This document shows positions 1-64,000 of a stretch of DNA of 64,000 nt, piece by piece (the stretch's first letter is position 1; the number at the start of each line of letters is the position of its first letter). The translations under genes and the position numbers were made by a program. The stretch lies in assembly GCA_051117555.1 (NCBI GenBank), contig JBNPEG010000002.1, positions 1 to 64,000 of the forward strand. Direction: 5' to 3'. The notes under the pieces are model-generated. The model ran no database searches, was not told where the DNA came from, and saw only the letters and a list, made by a program, of their open reading frames with translations. The DNA is from Elainellaceae cyanobacterium (GTDB taxonomy: Bacteria > Cyanobacteriota > Cyanobacteriia > CAZCXK01).

Positions 1-6
1 GGCTTG

Positions 7-187
7 AGGTTGGGTTCGGAGTCCTCCCCTCAGCGATATGCTTTTAGGATAAATCCGAGGGGCGTACCGCTTATATACAAGGTTGGGTTGAGGCACGAAA
101 CCCAACATCCATAGGCTTTAGCCAACTGGGCAATCCCTACTCACAAGTAATAGAGGATAGCGGTAGGGCTGGCAGTGCCCACCCTAC
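7..187. repeat. Cluster of REP-like palindromes and a small inserted element
   Basis: GGTTGGGTTGAGGCACGAAACCCAAC hairpin (81-106) and GTAGGG..CCCTAC hairpin (163-187). AGGTTGGGTT occurs at 7-16 and 80-89, flanking a 63-nt segment with a CCCCTC/GAGGGG stem. Confidence 0.6.
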
Positions 188-215
188 TGAATAAGAGATG
201 TTGAGTAGTTGAGGG

Positions 216-274
216 GCGTTGGCGCTAGCGTAGCCATGCCCGAAAGGGCTATAGTCTCTCTGTCGGAGAATCGC
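216..274. mobile_element. Small dispersed repeat(s) splitting a HIP1 site
   Basis: GCG (216-218) + 51-nt insert + ATCGC (270-274). The insert contains a GCCC-GAAA-GGGC hairpin and a short CTC/GAG stem. Confidence 0.45.
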
Positions 275-548
275 TCGGGAATGCATATCTAATGCATATC
301 TTTGGAGAAGACATTACTGATTGGGGAAATGAATTTGGAGGGGCAACGCCAACTGCATCCTTAATGGGTGTTTATAGTGCGATCGCCAGCTAGCCCTTAC
401 ATGCATCGACGGACTCACCAATCTGTAGCAATCATTGACAATAGCGTAATGACTTGAAATTAGAATCTTTCGCGCTGTCTAAATCCCTAATCTCAAAACC
501 CTTGCTATCCTGAAAGGGAACGTTCTGCTTGGATTGCCGCTTACGCTC

Positions 549-1742
549 ATGTCAGACCAACCCGATCGAATTTGTATTCTGGGTGGTGGCTTTGCGGGTC
601 TTTATACCGCATTAAACCTTAGCCAACTGCCTTGGCAACTGCCCAATAAGCCAGACATCGTGCTCATCGATCAGCGCGATCGCTTCCTATTTTCTCCGTT
701 TCTCTACGAACTCTTGACCGGAGAATTGCAAACGTGGGAAATTGCGCCTCCCTTTGTAGAACTTTTGGCAAATACCAATGTCCGGTTTCAGCAAGCAGCG
801 GTAGCAGGAATTAATCTCGACGAGCAAACCGTCTATCTGCACGACTCGCCGGAGTTGTCATATACGCAGCTCGGTCTGGCATTGGGGGGCGAAACCCCGG
901 TTGATATTGTGCCTGGAGCCGATCAGCATGCCATTCCATTTCGGACGATTCCGGATGCGTATCGATTAGAAGAAACCTTAAAATCGCTCGAACGATCCGA
1001 TGTCGATAAGATTCGTGTCGCGATTGTTGGTGGAGGCTATAGCGGCGTCGAGCTTGCCTGCAAGCTCGCAGAACGTCTGGGCGATCGCGGTCGGCTGAGA
1101 CTCATCGACCGGGGAGAGCAAATTCTAAAAACGTCTCCCGAATTTAATCGGGAAACGGCAACCAAAGCACTGAGTGAACGAGGCGTGTGGATTGATTTAG
1201 AAACTCAAGTCACCGAAATTCGAGCCAACTCGATCTCACTGGAGTATAAAGGTCAGGTTGATGAGATTCCGGTTGATGTTGTGCTGTGGACGGTTGGAAC
1301 GAAAGTTGCAGATGTCATTCAAACGTTGCCATTGAAAAAGAATGACCAGGATCAGATTGTGGTAACGCCTACGCTCCAAGCCGTAGATCATCCTGAAATC
1401 TTTGCATTGGGAGATTTGGCAGACTGCCGAGATGTATCCGGACAACGTGTTCCCGCCACAGCTCAGGCTGCGTTTCAGCAAGCTCAGTATGCCTCTTGGA
1501 ATATTTGGGCATCGGTTACAGGGCGGCCATTATTGCCATTTCGATATCAAAACCTAGGCGAAATGATGACCCTAGGCATGGATAATGCAACACTCACGGG
1601 GCTGGGCATAAAATTAGACGGTCCAATGGCGCATATTGCCCGACGATTGGCATATCTATATCGAATGCCGACGTTCGATCACCAAATTCGCGTCGGGCTA
1701 AACTGGATCGCGAAACCTGTGCGTGAGTTGCTCTCTCCATGA
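549..1742 (+). CDS. ndbB: Type II NAD(P)H dehydrogenase family FAD oxidoreductase (NdbB/NDC1-like)
   Basis: Two Rossmann motifs (GGGFAG, GGGYSG), FALGD, ATAQAAFQQA. ATG at 549 preferred over TTG at 534. Confidence 0.8.
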   Translation: MSDQPDRICILGGGFAGLYTALNLSQLPWQLPNKPDIVLIDQRDRFLFSPFLYELLTGELQTWEIAPPFVELLANTNVRFQQAAVAGINLDEQTVYLHDSPELSYTQLGLALGGETPVDIVPGADQHAIPFRTIPDAYRLEETLKSLERSDVDKIRVAIVGGGYSGVELACKLAERLGDRGRLRLIDRGEQILKTSPEFNRETATKALSERGVWIDLETQVTEIRANSISLEYKGQVDEIPVDVVLWTVGTKVADVIQTLPLKKNDQDQIVVTPTLQAVDHPEIFALGDLADCRDVSGQRVPATAQAAFQQAQYASWNIWASVTGRPLLPFRYQNLGEMMTLGMDNATLTGLGIKLDGPMAHIARRLAYLYRMPTFDHQIRVGLNWIAKPVRELLSP

Positions 1743-2398
1743 AGTCGTCGCATCATCGCCCCAAAGTTATTTTGCTCGACGCCGTTGGAACGTTGTTCGG
1801 AGTCCAGGGTAGTGTCGGACAGATTTATCACACCATTGCGAAAGAGTTTGGCGTGGATGCCGATGCTCAAGCGTTAAACCAAGCGTTTTTTAGAAGTTTT
1901 CGGGATGCGCCACCGCTAGCTTTTCCGGGCGTTGATCCTACAGAGATTCCGCAGCGCGAGTTTGAGTGGTGGGAGGCGATCGCCCGTGAAACATTTGAAC
2001 AGGTCGGTGTTCTTGATCAATTCGCCCATTTTTCAGAATTTTTCAGCGCCCTCTATGCCCACTTTGCAACCGCAAGCCCTTGGTTTGTGTATCCTGAAAC
2101 TCGCTATGTGTTGGCTGATTGGCGCAGCAAGGGCATTGAGTTAGGCGTGCTATCTAATTTCGACTCCCGCATTCATGCCGTATTGGAGTCATTAAAATTA
2201 TCTAATCTTCTATCATCCGTGACGATTTCGAGTGAGGTTGGAGTCGCCAAACCTGATCCGAAAGCATTTGAAATGGCGCTCAAGAAGCACGATTGTTCTC
2301 CGCGGCATGCTTGGCACGTGGGAGACAGTTTTCGAGAAGATTACGAAGGCGCAAAGGCGGCTGGTTTGAGAGCAATTTGGCTGAGACGGAAAGGGTAA
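1739..2398 (+). CDS. HAD-IA family hydrolase
   Basis: LLDAVGTL motif I, SNFD, KPDP, HVGDS...DYEGA motif IV; 4-nt overlap with the upstream gene. Confidence 0.9.
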   Translation: MKSSHHRPKVILLDAVGTLFGVQGSVGQIYHTIAKEFGVDADAQALNQAFFRSFRDAPPLAFPGVDPTEIPQREFEWWEAIARETFEQVGVLDQFAHFSEFFSALYAHFATASPWFVYPETRYVLADWRSKGIELGVLSNFDSRIHAVLESLKLSNLLSSVTISSEVGVAKPDPKAFEMALKKHDCSPRHAWHVGDSFREDYEGAKAAGLRAIWLRRKG

Positions 2399-2649
2399 TC
2401 TATGTCATAATGCGTGGCGTTTGCAAACCGCTGCTTTACTGGCACCCTCTGCCTGCGCCCATTCTCTTTGTCAGCTTCTCAGAAAACTCGTTCAGGATCT
2501 CTCCAAAAGGCACAGCAATTTCCAGTTGCGTCAAGTACGATGGCAATTGTGGCATCTATGACAACTGACGTGCCATCACGCCTGCTACCGTATTGGAGGA
2601 GTGTCCAAAACGATAGATATGCTACACTCTGACTCTTCTGGGAGCGGCA

Positions 2650-4062
2650 ATGAACGTCGATGCTTACGATCCACAAGGTCTTTACGACGAGTATTTTATC
2701 TCTGCGGGAGTCCCCCGGCCTGAAGTAGAGCCGATTCTGCGATGGTTTCAACAGCTACCGTCTCGGGATATGCCTCAGATCAAAGCCGCCACTGAAGCAG
2801 TGCTCGATGAATTGGGCGCAACCTTCAGCTTCGAGGGCGAAGAGCGAGTGCTGCCCTTCGATCCAATTCCGAGGGTGATTACTGCAAAGGAGTGGGAAAA
2901 GCTTACGGCTGACCTCAAGCAGCGGATAACGGCGCTAAATTTATTTTGCGCAGACGTGTATGGCAATCAGCGAATTTTGCGAGATGGGGTGATTCCGCGC
3001 GAGATTGTCGAGTCGGCGGTCAGGTTTCGCCCCGACTGCATTGGCATGAAGCCACCCAAAAACATCTGGTGCCACATCAGCGGTATTGATTTAGTGCGCG
3101 ATCGCAACGGCGACTGGTGCGTGCTTGAAGATAATCTGCGGGTGCCGTCTGGAATTGCCTATGTATTAAAGAACCGGCTGGCAATGGAGCGGGTATTGCC
3201 TCAACTGGTAGAGACGTTTAATCCACAACCTGTAGACGGCTATGCCCGGCAGCTTAAGATCGTTCTAGAAACCATCGCACCAGCAGCTAGTACTATGGTG
3301 CTCCTGACTCCAGGTCCTCATAGCTCTGCCTATTTCGAGCACGTCCTGTTGGCTGACCAGATGGGCATTGCCCTAGTGACCATTGAAGACCTAGTGGTTT
3401 CAGACGACTATTTGCACTACCGCACCGATCAGGGGCTCCAACAAATCGACGTCGTCTATCGGCGTGACGATACCGAACTGCTGAATGACCTTGATGTAGG
3501 CGATCGCTATGCCAACGGCGTAGCGGCCATCATCGAGATGTGTCGGCAGGGAAGACTTGCCTTTGTCAATGCCATTGGCGCTGGAATCGGTGACGATAAG
3601 GTGATCTATGCCTATGTGCCGGAGATGATTCGGTTCTACTTGAACGAAGAACCCATGCGGCCTAATGTGCCTACCTACCTATGCTGGCGCGACAGCGATC
3701 GCGACTATGTCCTCGATCATCTAGACGAGCTTGTCGTCAAATCAGCCAGCTCTGAAGGGGGAGACGACATGCTGATGGGTATCCATGCCACAGCCCAGGA
3801 ACGAGAAACCTTTGCTGACAAGATTCGCCAAAAACCGAGAGGTTACATGGCTCAACCCACGGTTCATCTCTCACAGATTCCGACCGTGATTGGCGAGGCC
3901 ATCGAGGGTCGTCACACTGACCTGCGACCCTACGTATTACATCAAGGGGATGACATCTACGTCCACCCGGGTGGGCTCACGCGGGTGGCGCTAGAGGCGG
4001 GTAAGCTAGTGGTCAATTCTTCTCAGGGCGGCGGTTCTAAAGATACCTGGGTCTTGTCCTAA
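2650..4062 (+). CDS. Circularly permuted type 2 ATP-grasp protein
   Basis: PFDPIPRVI, GIDLVRD...VLEDNLRVPSG, DLRPYV, PGGLTRVAL, VVNSSQGGGSKDTWV. Confidence 0.9.
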   Translation: MNVDAYDPQGLYDEYFISAGVPRPEVEPILRWFQQLPSRDMPQIKAATEAVLDELGATFSFEGEERVLPFDPIPRVITAKEWEKLTADLKQRITALNLFCADVYGNQRILRDGVIPREIVESAVRFRPDCIGMKPPKNIWCHISGIDLVRDRNGDWCVLEDNLRVPSGIAYVLKNRLAMERVLPQLVETFNPQPVDGYARQLKIVLETIAPAASTMVLLTPGPHSSAYFEHVLLADQMGIALVTIEDLVVSDDYLHYRTDQGLQQIDVVYRRDDTELLNDLDVGDRYANGVAAIIEMCRQGRLAFVNAIGAGIGDDKVIYAYVPEMIRFYLNEEPMRPNVPTYLCWRDSDRDYVLDHLDELVVKSASSEGGDDMLMGIHATAQERETFADKIRQKPRGYMAQPTVHLSQIPTVIGEAIEGRHTDLRPYVLHQGDDIYVHPGGLTRVALEAGKLVVNSSQGGGSKDTWVLS

Positions 4063-4176
4063 CGGGAGTATTCCACATTCAACTCGATACGGGCGATCGC
4101 CATTGCAACCTTATAGTTAGAGCATAGTTAGAGCCGTATGATGGCTAATCTTTAGCTCAACGCAGATTGATTGAAA

Positions 4177-4503
4177 CTACATGCGCGTAAGAGCAGCTAT
4201 TTTCGCCAGTTTTTCGGTCTTAAGACCTTGCAATTCATCCAGACTTAGCCATCCTTCCTTGACCAGCCCAGCAAATACAAAGATTAGAACAGAGTATCGA
4301 TAGTCATATTTACCATCGAGCTCATGCCGTCTTGCACTTAGAAAATCATGTAAATCCCACAAATCATCAAGTTCTGAAATGCTACTAGCACGTTGTCGAA
4401 CAGACTGCACTAACGTACTTGTCTCTCGCTGATAGGCTCTCTCAAAGGCTTCATGTGCAACTTTTTTCTCTACCTTTGACCAATCCGTGTCGCTCACCTG
4501 CAT
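4177..4503 (-). CDS. frp: Fluorescence recovery protein (FRP)
   Basis: LWDLHDFLSARRHELDGKYDYRYSVLIFVFA signature; lies downstream of ocp. Confidence 0.93.
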   Translation of the reverse strand: MQVSDTDWSKVEKKVAHEAFERAYQRETSTLVQSVRQRASSISELDDLWDLHDFLSARRHELDGKYDYRYSVLIFVFAGLVKEGWLSLDELQGLKTEKLAKIAALTRM

Positions 4504-4662
4504 GGCTCAACCTAAACTCCATGTGTTTTCAATTGCACTATTGAATGGCAATCTGCCATATCTTGCCCCTGATTTAACTTCGCATTGCCAAATCGACTTC
4601 GACGAAGGAAGCTGCCTCAGCAAGATTAAAGTGATGTTAAGTTATGATAACTATTTTAATAT

Positions 4663-4694
4663 AAAAAAATAGCGCTCTCGAATCAAGAGCGCTA
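4663..4694 (-). terminator. Intrinsic terminator between ocp and frp
   Basis: 9-bp stem TAGCGCTCT/AGAGCGCTA followed on the minus strand by a T7 run. Confidence 0.65.
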
Positions 4695-4859
4695 ATCAAC
4701 AAATTAATGATGTTGCTGAATACAGATGTGATTCATTGACAGGCATTCCTGTAGAGGGGACAGTTCGCGTTCATCCTGAGTATCTCCAAGTAGAGACACT
4801 GCCCCCACAAATTTCATCCATCAAATCAGCAACGCCGAATTAATGATGACGATTGACTA

Positions 4860-5819
4860 TTATCGAACCAAATTTAGTAGCTCCTTAGGAGAGGCTAACA
4901 AGTCGATCGCCACAAAAAAGATTTTGCCATCAGGATTTAGCAAAAATCTCCAGGCGATATTCATACCGACCCCTGCGCCAAACCAAGCGGTTTGTACCTT
5001 GCCCGTCACCTTAACTTGGGTATATCCATCATCGGTAGGCTCGGAAACCCCTCGTTCTGGATCTAACTTAAGATTTTGACATTCTTCCTTAAAGAAGCGC
5101 AAAATAGCGTCTTTACCGACGATGGGGCGTTGGAATGGAGGCTGCAATCCGCTATCAGGAGTAAAGAGTTCAATCAGCGCGTCAAAGTCATTCGCATTCA
5201 TATTGTTCATGTAACTCAGCACCGTAGGATTGGTGACGCCCTCAATGGTGACTTGAGTTCGCTGTGACATGTCCTGAGGCGGAACAACAGGTTCAGAAAC
5301 TCGACTAAAGTTATCCAACTTGTTGGGGTCAAACCCCATATCTACTACAGCATTCCGCAACACCGTAATTTGCTGACCTGGCTCTAGCTTTTCGATCGCC
5401 AACAGCACAGCAGAGGCGTTTGCCGAAAGCTTGTACCCTTCTGGAATAGGAGCAACAATCCCCTGCTCCATCAATCTTCCCAATTCATACCAAAAGCCAA
5501 GCTTGATATTTGGAGACCACATTGCATACGTTCGACAAATGGGTGTGTCAGCACAATTTGCTAAGTCACACATTGCTTGGGATTGCTCTTGGAAACTCAT
5601 TTTCCGAATTTCGTTGAGTGTTGCTTCTGCAAATTGCATACTTGCAGCACCCGGAGCCGCGACGGTGATTGCTCTGCCCATTTCGAGATATGCGAACCAG
5701 ATGAGCGCCAGTTGATCCTCAGCATTGAGCTGACTGAATCTGGCAATTGTCGCTGGTACAGCATCCGCAGCAAGGGTTTCTGGAAAAATGCCGCGGGCTG
5801 ACTCGATTGTAAATGGCAT
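4860..5819 (-). CDS. ocp: Orange carotenoid protein (OCP1 type)
   Basis: MPFTIESARGIFPETLAAD N-terminus, DQLALIWFAY, NTF2-like C-terminal domain ending IDLLASPKELLNL; 319 aa; frp adjacent. Confidence 0.97.
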   Translation of the reverse strand: MPFTIESARGIFPETLAADAVPATIARFSQLNAEDQLALIWFAYLEMGRAITVAAPGAASMQFAEATLNEIRKMSFQEQSQAMCDLANCADTPICRTYAMWSPNIKLGFWYELGRLMEQGIVAPIPEGYKLSANASAVLLAIEKLEPGQQITVLRNAVVDMGFDPNKLDNFSRVSEPVVPPQDMSQRTQVTIEGVTNPTVLSYMNNMNANDFDALIELFTPDSGLQPPFQRPIVGKDAILRFFKEECQNLKLDPERGVSEPTDDGYTQVKVTGKVQTAWFGAGVGMNIAWRFLLNPDGKIFFVAIDLLASPKELLNLVR

Positions 5820-6294
5820 AGGCGTTACTCTACTTAACTCTGCTTAACTTTTCACAAGAATCTCAAATCCCTTGAATGAGAGTATTTGAGTATTCATTTC
5901 TCTGAACACAATCTCTGAATACAAGGAGATTATCTCACAAAATGTTAAGAAAGTTAAATTTATATTGCAAAATTAAGCAGATGCAGTCACGTAGCGATCA
6001 GCATTTGTCATTCTGCGAGCAGGGAGGCACGGTACAGAGGCAATCTTAAAAAAATGCACCTCACAGTAGATGCGTAACCAAAATCTTTTCGCATATTGTC
6101 AATAGTGTCAGCGACAGCATACATTTCTAATGGCAACGCACCTAAAGCATTTGATGCCGGTAGTTTTGGTTGGTCTGTGTCGCAGTGCTTATGGGTAATA
6201 CGGTAAACATCCTAAAGTTTATACCTCAAGAACTTTGCTGATTTGACTGGTTGAGTTGCTATTGAGATGACTTAGCGAAATATTGGAGGTTCAT

Positions 6295-7152
6295 ATGCCA
6301 ATTGCATTACGCGAAGACGTTACATATATTCTTTTGAAGAAGATCGGTGCAGGCGATCAGAAGACAGACGGAAAGCACGAAATCAGTGTGACGGCTGAAG
6401 ATGTAGCGGGGCGAGAGGTTAGCAAGTCCGATTTACTAGGGCATTTGGATTACCTCAACCAAAAGGAATACATCAATGCCGAATTTTCAGGTAATGCCTA
6501 TGCAAGACAGGAAGATGTTCCTGATTTGGTCAATCCTGATGAGGTAAATGTGCGAATTGCCAATACGCTGGGCGCACCCGATGGCCCTCTGCCTCACTTA
6601 ATTGCCTTCGAAAAGGCAGAACTGACTGAGAAGGGACGCAGAATGCTGGAGAAAATGGAGGACAATCCTCCAGAATCCTTAAGAAGCGGCCCCTCTGTGC
6701 CTATTGCAAAAGAAAATATGCCTTTTCTAGAAAAGATTGTCCTGAAAGGGCAGTTAGAAGATATTTTCGACGCCAGAGATATTTCCGAGGTTATCTTTAG
6801 AACGTTGCGCGACATGATGACCACGGATGCATCAGAGCGAGTTGAAAGTGAACTTCACGAAGAAGCGGTGCCCACGGATGATAAGGCACTCCAAAACGAG
6901 GTTGCCGAACTCTGGCGAGATACCAATCCAATCGTCAGATTTTTGAGCCGAGTTCGTCCTCCTTTAAAGATTGACTCTGACACATTTCTATTTCGGATTC
7001 GCCAAGAAGCGGGTTTGCCAAGGAGTACGACTCCTGAGCAAGCAATTATGGCAGTCTTTTCCGCAACCAAAGATGAGTTGTCTCAAGACCGAGTTCAAGA
7101 GGTCGCTTCCTTTTTACCTGATAAGATTCGCGACATGTGGATGCAGGCGTAG
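6295..7152 (+). CDS. DUF2267-domain protein with an uncharacterised N-terminal domain
   Basis: C-terminal DIFDARDISEVIFRTLRD...AVFSATKDELSQDRVQEVASFLP; GGAGG RBS before ATG 6295. Confidence 0.7.
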   Translation: MPIALREDVTYILLKKIGAGDQKTDGKHEISVTAEDVAGREVSKSDLLGHLDYLNQKEYINAEFSGNAYARQEDVPDLVNPDEVNVRIANTLGAPDGPLPHLIAFEKAELTEKGRRMLEKMEDNPPESLRSGPSVPIAKENMPFLEKIVLKGQLEDIFDARDISEVIFRTLRDMMTTDASERVESELHEEAVPTDDKALQNEVAELWRDTNPIVRFLSRVRPPLKIDSDTFLFRIRQEAGLPRSTTPEQAIMAVFSATKDELSQDRVQEVASFLPDKIRDMWMQA

Positions 7153-7353
7153 TAGCACGACGTGCCAGATTATCAGGTATTGACTTAGATTAACTTGATA
7201 TTCTTGATTCGACGTCAAGCTACTTTATGCGATCGCCACCTATTTATTTCAATGGCGATCGCATTTGATTAGCACCTATTCCTGCTCGGATGGGAGTTGA
7301 ACAGGATAGATGTTCTACTTGCGTCCGTTGTTCAGCCATATCTACCCGTACCA

Positions 7354-7947
7354 CTATTGGGTAAACAGATAAATAGGCTGATCGGGCTCAACCACGACGA
7401 CTCGATCGGCTGTAATGTTGCCGGTTGCTGCGCCTGCTGCTGCACCACCGATAACCTCACCAGCATCAATTTCGCCTGTGATTTCACCTAAGATCGCACC
7501 CCCCAGTGCGCCGATACCTGCGTCCTCAGCGATTGAACCTGCTGAAATATCACGGGGATCTTTCTCGTCTTCGAGAACCCGCGACGTTGCATAAATGTTG
7601 TAGGAGCGATCGCCAATGATGACCGAACGAGCAACATACCGTAATCCGCCTTCTGCGGGCTCATACCGACCTTGAATCACGGCGCCAGGAGGAACATAGA
7701 TGCCGTTGATTCGGGTATCATCTTCCACTTCTAAGTTGTAGGAGTAGATTCGATCATTATTGAGATACAGCGTTCCATTCTGAGCACTCGTTGTCTGAAT
7801 GGCACTTGATTGAGCAACATGAACTGCTGGACTGCGCGTGGCGATCGCTTCGCCAGGCAGTGCGATCGCACCAACCAATACTGCGGAGCCAGCCGCAACC
7901 GCTGCAACTAAAGGTTTTGACACGTGTTTGTGAAAAAGAAAATTCAT
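7354..7947 (-). CDS. Secreted hypothetical protein with a glycine-zipper C-terminus
   Basis: Signal-peptide-like N-terminus; GIGALGGAILG...VIGGAAAGAA. Confidence 0.7.
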   Translation of the reverse strand: MNFLFHKHVSKPLVAAVAAGSAVLVGAIALPGEAIATRSPAVHVAQSSAIQTTSAQNGTLYLNNDRIYSYNLEVEDDTRINGIYVPPGAVIQGRYEPAEGGLRYVARSVIIGDRSYNIYATSRVLEDEKDPRDISAGSIAEDAGIGALGGAILGEITGEIDAGEVIGGAAAGAATGNITADRVVVVEPDQPIYLFTQ

Positions 7948-8137
7948 AGAGATAAACCACCATTGGTCTTCCATCTCATTTTGAAATAAGCACAGCATTT
8001 CTATCATCCATTTTCTGATAGAAATTGATTATTCCTATTGACTAGATTTTGGGATAGAAATTATTCCTAATGGATTATCAACAAATACTGATAACGTAGT
8101 CATTTCGGGAGCATCCCCCGCAAATTTATCCATGTTT

Positions 8138-8208
8138 GTAGTGCGGGCATCTTGCCCGCTTCTCCTGATGGAGAGGCGTTGCCAACGCGGGCAAGATGCC
8201 CGCACTCC
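8138..8208. repeat. GTAG-type REP doublet
   Basis: GTAGTGCGGGCATCTTGCCCGC and an inverted copy GCGGGCAAGATGCCCGCACT. Confidence 0.75.
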
Positions 8209-8225
8209 CTTGTCATAAGGGATTT

Positions 8226-8550
8226 AGGATTGCAATCGTTATGGATTGCCATCGTTACGGATTGCCATCGCTCAACATAGGATTGTCGCTCTTGCAGAAG
8301 GATTGTTATGGTTCAACATAGGATTGCAATCCTTACAGAAGGATTGTTATCGACAAACATGCCATTGTTGTCGACAAACATGCCATTGTCATAGAGCAAC
8401 ATCAAATGATCAGGGCTCGACATATGAATGTAATCGATGATCATTGAATTGCGATCGCTCACATGATGATGATGGACTCCACAGAGGCATTGCGATCGCT
8501 CACAGTTACGTTGTGGACTCTACAGGGGCACTGCGATCGCTCAACTTGCG
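8226..8550. repeat. Degenerate tandem array with 16-21 nt period
   Basis: Recurring GGATTG / CCATTG...CAACAT units; related sequence at 54150-54310. Confidence 0.6.
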
Positions 8551-8588
8551 AACAGCCGCCAGTATTGTTAGGTTTGTCAATCAATCAG

Positions 8589-8680
8589 GCTCATAGCTCA
8601 TAGCTCATAGCTGAACACTGAGAGCTGATAGCTAGTTACCGAACGCCAATCCCCAATCCCCAATCCCCAATCCCCAATCC
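8589..8680. repeat. Heptameric short tandem repeats (STRR)
   Basis: (GCTCATA)3 and (CCCCAAT)4. Confidence 0.8.
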
Positions 8681-8824
8681 TGCTTTTATTTGCTGCTACT
8701 AAACATTTGATTTGTGAGAATTAAGGTTGAGAAGTCCTAATTCTCTTAAATTTACCCGTCAACTTGTACTGTCTGATTGACGTAGCAAGTATCTACCGAA
8801 CGATGTCGCTTACCCATACTTGCA

Positions 8825-10930
8825 ATGGATTACATCCTAACTCGATTGCCTGACAGTCCAATTGTTGAATTTACAATCCTGCTTCTCGTTACGCTGGTTA
8901 TTCCTCCTATTTTTGAACGGTTACGGCTTCCAGGCTTGATAGGGCTCTTATTTGCAGGCATCCTTTTAGGCTCTGATGGTTTGGGTCTTCTCGATAGAGA
9001 TTCTGAAATGATGAGTCTTTTATCCGATATCGGCAAGGTCTACTTGATGTTTGTCGCAGGATTAGAGATTGACCTAGCAGATTTTCGAAAATCAAAGGAG
9101 CGATCGCTCGGATTTGGGGTTGCCTCATTTTTGATTCCGCTGGGAGTCGGAGCACTGATTGGTTGGCAGTTTGGCTATGGGTGGAATGCTGCAATTTTGA
9201 TTGGCTCATTATTTGCATCTCATACGCTGTTGGGGTATCCCATCGCCCAACAGATGGGAGTAGTCAAGAATGAATCAGTCACGATTACCATTGGAGCTAC
9301 CATTTTTACTGACATCACGGCATTACTCGTTTTAGCGATTTGTGTATCCATTCATGCCGGAGATTTCTCCTGGATTAGTTTTGGTTTTCAGTTTGTATCT
9401 CTAGGGGTTTATGCAGCACTGGTTCTGTTTGGATTGGACTGGGCTGGAAACGAGTTCTTTCGCCGTACAGGTGACGAGGAGAGTAATCAATTCCTCTTTA
9501 TTCTCTTTGCTGTGTTTCTAACGTCAATTGGGGCACAACTAATCAACGTAGACATGATTGTTGGAGCTTTCTTGGCAGGTCTGGCAGTCAATGATGTCGT
9601 GGGTCGTAGTCCAGTTGAACAGAAAATTCAGTTTGTGGGCAGTGCTTTATTTATTCCCTTCTTTTTTATCGGCACTGGACTTTTAGTTGATATTCAAGCG
9701 TTGATGGATAGCCTCACCACCAATGTTGGGTTTACGGTGGCGATCGCCGGCGAAGTGTTTGTGGGAAAATTTATCGCTGCCTCCGCCGCCAAACTTGCCT
9801 ATCGATATACCTGGAATGAGGCCCTAATGATGTGGTCGTTATCCTTACCCCAGGTTGCAGCTACGCTAGCGGCTGCTCTTACAGGGCTACAAGTAGGATT
9901 GCTCGATGACTCAGTATTCAACAGCGTAATCGTCATGATGCTGGCTACCGCCCTAGTAGGCCCTCTACTCACGAGACGATTTGCAGCGAGAATATCTGCT
10001 CCAGCGTCCGCAGAGATAAATCCTACAGACCGTCATACCGATACCGTCAATTCGATCTGGCACTGGCACGATTCAAAATCAAGCACCATCCAGTATTCAG
10101 TATCCCAATCGCCGTCCAGATTTACGATTATGCTGCCTATTTCCAAGCCATCAACTGCTCGGGATTTGATGGAGATGGCATCTCGGCTTGCCCATGAAGA
10201 ATCGGGGGAAATTATACCTCTGGCAATTACACCTGCTCGCGTTCCTATGGATGAACCAGAATTAGAGTCCAAACTGTGGCACACTCATCAACTCCTGAAT
10301 CGGGCTGAAGCCATCGGTCAAGACATTGGTGTGCCGGTTAATCCACTTCTGCGGATTGACGATGATATTGCCGAGGGGATTAGTCGTGCCGCTCGGGAAC
10401 AAAATGCCGATTTGATTATGATGGGCTGGAGTCACGTTGGATTGCGATCGCGCTTATTTGGCAGCATCACTGAAAGTGTAGTTTGGTTATCCCATTGTCC
10501 AGTTGCCGTAGCGCGACTGCTCGATAAACCCAGCAATATCCGCAAGATTTTGGTGCCTGTGAAAACCATCTCGCCACGAACTCTAAAGGCGATTCAGTTT
10601 GCTCAGTTAATCGCCAAGACCAATGGCGCGTCAGTGACAATCTTTCATGTGGTTGACCAATACGTTCCGCTCGACCAAGTGTCTCGATTTGAGTCAGATC
10701 TCACGCAAGCCTTTTACAAAAAAGATTTAGAGCTAAATGCCACCGTTGAAATCAAAATCGCTAATAATGTCATTCAAGCTATTCTAAATGCGACTCGGTC
10801 AGTTGATCTTGTAATTTTGCGATCGCTGCGACGCCGCACAGCAGGAGGATTATCCGTCAGCGATGTGACCACAAATGTGATCAAAGATATCCGCTGTTCT
10901 CTAATACTGTTTGGAGAACCCCATGCGTGA
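8825..10930 (+). CDS. Cation:proton antiporter (CPA2) with C-terminal universal stress protein domains
   Basis: About 12 hydrophobic helices, LMFVAGLEID, GATIFTD, GAFLAGLA; USP-like ADLIMMGW...LFGSITESVVWLSHCPVAV. Confidence 0.9.
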   Translation: MDYILTRLPDSPIVEFTILLLVTLVIPPIFERLRLPGLIGLLFAGILLGSDGLGLLDRDSEMMSLLSDIGKVYLMFVAGLEIDLADFRKSKERSLGFGVASFLIPLGVGALIGWQFGYGWNAAILIGSLFASHTLLGYPIAQQMGVVKNESVTITIGATIFTDITALLVLAICVSIHAGDFSWISFGFQFVSLGVYAALVLFGLDWAGNEFFRRTGDEESNQFLFILFAVFLTSIGAQLINVDMIVGAFLAGLAVNDVVGRSPVEQKIQFVGSALFIPFFFIGTGLLVDIQALMDSLTTNVGFTVAIAGEVFVGKFIAASAAKLAYRYTWNEALMMWSLSLPQVAATLAAALTGLQVGLLDDSVFNSVIVMMLATALVGPLLTRRFAARISAPASAEINPTDRHTDTVNSIWHWHDSKSSTIQYSVSQSPSRFTIMLPISKPSTARDLMEMASRLAHEESGEIIPLAITPARVPMDEPELESKLWHTHQLLNRAEAIGQDIGVPVNPLLRIDDDIAEGISRAAREQNADLIMMGWSHVGLRSRLFGSITESVVWLSHCPVAVARLLDKPSNIRKILVPVKTISPRTLKAIQFAQLIAKTNGASVTIFHVVDQYVPLDQVSRFESDLTQAFYKKDLELNATVEIKIANNVIQAILNATRSVDLVILRSLRRRTAGGLSVSDVTTNVIKDIRCSLILFGEPHA

Positions 10931-11067
10931 GTCCATCTTAATCTTTCGTCTGATTCGTTAGAACGTGCCCCAAAATGTCAAGACTAATAACGGAGCGTAC
11001 TGCTTGGAGATATCTCCAAACAGTACGCTATTGCTGCACTCTAGCGTGCTCATGGAGAACTCGGATT

Positions 11068-12024
11068 ATGAATGATGCAATCCCAAATTTTGACCTTGCC
11101 AACCGTCAACTAATGGATTTAGACCGTTTACAGAAGCCTAAAATGCTGATTGTCGATGACGAACCCGACAATTTAGACTTACTGTATCGGACATTTCGCC
11201 GAGATTTTCAAATATTGCGGGCAGCAAACGGAATCGATGCTCTCGATGTTTTGGCTCGTGAGGGAGAAGTTGCAATCATCATCTCAGATCAGCGGATGCC
11301 TGAGATGAAAGGAACGGAATTTTTGAGCAAAACGGTGCCTCAGTTTCCAGATACGATGCGAATCATCCTAACCGGATTTACCGATGTCGAAGATTTGGTC
11401 GAGGCAATTAATTTAGGGCAGGTACACAAATACATCACTAAACCTTGGGACCCTGATGAATTAAAGCGAGTAGTTCAGCGAGCCATTGAAACATATCAAC
11501 TGCTTAAACATCGCATCGAAGAGTTGCATCAGGCCCAAACACAGACAGCGTTATTAAGTGCGATTGTGCTGGCAGCCAAAGAAGCCTCTAGCCTAGATTC
11601 TTATTTAGCGTCTGTTGCTGAAGCGTTTGGTAAAAATTTTGATGCAGATATCTGCACCTTGCAACTTACAAATGGAAATGCGCTCAGCAGTAGTTATGGA
11701 ACCTTTTCTGTAATCGAACATCAATCCAATTCGCTGGCTCGCAATCCATTAGTTGAGGAGGCGATCGCCACTCGTACGCTCCAAGTAGCGGTTAATAGTT
11801 CGGCAGATGACTTCCTGACCCATCTTGAATACTATGCAGCGAATGGAATTCAAGCTAATCTTATCAGCCCAATTACGTTTCAAGACAAAATTGTCGGCGT
11901 TCTCTCACTTCAGTGGAAAACGTCTCGCCTATTAAACGGCGATCAGCTTGCACTGCTCTATCTTTCTGTTCAGCATGCAGCTCTAGCCCTTGCCTGCAAA
12001 CGTATGTACTGTGTGACAACATAA
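11068..12024 (+). CDS. Response regulator receiver + GAF domain protein
   Basis: LIVDDEPD, IISDQRMPEMKG, KYITKPW; C-terminal PITFQDKIVGVLSL. Confidence 0.88.
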   Translation: MNDAIPNFDLANRQLMDLDRLQKPKMLIVDDEPDNLDLLYRTFRRDFQILRAANGIDALDVLAREGEVAIIISDQRMPEMKGTEFLSKTVPQFPDTMRIILTGFTDVEDLVEAINLGQVHKYITKPWDPDELKRVVQRAIETYQLLKHRIEELHQAQTQTALLSAIVLAAKEASSLDSYLASVAEAFGKNFDADICTLQLTNGNALSSSYGTFSVIEHQSNSLARNPLVEEAIATRTLQVAVNSSADDFLTHLEYYAANGIQANLISPITFQDKIVGVLSLQWKTSRLLNGDQLALLYLSVQHAALALACKRMYCVTT

Positions 12025-12073
12025 CACGATAGGATGAGGAGGTAATCAATGTTTCTCGGGACGATTAAAGTTT

Positions 12074-12820
12074 GTGATATGCCCACAGCGCCCATCCCAT
12101 CCTCAGCATCCTCAATCGTCTCCATCAGATGCTCAAACTATTCAACATCTGTTTAACCGAATTGCCCCAACATACGATCGCCTAAATCAGTTGCTGAGCC
12201 TAGGGCAACATATGGTTTGGAAACAGATGGCAGTCAAATGGGCAAATCCCAAGCCTGGGGATGTGTGTTTAGATGTATGCTGCGGTAGCGGCGATATTGC
12301 ACGGCTGCTTGCTAGACGCATCCAAAACCAGGGAAGAGTAATTGGCCTAGACTTCTCGCCAGAGCAATTGGCGATCGCCCGCCAGAGCACCAGCAATCAG
12401 GTACAACCTCTCCAAATTACTTGGATTGAAGGCGATGCCTTGAATATCGCATTCGATGACGAACAGTTTGATGTGGTAACAATGGGATATGGCTTGCGAA
12501 ATATCGTGGATATTCCACAAAGTCTCAGGGAAATCTATCGGGTGCTGAGAACTGGAGGGCGTGCTGCTATTCTAGATATGCATCGTCCCTATAATGACAC
12601 TATTCGTAGTTTCCAGGAGTGGTATTTAGATGCCATTGTTACTCCGACAGCAGATATGTTTGGTCTGCGTCAAGAGTATGCTTACATTAGCTCAAGCCTA
12701 GCTAAATTCCCAACAGGGCCTGACCAGATTCAATTAGCTCAACAGGCAGGATTTAGCACAGCGACTCATTATGCGATCGCTGGAGGAATGATGGGAGTCT
12801 TAGTCGCAACCAAGACTTAG
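12074..12820 (+). CDS. menG: Demethylphylloquinol/demethylmenaquinone methyltransferase (UbiE/MenG)
   Basis: [37 protein letters not shown]. Confidence 0.9.
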
Positions 12821-12891
12821 CCTCTGTTGCATCTGATCACTGGTTTTTTCCCTATAACTGTTCGTATTTATTCATTGTTGATTTATCAATT

Positions 12892-14121
12892 TTGGACTTC
12901 TCAACGCTCTGGCTGCTAATTGCTCCTCCGGTTGTGGGTGGAATCATTGGCTATTTCACAAACGACCTTGCAATTAATATGCTCTTTCGCCCCTATCGAG
13001 CCCTCTATATTCGCGGGTGGAAAGTTCCGTTTACACCGGGTTTAATACCCAGCAATCAAGCGCGGTTAGCTCAGCGCGTAGCAGATACAATCATGGGGTC
13101 ATTGCTGACACCAGAAGAATTGCAGAATCTGGCGCGACGGCTTCTACAATTGGAGCGCACCCAAGCAGCAATTCGCTGGTTACTCGAACTCGCATTCAGT
13201 CAGGTCCAAGGCGCAAATGAGCAAAAAACAACTCGCATCTTAGCAGGTATATTAGAAGACTTGCTTGGTCAGTCTTTACCTCGATTGTTAAAAGTATTAG
13301 CACGACGTGAAGATTTTTTAGAGGCCCAGTTTAATCAGATATTTGACCAGGTTTTGCTCGATTTTCAACTGAGCGAATCTCAGGCAGATCAACTTTCAGA
13401 ATGGATCCTACAAGTCGTTTTGCCTCCTGATGTACTGCGTCAAGCAATCGTTGATTTTCTAACAGACCGTAACATTCAAATCATCGATGAAGGATTTCGA
13501 GAAAAAGCAAGCGGTACGTATTGGGTCGTTGCTAATTTATTTGGTCTTCGAAATTCGCTCACCCGTCTACGAACCTATTGTCTCGACGAAAGAGACGCTT
13601 GCAATGCAGTGCTCGCTGAGTTGATTCGATCTCTTTCTGTCAAAAATAGATTGCAGGAATGGTTACAAAATCTTTCTCTACAGAATCTTCCCGTAGCGAC
13701 TGTTCGACAGTTGCGAAAAACAATGCGAGACAGCCTGCGTAAATACGTTCAGACTCGTGGTGCTGAAATTTTGCAGGGATTAAGCAAGTCTATCGACTGG
13801 GAAAAGGTTGCAGGCTTATTACTGAGTCGCCTCCAGAATTCGGAAGCGGTCACTAGTTCCCTAACGCCAGTCAGTCGAGAATTGGCGCTTATTCTTGAGC
13901 GCTATCTAGAAAGAGATTTAGAAAAGATTGTGGCTCAAATCATTCCAATCCTTAACATCGATCAAGTCATTATCGATCGGGTAAACACGACCTCACCTAA
14001 AGATTTAGAGCTTGCCATTCAAGGTATCGTCAGAAATGAGCTGCAAGCCATTGTTAATCTAGGGGGTGTTTTAGGCTTCACAATTGGATGCTTTCAGTCT
14101 TTGCTTCTGTATCTAAACTGA
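12892..14121 (+). CDS. DUF445 family membrane-anchored protein
   Basis: [20 protein letters not shown]-terminus; [15 protein letters not shown]-terminus. Confidence 0.9.
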
Positions 14122-14178
14122 TTGGTTAATCTAAACTGATTGCATCCGAACTAAGCATTCCAAAAACTCTATGATTAG

Positions 14179-15345
14179 TCACGTATCCCTAAGATCATCA
14201 AGCAGATTATCATCATCGTCTTGCAAGACATCATCGATGTCTTTACATAAATCCTGCAAAGCTTGACGTTGAGACCGACGAGAGGGACGGCGATATTTTT
14301 TGGTTTCTAGTTTGGGTTCATAGTGAGACTTTCCATGCTCTCCTATTTTGACTTTGAGCGTAGATTCAGAACTTCCTACACTTTCCAAAGCACTTTGACG
14401 GGCGATCGCCTCATCCAAAAAGCTCAAGTAATGCTCATAGCGTTCCCAATCTCCTCGGACGACACAATTGGGTTCATCTCGATGTAAGCAATTACTGAAT
14501 TGGCAGCTAGCCTGGGCAATCCGTTTTCGAATTTCAGGAAAAAAGTTAGCCAACTCGGTAGGATCACAGTCCAAATCAGGTTGATTAAAGCCAGGCGTAT
14601 CTGCAAGAAGACCTCCTGCAGGTAATTCAAACAGCTCCACATGGCGCGTTGTATGACGACCGCGCCCGAGCTTACCAGATACCTCTCCAATCCGCAAATC
14701 AACCCTAGGAATCAGGTGATTAATAAGACTCGACTTTCCTACCCCGGACGGACCAGAAACGACTCCAATTCGATGGCTTAGTTCATGGTGAAGCCTTGCC
14801 AAACCGTGGCGATTTGCGATACTGACTACCAGAGGATGATATCCCCACTGATTGAGGCGGTTACACCATGTCTCCTGCTCATCTATCGTGACCAAATCAC
14901 TTTTATTTAAGCAGAGTTTCACCGACAACCCCGTAGATTCAGCCTTAACAAGAAACCGACTCAGCTGAATTGGCTCCAACCCAGGTTCTGCTAAAGCAAA
15001 TACCAATAAAATCTGATTGGCATTCGCAATTGGAGGGCGATCGAGTTCAGTTTTGCGAGGTAAAACATGCGATATTGCTCCTCGACCTCCTATCCAATCA
15101 GGTTCTTCGATAGTCACCCGATCGCCAACAATAACATGCTGCCCAATTTTTTTAAGACGAGCGCGTCGAGTACAAAGTAATGACGCTGAATCACGCTCAA
15201 GGTGTCTGACAAAGTCAGGCATCGAAGAACTAGAGTCAAGCTTAACCCAATAATAATTCGCTTGAACAGCTATAACAGTTCCGAGCAACCCAGAACTGAT
15301 CGCCGAATGATTCTCGAAAGAAAAATGTAGGGACGCGTCATTCAT
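14179..15345 (-). CDS. rsgA: Small ribosomal subunit biogenesis GTPase RsgA
   Basis: LNKSDL, GPSGVGKSS, GRHTT, DTPGF, CQFSNCLHRDEPNC zinc finger. Confidence 0.95.
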   Translation of the reverse strand: MNDASLHFSFENHSAISSGLLGTVIAVQANYYWVKLDSSSSMPDFVRHLERDSASLLCTRRARLKKIGQHVIVGDRVTIEEPDWIGGRGAISHVLPRKTELDRPPIANANQILLVFALAEPGLEPIQLSRFLVKAESTGLSVKLCLNKSDLVTIDEQETWCNRLNQWGYHPLVVSIANRHGLARLHHELSHRIGVVSGPSGVGKSSLINHLIPRVDLRIGEVSGKLGRGRHTTRHVELFELPAGGLLADTPGFNQPDLDCDPTELANFFPEIRKRIAQASCQFSNCLHRDEPNCVVRGDWERYEHYLSFLDEAIARQSALESVGSSESTLKVKIGEHGKSHYEPKLETKKYRRPSRRSQRQALQDLCKDIDDVLQDDDDNLLDDLRDT

Positions 15346-15611
15346 GCTGAGATAGAAGGACGCCGCACTTTAACTGCAAAAAATTGCGACCGATTTTCAA
15401 TACACTCGACGCTATAGCCCTCCATCGTCAAGCTATCGGGAACTTGTTCGATCGGTTCACCTGGATCTAACCAAACCTCAAGAATTGATCCAGGTGCCAT
15501 TTTTTCTAGCCTAAGCTTAGTTCTTACAAAGTTAATCGGGCAAGGAGTGCCTCGCAAATCCAGATGGCTATCGGGAACTAAATTTGATGCTGATTCAATT
15601 GAATAGGTCAT
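15342..15611 (-). CDS. TusA/SirA family sulfurtransferase
   Basis: [17 protein letters not shown] motif. Confidence 0.9.
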
Positions 15612-16735
15612 CCTCGAAACAGCCCCCCTAGAAAGCCCTCAATACCTCCCCCTTTTTCAATGCGATCGCCTCTAATTTTGGCAAGTTTCTCCAGCAACTC
15701 ACGCTCTTCGGGGGCAATCCGCGTCGGAATTGCAATTTGCACAGTGATTAGATGATTACCTCGACTAACCGGATTCCCTAGACGAGGAACTCCCTTATCT
15801 TCTAGAGTTAAAACGGTGTTAGGTTGAGTTCCTGGATTAATAATGACCTCTTGAGGTCCATCAACCGTGTTAACTTCCAATCGACAACCTAAGATGGCTT
15901 GAAGATAGCTAATCCGAATTTCTGAGAGGATATTAATGCCATCGCGCTTAAATTCTGCATCTTCGTTAACGAACAAATAAACGTAAAGATCGCCCGGTGG
16001 CCCTCCTCGCTGCCCTGCATCACCCTCACCCGATACTCTGAGACGGGTTCCATTATCAACTCCGGCAGGAATTGTAATCTTTAGTTTTTTGGTTTCTTGC
16101 TTCTGCCCGCTGCCGCCGCACGTGTCACATTTTTCTTCAATGACTTGCCCAACCCCATTGCATGTCGGACAAACAGAGACCTGCGTGAAACTGCCGAAAG
16201 GGGTTCGTGTAGCGCGACGAACTTGCCCCGAACCGCTGCAGGTTTGGCAAGCTCGAGGGCGCGTTCCTGGCTTTGCGCCGATCCCGCCGCAGGTTGAACA
16301 TGTTTCAAGATGGCTAATTCGAATTTCTTTGTCGCCCCCGAAAACAGCCTCACGGAAATCCAGCCTTAGATCGAGACGGAGATCATCTCCTCGAACTGGC
16401 CCACTACGACGCCGTGCAGTCTGTCCCATTCCTGAAAAGCCACTAAAGAAGCTCTCAAAAATATCGGCAAACCCACCCAAGTCGCTAAAGTCTTGAAAAC
16501 CTGCACCCGCAGCAGAACCGACTCCTGCTTCGCCAAAGCGATCATATCGAGCCCGAGTTTCTGGCTCAGAAAGCACTTCATAGGCGCGATTGATTTCCTT
16601 GAAACGCTCCTCCGCTCCCTCCTCCTTATTGACATCTGGATGATACTTCCGTGCTAATCTCCGATATGCACGTTTGATCTCTTCTTTGTCTGTGTCACGG
16701 GTGACACCAAGGATTTCATAGTAATCACGAGCCAT
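15608..16735 (-). CDS. dnaJ: Chaperone DnaJ
   Basis: HPD motif, G/F region, four CxxCxGxG repeats. Confidence 0.97.
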
Positions 16736-16824
16736 ATAGCGCTGCTAATAGAGGATAGAAGGGACAGGCAAAATACTAATGTAATACAGGCTAGAGACAC
16801 GTAGCCCCTGCCCTATATCCTAAA

Positions 16825-18795
16825 CTAATCGACTGGCTCATAGGGAGCAGTTATCGTGTCATCATTATCATATCCGCCATAATCTTCGTCAAAGTCATCA
16901 CTTTGTGGCAAATCAGCATGGCCATTAAAATCAGACGTTGGCATATCCTCAGGAGGAGCGGCGGCATATTCATCACCATCTTGGTCTGCTTGCTGATAAA
17001 GAGATGCTCCGATGGTAAATAAAATCGCTTGAAGAGCATCTAGGCACTGTCGCATATCTTCGACACTAATATTGCGATCGCTCATTGCTGATCGTAATTC
17101 TGTAAATCGATCGCGTGCCTGAGATTTCAGTTCCTCTGGGATAAATTCACCATTATCTCTCAAGGTCGATTCATAGCTGTACAATAAACCGTCAGCCTGA
17201 TTTTTGAGTTCAACCAGCTGTTTTCGGCGAAGATCTTCCTCAGCATAAAGCTCAGCTTCCTGGCGCATGCGCTCAATTTCAGGATCACTCAAGCCGCCAG
17301 TATTTTTAATTTGAATACTTTGTTCTCGACCGGTTCCTTTGTCCCGGGCTGCAACTTGTAAAATCCCGTTCGCATCAATTTCAAACGAAACTTCAATTTG
17401 AGGGACTCCCCGGGGAGCTGGCGGAATTCCAGTTAGCTGAAATTTACCTAGACTCTTATTGTCTTTCGCCATAGCGCGTTCGCCTTGTAAGGCATGAATC
17501 TCTACAGATGTCTGACCATCTGTTGCCGTTGAAAAGGTTTGAGTTTTACTAGTCGGAATAGTCGTATTCCGCTCAATGATCTTAGTGAAAACTTCTCCCA
17601 ATGTTTCAATCCCTAACGATAGAGGCGTAACATCGAGCAACAGCAAATCTTTAACTTCGCCACCCAGCACTCCTCCTTGGATTGCAGCTCCTAAAGCAAC
17701 TGCTTCATCTGGATTTACTGAGCGATCGGGAGCCTTTCCTCCGAAGTGGTTACTAATAGCCTGCTGCACAGCAGGAATTCTAGTTGACCCTCCAACCAAA
17801 ATAATTCGATCAATATCATCAGGAGTGAGATCACAATCCTTCAGTGCCTGAGTGACAGGCTCGATCGTCGCCTGAATCAAATGTCCACTCAATTCCTCGA
17901 ATTTGGCACGACTCAGTTCCATTTCCAGATGCTTTGGTCCCGAATCATCTGCGGTAATAAAAGGCAAATTCATGGTCGTGGTCAACATGCTGGAGAGCTC
18001 GATTTTCGCTTTTTCTCCAGCCTCGCGGAGACGCTGGAGCGCCATTTTATCGGTTGACAAATCGATACCTTCCTGAGCCCTGAAGTTATCAATCATCCAA
18101 CAAACGAGGGCGTTATCAAAATCATCCCCTCCCAAGTGATTATTTCCTGAGGTGGCTTTAACTTCGAAGACGCCATCGCCTAGCTGCAAGACAGAGACGT
18201 CAAATGTTCCTCCGCCAAGGTCAAAAACGAGCACAGTCTGATCCTGGTCTTGCTTATCAAGTCCATATGACAAGGCGGCGGCTGTAGGTTCATTAATGAT
18301 GCGCTTAACTTCTAGCCCTGCTATAACCCCTGCATCTTCAGTAGCCTGACGTTGAGCATTAGTAAAGTAGGCTGGAACGGTAATAACGACCTCGGTTACA
18401 GATTCCCCCAAATAACTCTCAGCATCTTGCTTGAGCTTCTGCAAAATCATTGCTGAGATCTCTTGAGGCGTATAAGCACGTCCACGGACTTGAACATCAA
18501 CCGTGTCATCCTTTCCCCGAATACAAGAATATGGGACGCGGCCTCTTTCCTCGACCGTATCGTCCCATCGACGACCAATAAATCGTTTAATGCTGTAGAT
18601 TGTGTTCTCGGCATTTGTAACAGCTTGCCGCTTGGCAAGCTGTCCAACCAATCGTTCTCCAGATTTTCCAAAACCTACAATACTTGGAGTTGTTCGTCCC
18701 CCTTCAGAATTGGAGATGACGATAGGTTGACCGCCCTCCAATACAGAAACACAACTGTTTGTTGTGCCTAGATCGATACCAATAACTTTCCCCAT
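16825..18795 (-). CDS. dnaK: Chaperone DnaK
   Basis: [28 protein letters not shown]. Confidence 0.98.
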
Positions 18796-19039
18796 ATCTA
18801 ACAGCCTTGAATGCGTTCAAGACGAGTAGGATGCAACAGATGGATTTATAAAATAGTGAATCCACCTTTAGCAAGTATTCCGCAATTTCCTGGAAATCCT
18901 ATCAGTCCAAACTAAATTAACTCAGTTTCGCTATTAACGGCATCCCTAAGAGTGAAAAAATTTGTCAAGACTTCATCCGTACGAAATTCTGACGCACCTC
19001 TCAACTCCTTTCAATTGCAATCGAAACTACGTATGGCCC

Positions 19040-19825
19040 TTACGAATTACTTTGATCACCTTCTCCAGAAGTTGCTACTGGCTCTGGAGCCGCTGCAACT
19101 TTTACCATTGCGTGCCTCAAGACTCGTTCACCCAAAAGATAGCCTCGAACTAATTCCTCGATCACCGTTCCTTCAGGATGCTCCTCAGTCTGTTCACGTA
19201 GCACAGCTTCATGCAGATTTGGATCAAATTCTTGCCCTTCTGCACGCATGGGCGCTACACCAATTCGTTTCAAGCATTCGACTAATTGTTTATAAACACT
19301 CTGATAACTTTTATGAATGTTCATTTCGGCATCAGTCTGAGGCTTGATTTGCGATCGCGCCCGCTCAAAGTTATCGACAACAGGCAAAAGTTCTACAATC
19401 GTAGAGCATTTGACCTGATCTTCCACTTCCTCACGTTCCTTTTGGGTACGCTTCCGAAAATTATCAAAATCTGCGGCAATCCGAACGTATTGACTCGTCC
19501 GGTCTTCTAATTGAGCTCTCAATGTCTCAATTTCCTGACCCAGCTCTTTAATTGATGCTAAATCTGCTTCAGCTTTTTGATACGTAGTTTTTGATTCTTC
19601 AGCAGTCCGGAGGCGTTCAGCGGAATCTCCAACCGCTTCATTCTCTTCTAAATCCTCCAAGCTGACTTGATCCAAGGTCATTTCATCACCAGAATCATCT
19701 GATGCATTTTCATTCTGGATTGTTGACTTTGCATCGATTTGATCCTCACCATGAGGTGCTGAGGATTCTGAATTACCTGCTACGGTTGGCTGGTTATCTT
19801 CTAGATGCTTTTCTTCGTCAATCAT
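19040..19825 (-). CDS. grpE: Nucleotide exchange factor GrpE
   Basis: ADFDNFRKR, LLPVVDNFERA, FDPNLHEAV, GYLLGERVLRHAMVKV. Confidence 0.96.
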   Translation of the reverse strand: MIDEEKHLEDNQPTVAGNSESSAPHGEDQIDAKSTIQNENASDDSGDEMTLDQVSLEDLEENEAVGDSAERLRTAEESKTTYQKAEADLASIKELGQEIETLRAQLEDRTSQYVRIAADFDNFRKRTQKEREEVEDQVKCSTIVELLPVVDNFERARSQIKPQTDAEMNIHKSYQSVYKQLVECLKRIGVAPMRAEGQEFDPNLHEAVLREQTEEHPEGTVIEELVRGYLLGERVLRHAMVKVAAAPEPVATSGEGDQSNS

Positions 19826-20723
19826 TGTGTATCAATTTCCATTGCAAGAACTGCCATTTTAACGATCTATGCCTAGAGAACCAAAAGCGTACAGCCTAAA
19901 TCGGCTACTTTTACAGAATCTAGGCATTAGAGCTAGGCTATTACGTCTAGCTGCTAGCTGTGATCCACCTCAATCAGGATAAAAACTGGCTTGAGCAACC
20001 GCTTGTTAACAATTTTAGCGATTGAGCGAATCCATGAGTGAAGAAATCGAATTCAGATTATTTTTTTATTTCTTTGAGATGCGGTATTGCGGTATTAACG
20101 CCTCATCCATCATGAATCATGATAACAAGGCGGCTTTGCTCAAAAAGCTTAGGCATAAATTTAATGAATTTAGAGTCACATGCTCTAATATGCCAGTGCA
20201 AGTCTACACCGAATTAAAGCCCTAATAGCTTTGGCTACCTAGATTACGGATGTCCTAGAACCCATTGTTTTAATCCGTTGCCTCAAGCCTTAAGGATCGT
20301 AGAACACACGAATTTACATCTGATGAATGCAATACGGGCGATCGCATTCAGTGAATATATTGAATTGATAAAGATGTCTAAGCATTGTTTTGTAATAACA
20401 TGACTTTATGTTATGCATTCAAACATTGGCTTACATACTAATTAGTGCCGTAATCTTGTTGGAGAGTTTCGATGTGTAATTGCGCGCACCATTCTCTCAT
20501 AAAGGAATTATAGTCAAGAAAAAGTTGTAATGCTTATCCAGGCAAATTTAAGGCAAAGCCACATTGGCAGCCTAAATTGAGTCCTTCCATAATGCTTTTT
20601 TCCCTTGGTGTAATGAACCATCTCCGACTTAAAACCGTTTATCTACGGATTTCTTAATAAGCGTTTGTAAGCTTATAAGCAGATTCTGGGAACACTCTCT
20701 AGAGGTACTTTACTGCATCAGCT

Positions 20724-22727
20724 ATGGCTAACTCTTCGTCTCAGCGACGTGCGCTAGTCGTTCAACATAATTTTTCTCCGTTTGGCAACAAGCTTATCCA
20801 AGCGGGGTACATCGATAACGACCAAATGCAACAGGCATTGGTTGAAAGCCGCAAGTCGGGCCGCCCTCTGATCGATGTTCTCGAAACATTGACTGGGCAG
20901 CAACTTCCTCCCGATTTGTTACGTCAATATAAGAGGCAACAGCTATTTGAGCTCAAGATTCTCTACGGAGTTGAATCTCTCGACCCAGAACTTGACCAAA
21001 TACCATCTAATCAGCTTGGTCAGCTAATTGATACGCTGATTTCTGTTGACACCTGTCGCCGCTATCGATTGTTGCCGTTATCCCGAACTGAAACCGATCC
21101 GCCATCGGTTTTAGTCGCAATGGTCAATCCTGATGACTTAGCGGCTCAAGATGACTTGAATCGTATTCTCAGACCTCAGGGCTTGGCGTTACGGCGTATG
21201 GTAATTACGTCTGAAGATTACCAGCGGCTTATTTCCCAATATCTTGATGAAAAAGTTGAGCGCGAAAAGCAGCTTGAATTCCAATCTAAAGTCGATGTCA
21301 AGGCTGATATTGAAGAGCTAAGTTACCTAGATTTAGAAGAAGCGATAGATGACGCGGAGGCCGACCTTGGTGCGGCCCTTCAAGATGCAGAAGCCGCACC
21401 CGTCATTGCACTTGTCAACAAGATTTTAGTTAAAGCATTGCAAGAGGGAGTCTCTGATATACACGTAGAGCCTCAGGAAGAATATCTGAGGATTCGTTTC
21501 AGAAAAGATGGTGTTTTGAGGGAGGCCTTTGATCAGTTACCTAAGAAAATTATTCCAGCCGTAACGGCTCGCTTCAAAATTATTGCTAGTCTCGACATCG
21601 CTGAACGACGATTACCTCAAGATGGCCGTATTCGACGGATTTTTGATGGTCGAAAAGTTGACTTTCGAGTCAATACCCTGCCAAGCCGATATGGTGAAAA
21701 GGTTTGTTTGCGAATCTTAGACAACTCGGCAACTCAGCTAGGTCTCGACAAGTTAATCACTGAGCCTGAGACACTAAAAATTGTCACTGATATGGTTATG
21801 CGTCCGTTTGGACTGATTCTGGTAACAGGACCAACCGGATCGGGTAAAACGACAACGCTGTATTCAGCATTGGCCGAGCGCAATAGCCCCGGAGTCAACA
21901 TCAGTACAGCAGAAGACCCAATCGAATATTCATTACCAGGAATTACCCAGGTTCAGGTAATTCGTGAAAAGGGTCTGGATTTTGCCTCGATTTTGAGAGC
22001 ATTCTTGAGACAAGATCCAGACGTTATTCTGGTAGGTGAGACGCGAGATCGGGAAACTGCGAAAACCGCAATCGAAGCCGCTCTGACAGGGCACCTAGTT
22101 TTAACGACTCTTCATACCAATGATGCAGCAAGTGCGATCGCTCGTTTAGAAGAAATGGGTGTTGAATCATTCATGGTATCTAGCTCGCTAATCGGTGTAT
22201 TGGCTCAGCGACTGATGCGCCGAGTCTGTGATCAATGTAAGATCCCTTACACTCCCTCACCTGAAGACCTCGCTAGGTTCGGGCTTTCTTCGACACGAGA
22301 ATCTGATTTGACGTTTTATCGAGCCCATTCGCCTATTCCTGAGGAAATTCAAGCTGAAAGAGCCCAAGGCACACTATGCCCTAAGTGCGGCGGCGTTGGA
22401 TACAAAGGACGCTGTGGTGTATACGAAGTGATGCGTATTACCGAGAATTTGCAGACCCTAATTACCGAAGGCGCACCCACTGAGCGGATTAAGGAAGTTG
22501 CGGTTGATGAGGGAATGCAAACCTTGCTCGCCTATAGTCTGAATCTTGTAAGGCAAGGCATGACTACATTTGATGAGGTAGAGCGTGTCACTTTTACAGA
22601 CACAGGTTTAGAAGCGGAACTTAAAGCGAAACGCAAGAGTTCGCTAACCTGTCGAACGTGCGGTGCTGAGCTAAAGCCAGAATGGCTCGATTGTCCATAT
22701 TGCACAACTCCACGCTTTCAGGATTAA
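20724..22727 (+). CDS. pilB: Type IV pilus assembly ATPase PilB
   Basis: SDIHVEP, GPTGSGKTT, LRQDPD, GHLVLTTLHTN; C-terminal CxxC..CxxC tail. Confidence 0.95.
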   Translation: MANSSSQRRALVVQHNFSPFGNKLIQAGYIDNDQMQQALVESRKSGRPLIDVLETLTGQQLPPDLLRQYKRQQLFELKILYGVESLDPELDQIPSNQLGQLIDTLISVDTCRRYRLLPLSRTETDPPSVLVAMVNPDDLAAQDDLNRILRPQGLALRRMVITSEDYQRLISQYLDEKVEREKQLEFQSKVDVKADIEELSYLDLEEAIDDAEADLGAALQDAEAAPVIALVNKILVKALQEGVSDIHVEPQEEYLRIRFRKDGVLREAFDQLPKKIIPAVTARFKIIASLDIAERRLPQDGRIRRIFDGRKVDFRVNTLPSRYGEKVCLRILDNSATQLGLDKLITEPETLKIVTDMVMRPFGLILVTGPTGSGKTTTLYSALAERNSPGVNISTAEDPIEYSLPGITQVQVIREKGLDFASILRAFLRQDPDVILVGETRDRETAKTAIEAALTGHLVLTTLHTNDAASAIARLEEMGVESFMVSSSLIGVLAQRLMRRVCDQCKIPYTPSPEDLARFGLSSTRESDLTFYRAHSPIPEEIQAERAQGTLCPKCGGVGYKGRCGVYEVMRITENLQTLITEGAPTERIKEVAVDEGMQTLLAYSLNLVRQGMTTFDEVERVTFTDTGLEAELKAKRKSSLTCRTCGAELKPEWLDCPYCTTPRFQD

Positions 22728-22868
22728 AGTATCTCGATACCCCTTACGTTCGGCTATTTGGCTAAGACGCACAAAACTGAATGCAGCTTGATGCCGAATA
22801 TCTCACATCAAATCTCAAAGTAGCAAATTCTACTCTCAGAATATCCCACTCGTGTAGGAGAGAACCCA

Positions 22869-23987
22869 ATGGAAATGATGATTGAAGATTTAATGGAGCA
22901 ATTGATTGAGATGGGGGGATCAGATCTTCATCTTTCAGCTGGTATCCCTCCATATTTCAGAATTAGCGGTAAATTGACCCCCATCGGAGATGAGCCATTA
23001 ACATCTGAACAATGTCAGCGTCTCATCTTCAGCATGTTAAATAATTCTCAACGAAAAGCGCTGGAACAGAATTGGGAACTTGACTGCTCATATGGAGTAA
23101 AAGGGCTAGCCCGTTTTCGGGTCAATGTCTATAAAGATCGAGGCACTTACGCTGCATGTCTTCGAGCATTGAGTTCCAAAATTCCTAATTTTGAGAAGCT
23201 AGGCTTACCAGATATTGTTCGAGAAATGGCTGAAAAGCCAAGAGGGCTAATTTTGGTAACCGGTCCGACAGGGTCTGGTAAAACGACTACCCTAGCCGCA
23301 ATGATTGATTTAATCAATCGCACACGAGCTGAACATATCTTGACGATTGAAGATCCAATTGAATTTGTCTATGAACCCATCAAGAGCCTAATTCACCAAC
23401 GACAATTAGGAGAAGATACAAAAAGTTTCGCCAATGCCCTTCGTGCTGCACTTCGTGAAGATCCTGACATCATCTTAGTAGGAGAGATGCGCGACTTGGA
23501 GACTATTTCGCTTGCAATTTCAGCGGCGGAAACGGGTCACCTTGTCTTTGGAACGTTGCATACTAGTTCTGCATCTCAGACGGTTGACCGAATGATCGAT
23601 GTTTTTCCAGCTGAACGTCAAACGCAGGTCCGAGTTCAGCTCTCCAACTCGCTTGTTGCCGTATTTAGCCAGACCTTAGTTACCAAGCAGAATCCTAAAC
23701 CTGGTGAGTTTGGGCGAATTATGGCTCAGGAAATTATGGTTATTACTCCGGCAATCGCAAACTTGATTCGAGAGGGAAAAACGTCCCAAATCTATTCAGC
23801 GATTCAAACTGGCGGTAAGCTAGGGATGCAGACCTTAGAGAGAGTGCTGGCTGATCTTTACAAATCTGGGTCGATTTCCTTCGAGTCTGCGATGTCTAAA
23901 ACGTCTCGCCCGGATGAATTACAACGTCTCATCAATAGTGGACCCTCTCCGACTCAAAAATCGGGGGCTTATGCAGCAGCTCGCTAA
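22869..23987 (+). CDS. pilT: Twitching motility ATPase PilT
   Basis: SDLHL, GPTGSGKTT, ALREDPD, AIANLIRE. Confidence 0.96.
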   Translation: MEMMIEDLMEQLIEMGGSDLHLSAGIPPYFRISGKLTPIGDEPLTSEQCQRLIFSMLNNSQRKALEQNWELDCSYGVKGLARFRVNVYKDRGTYAACLRALSSKIPNFEKLGLPDIVREMAEKPRGLILVTGPTGSGKTTTLAAMIDLINRTRAEHILTIEDPIEFVYEPIKSLIHQRQLGEDTKSFANALRAALREDPDIILVGEMRDLETISLAISAAETGHLVFGTLHTSSASQTVDRMIDVFPAERQTQVRVQLSNSLVAVFSQTLVTKQNPKPGEFGRIMAQEIMVITPAIANLIREGKTSQIYSAIQTGGKLGMQTLERVLADLYKSGSISFESAMSKTSRPDELQRLINSGPSPTQKSGAYAAAR

Positions 23988-24144
23988 CCCTTTGCTAAAA
24001 CTAGAGTTGCTATGCGATTTCTGGCTGCTAGCAAGCGTGGGCAGCTTTAACGTTGATTCTGATGTCGATTCGTTTTCGCTGCCAAATTCCCTTTTCGTCG
24101 GCATAATTCCCCTCAATTAATCTTCATCCACTCAAGATCAAGTC

Positions 24145-25374
24145 ATGCCTACCTATGTTGTTAAAGCCCGAGATTCCAAGGGAAATCCTAAGAGACAAAA
24201 GATCACGGCTAGTTCTCCGGCTGAGGCACGCACTACCCTAAGAGAGCAGGGTTTATTTGTGCAGGAGCTGAAAGAAACTCAGGGATTTGACCCCAATAAT
24301 ATCAATCTGAGTTCAATTTCAACGGCTCTAACCAGTGTCAGTGTTAAGGATAAGGCTATCTTTTCTCGGCAGTTTGCCGTCCTTATCAATGCCGGAGTTG
24401 CTCTAGTTAGGAGTCTCGGAGTGTTGTCAGAGCAATGCTCCAATCCGAAGCTAAAGAAGGCACTTCAGGACATCAATGCAGATGTACAACAAGGGACAAA
24501 CCTCTCGGATGCGATGCGCAAGCATCCTCAATGTTTTGATGGTCTATACGTAAGCATGGTGCAAGCTGGCGAAGTCGGTGGTGTGCTCGACGAGGTGATG
24601 AATCGTCTTGCAAAACTGTTAGAAGATATCGCGCGTTTGAATAACCAAATCAAATCAGCAATGACATATCCCATTGCTGTAGGCGTTATCGCAATAACAG
24701 TATTTATCGGCATGACCGTTTTCCTGCTACCGACGTTTGCCAATATCTTTGAGGAGCTTGACGCAGAATTACCGGTATTCACTCAATTCATGTTAGGAAT
24801 CAGTTCCTTCCTGCGGACTTGGTACTACTCAGTGGGATTGATCGTCATTGTCATCGTTCTCGCCTTTGCCTATCGGCAGTACTATAGTACGCGTGTGGGC
24901 AAAGAAACCATGGATCGCCTGTACCTGAAGATGCCGTTATTCGGAGATTTGATCCAGAAGACGGCAGTAGCTCGATTTTGTAGGACATTTGGTTCTCTCT
25001 CCCGATCTGGAGTGCCGATTTTGACATCCTTAGAGATTGTCAGGGACACAGCAGGCAACCAAGTCATTGCAAATGCTGTTGATGAAGCTCGAAAAGAGAT
25101 TCAGACAGGTGGAATGATCAGTATTGCTCTTCAACGAGAACAGGTCTTTCCTATTATGGCTATTCAGATGATCAGTATCGGAGAAGAAACAGGGGAAATC
25201 GATACGATGTTGATGAAGGTTGCTGATTTCTATGAAGACGAAGTTGAGCAGGCGGTTAAAGCTCTGACTAGTATTATGGAGCCCATTATGATTGTCGTTT
25301 TAGGGGGAATGGTAGGCGCAATCTTAGTGGCAATGTACTTGCCCATGTTTAAGGTCATGGATGCCATTGGCTAA
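24145..25374 (+). CDS. pilC: Type IV pilus platform protein PilC
   Basis: Two GspF repeats, GEVGGVLD, GEETGEID, IMEP. Confidence 0.95.
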   Translation: MPTYVVKARDSKGNPKRQKITASSPAEARTTLREQGLFVQELKETQGFDPNNINLSSISTALTSVSVKDKAIFSRQFAVLINAGVALVRSLGVLSEQCSNPKLKKALQDINADVQQGTNLSDAMRKHPQCFDGLYVSMVQAGEVGGVLDEVMNRLAKLLEDIARLNNQIKSAMTYPIAVGVIAITVFIGMTVFLLPTFANIFEELDAELPVFTQFMLGISSFLRTWYYSVGLIVIVIVLAFAYRQYYSTRVGKETMDRLYLKMPLFGDLIQKTAVARFCRTFGSLSRSGVPILTSLEIVRDTAGNQVIANAVDEARKEIQTGGMISIALQREQVFPIMAIQMISIGEETGEIDTMLMKVADFYEDEVEQAVKALTSIMEPIMIVVLGGMVGAILVAMYLPMFKVMDAIG

Positions 25375-25418
25375 ATTGAAACATATGTAAGGTCCCGGAT
25401 TTTCTTCAATTCATTTTT

Positions 25419-25445
25419 TGCCCTGCCAACTGACAGGGCTTTTTA
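25419..25445 (+). terminator. Intrinsic terminator after pilC
   Basis: GCCCTG/CAGGGC stem followed by a T run. Confidence 0.55.
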
Positions 25446-25501
25446 TGTTTTATTGTTCCCGCTTTATGATTCGCCGATTTTTCTAATGTAGGTAAGTTAA
25501 T

Positions 25502-26662
25502 TTGAGTCGACTCAATCATCCAGTAGAACTTACTGATCGGACTAATGACCCTCGTGATTCTATGGATGAGTGGCGGATATTACCGCTCTCTTATTTAGAA
25601 ACGATGCGCCGAGCGCTCTTATCTTGGTATGCCGAGATGGGAAGAGATTTACCGTGGCGACATAGCCAAGATCCCTACAAGATCTGGGTGTCTGAAGTGA
25701 TGTTGCAGCAAACGCAGGTCAAGACTGTAATTCCTTATTACGAAGGCTGGTTAGAGCGATTTCCGACAATTGAAGCGTTGGCACAGGCGAGTCAGCAAGA
25801 CGTCTTAAAGGCGTGGCAAGGGTTAGGATATTACGCTCGTGCCCGCAATCTTCATCGTGCGGCTCAAGAAGTTGTCGCAACCTATGGCAATCAGTTCCCA
25901 AATCGGCTTGATGAGGCGATCGCCCTGCCAGGAATAGGTCGAACAACAGCGGGGGGGATTTTAAGTGCTGCCTATAATCAACCCACTCCTATTCTCGATG
26001 GGAATGTTAAGCGAGTCTTATCTAGAGTGACGGCACTAAAAAAACCGCCTAACAAAGCTCTAAAATTTCTTTGGCAACTTTCCACAGATCTCCTTGACCC
26101 CAAACAGCCGCGCAATTTTAATCAAGCGCTTATGGATTTAGGAGCAACGATGTGTACGCGCCAGAATCCGGCGTGTCATCAGTGTCCATGGTCTTTGTTT
26201 TGTCAGGCGTATCAACTAAATCTACAAATGGATTTACCTATGACTGAATCCCGTAGTCCGTTACCCCACAAGAATATTGGAGTCGCTGTCATCTGGAATG
26301 AGCGACAGCAAATTTTAATTGATCGTCGTCGTCAAGAGGGATTACTTGGCGGTTTATGGGAATTTCCGGGGGGGAAGATTGAACCGGGGGAAAGTGTTGA
26401 GGCGTGTATTAAGCGTGAGATTTTGGAAGAGCTTGATATTGAAATCCGAGTGGGCGATCGCTTAACGGTCATCGAACATGCCTACAGCCATTTTCGAGTC
26501 ACTCTCAACGTTCATCATTGCGCCTACCTAGGAGGAGAACCTAAACCCCTAGAATGTGACGAAATCCGTTGGGTTAACCTTGATGAAATTGACCAATATC
26601 CATTTCCTAAAGCCAATGAACGAATTATCAAAGCACTGTTCGATGCTTCCGACACTATTTGA
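25502..26662 (+). CDS. mutY: A/G-specific adenine glycosylase with C-terminal Nudix domain
   Basis: WVSEVMLQQTQV, GLGYYARARNL, LPGIGRTTA, FeS cysteines; start may be ATG 25562. Confidence 0.94.
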   Translation: MSRLNHPVELTDRTNDPRDSMDEWRILPLSYLETMRRALLSWYAEMGRDLPWRHSQDPYKIWVSEVMLQQTQVKTVIPYYEGWLERFPTIEALAQASQQDVLKAWQGLGYYARARNLHRAAQEVVATYGNQFPNRLDEAIALPGIGRTTAGGILSAAYNQPTPILDGNVKRVLSRVTALKKPPNKALKFLWQLSTDLLDPKQPRNFNQALMDLGATMCTRQNPACHQCPWSLFCQAYQLNLQMDLPMTESRSPLPHKNIGVAVIWNERQQILIDRRRQEGLLGGLWEFPGGKIEPGESVEACIKREILEELDIEIRVGDRLTVIEHAYSHFRVTLNVHHCAYLGGEPKPLECDEIRWVNLDEIDQYPFPKANERIIKALFDASDTI

Positions 26663-26757
26663 TTAGTGCCGAGATAAAGAGTGGGACGGTTACTGGAGAT
26701 TTCACAAATCATTTGGGATTGCTATAGTTGATTTAATTTTTTGCGATCGCTGACTCT

Positions 26758-28287
26758 ATGAGATATTTGAAAAACGTGATGGATTTTCGCTGGTTAAAGC
26801 GACTAAAAAATGGCGTTACGGGTTTAACAGTCGTTTCTAGTTTGATAATTTCCCTGGGTGAATCTCGTGCTGCTCAGGCTCAAGTTACAGAATATTGTCA
26901 GCTTTCGTCTGAGGCGATCGCGCAAAAACAAGCATTCCTTAGACAGGCACTCCAGGGCGATCGCAACGCGCAAAATCAATATAAAAACTTAATTAGTCAA
27001 CATTCTGAGCAGCTTAATCGCTGTCGTCATCAAAATTGGCCTCGTGAACAGGCTATTTGGGTACGGCTGTATCCGTGTGATGCCCGTCCAGGTGAATTAG
27101 ATAAACTATTCGACCAATTCGTGAATCGCGGATATAACCGGGTTTATGTGGAGGTGTTTTATGATGGGCAGGTTTTATTGCCGGCTTCTGATAATCAAAC
27201 GCCCTGGACATCAGTCATCCGCCATCCCAGATATTCAGACACCGATCTGCTTGCTCAGGCGATCGCCAAAGGTCGTGAACGCGGGCTCAAAGTTTATGCC
27301 TGGATGTTTGCGATGAATTTTGGATATTCGTACACACAAGATCCTAATCGACAAGAGGCGCTTGCGAGAAACGGACATGGACAAACAAGTGTGACTACGA
27401 ACATGTCTGCGAGTCTTGCAGGCGATGTTAACCGGGTGTCCAATGAAGTCTTTATCGACCCCTATAATCTGCGAGCCAAACAAGATTATTATCTGATGGT
27501 ACAGTCTATTCTCCGACGGCGTCCCGACGGCGTGTTGTATGATTACATTCGCTATCCACGGGGGATGGGAAGCGCTTCGGTTGCAAGCCAAGTACAGGAC
27601 TTATGGATTTATGGAACGGCGTCCCGTCAAGCGCTTAGGGATCGCGCCCTAAATCAGAAGGGAAGAGAATTAATTCAGCGATTTTTAAGTCGCGGATACA
27701 TTACAGCCGCTGACATCAGCGATCTAAATGCGCGCTTTCCCAACGAGGGAGAACCCCTATGGCAAGGACGATCATCTGGATCAGCAGACTCTAGAACTCT
27801 AGAACAATTACGTTCAATCTTGCAGACTGAACTTTGGCAGTTGAGCGTGGCTCATGCCATTCAAGGAGTGCTAGATTTTTTGTCTGTGGCAACATTGCCT
27901 GCCCAGCAACAGGGTATTCCAGCAGGCGCAGTATTTTTTCCTGAGGCAAATGCGACGGTCGGACGAGGGTATGATTCTCGGTTACAACCGTGGGATCAGT
28001 TTCCTAGCGACTTAGAATGGCATCCAATGGCCTATGGAATCTGTGGAAATACAAGCTGTATCATCGATCAAATTCAGCGCGTACTGTCTCAGGCACCTGC
28101 GGGTACTCAGACCATGCCTGTGCTTGCAGGTACGTGGGGAAGCCCCATCAGTAATCGCCCCTCGCTGGAAGCCCAAATGCAAGCTCTCCAACGAGCAGCG
28201 CCTCAGATTAATTCGGTCAGCCATTTTGCATTTTCGTGGCAAGATCCGCAATCTGACCGGGATCGCAAATTTTGCTACCTGCAATGA
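26758..28287 (+). CDS. Glycosyl hydrolase-like 10 (DUF187) family exported protein
   Basis: Signal peptide; GYNRVYVEVF, GLKVYAWM, DGVLYDYIRYP. Confidence 0.8.
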   Translation: MRYLKNVMDFRWLKRLKNGVTGLTVVSSLIISLGESRAAQAQVTEYCQLSSEAIAQKQAFLRQALQGDRNAQNQYKNLISQHSEQLNRCRHQNWPREQAIWVRLYPCDARPGELDKLFDQFVNRGYNRVYVEVFYDGQVLLPASDNQTPWTSVIRHPRYSDTDLLAQAIAKGRERGLKVYAWMFAMNFGYSYTQDPNRQEALARNGHGQTSVTTNMSASLAGDVNRVSNEVFIDPYNLRAKQDYYLMVQSILRRRPDGVLYDYIRYPRGMGSASVASQVQDLWIYGTASRQALRDRALNQKGRELIQRFLSRGYITAADISDLNARFPNEGEPLWQGRSSGSADSRTLEQLRSILQTELWQLSVAHAIQGVLDFLSVATLPAQQQGIPAGAVFFPEANATVGRGYDSRLQPWDQFPSDLEWHPMAYGICGNTSCIIDQIQRVLSQAPAGTQTMPVLAGTWGSPISNRPSLEAQMQALQRAAPQINSVSHFAFSWQDPQSDRDRKFCYLQ

Positions 28288-28341
28288 ACGAAATTAGCAG
28301 AGACAATAGTTCGATACCTCGAATGTATTTGCTTTGCGTTA

Positions 28342-30129
28342 ATGACTAGTTTTTCTCGCTCCCCCAAACCTCATCGCATCCTCGAACAAGATTATCGCGC
28401 CGATCGCCCGCTGCGTACACTGTTCCGACTCTATCGGAATGATGCTAACAACATTGGGCTATCCCTGTTTTTTTATTTAATTAAACACAGCCCCGAATGG
28501 ATTCGTCCCATTCTGATTGCTAACATCATCGATATCATTTCTGCACCAGCCGAACACGACCTATCAGAACTTTGGCTTAATGGTGGGGTGCTGGCTATTG
28601 CAGTGGTGCAAAATATTCCAACTCACTATTGGCATGTGGGCTTTATGAGTGCTGCAACACGGGGAATGGAATATAGCCTGCGATCAGCCATGACCCGACG
28701 GCTTCAAGAACTGTCGATCGGATTTTATAGACAAAATAGCAAGGGAGCCTTGCAAACCAAAATTACGCGAGATGTCGAATCAATTCATGGGCTGACGAGC
28801 TATGTATTTCAGCTGATCCCGTCTGCCGTGCTGACGATTTTTGTAGCAATTGGAGCAACTGCAATCCGGGCTCCGTGGTTCTTAATCTTTTTTGTGGGTA
28901 CAGTTCCGGTTGCGGCCACCTTAGTGCGATCGCTCCGAGGTCCAATTCGAGAAAGAAATCGTGCGTTTCGCCAGCAGATTGAGTACATGTCAGCTCGCTT
29001 GGTAGAAATGATTCAGCTTATTCCTGTAACTCGTGCCCACGGTGCAGAAGAGACCGAGATTGGTCGAATTAATGATCGACTATCGGCAGTGCGCCAAACT
29101 GCGATGCGACTCGATGCTATTAATGCGGTTGCGGGAGCATCGTCTTGGGTGACACTACGATTTTTTAATGGAGCGTGTTTAATTATTTCAGCGTGGTTGG
29201 CATACACCGGAAAGCTTGGCATCACGGTGGGCGACGTGGTGTTGCTAACGGGCTATTTTGACTCACTCACGGGAGCAGTGGTGCAAATTATGTTGGCACT
29301 GCCACAGATTGGTAAAGGGTTTGACGCGATTCGCTCGGTGAGTGAAATCATGGAATGTCCTGACCTTGAAGACAATCAAAACAAGCAGATTGTTAGCCAG
29401 GTGCAGAGGGAATTTGAATTTAAATCTGTGAGTTTCACCTATCGAGGGCACGATCAACATGCCATTCGAGATTTTTCACTACATGTGCAACCGGGAGAGG
29501 CGATCGCCATCGTCGGCCCTTCTGGGGCAGGTAAATCAACGCTGCTAAATCTCATCATCGGCTTTTTGCGACCGATGGAAGGCCGCATTCTACTCGACGG
29601 TCAAGATATGAATCGTCTCGATTTACGGACTTATCGTCAATTTCTATCGGTTGTCTCCCAAGAAACCATCTTATTTGAGGGCTCGGTTCGAGAAAATATT
29701 CTCTACGGAGCGGAATGGGTCGATGATGACTATCTCTGGCAAGCAATTCGAGATGCAAACGCAGATGAATTTGTGCGCGACTTGCCGGATCAGCTTGAGA
29801 CTCGCATTGGCGAAGACGGAATGAAGCTCTCAGGAGGACAGCGACAGCGGATTGCGATCGCCCGTGCCTTGATTCGAGATCCACGCGTGCTGATTTTGGA
29901 TGAAGCCACGGCTGCCCTTGATACAGCGACCGAGCGACAAATTCAAGCAGCTCTCGAACGCTTGATGGAAAATCGCACCTCGTTCGTCGTGGCGCACCGA
30001 TTATCAACGATCAGAAAGAGCGATCGCATCGTCGTGTTAGATAAAGGGCACATTGCGGAAGTGGGGAGTCATGACGAATTGCTGAGCCTAGACAGAATCT
30101 ATGCTCACTTGCATGGGTTGCAAGCATGA
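28342..30129 (+). CDS. ABC transporter, fused permease/ATPase
   Basis: GPSGAGKST, LSGGQRQR, ILDEATAALD; N-terminal TM domain. Confidence 0.93.
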   Translation: MTSFSRSPKPHRILEQDYRADRPLRTLFRLYRNDANNIGLSLFFYLIKHSPEWIRPILIANIIDIISAPAEHDLSELWLNGGVLAIAVVQNIPTHYWHVGFMSAATRGMEYSLRSAMTRRLQELSIGFYRQNSKGALQTKITRDVESIHGLTSYVFQLIPSAVLTIFVAIGATAIRAPWFLIFFVGTVPVAATLVRSLRGPIRERNRAFRQQIEYMSARLVEMIQLIPVTRAHGAEETEIGRINDRLSAVRQTAMRLDAINAVAGASSWVTLRFFNGACLIISAWLAYTGKLGITVGDVVLLTGYFDSLTGAVVQIMLALPQIGKGFDAIRSVSEIMECPDLEDNQNKQIVSQVQREFEFKSVSFTYRGHDQHAIRDFSLHVQPGEAIAIVGPSGAGKSTLLNLIIGFLRPMEGRILLDGQDMNRLDLRTYRQFLSVVSQETILFEGSVRENILYGAEWVDDDYLWQAIRDANADEFVRDLPDQLETRIGEDGMKLSGGQRQRIAIARALIRDPRVLILDEATAALDTATERQIQAALERLMENRTSFVVAHRLSTIRKSDRIVVLDKGHIAEVGSHDELLSLDRIYAHLHGLQA

Positions 30130-30153
30130 TTCATTGAATCTGCCAAATTTCAT

Positions 30154-30205
30154 AAAAAAACCCCCGGTTTGTGGCCGGGGGAATCAAATCAGGGTGCATC
30201 TACCA
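30154..30205 (-). ncRNA. NsiR1-like small RNA
   Basis: Minus strand TGGTAGATGCACCCTGAT followed by a CCCCCGG/CCGGGGG stem and T7. Matches my recollection of the NsiR1 5' end; TCCGGA lies about 30-35 nt upstream. Confidence 0.55.
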
Positions 30206-30209
30206 TTCC

Positions 30210-30239
30210 TTATTACTCGTTAGAGTGCCCTAATCCGGA
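30210..30239 (-). promoter_or_regulatory. DIF1-type promoter (TCCGGA at about -35)
   Basis: TCCGGA at 30234-30239 and GTAATA in the -10 region of the putative sRNA. Confidence 0.5.
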
Positions 30240-30547
30240 CAACTTTAACTAAATCGAGAAAATTCATGTTGAATCGGGGTGCACCCTGATCGAGGCGAAT
30301 CATCGATTCACCACACCCTATAGCAATTTTCAAGTGCGCTAAGTACAGAAATGGTGGTGTGAGTCGCGCCGCGCCCCACACCACCGTGCTTAACTCAATC
30401 GCATACCGCTATATAATTTTGTTCCCCGAAATGGGATGGGCTGATGCTAAGATTCATCAGGTGAATGACTTTCGCTCCTCGTAATTGATCGGGAGCAGTT
30501 TGTTCAAGTATCAGAACTATGAACGGGTTTATTGAGTCGGAGTAGTA

Positions 30548-30742
30548 ATGGACATCGGTCAGAAAGTGCGCGTGCGTCGATTGCGAGATCGAACCTCTCA
30601 GGACATAATTCAACGCCTAGGGCAGGTTGGCGTGATTCAAGATTATAAAATGGTGGATGGTAGCGGAGTAGGTGTCGTCGTTCAATTTGACGACAAGTTT
30701 TCTACGTGGTTCTTTGAAGATGAACTGGAGCCGACTCAGTAA
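30548..30742 (+). CDS. petP: Cytochrome b6f subunit PetP (DUF2862)
   Basis: IGQKVRVRRLRDR...KMVDGSGVGVVVQFDD...WFFEDEL. Confidence 0.88.
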   Translation: MDIGQKVRVRRLRDRTSQDIIQRLGQVGVIQDYKMVDGSGVGVVVQFDDKFSTWFFEDELEPTQ

Positions 30743-30796
30743 GCAGACTCTATTGGGTGACTGCCGCGCGACGTTTAGAGACAATTTAATTTTGCA

Positions 30797-31900
30797 ATGA
30801 CCTTTATTCTTACATTCTTAGGCAAAGGTGGAACAGGTCGCACGACAACGGCGATCGCGGCTGCCAAACGATTTGCAAGTGAGGGGCAACGAGTTTTACT
30901 AGCGGGTCAAAACCCTGGACCTGACCTGGGCATTGCCCTAGGAACGTCGTTAAGCCCTGATCCTCAAGACATCGGCCCCAACTTTAAAGCGGTTCAGTTT
31001 CAGACAACCGTTCTTTTAGAGCGGAGCTGGGACGAGGTCAAAAAGCTCGAGGCTCAATATCTCAAGACTCCTTTTTTTAAGGAAGTCTTTGGTCAGGAGT
31101 TGGGCATCTTTCCTGGTATGGATAGTGCTTTAGCGCTCAATGCGATTCGAGAGTATGATGCAAGCGATGCCTATGACGTCATTATTTATGATGGCATCGG
31201 AGACTTGACTACGTTGAGAATGTTGGGAATGCCAGAGGTTTTGAGCTGGTATATTCGGCGGTTTCGTCAGGTTTTTCTAAATTCGGATTTGGGTAAAACG
31301 CTTTCTCCATTTGCCCAACCTGTAGCCAGCTCAATCTTAAATGTAAATTGGTCGGGAAATGACTTATTTTCTCAACCGACCGATCAGGCAAACAGTATGC
31401 TCGATCAAGGCAAGGCTGTGGTGGCTGACCCCACTCGAATGGCCGCATATCTGGTAACAACTGACGATGAAGGGGCGATCGCCACGGCTCGTTATCTGTG
31501 GGGCAGTGCTCAACAGGTTGGCCTGACCGTGGGCGGCGTAATTTTCAATCGCTTTTCCGCATCTGACCCCGTCTTAGAGAAATTTACGCCATTGCCAACC
31601 AGCGGGCTACCAGCCTTAGAGGAAAACAATTGGCAGCCTCTCATGGATGCTCTGCCAAACTTTAGAGAAGCCATTCAGGCACCCCGCCCCATAACAGTCA
31701 ATACTACTGAGCGCACGGTTCGATTATTCTTGCCAGGGTTTAACAAGCAGGATGTGAAATTGACTCAGTATGGCCCAGAGGTGACGGTAGAAGCAGGGGA
31801 TCAGCGTCGCAACATCTTTTTGCAGCCTCAGCTCCAAGGGAAGCCTGTCGCAGGAGCGAAGTTCCAGGATGGCTATCTCATTATTTCGTTCGGCGCGTAG
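30797..31900 (+). CDS. ArsA/Get3-family ATPase with C-terminal alpha-crystallin-like domain
   Basis: GKGGTGRTT, PGMDSALAL, C-terminal LPGF...QYGPEVTVEAGDQRRNI. Confidence 0.88.
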   Translation: MTFILTFLGKGGTGRTTTAIAAAKRFASEGQRVLLAGQNPGPDLGIALGTSLSPDPQDIGPNFKAVQFQTTVLLERSWDEVKKLEAQYLKTPFFKEVFGQELGIFPGMDSALALNAIREYDASDAYDVIIYDGIGDLTTLRMLGMPEVLSWYIRRFRQVFLNSDLGKTLSPFAQPVASSILNVNWSGNDLFSQPTDQANSMLDQGKAVVADPTRMAAYLVTTDDEGAIATARYLWGSAQQVGLTVGGVIFNRFSASDPVLEKFTPLPTSGLPALEENNWQPLMDALPNFREAIQAPRPITVNTTERTVRLFLPGFNKQDVKLTQYGPEVTVEAGDQRRNIFLQPQLQGKPVAGAKFQDGYLIISFGA

Positions 31901-32176
31901 CCAATAGTCATGATTGGATAATATGCGCATTGGGTAGCGAATACCACACTCTCAGCAGTTAGCGCCCGTAATACGAGACGCTCAATACATCGCATGGATC
32001 GAGGCAACACTAGAAATTTGATCTGTCAACGTTTAGAACTTCTTCGAGTAGTTGGATAAGATTAACCCAAGTGCTTTATTGAGACGTTCTTTATTTTCGT
32101 AAGAACTATCTGGCGATCTCGATAGAGTCTTGATCCGGTCACCCGTTCCAAAACTTGGTTTCACTCGAAATCCACT

Positions 32177-33241
32177 ATGGCTGATTTTCCCAAATCTTCA
32201 ACGAATCCTGCCCAGCAGTCTCCTGACGTTAATCCACCCGATGCGGATGGGCAGGACTTTCAGAATAGCTCGGCTACCGAGTCAACCCCGAAACGAGGCG
32301 GTAAAACTCGTCAGCTACTTGGGATGAAAGGTGCTGACTCAGGGGAAACGTCAATTTGGAAGATTCGCCTTCAGTTGATGAAGCCAATTACTTGGATTCC
32401 TCTGATATGGGGAGTCGTGTGTGGTGCAGCATCATCAGGGCAATACACCTGGACTGTTGAAAATATTTTGATTGCGGCAGCATGTATGCTTCTTTCGGGT
32501 CCGTTATTGGCGGGATACACCCAAACTCTAAATGACTTCTACGATCGCGAAATTGATGCCATCAATGAGCCTTATCGCCCCATTCCATCGGGCGCGATAT
32601 CGGTTCCTCAGGTGATTGCTCAAATTCTCACTCTGCTAGTTGCAGGTGTCGGGGTCGCTGCTGGATTAGATTGGTGGGCGGGTCATGAATTTCCAACCAT
32701 TACCGCGATCGCCATCGGTGGATCGTTTCTTTCTTACATTTATTCTGCCCCCCCGTTGAAGCTGAAAAAAAACGGGTGGCTCGGAAATTATGCACTTGGT
32801 GCCAGTTATATTGCGCTGCCGTGGTGGGCTGGACACGCTCTGTTTGGTGACCTAAATTGGACGATTGTCGTATTGACCCTCTTCTACAGCCTCGCGGGGT
32901 TAGGAATCGCGGTAGTCAATGACTTTAAAAGCGTGGAGGGCGATCGCCAGCTTGGGTTGAAATCATTGCCAGTCATGTTTGGAGTCGGCACTGCCGCTTG
33001 GATATGCGTGTTTATGATCGATGTCTTTCAGGTGGGGGTGGCTGCCTATCTCATTAATGTGGGGCAAAATCTGTTTGCTACGGTTTTAATTTTGTTTGTG
33101 GTTCCTCAAATCACCTTTCAAGACATGTATTTTCTTCGTGACCCACTAGAAAACGATGTCAAATATCAGGCGAGTGCTCAGCCATTTTTAGTGTTGGGGA
33201 TGCTGGTGACTGGTTTAGCTCTGGGGCATGCAGGCATCTAA
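32177..33241 (+). CDS. chlG: Chlorophyll synthase
   Basis: KIRLQLMKPITWIPLIWG, NDFYDREIDAINEPYRPIPSG, NDFKSVEGD. Confidence 0.97.
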   Translation: MADFPKSSTNPAQQSPDVNPPDADGQDFQNSSATESTPKRGGKTRQLLGMKGADSGETSIWKIRLQLMKPITWIPLIWGVVCGAASSGQYTWTVENILIAAACMLLSGPLLAGYTQTLNDFYDREIDAINEPYRPIPSGAISVPQVIAQILTLLVAGVGVAAGLDWWAGHEFPTITAIAIGGSFLSYIYSAPPLKLKKNGWLGNYALGASYIALPWWAGHALFGDLNWTIVVLTLFYSLAGLGIAVVNDFKSVEGDRQLGLKSLPVMFGVGTAAWICVFMIDVFQVGVAAYLINVGQNLFATVLILFVVPQITFQDMYFLRDPLENDVKYQASAQPFLVLGMLVTGLALGHAGI

Positions 33242-33481
33242 TTTCTCGTCGTGTGGCAAAATTTGCTCATGTGCTTCAGTATTCTAGGTTGGGAGTCAAA
33301 GGTTATTTGGATTTGACATGTGAGATTGGGGCGATCGCCATTCTGTTATTCAATTGGGAGAGGGGTAAGATTGTATGAACGATTTTTCTCGAAGCCATGA
33401 ATGCGATCTGGCATTACCCGATAAGGTTCCATTCCTGTCGAATCGTCCATCTTAGACCCGCAGGGCAATAGGAAATCTACA

Positions 33482-35908
33482 ATGTCTTCAAAATCGTCAA
33501 TTCAGGCTTTTTTCTCTCGACTGCGAGACTCGTTTAGCCAATCTGAATCAGCCTCCGGTATTTCTCGGAAGCTCGATTCTCCGAAATCCCCAGAGCACCC
33601 TCACTCCAATAATGGAGGCTCCCGAACCGATCCCAATCGCCCTCTAAAATCTCCCAAGCCAATCTATCAGCGCTGGTGGATTTGGATTCTCCTCGGCGTC
33701 GGAGCATCGACTGTTGGCACAGTGGTTACCGTGCGACGCTCCTTAGAGGTCGTAGAGCAAGGCTTGCCAGACGTGAGTGCCGTATTGACGTTTGTTCGTG
33801 ATGGGACCCTCACGCTTGAGGCACAGGATGGCACCATTTTGCAGCAGATTGGGCCAGCAACTCGCGATAAAGTTCAGTTTGAACAAATCCCCCCCCTCTT
33901 CACGGATGCCTTTATCGCGGCTGAGGATAAGAAATTTTATGACCATAATGGCGTCGATCACTCCGCCATTGCTAGAGCCGTTTACAGAAATATTTCAGCG
34001 GGTGAGCTTGTCGAAGGAGGGAGTACCATCACTCAGCAGCTCGCTCGAATCGTTTTTCTCGATCAGGCTCGTACCTTCGAACGCAAGCTTCGCGAGGCAA
34101 TGCTTGCTCAGAAAATTGAGCGAGAGCTTTCAAAAGATACGATTTTAGAGCGGTATCTAAACCTGGTCTATCTGGGTTCGGGAGCCTATGGCATTGCAGA
34201 TGCTGCTTGGATATATTTTTCAAAATCCGTCGATGAACTGTCGCTGTCAGAAATAGCGATGATTGCTGGATTGGCACCTGCTCCGAGTGTCTATTCTCCG
34301 CTGGTCGACTTAGACGCAGCTCGGCAGCGGCGCGACCTAACGCTAGAGCGCATGGCTGATTCTGGATTTATTACGCTTGATGAAAAAAATGCGGCGATCG
34401 CAGCCCCGATTGAGCTAAATCCGAGTTTGCCAAAATATTTTTTGAGCGATACCCCCTACTTCACGTCATATATTCAACAACAACTCACCCGTTTAGTTTC
34501 GCCAGAAGATTTAGAACTGGGCGGGTTAACTATCGAAACCACCTTAAATCTTGAGTGGCAGAAACGCGCAGACGAAACGGTTCGTAAGGCGATCGCAGAA
34601 TATGGCCCCCGCCAAGGATTCAAGCAGGCTGCACTAGTAGCCCTCGATCCTCGAACAGGTGCCATTCAGGCCATGGTGGGGGGTGACGATTTTGATGAAA
34701 GCCAATTCAATCGCGTAACCCAAGCGCAACGCCAACCCGGTTCAACGTTCAAAACATTTGTGTATGCGACCGGAATCGCTGGAGGATTTTCTCCTTATAA
34801 AACCTACGAAGATGCGAAATTTGTCGTAGACGGATACGAACCCGAAAACTATGGCGAACGATACCGGGGGAGTGTGTCTATTCGAGATGCGCTCATTTCT
34901 TCAATGAACGTGGTTGCCGTTAAAGCCCTGATCGATATTGGCTTTGATCCGGTTATTGAAGTCGCTCAGAAAATGGGAATCCAGTCAGAGCTATATCCGA
35001 CCTATTCCCTTGCGTTGGGCGCGTCTGAAGTCAACCTTTTGGAGCTGACGGGCGCCTACGGCACCCTTGCGAATCAAGGCGAACACGTTGAGCCTCACGG
35101 GATTGTGCGCATTCTTAATCGGTATGATGAGGTTATCTACGAAACAAATGCTGTTCCCGAACGGGCAATTGATGCCGATGTAGCAGCCATTATGACGTGG
35201 ATGCTCCAAGGAGTGGTCGACAGTGGCACGGGTAGACGGGCACGGCTCGGGCGATCGGTTGCAGGGAAGACAGGAACCTCGGAAGAACGTCGAGATCTTT
35301 GGTTTATCGGTTACATTCCTCAAGTCGTCACGGGAGTATGGCTAGGCAATGACGACAATGAACCCACCTGGGGAGTTAGCGGCACGGCGGCTCAGACCTG
35401 GCGTGATTTTATGGCGCATGTTGTGCAAGATATGCCCGTTGAAGAGTTTCCCGATTTACCTCGTTTAGATGGGCGTGAAGCAACACTTGAACTCCAGCCA
35501 GTCAAACCTAAGCGAATGAGCGATCGCCCCAGTGGTGAGTCTGACGATGATAATCGATCGAGATCTGAGCCATCTGATAATGATTCCGATGCGACCCAAG
35601 ATTCGGAAGACCGTATCAGGCGCGATCGCGAGTCAACCGATTCTGGAAATCGAAATCGAGGAGACGAAGCCGAGTCATCCCCCCGAACCCGAGACACCCC
35701 AAATCGTGACGGCAATTCCGAATCGGGTGGTGACGCACCCCCTGAATCTCCCGAACCCGTTCAAGAGAGCTCACCGTCCCCCGAACCATCACAACCGGCG
35801 GCTCCTGCAGCAGAAGAACCCGCGCCTCCAGCCGTGCCTGCCATTCCTGTCACCGAGCCTGTCGCGCCAGTTCCATCATCGTCAGAGGAGTCAGATTCGC
35901 CTGAATAA
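33482..35908 (+). CDS. Class A penicillin-binding protein (PBP1A)
   Basis: EDKKFYDHNG, GGSTITQQL, QPGSTFK, SMN, GKTGT; low-complexity tail. Confidence 0.95.
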   Translation: MSSKSSIQAFFSRLRDSFSQSESASGISRKLDSPKSPEHPHSNNGGSRTDPNRPLKSPKPIYQRWWIWILLGVGASTVGTVVTVRRSLEVVEQGLPDVSAVLTFVRDGTLTLEAQDGTILQQIGPATRDKVQFEQIPPLFTDAFIAAEDKKFYDHNGVDHSAIARAVYRNISAGELVEGGSTITQQLARIVFLDQARTFERKLREAMLAQKIERELSKDTILERYLNLVYLGSGAYGIADAAWIYFSKSVDELSLSEIAMIAGLAPAPSVYSPLVDLDAARQRRDLTLERMADSGFITLDEKNAAIAAPIELNPSLPKYFLSDTPYFTSYIQQQLTRLVSPEDLELGGLTIETTLNLEWQKRADETVRKAIAEYGPRQGFKQAALVALDPRTGAIQAMVGGDDFDESQFNRVTQAQRQPGSTFKTFVYATGIAGGFSPYKTYEDAKFVVDGYEPENYGERYRGSVSIRDALISSMNVVAVKALIDIGFDPVIEVAQKMGIQSELYPTYSLALGASEVNLLELTGAYGTLANQGEHVEPHGIVRILNRYDEVIYETNAVPERAIDADVAAIMTWMLQGVVDSGTGRRARLGRSVAGKTGTSEERRDLWFIGYIPQVVTGVWLGNDDNEPTWGVSGTAAQTWRDFMAHVVQDMPVEEFPDLPRLDGREATLELQPVKPKRMSDRPSGESDDDNRSRSEPSDNDSDATQDSEDRIRRDRESTDSGNRNRGDEAESSPRTRDTPNRDGNSESGGDAPPESPEPVQESSPSPEPSQPAAPAAEEPAPPAVPAIPVTEPVAPVPSSSEESDSPE

Positions 35909-35939
35909 CCTCAATCGTTGCTAATCACCCCTTGTCGCT

Positions 35940-36542
35940 ATGGCTTGCCCTTTGTGGCCTTATCAAACCCCTGGTATTCCGGACGAGTTGTTTGAGCGCT
36001 TACCCGGAATCCCGATGAGCAAGCGAGAGATTCGACTATTGCTGATTTCTCACCTGCGACTCAAACCAGACGCTACATTTTGGGACATTGGAGCAGGAAC
36101 CGGAACCATTCCAGTCGAGATTGGGTTGCTCTGCCCCCATAGTCAAATTATGGCGGTGGAGAGAGACGAAGACGTTGCAGCACTGATTCGGCGAAACTGC
36201 GATCGCTTTGGCGTCCAAAACGTAACCGTCATCGAAGGGAGTGCTCCAGAGTGTTTGAGAACATTAGGTGACTTACCGGATTGCATTTGTATCGAAGGTG
36301 GACGAGCCATTAAAGTCATTCTCAAAGAAGCATGGCATTATCTCCGACCTGAAGGACGAATTGTTGCAACTGCCGCTAATTTAGAAGCGCTCTATACTCT
36401 CTCAGAAGGCTTAGCGGAATTACAAGCCCGAAATATTGAAGTCGTGCAATCGGCAATCAACCGCCTAGAAACCCGTGGCAATCATCAAATCTTTGCAGCC
36501 GTTGATCCAATTTTTGTGATCAGTGGAGAAAAAATGGACTAG
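35940..36542 (+). CDS. cbiT: Precorrin-6Y C5,15-methyltransferase subunit CbiT
   Basis: GIPDELF...PMSKREIR, WDIGAGTGTI. Confidence 0.92.
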   Translation: MACPLWPYQTPGIPDELFERLPGIPMSKREIRLLLISHLRLKPDATFWDIGAGTGTIPVEIGLLCPHSQIMAVERDEDVAALIRRNCDRFGVQNVTVIEGSAPECLRTLGDLPDCICIEGGRAIKVILKEAWHYLRPEGRIVATAANLEALYTLSEGLAELQARNIEVVQSAINRLETRGNHQIFAAVDPIFVISGEKMD

Positions 36543-36931
36543 CTCTATCTTAACGATCGTTAATACTTAGGATCACCATTGAGGAGATCTCAATTCCCAA
36601 GAACATTTTCTAAATGTTTTGGAAACCTAAAGCGATTATTATCTCTCAATTAAGATATAGAGATGCTGCTTAACCTAAGATTAATTTCATAGTCTACTCG
36701 GTTTTAGACCCCTTGAATTTCGCCGTTTCGATCTTTCCAATTTATCTGAGTTCACCCCTCATGGATAGAGGTACCTGATGGATTTGAGTAAGGTAAAGAT
36801 ACTGGCTATTTTCTGACGATTAAATTTGAACCCTGGCTTAACTCTCACTCATCTCAGATCGCCTCGCTGACTTCATCAATCGATAAACCTACGAACAGGG
36901 CGATCGCCATCTTCATCCACCGTGTTGTCAT

Positions 36932-37801
36932 ATGCCGTTACCTCGCATTCTCAGCGCTATTGTCGCCATAGTCCTAGCTTTAGGAATGATTGTGCTCGGA
37001 GGGTGGTATTTCACCCTCTTCTTTGGCGTCATTGTTTATCTAGGACAGCTAGAAATATTTCAGCTCGCTCGTGCCAAAGGAATTGCTCCTGCTGCAAAGA
37101 CAACCTTAGCGGCTAGTCAGGCAATTCTTATTGTTTCAACCGCATCGGCTGGTCTTGCAGACGCCGTCTTTCCCATTGCTGGAATCTTCATCTGCTTCTA
37201 TCTCTTGTTTCAACCCAAATTTGCCACGATCGCAGATATTTCAGTATCAATTTTGGGGCTGTTTTATGGCGGATATTTGCCGAGCTATTGGGTGCGTTTA
37301 CGGGCGATTGGCAATACTGACGTGAGTAATCTCCCCTTGTGGGGGTATATGCCATCGGCTTCCACAACACTTGACACCTTGCCAGATGGATTAACTGTAA
37401 CCCTGCTAGCCTTTGGTTCAATTTGGGCGGCGGATATTGGAGCCTATGTTTTTGGTAAATTTTTTGGGCGAACTCGTCTGTCTGAAATTAGCCCTAAAAA
37501 AACAGTCGAGGGTGCTGTTTTTGGAGTGTTGGCAAGCGCTGGGGTGGCAGTGATAGGAGCTTGGTATCTAAACTGGCCCGGATGGCCTCTATCGGGTATG
37601 GCACTTGGATTATTGATTGGAATTGCAAGTTTGCTAGGCGATCTCACCGAGTCTATGATGAAACGAGACGCTGGGGTAAAGGACTCTGGGACAATCATTC
37701 CGGGGCATGGGGGTATCCTCGATCGCACCGATAGCTATGTATTTACAGCGCCACTGGTCTATTATTTCATCACGCTATTTCTACCGTTGCTGGAGAGATA
37801 G
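36932..37801 (+). CDS. cdsA: Phosphatidate cytidylyltransferase
   Basis: ISPKKTVEG, GDLTESMMKRDAGVKDSG, PGHGGILDRTDS. Confidence 0.96.
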   Translation: MPLPRILSAIVAIVLALGMIVLGGWYFTLFFGVIVYLGQLEIFQLARAKGIAPAAKTTLAASQAILIVSTASAGLADAVFPIAGIFICFYLLFQPKFATIADISVSILGLFYGGYLPSYWVRLRAIGNTDVSNLPLWGYMPSASTTLDTLPDGLTVTLLAFGSIWAADIGAYVFGKFFGRTRLSEISPKKTVEGAVFGVLASAGVAVIGAWYLNWPGWPLSGMALGLLIGIASLLGDLTESMMKRDAGVKDSGTIIPGHGGILDRTDSYVFTAPLVYYFITLFLPLLER

Positions 37802-37986
37802 GGATGCTGAGTGGAGTGATGAAACGATTCCCACATCTCAAGAGGCGATCGCCAGAGATATCTAGATCCCCGCTTCTGATACCAGCACCTGATAATGTGC
37901 CAATACGTTTATCAAGAAGCCGGGGATCTGGTTGTTCACACTCAATACACTTAGACTAGGTGTAGATTTTTCCAAAAAGAATTTCC

Positions 37987-38412
37987 ATGTCAAATGCCTC
38001 CGATGTCTCGCTTTCTCTAGCGCTCGAAGACCCGGAACTCGACCGCGACGAACTCGAAACACTGACCCAAAGCCTTCGTCAGCAGCTTAGCGGCATTACC
38101 GAAGATATCGAGCGCGTCCCTGCAAAACGCCTCACTCCAGATGGCGTAGTCGAGAAGGGGGAAGGGAATGAGCCGGGTCTGCTGCAAATGGAGGTTAATT
38201 TAGAAAACATCCAAAAGCTAGCAAGTTGGCTCTATCAACGCCTTGCCGGACGCTCGACCAAAGCGCGTGTAAAATACGGAGAAGGCAGCACCGCCATTGA
38301 ATTTGAATTTGAAGGCAACAGCCAAAAAGAGTTGGCTGCGACGATGCAAGACGTTACAGAGTTTGTCGAAAAGATTGCTCAAATTCAGCAGTCTCAGCAG
38401 TCTCAGCAGTAG
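37987..38412 (+). CDS. EACC1-like (effector-associated constant component) small protein
   Basis: DPELDRDELETLTQSLRQQL...KG...LASWLYQRL pattern; 9 nt upstream of a caspase gene. Confidence 0.65.
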   Translation: MSNASDVSLSLALEDPELDRDELETLTQSLRQQLSGITEDIERVPAKRLTPDGVVEKGEGNEPGLLQMEVNLENIQKLASWLYQRLAGRSTKARVKYGEGSTAIEFEFEGNSQKELAATMQDVTEFVEKIAQIQQSQQSQQ

Positions 38413-38421
38413 GTTTGGGCG

Positions 38422-40296
38422 ATGTCGGGTCAGCGAGTTGCACTGTTAGTCGGCGTCAGTGAATATGGGGAGGGCTATGATGCTCTCCCTGGCACTGTGA
38501 CTGACCTGGAACGGATGCAGCACGTGTTGAAAAATCCAGACATGGGCGGGTTTGATGTTGAGACACTACTGAATCCCAACCCTCAGCCGTTGCGAGAGGC
38601 GATCGAGCGCTTCTTTGGTGGGCGCAAAAAAGAGGATGTGCTGCTGTTTTATTTTTCGGGGCATGGTTCACTTGATAACGCCACGAGTAGTCAGCTTTAT
38701 TTATCGACTCATCAAACCCGCAAAGAGTCAAAACGACTGGTTGAATCAAGCGCAGTAGAGGCTGCATTGCTGCATCGACATCTTGTGCATAGCAAGTCGC
38801 AGAAGAAGATTGTGATTCTCGATTGCTGCTTTAGCGGGGCAGTTGCTAACTTGCTGTCAAAGGGAGATGACCCAGTTAATTTACAGCAACTCGAAGCTCA
38901 GGGCACCGTGCTATTAGCCTCGTGCAATGCCTTTGAGGTGTCCTATCAAACCAAGGGAGCCGCTGCCGAGGTAGATATTGCCCAATCGCTCTACACGCGC
39001 TATCTGGTGGAAGGCATCGAAACCGGAGCCGCACGACAGGGTAAACATGAATGGATTTTTACGCAAGATTTGCATGAGTATGCCAAACGTCGCTTTCAAA
39101 CTGAGCTAGCTGCCGCCACCGAACCGCAGATTATTGTCTTTGAGAAGGAAGGCTACCGCATCCCGATTGCTAGAGCACCCAAGGGTGACCCCAAGGTGGA
39201 ATATCGGCAGATTGTGGCAGAGGTGCTGAAGGAAAATGATGGGGAGATTAACAACCTCAATCGCGTTCGTCTTGATATCGAGCGCGAAGCACTAGAACTC
39301 TCTCTTGAAGATGCACAGCAGATTATAGTAGAGCAGCAGAAGCCCTATGAAATCCGCAGACAGAAGCGAGCACGTTATGCTGAAGCTTTTAAAGCAGCAT
39401 TGACTCAAGGATATCCGCTCACTAAAAATTCCCGGCGAACGCTGAAGCTAATTCAACTAAGGTTGAGTCTACGCGACGAAGATATTAGTTCAATTGAGCA
39501 TCAGCTAGCTCAAAATATTAAGTCGGCCAGTACAAAAGTACAAACTGCACCCAAACCTACACCGCCTCCTACGCCAGATACTTCTAAAGTGCCTGGAACC
39601 ATCAATCCACTATCGGCGCGAACCGTCGCGCCGACTCCAGCAACACAGGCAACCAGACATATACCTCAAACCCGCTCTCAAAGAAGGAGTTCTGAACAAC
39701 CGGGCAATCCTTCTCCAACATCCTTATCCCGACGACAAGTTCTAATATTGCTGGGTTTTGGCGGGGTGGGACTGCTTGGCACAATTGGCATCAGTCAATT
39801 ATCTAACGAGAATTTGCCATCACTTGCTGTAGATTACTCAAAACTGGAAGAATTCCTTCAAGCTCAAAACTGGAAAGAAGCAGACCAGGAAACTCTAAAC
39901 GTAATGCTCAAAGTCGCAAATCGAGAAGAAGAAGGCTGGCTAGACTCTGAGAGCTTGGAAAACTTCCCTTGTGACACTTTGCAGAGGATTGACCAACTGT
40001 GGGTAAATGCAAGCGACGGCAAGTTTGGCTTTAGTGTGCAAAAGCAAATCTGGCAAGACGTTGGCAGTCCGACAGTATACAATGATGCCTGGGAAGAGTT
40101 TGGCGATCGCGTGGGCTGGCGAGTGAATGGAAGATGGATTGATTATCCTGATAACGTAACTTTTGACACATCAGCTCCTGGAGGACACCTCCCTATGGAT
40201 CTCTTTTTGGGGTGCGGGTCCGGGGGGGTGCGGTCGGGTGCTGGTGGCCCGTGGCTCTCTTCTCTCGCGTCCAGATTTGTAAAGTGTAAGCTGTAG
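38422..40296 (+). CDS. Caspase-like (C14) protease - helical linker - TM - GUN4 domain fusion
   Basis: VALLVGVSEY, FYFSGHG and ILDCCFSG catalytic dyad; TM LILLGFGGVGLLGTIGI; GUN4 motifs DYSKLEEFLQAQNWKEADQET, FPCDTLQRIDQLWVNASDGKFGFSVQKQIW, FGDRVGWR, GHLP. Confidence 0.9.
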   Translation: MSGQRVALLVGVSEYGEGYDALPGTVTDLERMQHVLKNPDMGGFDVETLLNPNPQPLREAIERFFGGRKKEDVLLFYFSGHGSLDNATSSQLYLSTHQTRKESKRLVESSAVEAALLHRHLVHSKSQKKIVILDCCFSGAVANLLSKGDDPVNLQQLEAQGTVLLASCNAFEVSYQTKGAAAEVDIAQSLYTRYLVEGIETGAARQGKHEWIFTQDLHEYAKRRFQTELAAATEPQIIVFEKEGYRIPIARAPKGDPKVEYRQIVAEVLKENDGEINNLNRVRLDIEREALELSLEDAQQIIVEQQKPYEIRRQKRARYAEAFKAALTQGYPLTKNSRRTLKLIQLRLSLRDEDISSIEHQLAQNIKSASTKVQTAPKPTPPPTPDTSKVPGTINPLSARTVAPTPATQATRHIPQTRSQRRSSEQPGNPSPTSLSRRQVLILLGFGGVGLLGTIGISQLSNENLPSLAVDYSKLEEFLQAQNWKEADQETLNVMLKVANREEEGWLDSESLENFPCDTLQRIDQLWVNASDGKFGFSVQKQIWQDVGSPTVYNDAWEEFGDRVGWRVNGRWIDYPDNVTFDTSAPGGHLPMDLFLGCGSGGVRSGAGGPWLSSLASRFVKCKL

Positions 40297-40334
40297 AGCT
40301 TTCAGATTTTCCAAAAGTTTTGTTTCAAAGCTCT
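40295..40334. other. Inverted repeat between the convergent GUN4 and HUH genes
   Basis: AGAGCTTT (40295-40302) / AAAGCTCT (40327-40334), extendable with mismatches. Confidence 0.6.
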
Positions 40335-40338
40335 CACC

Positions 40339-41145
40339 CTACGAAGAATCAGCATTCTGGCATTCCGATACCTGGCACCGATCGCGTTTCGGTATCTGAG
40401 CAATTGCGCACTCCGGGTTGTAGCTATTCGCTCTTAAAAACTTCTCAGTGATTGCATGGGCTTCATCCATCTGAGCGTCCCACTGCTCCCAGAGATCCAT
40501 TTGCCCTGGACTCGTTTTCTTAGACTTCTTCTTAATCTTCAATCCCGCTAGCAGTTTGCTCCCCCAATGGCTTTTGCGTTCTGGCTTCGGCTGCGGTCGA
40601 TATTTTTTGCAAAACTTGCGATACGCTGCCGCACAGATCTCTAGCGTCTTCCCCAACATCAAAAACGCCGGATGCCATTGAGTAATTCCATCATTCGTTA
40701 GACGATCATACGTCCCGTAATTGCTGAAATCATAAAACCACCCCTGCTGCATATTCGCCGCTTTGGGATTGCCGTGAATATAGCGCAATGTGTTTAATGC
40801 TCGGCGTTTGTCAGTATTGGGAAAGCCTGTGCTGTGATAGCGCTTTTCCCAAAAGTGCCCCGTGCGATTCATCATCCGGTTGAAACACATAGCGGTAAAC
40901 CAATTCAGCCAATGCATGATTTTAGGCAAATCGTCTGGTTCTTTCGGTTCCAGCAAATAATGCACGTGATTGCTCATGATGCAGAGGGCATAGATTTTGA
41001 AGCCAAATTTATCCCGACAGTTTTGAAGTGCCATTAAAAACAATTCGCGACATTCAAACCGAGTCAAGCGAAATTCTCGATTGTTGCAGCGGGTCGTGAT
41101 GTGATAACAATATCCAGGATTTAGTTTTCGTGGTTTTCGCGCCAT
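40339..41145 (-). CDS. HUH/Y1 tyrosine transposase-like protein (RAYT-related), 268 aa
   Basis: MARKPR start, YHITTRCNNR, MSNHVHYLL (HUH), TGHFWEKRY, RYIHGNP (catalytic Tyr). True ATG probably 41145. Confidence 0.88.
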   Translation of the reverse strand: MARKPRKLNPGYCYHITTRCNNREFRLTRFECRELFLMALQNCRDKFGFKIYALCIMSNHVHYLLEPKEPDDLPKIMHWLNWFTAMCFNRMMNRTGHFWEKRYHSTGFPNTDKRRALNTLRYIHGNPKAANMQQGWFYDFSNYGTYDRLTNDGITQWHPAFLMLGKTLEICAAAYRKFCKKYRPQPKPERKSHWGSKLLAGLKIKKKSKKTSPGQMDLWEQWDAQMDEAHAITEKFLRANSYNPECAIAQIPKRDRCQVSECQNADSS

Positions 41146-41280
41146 ATAACTTAGCAGATCGTAGGATAGGCAAAGCGCAGCGTGCCCATCGTCTAATAAA
41201 ATCCAACTCACTAAACGCGATCGCCCTGTCATTTTGGATTCTAGATTTTGGATTTTTGATTGGGGGCGATTTATCATCGG

Positions 41281-41700
41281 TATTTATCTCCGGATGAATT
41301 TATTATCACGCCCGATCAATTCATGGGATTTTGATATTGAACAATGGTGTCGGAGGGGCGGGTTTTGATTGTCGGAGGGGTGGGTTTTGATTGTCGGAGG
41401 GGCGGGTTTTGATTGTCGGAGGGGCGGGTTTTGATTGTCGGAGGGGCGGGTTTTGATAGCACCGTATCGAAACTTGCTACCAATGTATTGTCTAAACCCG
41501 CCCCTCCGACATTACCAACGTGTTGTCTAAACCCGCCCCTCCGACATTACCAACGCGTTGTCTAAACCCGCCCCTACCCCGCGTCCACGGCACATCATGA
41601 TATTCCCAAAATCATTCGCGGATTCAAACCATTGTCTACCCGACCAATAAACCCAATGCGCCGAACACCTGGAATACCCGTTTGGCAACATAATTTTTAA
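41281..41700 (+). pseudogene. Decayed RAYT transposase fragment interrupted by REP arrays
   Basis: Translates as PDEFIITPDQ / (frameshift) HGILILN before the repeats and IPKIIRGFKPLSTRPINPMRRTPGIPVWQHNF* after them, resembling RAYT DEFVIMPNHxHGI and EIIRGFK..S.RRIN..R.TPG.PVWQRNY. Confidence 0.7.
41349..41577. repeat. REP-like arrays: five 22-nt units and three inverted 35-nt units
   Basis: (GTCGGAGGGGCGGGTTTTGATT)x5 from 41349; TCTAAACCCGCCCCT units at 41491, 41526 and 41561. Confidence 0.9.
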
Positions 41701-41728
41701 TATTCGCATCGCGTCTTGTAGGGGCGAT

Positions 41729-41860
41729 GTATGTATTTAGCGTAACGCCCTAAAGATCCCCCTAAATCCCTAAAAAGCGGGACTTCAGCAACCTGTAGAT
41801 AGCCCCCTTTTCAAGGGGGCAGCGACAGCGGGGGATCTTACATATGCGCTAAACATATAC
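41729..41860 (+). mobile_element. MITE copy 1 (132 bp) inserted at HIP1
   Basis: Imperfect 14-bp TIRs GTATGTATTTAGCG / CGCTAAACATATAC; GGGGCGAT duplicated at 41721-41728 and 41861-41868. Confidence 0.85.
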
Positions 41861-41991
41861 GGGGCGATCGCCCCTAGAAGATGCCACAATGCCCCACTCC
41901 GTAACGTATTCCTCGCTTCTTTGTAAAGCCCTCTAAAATAGTAAAGACTATATTCGTCTAAGACTATTCTCCGCCACGGATGCTCTAGCCT

Positions 41992-44900
41992 ATGGCTTTC
42001 TCGTCGATTATTCGCGCCTTGGGGCGGTTGCCCCTCGCCACCGAGTTACTCGCTAAACTCGATCAAAACCAGATTCTCTATCTCAACGGAATTCCCCGAG
42101 TTCCCAAAGGGCTAGTCACCTCCACGTTGGCTCAAGCTCAACATCGCCATTTGCTAGTTGTGACGCCCACCCTCGAAGAAGCCGGGCGATGGTCGGCTCA
42201 GCTAGATGCGATGGGCTGGCAGACGGTTCATTTTTATCCCACATCAGAGGCGTCACCCTACGAGCCGTTTGACCCCGAATCAGAAATGACCTGGGGGCAG
42301 CTTCAGGTGTTGGCTGATTTGCTGAGTATTCAAAAGCAGCAGGTCGCTAATCGCAATCAGCCGTCAGTCGCTTCGCCGCCCTCAGTTGCTATTATTACCA
42401 CCGAACGAGCCCTCCAGCCGCATCTCCCGCCTGTGGATGCGTTTCGTCCTTATTGCATCACGATTCAGCAAGGCATGGAGATTAATCTGGGCGAACTGGG
42501 GCGTCAGCTTGCTCAGTTGGGCTATGAGCGGGTGCCGCTGGTCGAAACGGAGGGGCAGTGGAGCCGTCGGGGAGACATTATTGATGTGTTTCCGGTCGCG
42601 TTAGAACTGCCTATTCGCTTAGAGCTGTTTGGCGATGAGCTTGACAAAATTCGGGAGTTTGACGCGACCACGCAGCGATCGCTCGACAGCGTCAACCAGC
42701 TTGTGCTCACCGCAACCGACTACCGACCCATTGTTTTAGATGCGTTGGGCATTGAAGAAGCAGAAAATGGCGGGCTCAATAACGACTCCATTGCGGCTCT
42801 CACGCCATACCTTTCGGAAAGCGAAATTGAGCAACTCAACTCCGGTCAGCCCTTAGAAGGGATTCGACGATTTCTCAAAGTCGCATTTGATCAGCCCGCG
42901 TCCATCTTGGATTATCTGCCCGGCAATACTCTGGTTGCCATTGACGAACCGGATCAGTGCCTAGCTCATGGCAGTCGCTGGGTCGAACATGCCGACGAAC
43001 ACTGGCACGAGGTAACAGCCGGACGGCAAGCAGACACGCTTCCCAAGGTTCACTTTCCCTCCGACGAATCGTTATCAAATACGCGGCAGTTCTCGTGCGT
43101 CTATCTATCTGAGCTGGCAGAAGAAGTCGTCAACTCTCCGATTCCTGACGATCGCACGCTCGCCCCGCTCAATTTATCGAGCCGCCCTGTCCCCGCAACG
43201 CCTCACCAATTTGGCAAACTCGCAGAGACGCTTCGCCAAGAGCGCGATCGCGGCTTTTCGGTATGGCTCATCTCGGCTCAGCCGTCCCGCTCCGTTTCTC
43301 TGCTGCAAGAGCACGATTGTCCGGCTCAGTTTGTGCCCAATCCGCGCGACTATCGGGCGATCGAGAAACTCCAGGGGCAACATGTCCCCGTTGCACTCAA
43401 ATATTCAGGGCTCGCCGAACTCGAAGGCTTCATTCTACCGACCTTCCGCACAGTCGTCGTCACCGACCGCGAATTCTTTGGGCAACATACCCTTGCGACG
43501 CCCAGCTACGTGCGCAAACGGCGACGGGCATCGTCGAAGCAGGTCGACCCCAATAAGCTGCGTCCGGGCGATTACGTTGTCCACCGCAATCATGGGGTCG
43601 GACGCTTTCTCAAGCTCGAAAGCCTGACCATCAATAGCGAAACGCGCGAATATTTGGTTTTGCAGTACGCGGATGGGCTGCTCCGAGTTGCGGCAGATCA
43701 GTTGAGTTCGCTTTCCCGCTTTCGGGGAGCCGGAGACGCCGTCCCTCAGCTCAACAAAATGTCGAGCAAAGCGTGGGAAAAGACCAAGAGCAAAGTTCGC
43801 AAAGCCGTCAAAAAAGTCGCGGTGGATTTGCTCAAGCTCTATGCCCAACGCGCTCAGCAAGAAGGATTTGCGTACCCGCACGATACGCCCTGGCAAGAAG
43901 AACTAGAAGACTCGTTTCCCTATCAGCCGACGACCGATCAGCTCAAGTCCATTCAAGATATGAAGCGGGATATGGAAAGCCCGCGCCCGATGGATCGACT
44001 CATCTGCGGAGATGTTGGGTTTGGGAAGACAGAAGTGGCCCTGCGCGGAATCTTTAAGGCCGTTACGGCAGGCAAACAGGTGGCTCTGCTTGCGCCGACG
44101 ACGATTTTGACGCAGCAGCATTACCACACCCTCAAAGAACGGTTTGCGCCGTATCCCATTCAGGTGGGGCTGCTCAACCGATTTCGAACCGCTGAAGAAC
44201 GTCGCCAAATTCAACAGCGTCTCGCAACGGGAGAGCTCGATGTCGTCGTGGGTACTCATCAACTGCTCGGCAAAGGCGTGAAATTTAAAGAATTGGGCTT
44301 GTTAGTCGTAGACGAAGAGCAGCGGTTTGGCGTCAATCAAAAAGAAAAAATTAAGTCGCTCAAAACCCTCGTTGATGTCCTGACGCTCAGCGCTACGCCG
44401 ATTCCTCGAACGCTCTATATGGCATTATCGGGCGTGCGGGAAATGAGCCTAATTACGACGCCACCGCCGTCTCGCCGCCCCATTAAAACCCACTTGGCAC
44501 CCTACGATCCAGAGATGATTCGCACAGCCATTCGTCAAGAACTGGATCGGGGTGGGCAGGTGTTTTACGTGGTGCCTCGGGTCGAAGGAATTGAGGAAAT
44601 TGCGAGTCGGCTGCGGGAAATGGTGCCTGGCACTCGGATTGCGATCGCCCACGGACAGATGCCCGAAGGTGAACTTGAAGCAACGATGTTGACGTTTAGC
44701 AATGGCGAAGCGGATTTGTTGGTATGTACGACCATCATCGAATCGGGGCTTGATATTCCTCGCGTCAACACCATTTTGATCGAAGATGCCCAGCGGTTTG
44801 GGCTTTCCCAGCTCTATCAGCTTCGAGGGCGGGTCGGTCGTGCTGGGGTGCAGGCTCACGCCTGGCTATTTTATCCTCGGCAGAGTCAGCTTTCGGAAGC

Positions 44901-45573
44901 GGCAAGAAAGCGGCTACGCGCCATTCAAGAATTTACCCAGTTAGGCTCAGGCTACCAGCTTGCCGTGCGCGATATGGAAATTCGCGGGGTGGGCAATCTC
45001 TTGGGTGCCGAACAGTCAGGGCAGATGGATGCAATCGGCTTTGATTTGTATATGGAAATGCTGGAAGAAGCGATTCGAGAAATCCGGGGGCAAGAAATTC
45101 CGCAGGTGGATGATACGCAAATCGACCTGAACCTCACGGCATTTATTCCAGCCGATTATATTCCTGATCTAGATCAGAAGATGAGTGCCTATCGAGCTGT
45201 TGCCTCAGCAACGTCGAAGGAAGAACTGACCCAAATTGCAGCCGACTGGAGCGATCGCTACGGTTCCTTACCGACGGGGGCTTTGCAACTCATTCGAATC
45301 ATGGAACTCAAGCAGATTGCGAAGAAACTTGGCTTTTCGCGTATCAAGCCCGAAGGTAAGCAGCACATTCTCCTCGAAACGCCAATGGAGGAACCCGCCT
45401 GGAACTTGCTCAAAGCCAAACTGCCTGAGCATCTCCATTCTCGATTTGTGTATGCTCCAGGCAAAGTGATTGTGCGCGGATTGGGAGTGCTGAGCGCAGA
45501 TCAGCAGCTCGAAAACCTCATTAACTGGCTGAGTCGTATGCAGGGTGCTCTGCCAGAACCTGCGCTGGTGTAG
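41992..45573 (+). CDS. mfd: Transcription-repair coupling factor
   Basis: [47 protein letters not shown]-terminal domain. Confidence 0.97.
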
Positions 45574-45653
45574 GAGAATCGTGATTGGCGAATGAACGTG
45601 GCAGCCATAACCGGGCGATCGCCTGGTGTGTGTTTAGCGAGCATGTCGCCCCG

Positions 45654-47090
45654 TTATAGATTATCGCCAAACGAGCGATGATACGTCGCCTGCATCATTT
45701 CCCAAAATGAACGGTATCGATACGCTCCAGGAATTTGGTTATCAAATTCCCATGCTTCCCATTCGCCATTTTCATCAATAACCTTTGGGTTTAACAAATA
45801 AACATAGCCATCTTCATCCGCGCTAATCTGCAACGCAGTTTGTAAATATTCACATCGAATGAAGACTGGATCTTGACGCTCTCCGTATTGAAAATATTGC
45901 TCATCGCTTACCTCTCCTTCGGTTCCTGCTTCGACCCAGGCGTCAATCCAATTTTGATTGCGAGCGGCAAACCAGTTCACCTCATGAGTACTCAGTAAAA
46001 CGCTGCACTCGTTGAGAAGAAACCACCCATTACTATACGAAAGAAACGTTCGATAGCTGGGAGGCAACTTCATGCCCAATCGAGTTTCTAACTCTAAAAT
46101 TTCTTCCTCAGCCGCACCCTGCTGACCGCATTGTTGTTGCGCAATGACCTCAGGAAAACAATCACACGGCCCGTCATACACGTCTGTTTCAGCGGTGAAA
46201 ATTTTATGGTTCCAACGTTCCATAAAATCTTGCCAGTCGGTAGCCGTAGGACTTTTCCCAGAAAAAGAAATATATGAACGACTACGCAGAGTATCTAGAA
46301 AATCATCCACAGCGGTCTGGGCAATATTAATCTGCCCCCTGAGCGCACCATATAAAATAGCTCGCATTGCCGCGATTGGATATGCAAAGACAGGAAACTG
46401 AGAGGTCTTATTAAGCTGCCACCACTCGGCAATATACTGCTTCGCTTTTTGTTCGTAGCCTGCTCGAAAATAAGTATCAATGGCAATTGTCTGTATTTCC
46501 TCCGAAAGCCAGTCCTTGTTGTCAAGATTCCAGGCCAAACGAACAGACTGATATAAGTCGATCAGTTCAACTGCTTCAGTCAATCGACCGTCTGCAGCGC
46601 GGTGCTGTACCATCCTAAAAATTTCTTGCCGAAATTGAGTAATCTCAGTAAAACTGGGTCGTTCTCCTGGCCCAGTCATTCGATCTAGATATTCGCGAGT
46701 CCATCTTCCTTCGGGAAGCGGCAATTGCAACCATCGATCTGCCAAGATCATAGAACGCCAGTTCTGTTCTTCGTTGCTTACATGCTGTGTCAATTCTGCA
46801 AATGACATTGCTGGACGGTTGGGCAGCTTAGGACAGGTCACCCCCAAAACATAGCAAAGGCTCGGCAGCACTCGTGCTAGACGAGGCAGTAGCGAACTCG
46901 CCGTGCTAAGACGCAGTTCTCCTTCAAGCAGATATGAAAATGCGACATAAGCAGCCTGCCCACGCGCTGACAATATTAATAAAACGCCTGCCTGATAGAC
47001 GGCCTCGCTAGTTTGGCAAGACGGCGCAATTGCAATTTGTTTAGTTAGTCTGGATAAACGCTCAGATAAATAATTGGGAAGGACTACCAT
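45654..47090 (-). CDS. SMI1/KNR4 (SUKH) family protein with a long N-terminal extension
   Basis: GAAEEEILELETRLGMKLPPSYRTFLSYSNGW, YLLNP...GEWEAW, YRSFWEMM; start uncertain (47090 or 47132). Confidence 0.82.
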   Translation of the reverse strand: MVVLPNYLSERLSRLTKQIAIAPSCQTSEAVYQAGVLLILSARGQAAYVAFSYLLEGELRLSTASSLLPRLARVLPSLCYVLGVTCPKLPNRPAMSFAELTQHVSNEEQNWRSMILADRWLQLPLPEGRWTREYLDRMTGPGERPSFTEITQFRQEIFRMVQHRAADGRLTEAVELIDLYQSVRLAWNLDNKDWLSEEIQTIAIDTYFRAGYEQKAKQYIAEWWQLNKTSQFPVFAYPIAAMRAILYGALRGQINIAQTAVDDFLDTLRSRSYISFSGKSPTATDWQDFMERWNHKIFTAETDVYDGPCDCFPEVIAQQQCGQQGAAEEEILELETRLGMKLPPSYRTFLSYSNGWFLLNECSVLLSTHEVNWFAARNQNWIDAWVEAGTEGEVSDEQYFQYGERQDPVFIRCEYLQTALQISADEDGYVYLLNPKVIDENGEWEAWEFDNQIPGAYRYRSFWEMMQATYHRSFGDNL

Positions 47091-47405
47091 ACGATTACTC
47101 TTCAAGTGGAAGCCACAACTATACTTTGCCAATGTCGATCAGCATGTTAACTCATCGGGATGATGCACAGAGCTGTAGCTAATGTGCCCCAAGCAATGAT
47201 GTAATGTATTATTTGTAACCCTAATTTTCACGAAATGATCCATTTTTCCGCAAAATTACGCCAAGACTACGAATGCATCTGCTGAATCACTCAACGTGTT
47301 CTCATAGTGATGAATTGGCGATTTGCTGTACCTAATGAACAAAATTTAGATCAATTAGCCCCATAATAGAAGTTTGTTCTTTTTGTTCTAACGAGTCGAG
47401 GAATC

Positions 47406-48608
47406 ATGGGTCGCGCCGATAAAGTCGTATTGGCATATTCAGGTGGAGTCGATACATCAGTTTGTATTCCCTATCTGAAGCACGAATGGGGAGTTAAAGA
47501 GGTCATTACGTTAGCGGCTGATTTGGGTCAGGGTGATGAGCTAGAACCCATTCGCGAGAAAGCGCTGAAATCGGGTGCAGATGAATCCTTGATTGCTGAC
47601 TTGCAAGATAGCTTTATCAAAGACTATGCGTTTCCAGCTATCCAGTCGAATGCCCTGTACGAAAATCGTTATCCGCTTTCAACGGCATTGGCTCGCCCAT
47701 TGATTGCTAAACGATTAGTTGAAGTGGCAGAGGAGTATGGAGCCGATGCCGTAGCGCATGGATGTACTGGCAAAGGAAATGATCAAGTTCGTTTTGATGT
47801 GTCCATTGCAGCGTTGAATCCCAATTTAAGAGTGCTAGCTCCTGCACGAGAATGGGGCATGAGCCGAGAAGAGACAATTGCCTATGGCGATCGCTTTGGC
47901 ATCGAATCTCCGGTCAAAAAATCATCACCTTACAGTATCGATCGCAATCTGCTAGGCCGCAGCATTGAAGCGGGTCCGCTGGAAGACCCTTGGAATGAAC
48001 CCCTTGAAGAAGTCTATGCCCTGACAAAGGCGATCGCCAACACACCTGACGAACCTGAGTATGTTGAGATTAGCTTTGAGCGAGGTATGCCGACTACTCT
48101 CAATGGTGATTCCTTATCGCCAGTTGATCTAGTGAGTCGACTTAACATATTGGCGGGCAATCACGGGATTGGCCGCATTGATATGGTTGAGAATCGTCTC
48201 GTTGGCATCAAATCTCGCGAAATCTATGAAGCTCCAGCCCTAATGGTTCTCATTTATGCACATCGAGATTTGGAGAGTTTAACGCTGACAGCCGATGTGA
48301 CTCAATATAAGCGCGGAATCGAAGACACCTATTCGCAGTTGGTGTATAACGGGCTGTGGTATAGCCCTCTCAAAGGTGCTCTAGATGCCTTCGTCCAAAA
48401 GACACAAGAGCGCGTATCAGGGACTATTCGGATAAAGTTCTTTAAAGGAAATATGACCGTAGTGGGGCGTAAATCTGTTAATTCGCTCTATACGCCTGAT
48501 TTAGCCACCTATGGAGCCGATGATACATTTGACCATAAAGCGGCTGAGGGCTTCATTTATGTTTGGGGGTTACCCACCCGAGTCTGGTCACAACACCTGC
48601 GACAATAA
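47406..48608 (+). CDS. argG: Argininosuccinate synthase
   Basis: [32 protein letters not shown]. Confidence 0.98.
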
Positions 48609-48722
48609 TGCCTTGGTTGCGGTTGGTAGCGTTGTGTATTCGGTGGCGTTACTGGTGTATTGATGGAGCGATCGCAATTTATTTGAGAATCCGTTGATTC
48701 CATAGGGCGATCGCCTCTCTTG

Positions 48723-51700
48723 CTACAGCGTTACACCTTCCAGCTCCTCATCTGCGATGTCATATAAGTTCCGCAACTTTTCTAGCTTCTCCTCACTCGG
48801 ATGCCAAAAGCCTCTCCCATGGGCTTCCAGCATTCTACCCACGATGTTGCGAAACGCCTCAGGATTGGTTTTGCGAAGTTTCTCCACCATTTCTGAATCA
48901 AGAGCATAGGTGTCTGCGGCTTGGTCATAGACCCAGTTTTCTTTGAAATCGGTTGTGCCTGCCCAACCCATCAGTGCGGTCATGCGCTGCGAAATTTCGT
49001 AGGCTCCTCCTGATCCTTGTGCTGCCATCGCGTCTGCCCATTTGGGATTCAGCAACTTGGTGCGATACTCCATCCGCAGTAGGTCTTCCAGCTTGCGGGG
49101 CGTGGTGTCTTTGGAAAAGCTTTCGACAAAGTTTGCCGTCACCTTTTTGCCCTGCTGCATCTCGGCAGCTTTCTTCAAGCCCCCGGTATTAGCGTAGTAT
49201 TCTTGAATGTCCGTCAGCCCGTATTCCACTGAGTCAATTTGCTGTACGATACGGTTGGTCGATTTGAGCAGGCTTTCAAGGACTTCCGGGCGCGCTTGTC
49301 CTTTGTCATGTCGCCCGTAGCTGAAGGTATTGCGCCCTTGCCAAGTGTCGCCTAGCTCGTTGCCTGACTCCCAGTTGCCATCCACGACGCGATCGTTCAC
49401 CAGAGAGCCAAAGTCGCCCGCTGGATTAGAAAACAGCCGCGCCGAACCGTTTTCAATGCCTTGAGATTGCAGCTCCAGCGCGTGTTTGCGAATAAAGTTT
49501 TGCTCAACGGGTTCGTCAGCGTCTGCGGCGCGACGAAACAGGTCATCCAGCAGTTCGATGATATTCACGAAACTATCGCGGAAGATGCCGGATAGGTTGC
49601 CGAGAATATCAATGCGAGGATGGTCGAGAGTTTCTAACGGCTTTAGCTCATAGCGGACAATACGCCCAGTGCCTTCTTTCAAGGGTTCTGCGCCAACGAG
49701 TTCGAGCAAAATGCCGATGGATTCGCCTTTGGTTTTGATGGCATCCAGCCCCCAGAGCATGACCGCAACGGTTTCAGGATAGGTACCGTGTTCGTCTAGG
49801 TGCTGGGCAATGATTTTTCGGGCGATCGCCCGTCCCCGTTCGTAAGCAGCGGGAGAAGGCATCCGATAGGGGTCAAGGGCATGAATGTTGCGGCCAGTTG
49901 GCAGTACTCCGGGGCCATCGCGCAGCAAGTCGCCACCTGGCGCTGGCGGAATATACTCGCCATTGAGTCCGCGCAGAAGGTTGGTGATTTCGTCGGTGTT
50001 TTGATGGAGTAAATCCCGAATGAGTCGCGCCGTTTGTAGCACATCAGGCTGCATGGACGCATCGGGTTGTAGAGGCGGTACGCGTGCTGTCTCCATAGGA
50101 TGTGGGGCAATTGCCTCCATCAACCCCTCAGAGAATGCATCTCCCAAATAGGCTTTCAAATAGCCTTCTAATTGGTCTGATGTAGGGGGGGCTCCTAGTA
50201 CATGCAAGCCCGACGAAAACAGACGATTTTCCAGTACTTGCAAATACTCGTATAGCTTCACCAGATATCGATTAAAGGCATCTTGGCTAAACATCCGCGC
50301 ATTCTCAGGCGTAAATTCAATCCCCAATCGCTTAGCATCCTCAAAGGGACAGTCAGCATCCAGCCCCGAATCGACAATCTTCTGACAGATTGCTTCCTTC
50401 AAAGGATAGTTCTTTTGGGGGTTTTCGCGATATTCGGCAATCAAATCGCGCAGCGCCATCAGTTCCTTATACAGTCCAGCGCGACCGTAGGGCGGCACGT
50501 TGTGGGAAATCAGCACGCCATAACCGCGACGTTTTGCCAAAATCGACTCCGACGGATTATTTGCCGCATAGACATAAAAATGGGGAATATTGCCCAACAG
50601 AATATCAGACCAGGAGTAGCCCGTGTTTCCGAGTGGCGAACCGGGAAGCCATTCCATCGTGCCGTGCATGCCGAAGTGAACGATTGCATCGGCTTGAAAG
50701 TCATGCTGCAACCAATGATAGAAAGCCGCGTACTGCGGATGAGGCGTCAAATCTCGTTCAAACATCAGCCGCATTGGGTCGCCTTGCAATCCTAGCGGAG
50801 GCTGCACGCCAATCCAAACATTGCCTAGTTGCACCCCGCCTAGCAAATAGCGCGAATCTTCCGGGTGCTCGGCTCCGACGGTGCGAATGCCACTATCGGA
50901 TAGTGATTTCCACTGCTTGGCGATCCGGCTTGATAACAAGTAGCCCAACCATTTTTCGAGTTGACGCACGGTGACAGTCGTAATGGGTGCATCTGCCAAA
51001 CTTTCTGCATGGGGCATCTGACTGACATAGGCTTCATCGGCTGCTTTTACTTGTTTAATCAGTGCTTCACCGTCGTCTGGCAAATCGCCCACATGATAGC
51101 CTTCTTGCTTGAGGGCTTGAAGGAGCTTCAGCAGTGACTTTGGCACATTCAACAAAGCAGCGGTTCCGGTTGCGCCATAGCCGGGAGGAAAGCCGTAGAG
51201 AATGATAGCAATCTTCCTTTCTGCAGGAGGTGTTTGATGAAGCTGAATCCAATGCTTGATACGCCCCGTGAGTCGTTTAACTCGCTCAGGCACTAAATAG
51301 ATGCGATCGCCCACCAATCCACCCAGCGGCACTGGATCAATGGCTCCATCCAGTTCGGGCAGCGCGAACAGTACTACGCTTTGCAATCCCCCGACGCCTT
51401 GCCGCGTCCAGGAATGAATGTCTTGAATCAGCAAAGGTGCCGACACGAAGTATGGGACATTCTTGGCGGAAAGAATGCGTTTCGCGACTTCAACCTGTCG
51501 CCCTGCTTCCATGGAGCCTGCTGGACCGCCGACTAGAGGAAAGCCGATTGTCGAGGCGATCGCATCTACTTTGACGGCTTCTGGTGAGAGAGACGGTGTT
51601 TCAATGTGTCCTTGCTGGCGCTGGTCTTGCTCATAAGAAGTAGTCATCAGGTCGCGCACGGCAACATGACCTTCTACTCCGTTGATGAAGATGGGGACGG

Positions 51701-53102
51701 GAATCAGTCCGGCTTGCTCGAAGTAGCGAATCAGTTGCGGAATGTAGGGTTGTTTGGTGATGACGTGTTTGCGGTAAAGGAGAATGCCGATGGTTGGGGC
51801 GGTTGGGGCAGGTTTGGATAGGGTTGAGGGGGATTGATCTGATGCGTTGGGGCTAAACCCGCCCTTACGCGCGGGGTTGGATAGGGTTGGGGCGGGTTTG
51901 GATAGGGTTGAGGGGGATTGATCCGATGCGTTGGGGCTAAACCCGCCCTTACGCGCGGGGTTGGATGGGGTTGGGGCGGGTTTGGATAGGGTGGAGGGGA
52001 GTTGATTCGATACGTCGGGGCTAAACCCGCCCTTACGCGCGGGGTTGGATGGGGTTGGGGCGGGTTTGGATAGGGTGGAGGGGAGTTGATTCGATACGTC
52101 GGGGCTAAACCCGCCCTTACGAGGGTTGGATGGGGTTGGGGCGGGTTTGGATAGGGTGGAGGGGAGTTGATCTGATACGTTGGAGCTAAACCCGCCCTTA
52201 CGAGGGTTGGATGAGGTTGGGGCGGGTTTGGATAGGGTGGAGGGGAGTTGATCTGATACGTTGGAGCTAAACCCGCCCTTACGAGGGTTGGATGAGGTTG
52301 GGGCGGGTTTGGATAGGGTTGAGGGGAGTTGATTCGATGCGTCGGGGCTAAACCCGCCCGTATCCGATACGTTTTGGCTAAACCCGCCCGTATCCGATAC
52401 GTCGGGGCTAAACCCGCCCGTATGATGATTGATGTACCAACGCAAATATTCGCGGGGTGATTCAAAATAGCCCTCATAATCGGGATGCAGTAGTCCAATA
52501 TTAGGTGCTTCAATTACCGGAGGAATGTCGCCAACGCTCAATCCCAGATAATTCTCCGCTAAGAACCACAGCATTGATGCCACATTATCTGCACCGCCCG
52601 CATTCCAGTAGCCATAGATGATTAACCAGTTTCGCAAATCCTGCACCTTGCCCACTGGAATGAATTTGAGCAGCTTAGGCCCTACTTTCAAAAAGCTAAG
52701 ATAGCCTGCTAATTTGTCTTCTTCTCGCTGATTGCCGCCAAATTTGCTGAGAATAAACTGCACGGGTTTCGGCATTCCTTTGGGCTTATCGCCGATCGCA
52801 AATTTGCCCAATTTTGTCAGGCTCATCAGCTCTAGTGCTGACTCAAATACTAAGCGAACGGGAATTTGTTCGGCGCGTTCTCGCAGCCACAGCACCTGGT
52901 CATAATCAAACAGCAAGCTGCCAAAAAAGACATCGGCTTTGTGCAATGCTGACGCAACCGCATCGGGATGAGCCGTCACGTCGCGATCGCTAAACACTTG
53001 AATCTCTAATTCTGAACAGCGTGCCGTAGCAAGCTCAGCCGCCTGTCGATACAAACCGGCATTAAACGACTCAAATCCAGCAATTAAGACAATGCGCTTC
53101 AT
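48723..53102 (-). CDS. bchH: Magnesium chelatase subunit H family protein (BchH-like paralogue) with an in-frame repeat insertion
   Basis: STIGFPLVGGPA, HFGMHGTMEWLPG, YAANNPSES, PTGRNIHALDP, RTKLLNPKW. Confidence 0.93.
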   Translation of the reverse strand: MKRIVLIAGFESFNAGLYRQAAELATARCSELEIQVFSDRDVTAHPDAVASALHKADVFFGSLLFDYDQVLWLRERAEQIPVRLVFESALELMSLTKLGKFAIGDKPKGMPKPVQFILSKFGGNQREEDKLAGYLSFLKVGPKLLKFIPVGKVQDLRNWLIIYGYWNAGGADNVASMLWFLAENYLGLSVGDIPPVIEAPNIGLLHPDYEGYFESPREYLRWYINHHTGGFSPDVSDTGGFSQNVSDTGGFSPDASNQLPSTLSKPAPTSSNPRKGGFSSNVSDQLPSTLSKPAPTSSNPRKGGFSSNVSDQLPSTLSKPAPTPSNPRKGGFSPDVSNQLPSTLSKPAPTPSNPARKGGFSPDVSNQLPSTLSKPAPTPSNPARKGGFSPNASDQSPSTLSKPAPTLSNPARKGGFSPNASDQSPSTLSKPAPTAPTIGILLYRKHVITKQPYIPQLIRYFEQAGLIPVPIFINGVEGHVAVRDLMTTSYEQDQRQQGHIETPSLSPEAVKVDAIASTIGFPLVGGPAGSMEAGRQVEVAKRILSAKNVPYFVSAPLLIQDIHSWTRQGVGGLQSVVLFALPELDGAIDPVPLGGLVGDRIYLVPERVKRLTGRIKHWIQLHQTPPAERKIAIILYGFPPGYGATGTAALLNVPKSLLKLLQALKQEGYHVGDLPDDGEALIKQVKAADEAYVSQMPHAESLADAPITTVTVRQLEKWLGYLLSSRIAKQWKSLSDSGIRTVGAEHPEDSRYLLGGVQLGNVWIGVQPPLGLQGDPMRLMFERDLTPHPQYAAFYHWLQHDFQADAIVHFGMHGTMEWLPGSPLGNTGYSWSDILLGNIPHFYVYAANNPSESILAKRRGYGVLISHNVPPYGRAGLYKELMALRDLIAEYRENPQKNYPLKEAICQKIVDSGLDADCPFEDAKRLGIEFTPENARMFSQDAFNRYLVKLYEYLQVLENRLFSSGLHVLGAPPTSDQLEGYLKAYLGDAFSEGLMEAIAPHPMETARVPPLQPDASMQPDVLQTARLIRDLLHQNTDEITNLLRGLNGEYIPPAPGGDLLRDGPGVLPTGRNIHALDPYRMPSPAAYERGRAIARKIIAQHLDEHGTYPETVAVMLWGLDAIKTKGESIGILLELVGAEPLKEGTGRIVRYELKPLETLDHPRIDILGNLSGIFRDSFVNIIELLDDLFRRAADADEPVEQNFIRKHALELQSQGIENGSARLFSNPAGDFGSLVNDRVVDGNWESGNELGDTWQGRNTFSYGRHDKGQARPEVLESLLKSTNRIVQQIDSVEYGLTDIQEYYANTGGLKKAAEMQQGKKVTANFVESFSKDTTPRKLEDLLRMEYRTKLLNPKWADAMAAQGSGGAYEISQRMTALMGWAGTTDFKENWVYDQAADTYALDSEMVEKLRKTNPEAFRNIVGRMLEAHGRGFWHPSEEKLEKLRNLYDIADEELEGVTL
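51792..52418 (-). repeat. In-frame REP-derived tandem array (209 aa) inside bchH
   Basis: Two 30-nt units, six 81/84-nt units and a 72-nt partial unit. The long units carry the inverted pair GGGCGGGTTT..AAACCCGCCC. Confidence 0.93.
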
Positions 53103-53408
53103 GGAATGCCCACGTTTTGAACCCTCTATACTTTGATCTTAGAGGGCAAATGATTTTAGCGGGTAAACGAGCGGGGCGATCGCCTCAGATTTTTTGCATT
53201 TCACCTATGACACCACTGCACGAGAATTAAACAGAGCTATCTACGCAAAATTAGGTGAGCTTCCAGGCGGAGCGGCTTGGCTAGCAGGCAGTGAATAGAT
53301 GAGGTTGATATAGAAAAGGGCAGAAGGCAGAAGATAAATACCTGCGCCTGCGTTGTTTCAGCGATTTGAGTTACACTAACGCACACGTCACTTGCTATAA
53401 AATGCGAT

Positions 53409-53543
53409 GTATGCGTTTAGCGCATGTGTGAGATCCCCCGCTGACGCTGCCCCCTTAAAAAGGGGGCTATTTACAGGGTGTTGAAGTCCCCCTTTTCAAG
53501 GGGGATTTAGGGGGATCTCTAGGGCGTTACGCTAAATACATAC
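53409..53543 (-). mobile_element. MITE copy 2 (135 bp) inserted at HIP1
   Basis: Reverse complement aligns end to end with 41729-41860; AATGCGAT duplicated at 53401-53408 and 53544-53551. Confidence 0.85.
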
Positions 53544-53637
53544 AATGCGATCGCATCTGCATAGCTCCTTAATAGGGGATTAAATTCTTCAGAGACTTTT
53601 CAGTCAATTCATTAGCAAAAAGTTCTCTCGCATAGTA

Positions 53638-53928
53638 ATGAACCGCAACGAAATCTTGTCAGCCATCTTAGAGCATGAACAAACTCTCAGAGAAATGGGA
53701 GTTAAGTCATTGGATTTGTTTGGTTCAGTCGCACGAGATGAAGCAAGCGTTGAAAGTGATATAGATTTATTAGTTGAATTTGAGGAAACGGGCGGCTTCT
53801 TCCAACTGTTTCGGGTGAAATACTATTTGGAAGATTTATTAGGTCGAACTATTGATTTAGGAACAGCAAATGCTTTACGCGAACACGCACAAGAATCTGC
53901 GTTAAAGGAGTCTATTCGTGTCTTCTAA
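53638..53928 (+). CDS. Minimal nucleotidyltransferase (MNT) antitoxin
   Basis: LFGSVARDEASVESDIDLLVEF, LEDLLGRTIDL; 96 aa. Confidence 0.9.
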   Translation: MNRNEILSAILEHEQTLREMGVKSLDLFGSVARDEASVESDIDLLVEFEETGGFFQLFRVKYYLEDLLGRTIDLGTANALREHAQESALKESIRVF

Positions 53929-54065
53929 TAGCACACGAGTATTTTCAGGTAGATTTGCAACGAGTTTTGGCAACCATTTCTGAAGATTTGCCTTTACTCG
54001 TATCGCAATTAGAAAGGTTGCTAGAGCAAGATGCTCGCGCTAATCCTGAGACCAATTCTCCTTAA
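53918..54065 (+). pseudogene. HEPN (DUF86/HepT) toxin remnant with an internal deletion
   Basis: Overlapping GTG at 53918, then out-of-frame IAHEYFQVDLQRVLATISEDLPLLVSQLERLLEQD...stop 54065, resembling a DUF86 C-terminus. Confidence 0.72.
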
Positions 54066-54149
54066 GCACACGACCCAGGTTGCATTGGGCACGGCATTTT
54101 CTTTAAGAGAATCGTTCAATAGCCATTGAAATCGAGAATGATCGAATAC

Positions 54150-54310
54150 AGGGCTCAACATGCCATTGTTATAGAGAAACTTCGTATTGTCATGGCTCAA
54201 CATACGAATGTGATCGATGATCTTGCCATTGCAGCCGCTACATTACCAATGCGATCGCCCAACATGCCATTGTCATGGCTCAACATACGAATGTAATCGA
54301 TGATTATGCC
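54150..54310. repeat. Degenerate ~21-nt-period repeat related to 8226-8550
   Basis: ATTGTCATGGCTCAACATACGAATGT occurs twice; shares AACATGCCATTGT and GAATGTAATCGATGAT with the 8.3-8.4 kb array. Confidence 0.6.
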
Positions 54311-54450
54311 AAAACGAGCCGATACTATTCTTTTCGCCCATCCGGTCTGGTCTGAAAACGCGCATAGGCGTTTGTCCACGATGCCTACCCTTTACAATTG
54401 AGAAACATTGGCTCCGCATCCCTGTTTTTGGAATATTTTGCGCATAAGTT

Positions 54451-55035
54451 ATGGATACTGCCATCCATTTGCCGCCTCTTCTCAAACTGAAGCTTGATTT
54501 AACTGATGAGCAATTCTCTCAGCTTTGTCAGCGCCATCCAGATTTAAAGTTTGAACACACGGCAGAGGGAGACCTGATTATTATGTCGCCCACAGGCGGA
54601 GAAACGGGCGATCGCAACTCCGAACTAAATTTTCAAATCCGAGCATGGAATCGTCAGACGAAGATGGGGAAAGTCTTTGACTCTTCAACAGGCTTTAAGC
54701 TACCTAATGGTGCTATTCGCTCTCCTGACACCGCATGGGTCAGTTTAGAGCAATGGAATGCGCTCACCCTAGACGAACGCGAGACGTTTCTACCACTTTG
54801 TCCTGATTTTGTTGTTGAACTGATGTCTCCTAGCGATTCGGTAGACAAAGTTCGTGAAAAGATGCGTGAATATCAAGACAATGGAGCGAAGCTGGGATGG
54901 TTGATTAACCGCAAAGCCCAGCACGTTGAGATTTATCGCCCTAGTCAGCCTATAGAGGTTTTGCCATCTCCGCAAACGCTATCCGGAGAAGACATTTTGC
55001 CAGGATTAACATTAGATTTGACAGGCATCTTATAG
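54451..55035 (+). CDS. Uma2 (DUF820) family endonuclease-fold protein
   Basis: MSPTGGETG, FDSSTGFKLPNGAIRSPD, CPDFVVELMSPSD, KMREY. Confidence 0.93.
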   Translation: MDTAIHLPPLLKLKLDLTDEQFSQLCQRHPDLKFEHTAEGDLIIMSPTGGETGDRNSELNFQIRAWNRQTKMGKVFDSSTGFKLPNGAIRSPDTAWVSLEQWNALTLDERETFLPLCPDFVVELMSPSDSVDKVREKMREYQDNGAKLGWLINRKAQHVEIYRPSQPIEVLPSPQTLSGEDILPGLTLDLTGIL

Positions 55036-55092
55036 CAATCTGCGCGCCACGTACAAAAAGATGCCAATGCATTAAAGACGTTCGGGCTTCAC

Positions 55093-56403
55093 TTATCCCA
55101 TCGAATCCGACCACACGGCGAGCGTGATTCCAGGCGAATAAATATTGAGAAACATCGTGCGACCGTCGGGTGAAAAGCAGATTCCCGCAAATTCAGCGCC
55201 GTTGAGAGCATTGCGAGCAAATCGGTAAAGATTTCCGTCTGGGGTAACGCCGACCACATACTGCTCTCCCCAACCATCTTCGCAGACAAGCAAATCGCCC
55301 CAAGGAGCCATGATCAGGTTGTCAGGAAAATCAAGCAGATCAGGATTATTAGGCTCGATGACCAGCTCGATCGTGCCGCCATCGTCCAACGAGTGTCCTG
55401 GACTATATCGCCAAATTTGTCCGTGAGGAACATCGCCCCCATTGGTGCAGGTGAAATAAAACTGACCGTCGCTGTAGCAAATGCCTTCCCCCCTCGAAAA
55501 CTGGGCCGCGCCCTTGCGAAACCCTTCAGAGCGCACCGTGTCATCGGATGGGTCAACGTCATCGATTCGCACCCAATCGACCGGCATTTTTTGATTCATC
55601 GGAAACCGAGACGCCGTGATTGCATGAGGTCGAGTTGGAATGCGGAGAGCTTCCAAAATGCCGCCCATTTGGAGCCGACCTGGCTGATGAGGAATAAACC
55701 GATAGAACAATCCATCCGATTGGTCTTCAGTTTGATACACAATGCCCGTCTGAGGATCAATGGCGATCGCCTCATGACGAAAGCGCCCCATCGCAGTCAG
55801 CGGGTCTGGCGTCACCGGCTCAGTTGCTGTGATGGGTACTTCAAAGTTGTAGCCATGCGGTTTAGATACATTGTCAGCGCTTCCATGCCGATTCGTCGCC
55901 AAGGTTGAGGTGATTTCTTCACAACTAATCCATGAATTCCACGGCGTCACGCCCCCCGCACAGTTGCGATTGGTGCCCACTAGAGATGCATATTGGCGCA
56001 TCAGTCTGCGATCGCCCGATACGATCAGCGTGGTGGTGCCGCCCTTACATTTCGGATCGTAGTAGTGTTTTAAGGACGCACCAACTTGACTAGACGAACT
56101 TGGCAACAGCTCATGATTGCAAATCAGCACCGTATTGCCATCGGATGATTGAAAAGCTGCCATGCCATCGGGAGCACCCGGCACCGAATAGCCATCATCC
56201 ATGCGATCGCCCAGTTGAGATAGCACTCGATAGCCAAAGCCAGGCGGCAAGTCGAGCAAACCATTTGGGTCAGGACGGAGTGCGCCAAACCGAGATGAAG
56301 CGGTCTGTGTGAATGCGGCGTGAAGCGATCGCGCTTGACTGCCTACCATAGCGGCAGTTCCAACTCCAAATAGGGTTAAAAATTGACGACGGGAAATTGA
56401 CAT
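55093..56403 (-). CDS. phoX: PhoX-family (DUF839) alkaline phosphatase with Tat signal
   Basis: SRRQFL Tat motif, PDGM, NHE, NCAGGVTPW..WISCEE, MGRFRHEA, PDN, EFAG. Confidence 0.88.
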   Translation of the reverse strand: MSISRRQFLTLFGVGTAAMVGSQARSLHAAFTQTASSRFGALRPDPNGLLDLPPGFGYRVLSQLGDRMDDGYSVPGAPDGMAAFQSSDGNTVLICNHELLPSSSSQVGASLKHYYDPKCKGGTTTLIVSGDRRLMRQYASLVGTNRNCAGGVTPWNSWISCEEITSTLATNRHGSADNVSKPHGYNFEVPITATEPVTPDPLTAMGRFRHEAIAIDPQTGIVYQTEDQSDGLFYRFIPHQPGRLQMGGILEALRIPTRPHAITASRFPMNQKMPVDWVRIDDVDPSDDTVRSEGFRKGAAQFSRGEGICYSDGQFYFTCTNGGDVPHGQIWRYSPGHSLDDGGTIELVIEPNNPDLLDFPDNLIMAPWGDLLVCEDGWGEQYVVGVTPDGNLYRFARNALNGAEFAGICFSPDGRTMFLNIYSPGITLAVWSDSMG

Positions 56404-56716
56404 TGAAATCTAAAGTAGCAATACAGATTGGGCGACGTCGGTTTTTAAAAGTCAGCAGTCAGTAATCAGCAATCAGTAATCAGCAATCAGTGTTTCTAGA
56501 AGGTTAACAGAAGACCGATGAATCTTATCGCATGTCTTGCACTAATTGTGATACGTTACGCTGGCGCTGTTGCATTCTATGAGAAGGCTATCCCATTTGT
56601 GACAAAGATCACGCGATTCCACTTTCTAAATCACTACATAGAAATGTTTATCCCATCAATATGTGTAGAAGCTTACTTATTCATGAAAAAAGGTCATGAA
56701 ACTTTAGTGAAAACCT

Positions 56717-57775
56717 ATGAGCCAGCGTAAGAAGATTCTAGTACTAGCGGCTAATCCTCGTGATACGTCTCGTTTACGTCTAGATCAAGAAGTAAGAGAA
56801 ATCAACATAGGATTACAAAGATCAAAAAGAAGAGATTTTTTCGAGCTAAATCAAATATGGGCTGTACGGCCACGCGATTTAAGGCAAGCACTATTAGATG
56901 ATGAGCCACAAATTCTTCACTTTTGTGGACATGGCTTAGAAACTGGAGGTTTATGTCTTGAAAATGAACAAGGAAAGCATTATGTAGTTAATCCAGAAGC
57001 TATAACCCATTTATTTGAATTATGTTCTTCCTATGTTGAGTGTGTAGTTCTTAATGCTTGCTACTCAGAAATTCAAGCAGAATCTATTAGTAAGCATATT
57101 GACTATGTCATTGGAATGAATCAAGGAATTGGGGATAAAGCAGCAATTGAATTTGCGGTTGGATTTTATGACGCCTTAGGTGCAGGACGAAATATTGAGG
57201 ATGCCTATAGATTTGGATGTAATGCGCTCGAATTAGAAGGTATATCCGAATATTTTACTCCCAAATTAAAGATAAGAGGAAGGGATAAGGATATACAACT
57301 AACTTCTCAGTGGGATAATGAAGCTTACGTATCGCTTCATTTAGTGCAAGAAGTACTAGAACAGGCAGGATTACCGCGTAAAAGTCTTCAGTGCCACTGG
57401 TATCCTCAATTTAGAATAAAGACTAAGAGTGTTAACAAGTTTGGTAACTCGCAAGAAATATTTAAGCCCGTTGACTTTTTAATTGAGGATGTCAAACGAG
57501 ATATAAAATTTTTAATTGAAGTTAAATCAGCAAAAAATAAAGTTGATGATTCAGCTAGGTTTCAATTAAGAAGCTACCTTCAACAATCAAAGCTTCGTCA
57601 TGGAGTGCTTATTGATCCATTTAAATTGGAAATATATGAATTTCATGATGGAAGATTTAAGCTCAAGGAGATCTATGACATAGGAAATCCAGAGCATCTA
57701 CAACCTGTTGCAATGTTCCTGAAAAATTATTTGGATTCTATTTCAGATGCGTACAATTGCGATTCATACGTCTAA
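56717..57775 (+). CDS. CHAT protease domain fused to an HsdR-N-like PD-(D/E)XK nuclease domain
   Basis: LAANP..LRLDQEVREI, LHFCGHG, VLNACYS; C-terminal PVDFLI...LIEVKS...FQLRSY. Confidence 0.8.
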   Translation: MSQRKKILVLAANPRDTSRLRLDQEVREINIGLQRSKRRDFFELNQIWAVRPRDLRQALLDDEPQILHFCGHGLETGGLCLENEQGKHYVVNPEAITHLFELCSSYVECVVLNACYSEIQAESISKHIDYVIGMNQGIGDKAAIEFAVGFYDALGAGRNIEDAYRFGCNALELEGISEYFTPKLKIRGRDKDIQLTSQWDNEAYVSLHLVQEVLEQAGLPRKSLQCHWYPQFRIKTKSVNKFGNSQEIFKPVDFLIEDVKRDIKFLIEVKSAKNKVDDSARFQLRSYLQQSKLRHGVLIDPFKLEIYEFHDGRFKLKEIYDIGNPEHLQPVAMFLKNYLDSISDAYNCDSYV

Positions 57776-58679
57776 AGGCGGAGTAGGAAAAACTACCTTG
57801 ACTGTAAACATTGCTTACGAATTGGCAATGATGGGAAGTAAAGTTTTGGTCATTGACTTAGATGATCAAGCTAATAGCAGCTTATATTTAGGTGTAAATA
57901 AAGCTGATGAATTTAATAAGGCTAAGAGCATAAATGAGTTCAATAGAATTTTAGACTCCTTTAGGGGAAGAAAGGAAGTTATAGATTTCTTGAGAGAAGA
58001 TATCGATGCACCTGAATTCGATTATCGTGAATTTATTAATGAGAACTCTCCATTCAATGAATTTATTAAGCAAAGTGGCACTTCTAATGGGCGGATAGAT
58101 GTTTTGCCAGGGAGCTACAGAACAAAAGAAGATGAGATGCTGACGCAAATTGCAGGAGGTGGAGGAATTAAACAAAATCGTTTGTACAGAGCTTTACAAA
58201 GGACTGGCATTTCCAGCTTTTATGATTATGTAATAATTGATACGCCTCCGAATTTGACAATGGCAGGTAGCAATGGCTTGTATGCTTCTCGTTATTTGAT
58301 TGTACCTACTCAGTTAGAGTATTTTTCTGTGTTTGGTGTTAGGTCAGTGATTCGAAATATTCAAAAGACAGTACAATTTGACACGGATAGTCAACGAGGC
58401 AAGGTGCTGGGAATAGTGCCAATGATGACAGAACCTAACAACAAGATTAACAAGCTTGCTGGTCAATTGTTGCAGCAAGTCTTGCCGCCTGAAATTGAGA
58501 TTTTTCCAGAAATTAAGCGAACTACATATTTTGCTGCTGCTGTTAAAGATCGTCTCCCTATTTCGGTTTTCGCAGCAAAGAAACCTAGAAATGCTGGTCA
58601 AGCAGCTATGCAAGTGTCAAAACTTGCTGAGAAGTTACTTGAAAAAATTGATCGTGAAGAAAGCACCAGAGGAAATTAA
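57747..58679 (+). CDS. ParA/Soj family ATPase
   Basis: KGGVGKTT, IDLDDQAN, YVIIDTPP. Confidence 0.9.
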   Translation: MRTIAIHTSKGGVGKTTLTVNIAYELAMMGSKVLVIDLDDQANSSLYLGVNKADEFNKAKSINEFNRILDSFRGRKEVIDFLREDIDAPEFDYREFINENSPFNEFIKQSGTSNGRIDVLPGSYRTKEDEMLTQIAGGGGIKQNRLYRALQRTGISSFYDYVIIDTPPNLTMAGSNGLYASRYLIVPTQLEYFSVFGVRSVIRNIQKTVQFDTDSQRGKVLGIVPMMTEPNNKINKLAGQLLQQVLPPEIEIFPEIKRTTYFAAAVKDRLPISVFAAKKPRNAGQAAMQVSKLAEKLLEKIDREESTRGN

Positions 58680-58681
58680 CA

Positions 58682-59209
58682 ATGGCATTAAAAGTTGAAA
58701 GCGGGCATGGTCTTGTATATTTAAGTCAAATTGTAGAACCAGACGCAATATCAGACATTCCAGAATCTCTGGTAAAAAAGATTGCCAAAAGCTTGGACGA
58801 TTGGGGTTTCAATTTGTCTCTTCCGGTTGTCTGTTTGACTGAAGAAGAAGAAAAATATCAGCTAATAACCGGACTACCAATCTATAGAGCAGCTAAAGAA
58901 TCTGGGATCAAGCAAATCTGGGTTCTTTTGATTGCTCAGAAATCCTCTGAAGTAGAAGAAGCAGTTAAGCAAGTCCAGTTACAGTCGAGCCTAAATGAGA
59001 GAATAGTTGAGTCTGGCAATTTAGATAAATTTATGGATTTTCTTAATGACTCAAAATCACCCCTCACTTCGATTCCTGGCATTAAAGAAGGTTATGCAAG
59101 GTTAATCAAAGCTAAACGTCCATTCACCTCTGTAGATGAAATGAGACGTAAACTAGGTCCAAAGCGATCAATAAATTGGTTCAGATCATATCAAGAAATG
59201 AGCAAATAA
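58682..59209 (+). CDS. ParB/Srx-like domain + helix-hairpin-helix protein
   Basis: IAKSL..GFNLSLPVV...YQLITG..IYRAAKESG; LTSIPGIKEGYARLIKAKRPFTSVDEM. Confidence 0.6.
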   Translation: MALKVESGHGLVYLSQIVEPDAISDIPESLVKKIAKSLDDWGFNLSLPVVCLTEEEEKYQLITGLPIYRAAKESGIKQIWVLLIAQKSSEVEEAVKQVQLQSSLNERIVESGNLDKFMDFLNDSKSPLTSIPGIKEGYARLIKAKRPFTSVDEMRRKLGPKRSINWFRSYQEMSK

Positions 59210-59906
59210 TAAAGTACTTTGATTCTGCTAAAAAGCATCACACTAAACGTTGCATTAGTAGTCATAAGTGACCACATTAAATAGCGAGCGCTCTCGGCAA
59301 CTTTATCAACATCCGCAATCAGTAGCTAATATTATGCTAGGCGGAGCCGTAGCGCACCACTCTAAAAGATCTGAAGCTTAGTTAGCAATCCGCGATCCGC
59401 AGGCAGCAATCAGAGGAGCTTCTAGCTCCTGCCTTCTATAAAAGGCCTTGCTTAATCAAATCATTCATCAAGCACCCGTAAAATTGGAACCTTAATTAAA
59501 TCGTGTCGTCCTTCATCTTATGCGGGCTCCTATAAATTCTATATTCGCGCCGCATTGGGTAATCTACCGAAATAAAGTTGCTCGTTGAACTGAATGATAG
59601 TCATATGAACTAATGAGTTCCTCAGATAAGCAGCTTTTTTGTTCCTCGAATCATACGATTAACCCGACGTTTGTAGTATTCACCTGCATGATTCGCCTAG
59701 ACAAACTCAATAGTATTTGAAGCATCGTCTTAAACCCAATGTGAACGAATACTCTCTCTTGAGATTCTTTACTGCGCTCATACAGAGTTCAACCTAATAC
59801 ATTCCGGTGCATTCTCGTGCGCTATTGGGTTTTAGTCGTACATTCTTACGCATTCGCGCATCGATATTCATCCATTTGCACATCCCAGTCCGAGCCTTAA
59901 AGCAAC

Positions 59907-61502
59907 ATGACTCGGTTAGCATCTTTTGTTTTCAACTGCTTGAATCGATCTTGCTTTCGATTCGTTTTTAGCCGCCAGGCTAAATTCCTACTGTCAACGT
60001 TTCTTGCCCTTAGCATGACGATTCAAATTCATCAGATGGCTCAATCAACTCCTAATAAGTCTTCCAGTTCATCCTCTCAATCTGCGCCTCCATCATCGCT
60101 ATTGTTTCAAGACAATTTTGAGAATGGAATTGCTAATGAATGGATCTATGAACGCCCTCGAAACAGCGCCGTTCAGGTCGTGGATGCTCCCGATCGCTCA
60201 GGTCACGCCGTTAAGTTTGACCTGCGCCGCAACGATGGTGAACGCGCCGAAATTCGCCTAGCACGAGAACCTGCGGGTGCTGAGCGCTGGTATGGCTTCA
60301 AAACCTTTTTACCGGATAATTGGCAAGCCGATCGCTCGTTTGAAATGATTGCCCAGTGGCACGGATGGCCTGATCAAGACTTGGGGGAAAGCTGGCGTTC
60401 TCCTCCTTTGTCGCTGATTGTAGAGGGCGATCGCATTAAAATTCACAGTCGCTGGGACCCCAAGCAAATCACGGAGAATAACAATCCAGCCCCGGAAGGC
60501 GGGACAGAAACCGTCTGGCAAGGCGACTATACCAAAGGCGAATGGACGGATTGGGTCTTCCGCGTTGACTGGTCGCACCAATCTGACGGCGTGCTGCAAG
60601 TCTGGAAAGACGGTGAGCAAATTGTCAATCGCAGAGGTGCCAATACCTACAACGATCAGAGCGGCGTTTATTTCAAAACAGGGCTTTATAAACCCCACTG
60701 GAAATACGAGAATTCAGACACGTCAACCACCAATCGTCGGACTCTTTTCATCGACGACGTGCGCGTTGGCAACGGGCAGATGAATCGCGACCAAATTAAT
60801 GGACTGAGCGAAGATCAAGCCCTGATTCCGGCGGGGTCATCGAGTCTGAGTTCTAAAGATTCATCAAATCCGATATCGGCCTCACCCTCTAATCCATCTA
60901 ATTCTGTTTCCCGATCGTCTCCTCTCGCCTCTGTCTCTAGGGCCGAAACAATCGAGTTTGACCACATTCTGTCTCACGGCGGAGAGGCTCAAGATAAGAA
61001 CGTCAAGGTGTCTCGTTCGGATAACAATAAAACTCTCAAGCTATCGGGCAACGGCTGGAAAAAGCTGGCGATCGATTACAATGTAACCCCTGAAACAATG
61101 CTGACGTTTGAGTTTCGCAGTAATTCGGAGGGTGAAATTCACGGGATTGGCTTCGATCGCAATAATCGAGTCACGTCATCCGACGCATCCAAGACATTTA
61201 AGCTCTTAGGCACTCAAGATTGGGGCGTATCTCGGTTTGATGATTATGTGACCGGTTCAGGGTGGAAGCGCTACGAGATTTCGGTTGGAGAATTCTTCAA
61301 GGGCGAGATGCATTTTCTCACGCTAGTCAATGATCAGGATGTGTCTAACCCAACCGCGACCAGCGAATTTAAGAATATTCGCCTGTTTGAATCGTCTGGT
61401 GTGGGGGATGCTGGTGATCAGCAAGCCGATCCATTCCGAGAGCGATCTGATTTAGATCCGAAGATGTTCGCTAGCTTGGCGACTCCTCAAGGACTTTCTT
61501 AG
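59907..61502 (+). CDS. Secreted polysaccharide lyase-family protein with a C-terminal beta-sandwich domain
   Basis: RAEIR, RWYGF..FLP, IAQWH, GEWTDWVFRVDWS...GVLQVWKDG, YFKTGLYK; Ser-rich linker. Confidence 0.78.
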   Translation: MTRLASFVFNCLNRSCFRFVFSRQAKFLLSTFLALSMTIQIHQMAQSTPNKSSSSSSQSAPPSSLLFQDNFENGIANEWIYERPRNSAVQVVDAPDRSGHAVKFDLRRNDGERAEIRLAREPAGAERWYGFKTFLPDNWQADRSFEMIAQWHGWPDQDLGESWRSPPLSLIVEGDRIKIHSRWDPKQITENNNPAPEGGTETVWQGDYTKGEWTDWVFRVDWSHQSDGVLQVWKDGEQIVNRRGANTYNDQSGVYFKTGLYKPHWKYENSDTSTTNRRTLFIDDVRVGNGQMNRDQINGLSEDQALIPAGSSSLSSKDSSNPISASPSNPSNSVSRSSPLASVSRAETIEFDHILSHGGEAQDKNVKVSRSDNNKTLKLSGNGWKKLAIDYNVTPETMLTFEFRSNSEGEIHGIGFDRNNRVTSSDASKTFKLLGTQDWGVSRFDDYVTGSGWKRYEISVGEFFKGEMHFLTLVNDQDVSNPTATSEFKNIRLFESSGVGDAGDQQADPFRERSDLDPKMFASLATPQGLS

Positions 61503-61572
61503 TCCAACTGAAGATTTTCACTGAAGATTTTCGGACGAGCTTGGGATAGCCAACCTTGGCTGTCCCCCGACA

Positions 61573-62601
61573 CTACCATCCGTCGAGGGCATCATTGCCT
61601 GCAAGCCAGTCATCTAGAACTTTGTCGGCTTTTGCCACGTTAAATAAGTGGAGCCCAAAGTCTCTCGATAAATCTTCGCAGACCTTGATGCCTCGAAAGC
61701 TGTTGCCCTTGGCATCTAATGGGGGCGAAAAGGTTCCGATTCCTAATTTCCCGGGCACAACCGCAGTAATGCCGCCGCCTACGCCGCTTTTGGCAGGCAT
61801 TCCGACTCGATAGGTCCATTCTCCTGAATAGTCGTACATGCCGCAGGTGAGCATAACGCTGATGACATCTTGGACATAATGCTCGTCGATCGCCCTCACG
61901 CCCGTTACCGGATTGATGCCGCCGTTGGCAAGGGTAGCAGCCATCATTGCCAAATCACGACCGTTGACCATGATGGAGCACTGCTGGAAGTACAGATCGA
62001 GGGTTTCATCGATGCGATCGCCCACCATCCCAAAATTCAGCATCAGGTATGCGATCGCTCGGTTGCGATTGCCCGTTGCTTTTTCTGATAAAAAGACTGG
62101 CACATTGACATCAAGTTCTCTGCCGGTATAGCGGCAAAACATATCTAGAATGCGCTTCAGGCGATCGGTGGCGCCGCTGCCCTTGATCAGATCGGTCGTG
62201 GCGATCGCCCCAGCATTCACCATCGGGTTATACGGTCGGTTGGTGGCTTCATCTAAGACAATCGCATTAAATGCCTCTCCAGTTGGCTCGACGCTAACCC
62301 TTCTATTTACGGAGTCTCGTCCGTGGTCTTCGAGTGCCAATCCGTACACAAAGGCTTTTGAGATCGATTGAATGGTGAAAAGCTTGTCACAATCACCCAC
62401 CTCAAAGACTTGCCCTCCAGCCGTTACGACGCAAATGCCAAACCAGTCAGGATTCGCCAACGCAAGTTCAGGAATATAATCAGCAACGGCTCCATCACGT
62501 ACCGGTTGATAGGTTTCATGCAACTCACTAAGATATGCGCGAAACGGCGAAGCCACTGCCTGAATCGAACTGGCAAGAGATGCCAAATCGTTATCTGCCA
62601 T
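61573..62601 (-). CDS. glsA: Glutaminase A
   Basis: [42 protein letters not shown]. Confidence 0.96.
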
Positions 62602-62658
62602 AGTGCTTAACTCCGGAGTCCTAGACTCTAACCCTCACTTCGATTTCGAATTAGACGT

Positions 62659-63420
62659 TTATGTATCAGTCAACAACTGTTCAGCAACTTTTTTGAACTC
62701 TTGGCTAACCGGATGATCAGGATATTTCAAGCAAAATACGCCTTCGCTAGCCAACCGTATAATATCTTCTGAAAGCGGGAAAATACCTGCGACGGGAAGA
62801 TGGTAGGCTTCTTCAACCTTTTGCTGAAGCGCTTCACTGTTTAAATCGCTAAGCACCTTATTAAGGACAAGCACCATCCGGCGAACCTTGAGCTGCTTTG
62901 CCACATCGACCGTGACGGCGGTTCCCTGATAGTCTTGCTTATCAGGGCGCAAAATCAGCACCAACACATGAGAAATCGCAATCGATAAGAAGGTCTCTTT
63001 TGATAGGCCAGGATGCGTGTCGATAAACAGGTAATCGAGTTCTAATCCTTTGACAAGCTTTCGAAAACCATCGTTGAGACGCTTAACGTCGTACCCGTCC
63101 TTGAGAATCTTGGCAATGTCGTCTGCTTTTACGCTAGAGGGCACCAGTATCAACGACCCAGTTCCGCTGAGTCCAACGTTACTCGACACGTCGTATGCAG
63201 CTTCCTCGATAGGAATCTCGCCCCATAAAAAATTATTTAAAGTCTTAGTCGCTCGTTCGGGCTCAAGGCTAAAAATGTTGTGAATGCCAGGAGAGGGAAC
63301 ATCAGTATCAACAATTCCAACGCGAAATCCTTGGGTGGCGACCGTGGCCGCTAGATTTGCGGTGAAATTAGATTTTCCGGTACCGCCCCGATATGAATGG
63401 ATTGAGACAACTTTAGGCAT
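62659..63420 (-). CDS. MinD/ParA-like ATPase
   Basis: MPKVVSIHSYRGGTGKSN, DTDVPSPG, IDTHPGL; ATG 63420. Confidence 0.88.
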   Translation of the reverse strand: MPKVVSIHSYRGGTGKSNFTANLAATVATQGFRVGIVDTDVPSPGIHNIFSLEPERATKTLNNFLWGEIPIEEAAYDVSSNVGLSGTGSLILVPSSVKADDIAKILKDGYDVKRLNDGFRKLVKGLELDYLFIDTHPGLSKETFLSIAISHVLVLILRPDKQDYQGTAVTVDVAKQLKVRRMVLVLNKVLSDLNSEALQQKVEEAYHLPVAGIFPLSEDIIRLASEGVFCLKYPDHPVSQEFKKVAEQLLTDT

Positions 63421-63686
63421 GTCTTCGTCAGCCTCATAAAATTCGTAGCAATAAAATTTAGCGTTAGTATATATTGTCTGTGTCAGCTTAGATGCAGGCA
63501 ATTCATGCAACCGTGGCGATCGCACGCTAATCCTGTCACACAAGTATCGTCAGGAGACAGCATCGATTTGCTTGCAGTGTCACTAAATCATTATTCAGCA
63601 TCAAAAAGCGATCGCCTTTTGTAGGATATGTAACAAAAGGCGATCGCATGAGTTAATGATTCAAAATTCGGGCATGCCAGGAAAAT

Positions 63687-64000
63687 TTAGCTGCCTGAGT
63701 CTTTATCGACCTGCTGCATGACTTGAGCAAGGCTAGGTGTTTGAGCCTCGGTCACCTCTTGAGGCTCAGCCTTAGACGTTTGCAGCATCGCCGTTCGCGT
63801 GACTGAGCCATTGGCAAGGCTAAATAATGGATTTGACAGAATTCCCGCTAGAGACGTGGTGACCAACGTGAAGACAATACCGACCTGAATTGGGCGCATA
63901 CCCGGCAGACTCCAACGGATTTCAGGATAATTTCGGATTGAATCCGACATCTCATCAGGTTCTTTGACCACCATCATTTTCACCACTCGAATGTAGTAAT
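63687..64000 (-). CDS. ndhB: NDH-1 subunit 2 (NdhB), 3' end; gene starts beyond the window
   Basis: YYIRVVKMMVVKEP..MS...YP...PGMRP...LAGILSNPLF. Confidence 0.9.
   Translation of the reverse strand, partial: YYIRVVKMMVVKEPDEMSDSIRNYPEIRWSLPGMRPIQVGIVFTLVTTSLAGILSNPLFSLANGSVTRTAMLQTSKAEPQEVTEAQTPSLAQVMQQVDKDSGS

Follow-up and report, generated by a model that had tools for sequence, protein, structure and literature searches.

The caspase-GUN4 gene and its convergent Y1 partner

Within the 64,000-nucleotide stretch of DNA that we analyzed (the window), a gene for a caspase-GUN4 protein runs toward a RAYT-like Y1 gene on the opposite strand, and a G/T-rich tract, a conserved DNA block, and a conserved spacer lie where the two genes converge. 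The features are as follows.

38422..40296, + strand: caspase (Peptidase_C14, EACC1-associated type)-linker-GUN4 gene, 624 aa, from the ORF and profile matches
39826..40194, + strand: GUN4 core up to the GHLP codons; the profile match ends at position 124 of 141
40195..40256, + strand: hypervariable G/T-rich tract, 62 nt (A2 C12 G31 T17), encoding the loop MDLFLGCGSGGVRSGAGGPW; borders from the family alignment
40200..40272, + strand: A-free run spanning most of the hypervariable tract and the pyrimidine start of the conserved block
40257..40296, + strand: conserved DNA block CTCTTCTCTCGC-N4-AGA(C/T)TTGTAAA.. with stops in three frames (TAA 40280, TAA 40287, TAG 40294), read here as SSLASRFVKCKL and a stop
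40295..40334, no strand assigned: inverted repeat with an 8-bp outer stem, local and weak
40297..40377, no strand assigned: conserved spacer ending in the near-invariant motif TACCTGGCAC (40368-40377) and forming, with the block, a module of constant length
40339..41145, - strand: RAYT-like Y1 HUH gene, 268 aa, from Met45 of the longest ORF (40339-41277)

The caspase-GUN4 protein matched PF00656 at residues 5-224 and PF05419 at residues 469-592 (Pfam), with the GUN4 match at 151.8 bits against a cut-off of 29.2. A match to NCBIfam caspase_w_EACC1 (NF047832) at 151.5 bits (cut-off, 140) identified the caspase as the EACC1-associated type, and the 141-aa ORF directly upstream (37987-38412), which occupies the candidate position for EACC1, had no Pfam or NCBIfam matches. 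At the 3' end of the gene, the GHLP codons (40183-40194) are followed by the loop MDLFLGCGSGGVRSGAGGPWL, then SSLASRFVKCKL, and then TAG at 40294-40296. The modeled GUN4 domain aligned to structure 4XKB (Z 18.8, rmsd 2.1 A over 142 residues), and the loop encoded by the tract was disordered in the predicted model of the protein (pLDDT <50). We take the loop after GHLP to correspond to the Synechocystis GUN4 loop that participates in porphyrin binding. A close orthologue of the whole gene (C48) was not found in 40 related genomes, in which the best match was 79% over the 3' part.

The preliminary description had reported a convergent, intact Y1 gene extending to 41145, and our analysis bore this out: we assigned the gene to 40339-41145 because homologues begin at Met45 of the longest ORF, and its product carries the Y1_Tnp domain of IS200/IS605 (PF01797, 62.3 bits; cut-off, 23). 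Against NCBIfam REP_Tyr_transpos (NF047646), the protein scored 70.1 bits, under the cut-off of 80. The HUH histidines H60 and H62 and the catalytic-position Tyr122 were invariant across 20 homologues (63-91% identity), and the top fold match of the model was 4ER8, a RAYT bound to a REP hairpin (E 3.5e-6, rmsd 2.7 A). A PDB sequence search with Y1 alone returned none, and a profile search gave a chance match only. Three intact Y1 copies were present in the genome, with proteins 87-89% identical, and these copies occupy matching positions in a related genome. The Y1 gene is strongly conserved and under strong constraint. Conservation around it is confined to one side of the gene, stopping at the start codon with none upstream. 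We rejected the tandem and inverted repeats at 41340-41580 as a genome-wide REP element, as their 16-mer occurred in 2 contigs only. No polymerase genes lie at the locus.

A hypervariable tract bordered by a three-frame block

On the + strand, the 73 nt at 40200-40272 lack A (G31 T22 C20), exactly where the preliminary description had placed an A-free run; its other direct observations were likewise found in position. The second-longest A-free run of the 64-kb window was 36 nt, about half as long, and base composition predicted approximately 4e-6 A-free runs of 73 nt for the window. In the 6.06-Mb genome (assembly 100% complete, 256 contigs), the run ranked third among 16 A-free runs of at least 45 nt, both longer runs being C/T-rich intergenic tandem repeats. 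A 63-nt T-free run in C152 proved to be the same tail feature in a paralogue, seen from the opposite strand. The remaining long A-free or T-free runs of the genome were rejected as instances of this feature, as they represent C/T-rich tandem repeats or membrane-helix codons.

Three other loci of this genome (C145, C152, and C187) keep the flanks and differ in the tract, with all block frames used; C145 and C152 have an intact convergent Y1 gene, and C187 has a Y1 remnant. Alignment of the interval from GHLP to SSLAS in relatives, an approach suggested in the preliminary description, revealed the tail to be a localized hypervariable segment, with a tract of 20-110 nt between the GHLP codons and the conserved block that was unalignable among paralogues and relatives with conserved flanks. 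Among the locus pairs with flanks 90-98% identical over 200 nt, 48 of 48 had unalignable tracts of different length, with no intermediates observed; these pairs comprise only 6 independent groups and may include some paralogues with homogenized flanks. The tracts of L247 and L278 (30 versus 102 nt) and of L253 and L285 (50 versus 69 nt) differ between sharp borders, and the flanks of both pairs are approximately 96% alike by eye for more than 1 kb on either side, including non-GUN4 sequence. Identical tracts were found in 7 locus pairs with identical flanks and in one pair with 98% identical flanks and thus gave no sign of within-population variation. Three soil-metagenome runs from one study, kept as contigs, had word shares of 0.27, 0.09, and 0.00; their pieces at the locus were short and of low depth, none crossed the tract, and at the loose ends ahead of 40251-40256 stood different G/T-rich sequences, which could not be distinguished from those of relatives or paralogues.

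Across 109 loci, tract composition was A.14, C.10, G.42, and T.35 and was alike at codon positions 1, 2, and 3, indicating a DNA-level property. Four-fold sites in the tract (A.11, C.075, G.50, T.32) differed from those in the GUN4 body (A.26, C.32, G.23, T.19). Absence of A, noted for this tail in the preliminary description, is not a hallmark of the family: the tract is G/T-rich, and C-free tracts (20/189) were more common than A-free tracts (5/189). G runs such as G7 and G8 were common. We observed 165 off-frame stops against 200 expected, with 73 of the 109 tracts containing some, and 36 of the 109 loci had tracts open in all frames compared to 24 expected. The effect of selection for three-frame openness was modest, and we rejected such selection as the only reason for the loss of A. 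We also rejected exchange of tracts from a shared pool, which was not seen in 16-mer sharing, as 16-mers were common almost only to loci with the same flanks. Border sequences were sometimes duplicated within tracts. Fold-back copying of the GHLP flank was rejected since GGAGGTG was not enriched (9 occurrences versus 5.5 +/- 2.3 expected), as was genome GC bias behind A-type versus C-type minor bases (Spearman 0.12, p 0.40).

The block pattern was present in 151 of 401 Cyanobacteriia genomes. The four copies in this genome all lie inside GUN4 gene ends, where the block is also read as ..FSRIQTCKV and a stop (C145 and C187) or ..LFSHPDL and a stop (C152). Among 124 block loci, a GUN4 ORF entered the block in 118, and block frame use, which equals tract length modulo 3, was 37:32:40 in 109 loci, all three frames giving complete proteins, with three endings that recur. 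The staggered stops and the reading in three frames together mean that any tract length yields a complete protein. The end motif TACCTGGCAC followed in 77 of the 124 loci, with a module length of 130 nt in 54 and 131 nt in 15 of these 77. This motif was conserved irrespective of its coverage by the Y1 frame and was retained in 53/67 loci of Y1-positive genomes versus 23/55 of others. A metagenome scan with a lineage-specific block pattern gave zero matches, and a broader pattern found 121 loci.

The inverted repeat at 40295-40334 noted in the preliminary description exists, but the hairpin proposed from it is neither significant nor conserved. Folded as DNA, it reached -4.7 kcal/mol (z -1.13), and 27 of 200 shuffles folded equally well, which is not above chance. 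Across the family, RNAalifold found 0 pairs in 67 sequences, 54.5% of cells paired versus 53.1% in shuffles, and no Rfam family came near its gathering score at the tail region (best match, 24 bits versus 48.8). We read the locus as a copy of a cassette, widespread in cyanobacteria, through which the final loop of a GUN4-type sensor domain would be varied, and we consider it very probable that this hypervariable three-frame cassette is real. We found no description of the cassette in print.

Y1 association and the origin of new tracts

The proposal in the preliminary description that this HUH subfamily sits tail to tail with GUN4 genes was upheld at a frequency far above chance. A convergent GUN4 ORF ended beside Y1 in 50 of 59 loci found via the Y1 protein, all 37 partner ORFs scanned of these 50 ended in GUN4, and the genome-level association of the Y1 subfamily with GUN4 tails had an odds ratio of 8.5. 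Nodosilinea nodulosa PCC 7104 and strains of Anabaena and Microcoleus were among the named genomes with Y1 loci. The N-termini of the 37 partners were NACHT (21), Peptidase_C14 (8), TIR (3), KAP (2), CHAT-STAND (2), and AAA_35 (1), with GUN4 at the C-terminal "sensor" position in the NACHT, caspase, and TIR proteins.

Y1 was absent within 1.3 kb of 65 of the 124 block loci, and 8 more were cut by contig ends. Tracts without an adjacent Y1 were equally G/T-rich (median 0.77 versus 0.79 for others, p 0.18) and used all three frames. Very pure tracts were weakly more common in Y1-positive genomes (22/61 versus 9/48, p 0.056), and six replaced pairs comprise solely loci without a detected adjacent Y1. 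At E<=1e-30, 85 of the 151 block-positive genomes had no Y1 of this subfamily, a "Y1-free" label that is unsafe because PF01797 genes were present in 5 of 5 such genomes checked; in one of them (G340), the PF01797 gene lies on the convergent strand approximately 1.35 kb from the block. For the earlier proposal that the HUH protein rewrites the tail, the link between HUH genes and GUN4 tails stood, whereas causation did not follow from it, given the many tails without a nearby Y1. That Y1 drives tract variation is plausible to us, at somewhat less than an even chance.

Our best explanation, which we hold tentatively and with a little under even confidence, is that the cassette varies the GUN4 sensor loop with Y1 as the likeliest starter. 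New tract sequence would arise in the DNA itself, at a fixed junction, through G/T-biased synthesis that is either untemplated or slipped, and reverse transcriptase and a template would play no part. The likeliest candidate to start this process is the convergent RAYT-like Y1 enzyme, whose gene is the sole enzyme gene found conserved beside the site. Working either in cis or in trans, Y1 would introduce a nick beside the tract, in the module in its single-stranded form, and would reseal it once the 3' end had been altered; after Y1 loss, tracts would persist and decay. To our knowledge, no described HUH enzyme causes untemplated insertion, and neither RNAalifold on the 67 sequences nor the shuffle comparison found a conserved hairpin for Y1 recognition. 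In its most specific form, a domesticated RAYT-like HUH enzyme would make junctional diversity in an immune-type receptor of bacteria by nicking single-stranded DNA at a conserved signal adjacent to the last GUN4 loop. Untemplated G/T-rich DNA of random length would be added to the free 3' end before the enzyme resealed the strand, with the three-frame block keeping the products functional; we regard this version as rather less likely than not.

An ordinary low-complexity Gly-rich linker lacking A by chance could be written, as Gly, Val, Trp, Cys, Ser, Ala, Pro, Arg, and Leu all have codons without A; the minute number of such runs predicted for the window and the recurrence of the feature in paralogues and 109 measured relatives make this very improbable. 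The analogy to diversity-generating retroelements (DGRs) drawn in the preliminary description also failed, even though the DGR RT and Avd genes that it envisaged are present: in this genome, C116 and C8 each carry a complete cassette (target, Avd, and RT), and C222 carries a third RT as a fragment. Each cassette has its own 131-nt TR/VR pair in an FGE-sulfatase target, with TR/VR mismatches at TR adenines in 19/20, 19/21, and 13/14 cases. In a blastn search of the whole assembly at word size 7, the tail matched only GUN4 paralogue flanks, and no template differing from it at A positions was found. Template-guided mutagenic homing by DGRs does not give variable length in three frames. Rather than a fixed-length VR in a C-type-lectin or Ig-like fold, the tract lies in a GUN4 fold and spans 20-110 nt in three frames, so that a remote target of the canonical DGRs of this genome is scarcely conceivable.

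Possible, although on the doubtful side, is that Y1 is a bystander, site specific or domesticated, that homes to or is kept beside the module. Host replication or repair errors at G-run-rich DNA prone to R loops or G-quadruplexes would then vary the tract, and selection would keep hydrophobic, Gly-rich loops open in any frame. The equally G/T-rich tails without an adjacent Y1, the many block-positive genomes without this subfamily, the frequent G7 and G8 runs, and the deficit of off-frame stops and excess of tracts open in all frames fit this view, as does the genetic code, in which G/T-only codons specify solely G, V, W, C, L, and F in any frame. Slippage, however, should keep tracts alignable, which none of the 48 pairs bore out, selection on residues of the current frame leaves the equal bias at four-fold sites unexplained, two-thirds of tracts (73/109) still contain off-frame stops, and neither the frequent Y1-GUN4 adjacency nor the strong conservation of Y1 is accounted for. 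We consider improbable the further reading that gene conversion among GUN4-Y1 paralogues homogenized the flanks around an old, weakly constrained, diverged linker, with no special process involved. Several loci per genome do have mosaic identity: C152 and C187 are near-identical downstream and in part of GUN4 and not elsewhere, identity between L124 and L125 starts abruptly within GUN4, and 3 metagenome loci share one identical tract of ordinary composition between flanks 68-73% identical. Conversion would nonetheless need the same two endpoints in 6 independent groups and would explain neither why the G/T composition is strand specific at all codon positions nor why the three frames, each served by the block, are used evenly, and it fits poorly with the long similarity of L247/L278 and L253/L285 into non-GUN4 sequence.

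Significance and likeness to known systems

Few mechanisms of targeted protein diversification in bacteria are known to us (DGRs, invertible shufflons, gene conversion, and repeat slippage), and a G/T-rich tail beside a tamed transposase gene may be an undescribed way to vary a sensor. Here, NLR-like, caspase, and TIR proteins have a sensor loop that is exchanged as a whole within fixed borders, the block pattern that marks the cassette occurs in more than one-third of the sampled cyanobacterial genomes, the coding design tolerates any tract length, and a conserved, transposase-derived enzyme is often attached. The role of RAYT-like genes has long been unclear. If Y1 is causal, the cassette would represent a diversity generator of a new class, and such genes would gain a previously unrecognized function. 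Even if Y1 is not causal, the three-frame terminal block achieves frameshift tolerance in an unusual way, and the published view of GUN4 as a plain tetrapyrrole sensor would need revisiting because the most variable part of GUN4 coincides with what we take to be the ligand loop.

That view comes from work on bacterial NACHT/NLR-related and EACC1-caspase conflict proteins with a C-terminal GUN4, whose architectures are the same as those of the loci described here and whose GUN4 is treated as a tetrapyrrole sensor (Kaur et al. 2020, PMC7159879; Kibby et al. 2022 preprint, 10.1101/2022.07.19.500537); the excerpts of these two papers available to us contain no reference to hypervariability of the tail, to a block read in three frames, or to a Y1 partner. 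DGRs, as described in PMC7517822 and PMC7159879, likewise have a short hypervariable segment in the 3'-terminal part of the sequence for a C-terminal ligand-binding domain of conflict or signaling proteins, with conserved DNA flanking the variable segment and a composition that avoids stops, and cyanobacterial DGR targets combine kinase, caspase, or NACHT N-termini with FGE-sulfatase/C-type-lectin variable domains. In contrast, the tail locus has a GUN4 domain instead of a C-type lectin and lacks a template repeat, RT, and Avd, and its whole tract is replaced with a length that varies in three frames, whereas DGRs recode adenine-templated positions.

The Y1 protein shares the Y1 HUH fold and intact HUH and Tyr residues with RAYTs of REP/REPIN systems (E. 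coli TnpA-REP, 4ER8; Bertels et al. 2017, PMC5581495), and its gene likewise resembles a conserved gene of the host, linked to one short conserved element in the DNA, rather than a multiplying IS. It differs from RAYTs in its subthreshold NCBIfam score and in being present as three intact copies rather than one. The linked element also departs from REP, as its approximately 4 copies lie in GUN4 gene ends, on one side of the gene only, with no conserved palindrome or hairpin and zero conservation upstream of Y1. IS200/IS605 elements (TnpA Y1 of IS608, ISDra2, and IS200) have the same catalytic domain, and TTAC/ATAC inside the end motif presumably resembles the IS608 target. Unlike in these elements, no second conserved end lies upstream of Y1, and the Y1 copies are diverged paralogues at matching loci of a related genome, not recent identical insertions.

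Phase-variable contingency loci with homopolymers or simple repeats likewise have coding G runs, lengths that differ among relatives, and frame shifts. Here, however, a frameshift leaves the gene on, with each frame ending in a GUN4-like terminal peptide, and tracts are replaced, not merely resized. In V(D)J recombination, the transposase-derived RAG nuclease acts together with untemplated N nucleotides in CDR3. If Y1 is causal, the likeness, hypothetical as it is, would lie in a domesticated transposase whose conserved signal adjoins a G-rich junction that varies in length, is made without a template, and falls within the binding loop of an immune-type receptor. The junctional scheme, if true, would give prokaryotes an equivalent of the N-region diversity of CDR3, with another transposase class and no reverse transcriptase. 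The equally hypothetical differences would be an HUH enzyme acting on single strands, the joining of no gene segments, and variation that is germ line and slow.

Adenine-free run at the end of a caspase-GUN4 gene

The preliminary description had reported an A-free stretch in a GUN4 gene facing an HUH gene, and both features are present. Positions 40200-40272 form an A-free run on the + strand (G31 T22 C20) in the last loop of a 624-aa gene; the next longest A-free run within the window is 36 nt, and the window's base composition predicts ~4e-6 runs this long. Genome-wide (6.06 Mb), it ranks third in length among 16 A-free runs of at least 45 nt, the two longer ones being C/T-rich intergenic tandem repeats. 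The convergent gene was confirmed as Y1_Tnp (hereafter Y1) and was given the coordinates below because its homologues start at Met45 of the ORF.

38422-40296, caspase-GUN4 gene, Peptidase_C14 at residues 5-224 and GUN4 at residues 469-592
40339-41145, Y1_Tnp gene, convergent with the caspase-GUN4 gene, start set from homologues

The GUN4 profile match ends at position 124 of 141, exactly at GHLP, and the caspase is typed "EACC1-associated" by NCBIfam. A 141-aa ORF at 37987-38412 stops 10 nt ahead of this gene; although no Pfam or NCBIfam model matched it, its product may be a divergent EACC1 partner, since the adjoining caspase is so typed. Directly upstream of Y1, 41340-41580 holds a 22-nt unit in five direct copies followed by a related 31-nt unit in three inverted copies. 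Across the whole genome, the core 16-mer of these repeats is confined to 2 contigs, and Rfam returned only sub-threshold "miRNA precursor" matches, i.e., a long hairpin. An element of ~35 nt at 41231-41266 (TTTGGATT-type repeats) recurs with 88-97% identity at many sites across many related genomes.

We also searched the genome for the remote reverse transcriptase (RT) and template that could make the GUN4 tail a diversity-generating retroelement (DGR) target, as had been proposed. One RT fragment was found, along with two complete DGR cassettes that both comprise an FGE-sulfatase target, Avd, and RT:

Contig C116, 42528-46166, DGR cassette with FGE-sulfatase target, Avd, RT, and template repeat (TR)
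Contig C8, 4414-8049, DGR cassette with two FGE-sulfatase targets, Avd, RT, and TR

Each complete cassette owns a 131-nt TR/VR pair, with mismatches falling at template adenines in 19/20, 19/21, and 13/14 cases. When 40101-40340 was searched against the full assembly with sensitive blastn, no template-like copy was found and only GUN4 paralogues matched. Since both DGRs have their own TR/VR pairs and the assembly holds no template for the tail, the GUN4 tail is very unlikely to be a DGR target.

A hypervariable tract and a three-frame block

The genome contains 8 GUN4 matches and 5 Y1 matches. Three GUN4 genes, on the window's own contig (C48) and on contigs C145 and C152, are each convergent on an intact Y1, and a fourth, on C187, is accompanied by a Y1 3' remnant. 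In the paralogue DNA alignment, conserved GHLP codons are followed by 45-63 nt that cannot be aligned (the tract; 40195-40256 in the window), then by a highly conserved block (CTCTTCTCTCGC-N4-AGACTTGTAAAGTGTAA..; 40257-40296), and then by a spacer and the Y1 3' end. The reading frame of the block varies by copy, ending in FSRIQTCKV-stop (C145 and C187), SSLASRFVKCKL-stop (C48), or LFSHPDL-stop (C152), with the three stops at 40280, 40287, and 40294 in the window. These endings resemble those of block-free GUN4 domains, SLLSHPAWG in the canonical GUN4 (C61) and FFLGRLLTCDL (C138). The GUN4 model (mean pLDDT 80.3) aligns to porphyrin-bound Synechocystis GUN4 (4XKB; Z 18.8, 142 residues) through to the chain's last residue. 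Within it, the tract-encoded loop at residues 597-607 has pLDDT <50, and the frame-specific terminal peptide is modeled as a confident helix (residues 610-621) matching the last GUN4 helix.

A Y1 protein search of one-genome-per-species contigs gave 59 loci, nearly all titled cyanobacteria (two carried other titles). The proposed tail-to-tail arrangement held in 50/59, where a convergent GUN4 ORF ends just past the Y1 gene, and 5 of the 9 loci without a partner have <360 nt of DNA downstream. GUN4 was C-terminal in all 37 of the 50 partner ORFs scanned with Pfam, behind NACHT (21, one also with TIR), Peptidase_C14 (8), TIR (3), KAP NTPase (2), CHAT plus STAND (2), or AAA_35 (1). In a search that did not rely on Y1, the block pattern, with 1 mismatch allowed, occurred in 151/401 sampled Cyanobacteriia genomes, and a reversed control rarely matched. 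The ORF entering the block encodes a GUN4 domain in 118/124 block loci (120 fetched from places listed by the pattern search plus 4 of our own). The Y1-found and block-found samples overlap, because some places are identical, and relatives within them are not independent. The L057 protein has two GUN4 stretches in tandem, and on the L219 contig two block matches are separated by 432 nt; the latter suggests tandem GUN4 domains, each with its own terminal block, and therefore that the block can also be gene-internal.

Tract length could be measured at 109 loci and ranges over 20-110 nt; the composition is A.135, C.10, G.42, and T.345. In the Y1-ascertained set, composition is similar at codon positions 1, 2, and 3, and four-fold degenerate sites are equally skewed (A.11, C.075, G.50, T.32, vs A.26, C.32, G.23, T.19 in the GUN4 body); the G/T bias thus lies in the DNA itself rather than in the amino acids that the current frame encodes. 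Tract lengths modulo 3 are distributed 37:32:40 (chi-square p 0.64; 109 loci) and 12:12:11 in the Y1-found set. Absence of A, which had been taken as a sign of a DGR-like tail, is not the rule: only 5 of 189 distinct tracts lack A, and 20 lack C. The minor bases of G/T-rich tracts tend to be almost all A or almost all C (16 extreme cases vs 2.5 expected among the 189), and flank GC content did not predict which. We looked for a repeat unit or positional gradient in the tracts and saw none. The two boundary sequences recur within tracts more often than chance predicts (7-8 observed vs 0.3-0.4 expected). At L021 (= L107), L049 (= L161), and L065 (= L214), the right-hand block, or the left boundary coding for GHLP, is present once more inside the tract in direct orientation, and these duplications may be footprints of the tract-renewing process.

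Tract turnover between relatives

We compared tracts between every two loci that are at least 90% identical over the 200 nt before GHLP. The expected tail variability was borne out: tracts were unalignable, and usually of different length, in 30/30 pairs at 90-95% flank identity and 18/18 at 95-98%, although these 48/48 replaced pairs represent only 6 independent groups. Tracts were identical in the one pair at 98% and in all seven at 100%, where one strain may have been sampled twice. No pair with at least 90% flank identity had intermediate tract similarity. In L247/L278 (30 vs 102 nt) and L253/L285 (50 vs 69 nt), flanks are ~96% alike by eye for >1 kb on each side, and likeness is lost exactly past the GHLP codons and regained ~8 nt ahead of TCTCGC; L124/L125 and L181/L183 have the same sharp break and resumption. 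The C152 locus and its counterpart in a related genome (L018) are 86% identical across 3.57 kb, with tracts of 52 and 51 nt and differing frames. Together, these comparisons show a localized, G/T-rich tract of variable length with sharp boundaries and a terminal block used in three frames. Tract comparison across loci did not support a shared pool as the source. Three metagenome loci (L219, L252, and L270) share the same 60-nt tract of ordinary base composition, with 200-nt upstream flanks only 68-73% identical overall, and look like a mosaic counter to the general pattern.

Y1 as a partner of the GUN4 tail

Sampled genomes with both Y1 and block numbered 66, with Y1 only 21, with block only 85, and with neither 229 (odds ratio 8.5, counted over relatives that are not independent). 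At the 124 block loci, Y1 was intact in 32, partial in 19, undetected in 65, and cut by contig ends in 8. Y1 is thus a non-random yet non-obligatory partner of the GUN4 tail. The module, running from the block to the near-invariant TACCTGGCAC (40368-40377 in the window), is of constant length (130 or 131 nt in 69/77), is conserved with or without cover by the Y1 frame, and is kept in 53/67 loci of Y1-positive genomes vs 23/55 elsewhere. The inverted repeat suspected of forming a hairpin does exist at 40295-40334, but it is weak (-4.7 kcal/mol as DNA, z -1.13; 27/200 shuffles fold as well). RNAalifold, run on the window together with 66 of the 77 modules (67 sequences), gave 0 consensus base pairs, the window hairpin forced onto their alignment paired in 54.5% of cells vs 53.1% in shuffles, and Rfam had no match near threshold.

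We infer that tract renewal does not proceed by point mutation but through synthesis or repair of DNA at a fixed junction. Our candidate for starting this process is Y1, a single-strand-specific nick-and-rejoin enzyme, whose gene is the sole enzyme gene found conserved beside the site. The G-rich coding strand would be exposed more readily as single-stranded DNA during transcription. One main rival holds that Y1 is a bystander and that host-driven instability plus selection changes the tract. Tract G+T content is no different by Y1 (median 0.79 vs 0.77, p 0.18), and six replaced pairs all come from loci without detected Y1; very pure tracts are only weakly commoner in Y1-positive genomes (22/61 vs 9/48, p 0.056). 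PF01797 genes are present in 5/5 "Y1-free" genomes checked, in one case on the convergent strand at a distance of 1.35 kb from the block, and Y1 may act on the tract in trans. The other main rival is concerted evolution of flanks around an old linker. Some of the replaced pairs may be paralogues with homogenized flanks.

We ruled out Y1 as a two-ended insertion sequence (IS), because the family comparison found no conserved sequence upstream of Y1. A sister Y1 family, ~45% identical to the window's protein, is found in G087, G196, G351, G305, and other small genomes of family f2, where copy numbers reach 6 or more in a single genome; it behaves like an IS, because it is multicopy in genomes without the block pattern.

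According to excerpts of published work, GUN4 is predicted to sense tetrapyrroles in NACHT, caspase, and TIR proteins (PMC7159879, 10.1101/2022.07.19.500537), and Group 4 RAYTs are common in cyanobacteria. The full-text search listings and the passages covered in these sources and in PMC5581495, PMC7517822, and PMC8195603 made no mention of Y1-GUN4 pairing, of a three-frame block, or of hypervariability in the GUN4 tail. Across orders, identity of the Y1 protein is 63-91%, and its HUH histidines and Tyr122 do not vary. Its model, of moderate confidence (mean pLDDT 61), has the E. coli RAYT-REP complex (4ER8) as its closest fold match, with the IS200, ISDra2, and IS608 transposases ranking behind.
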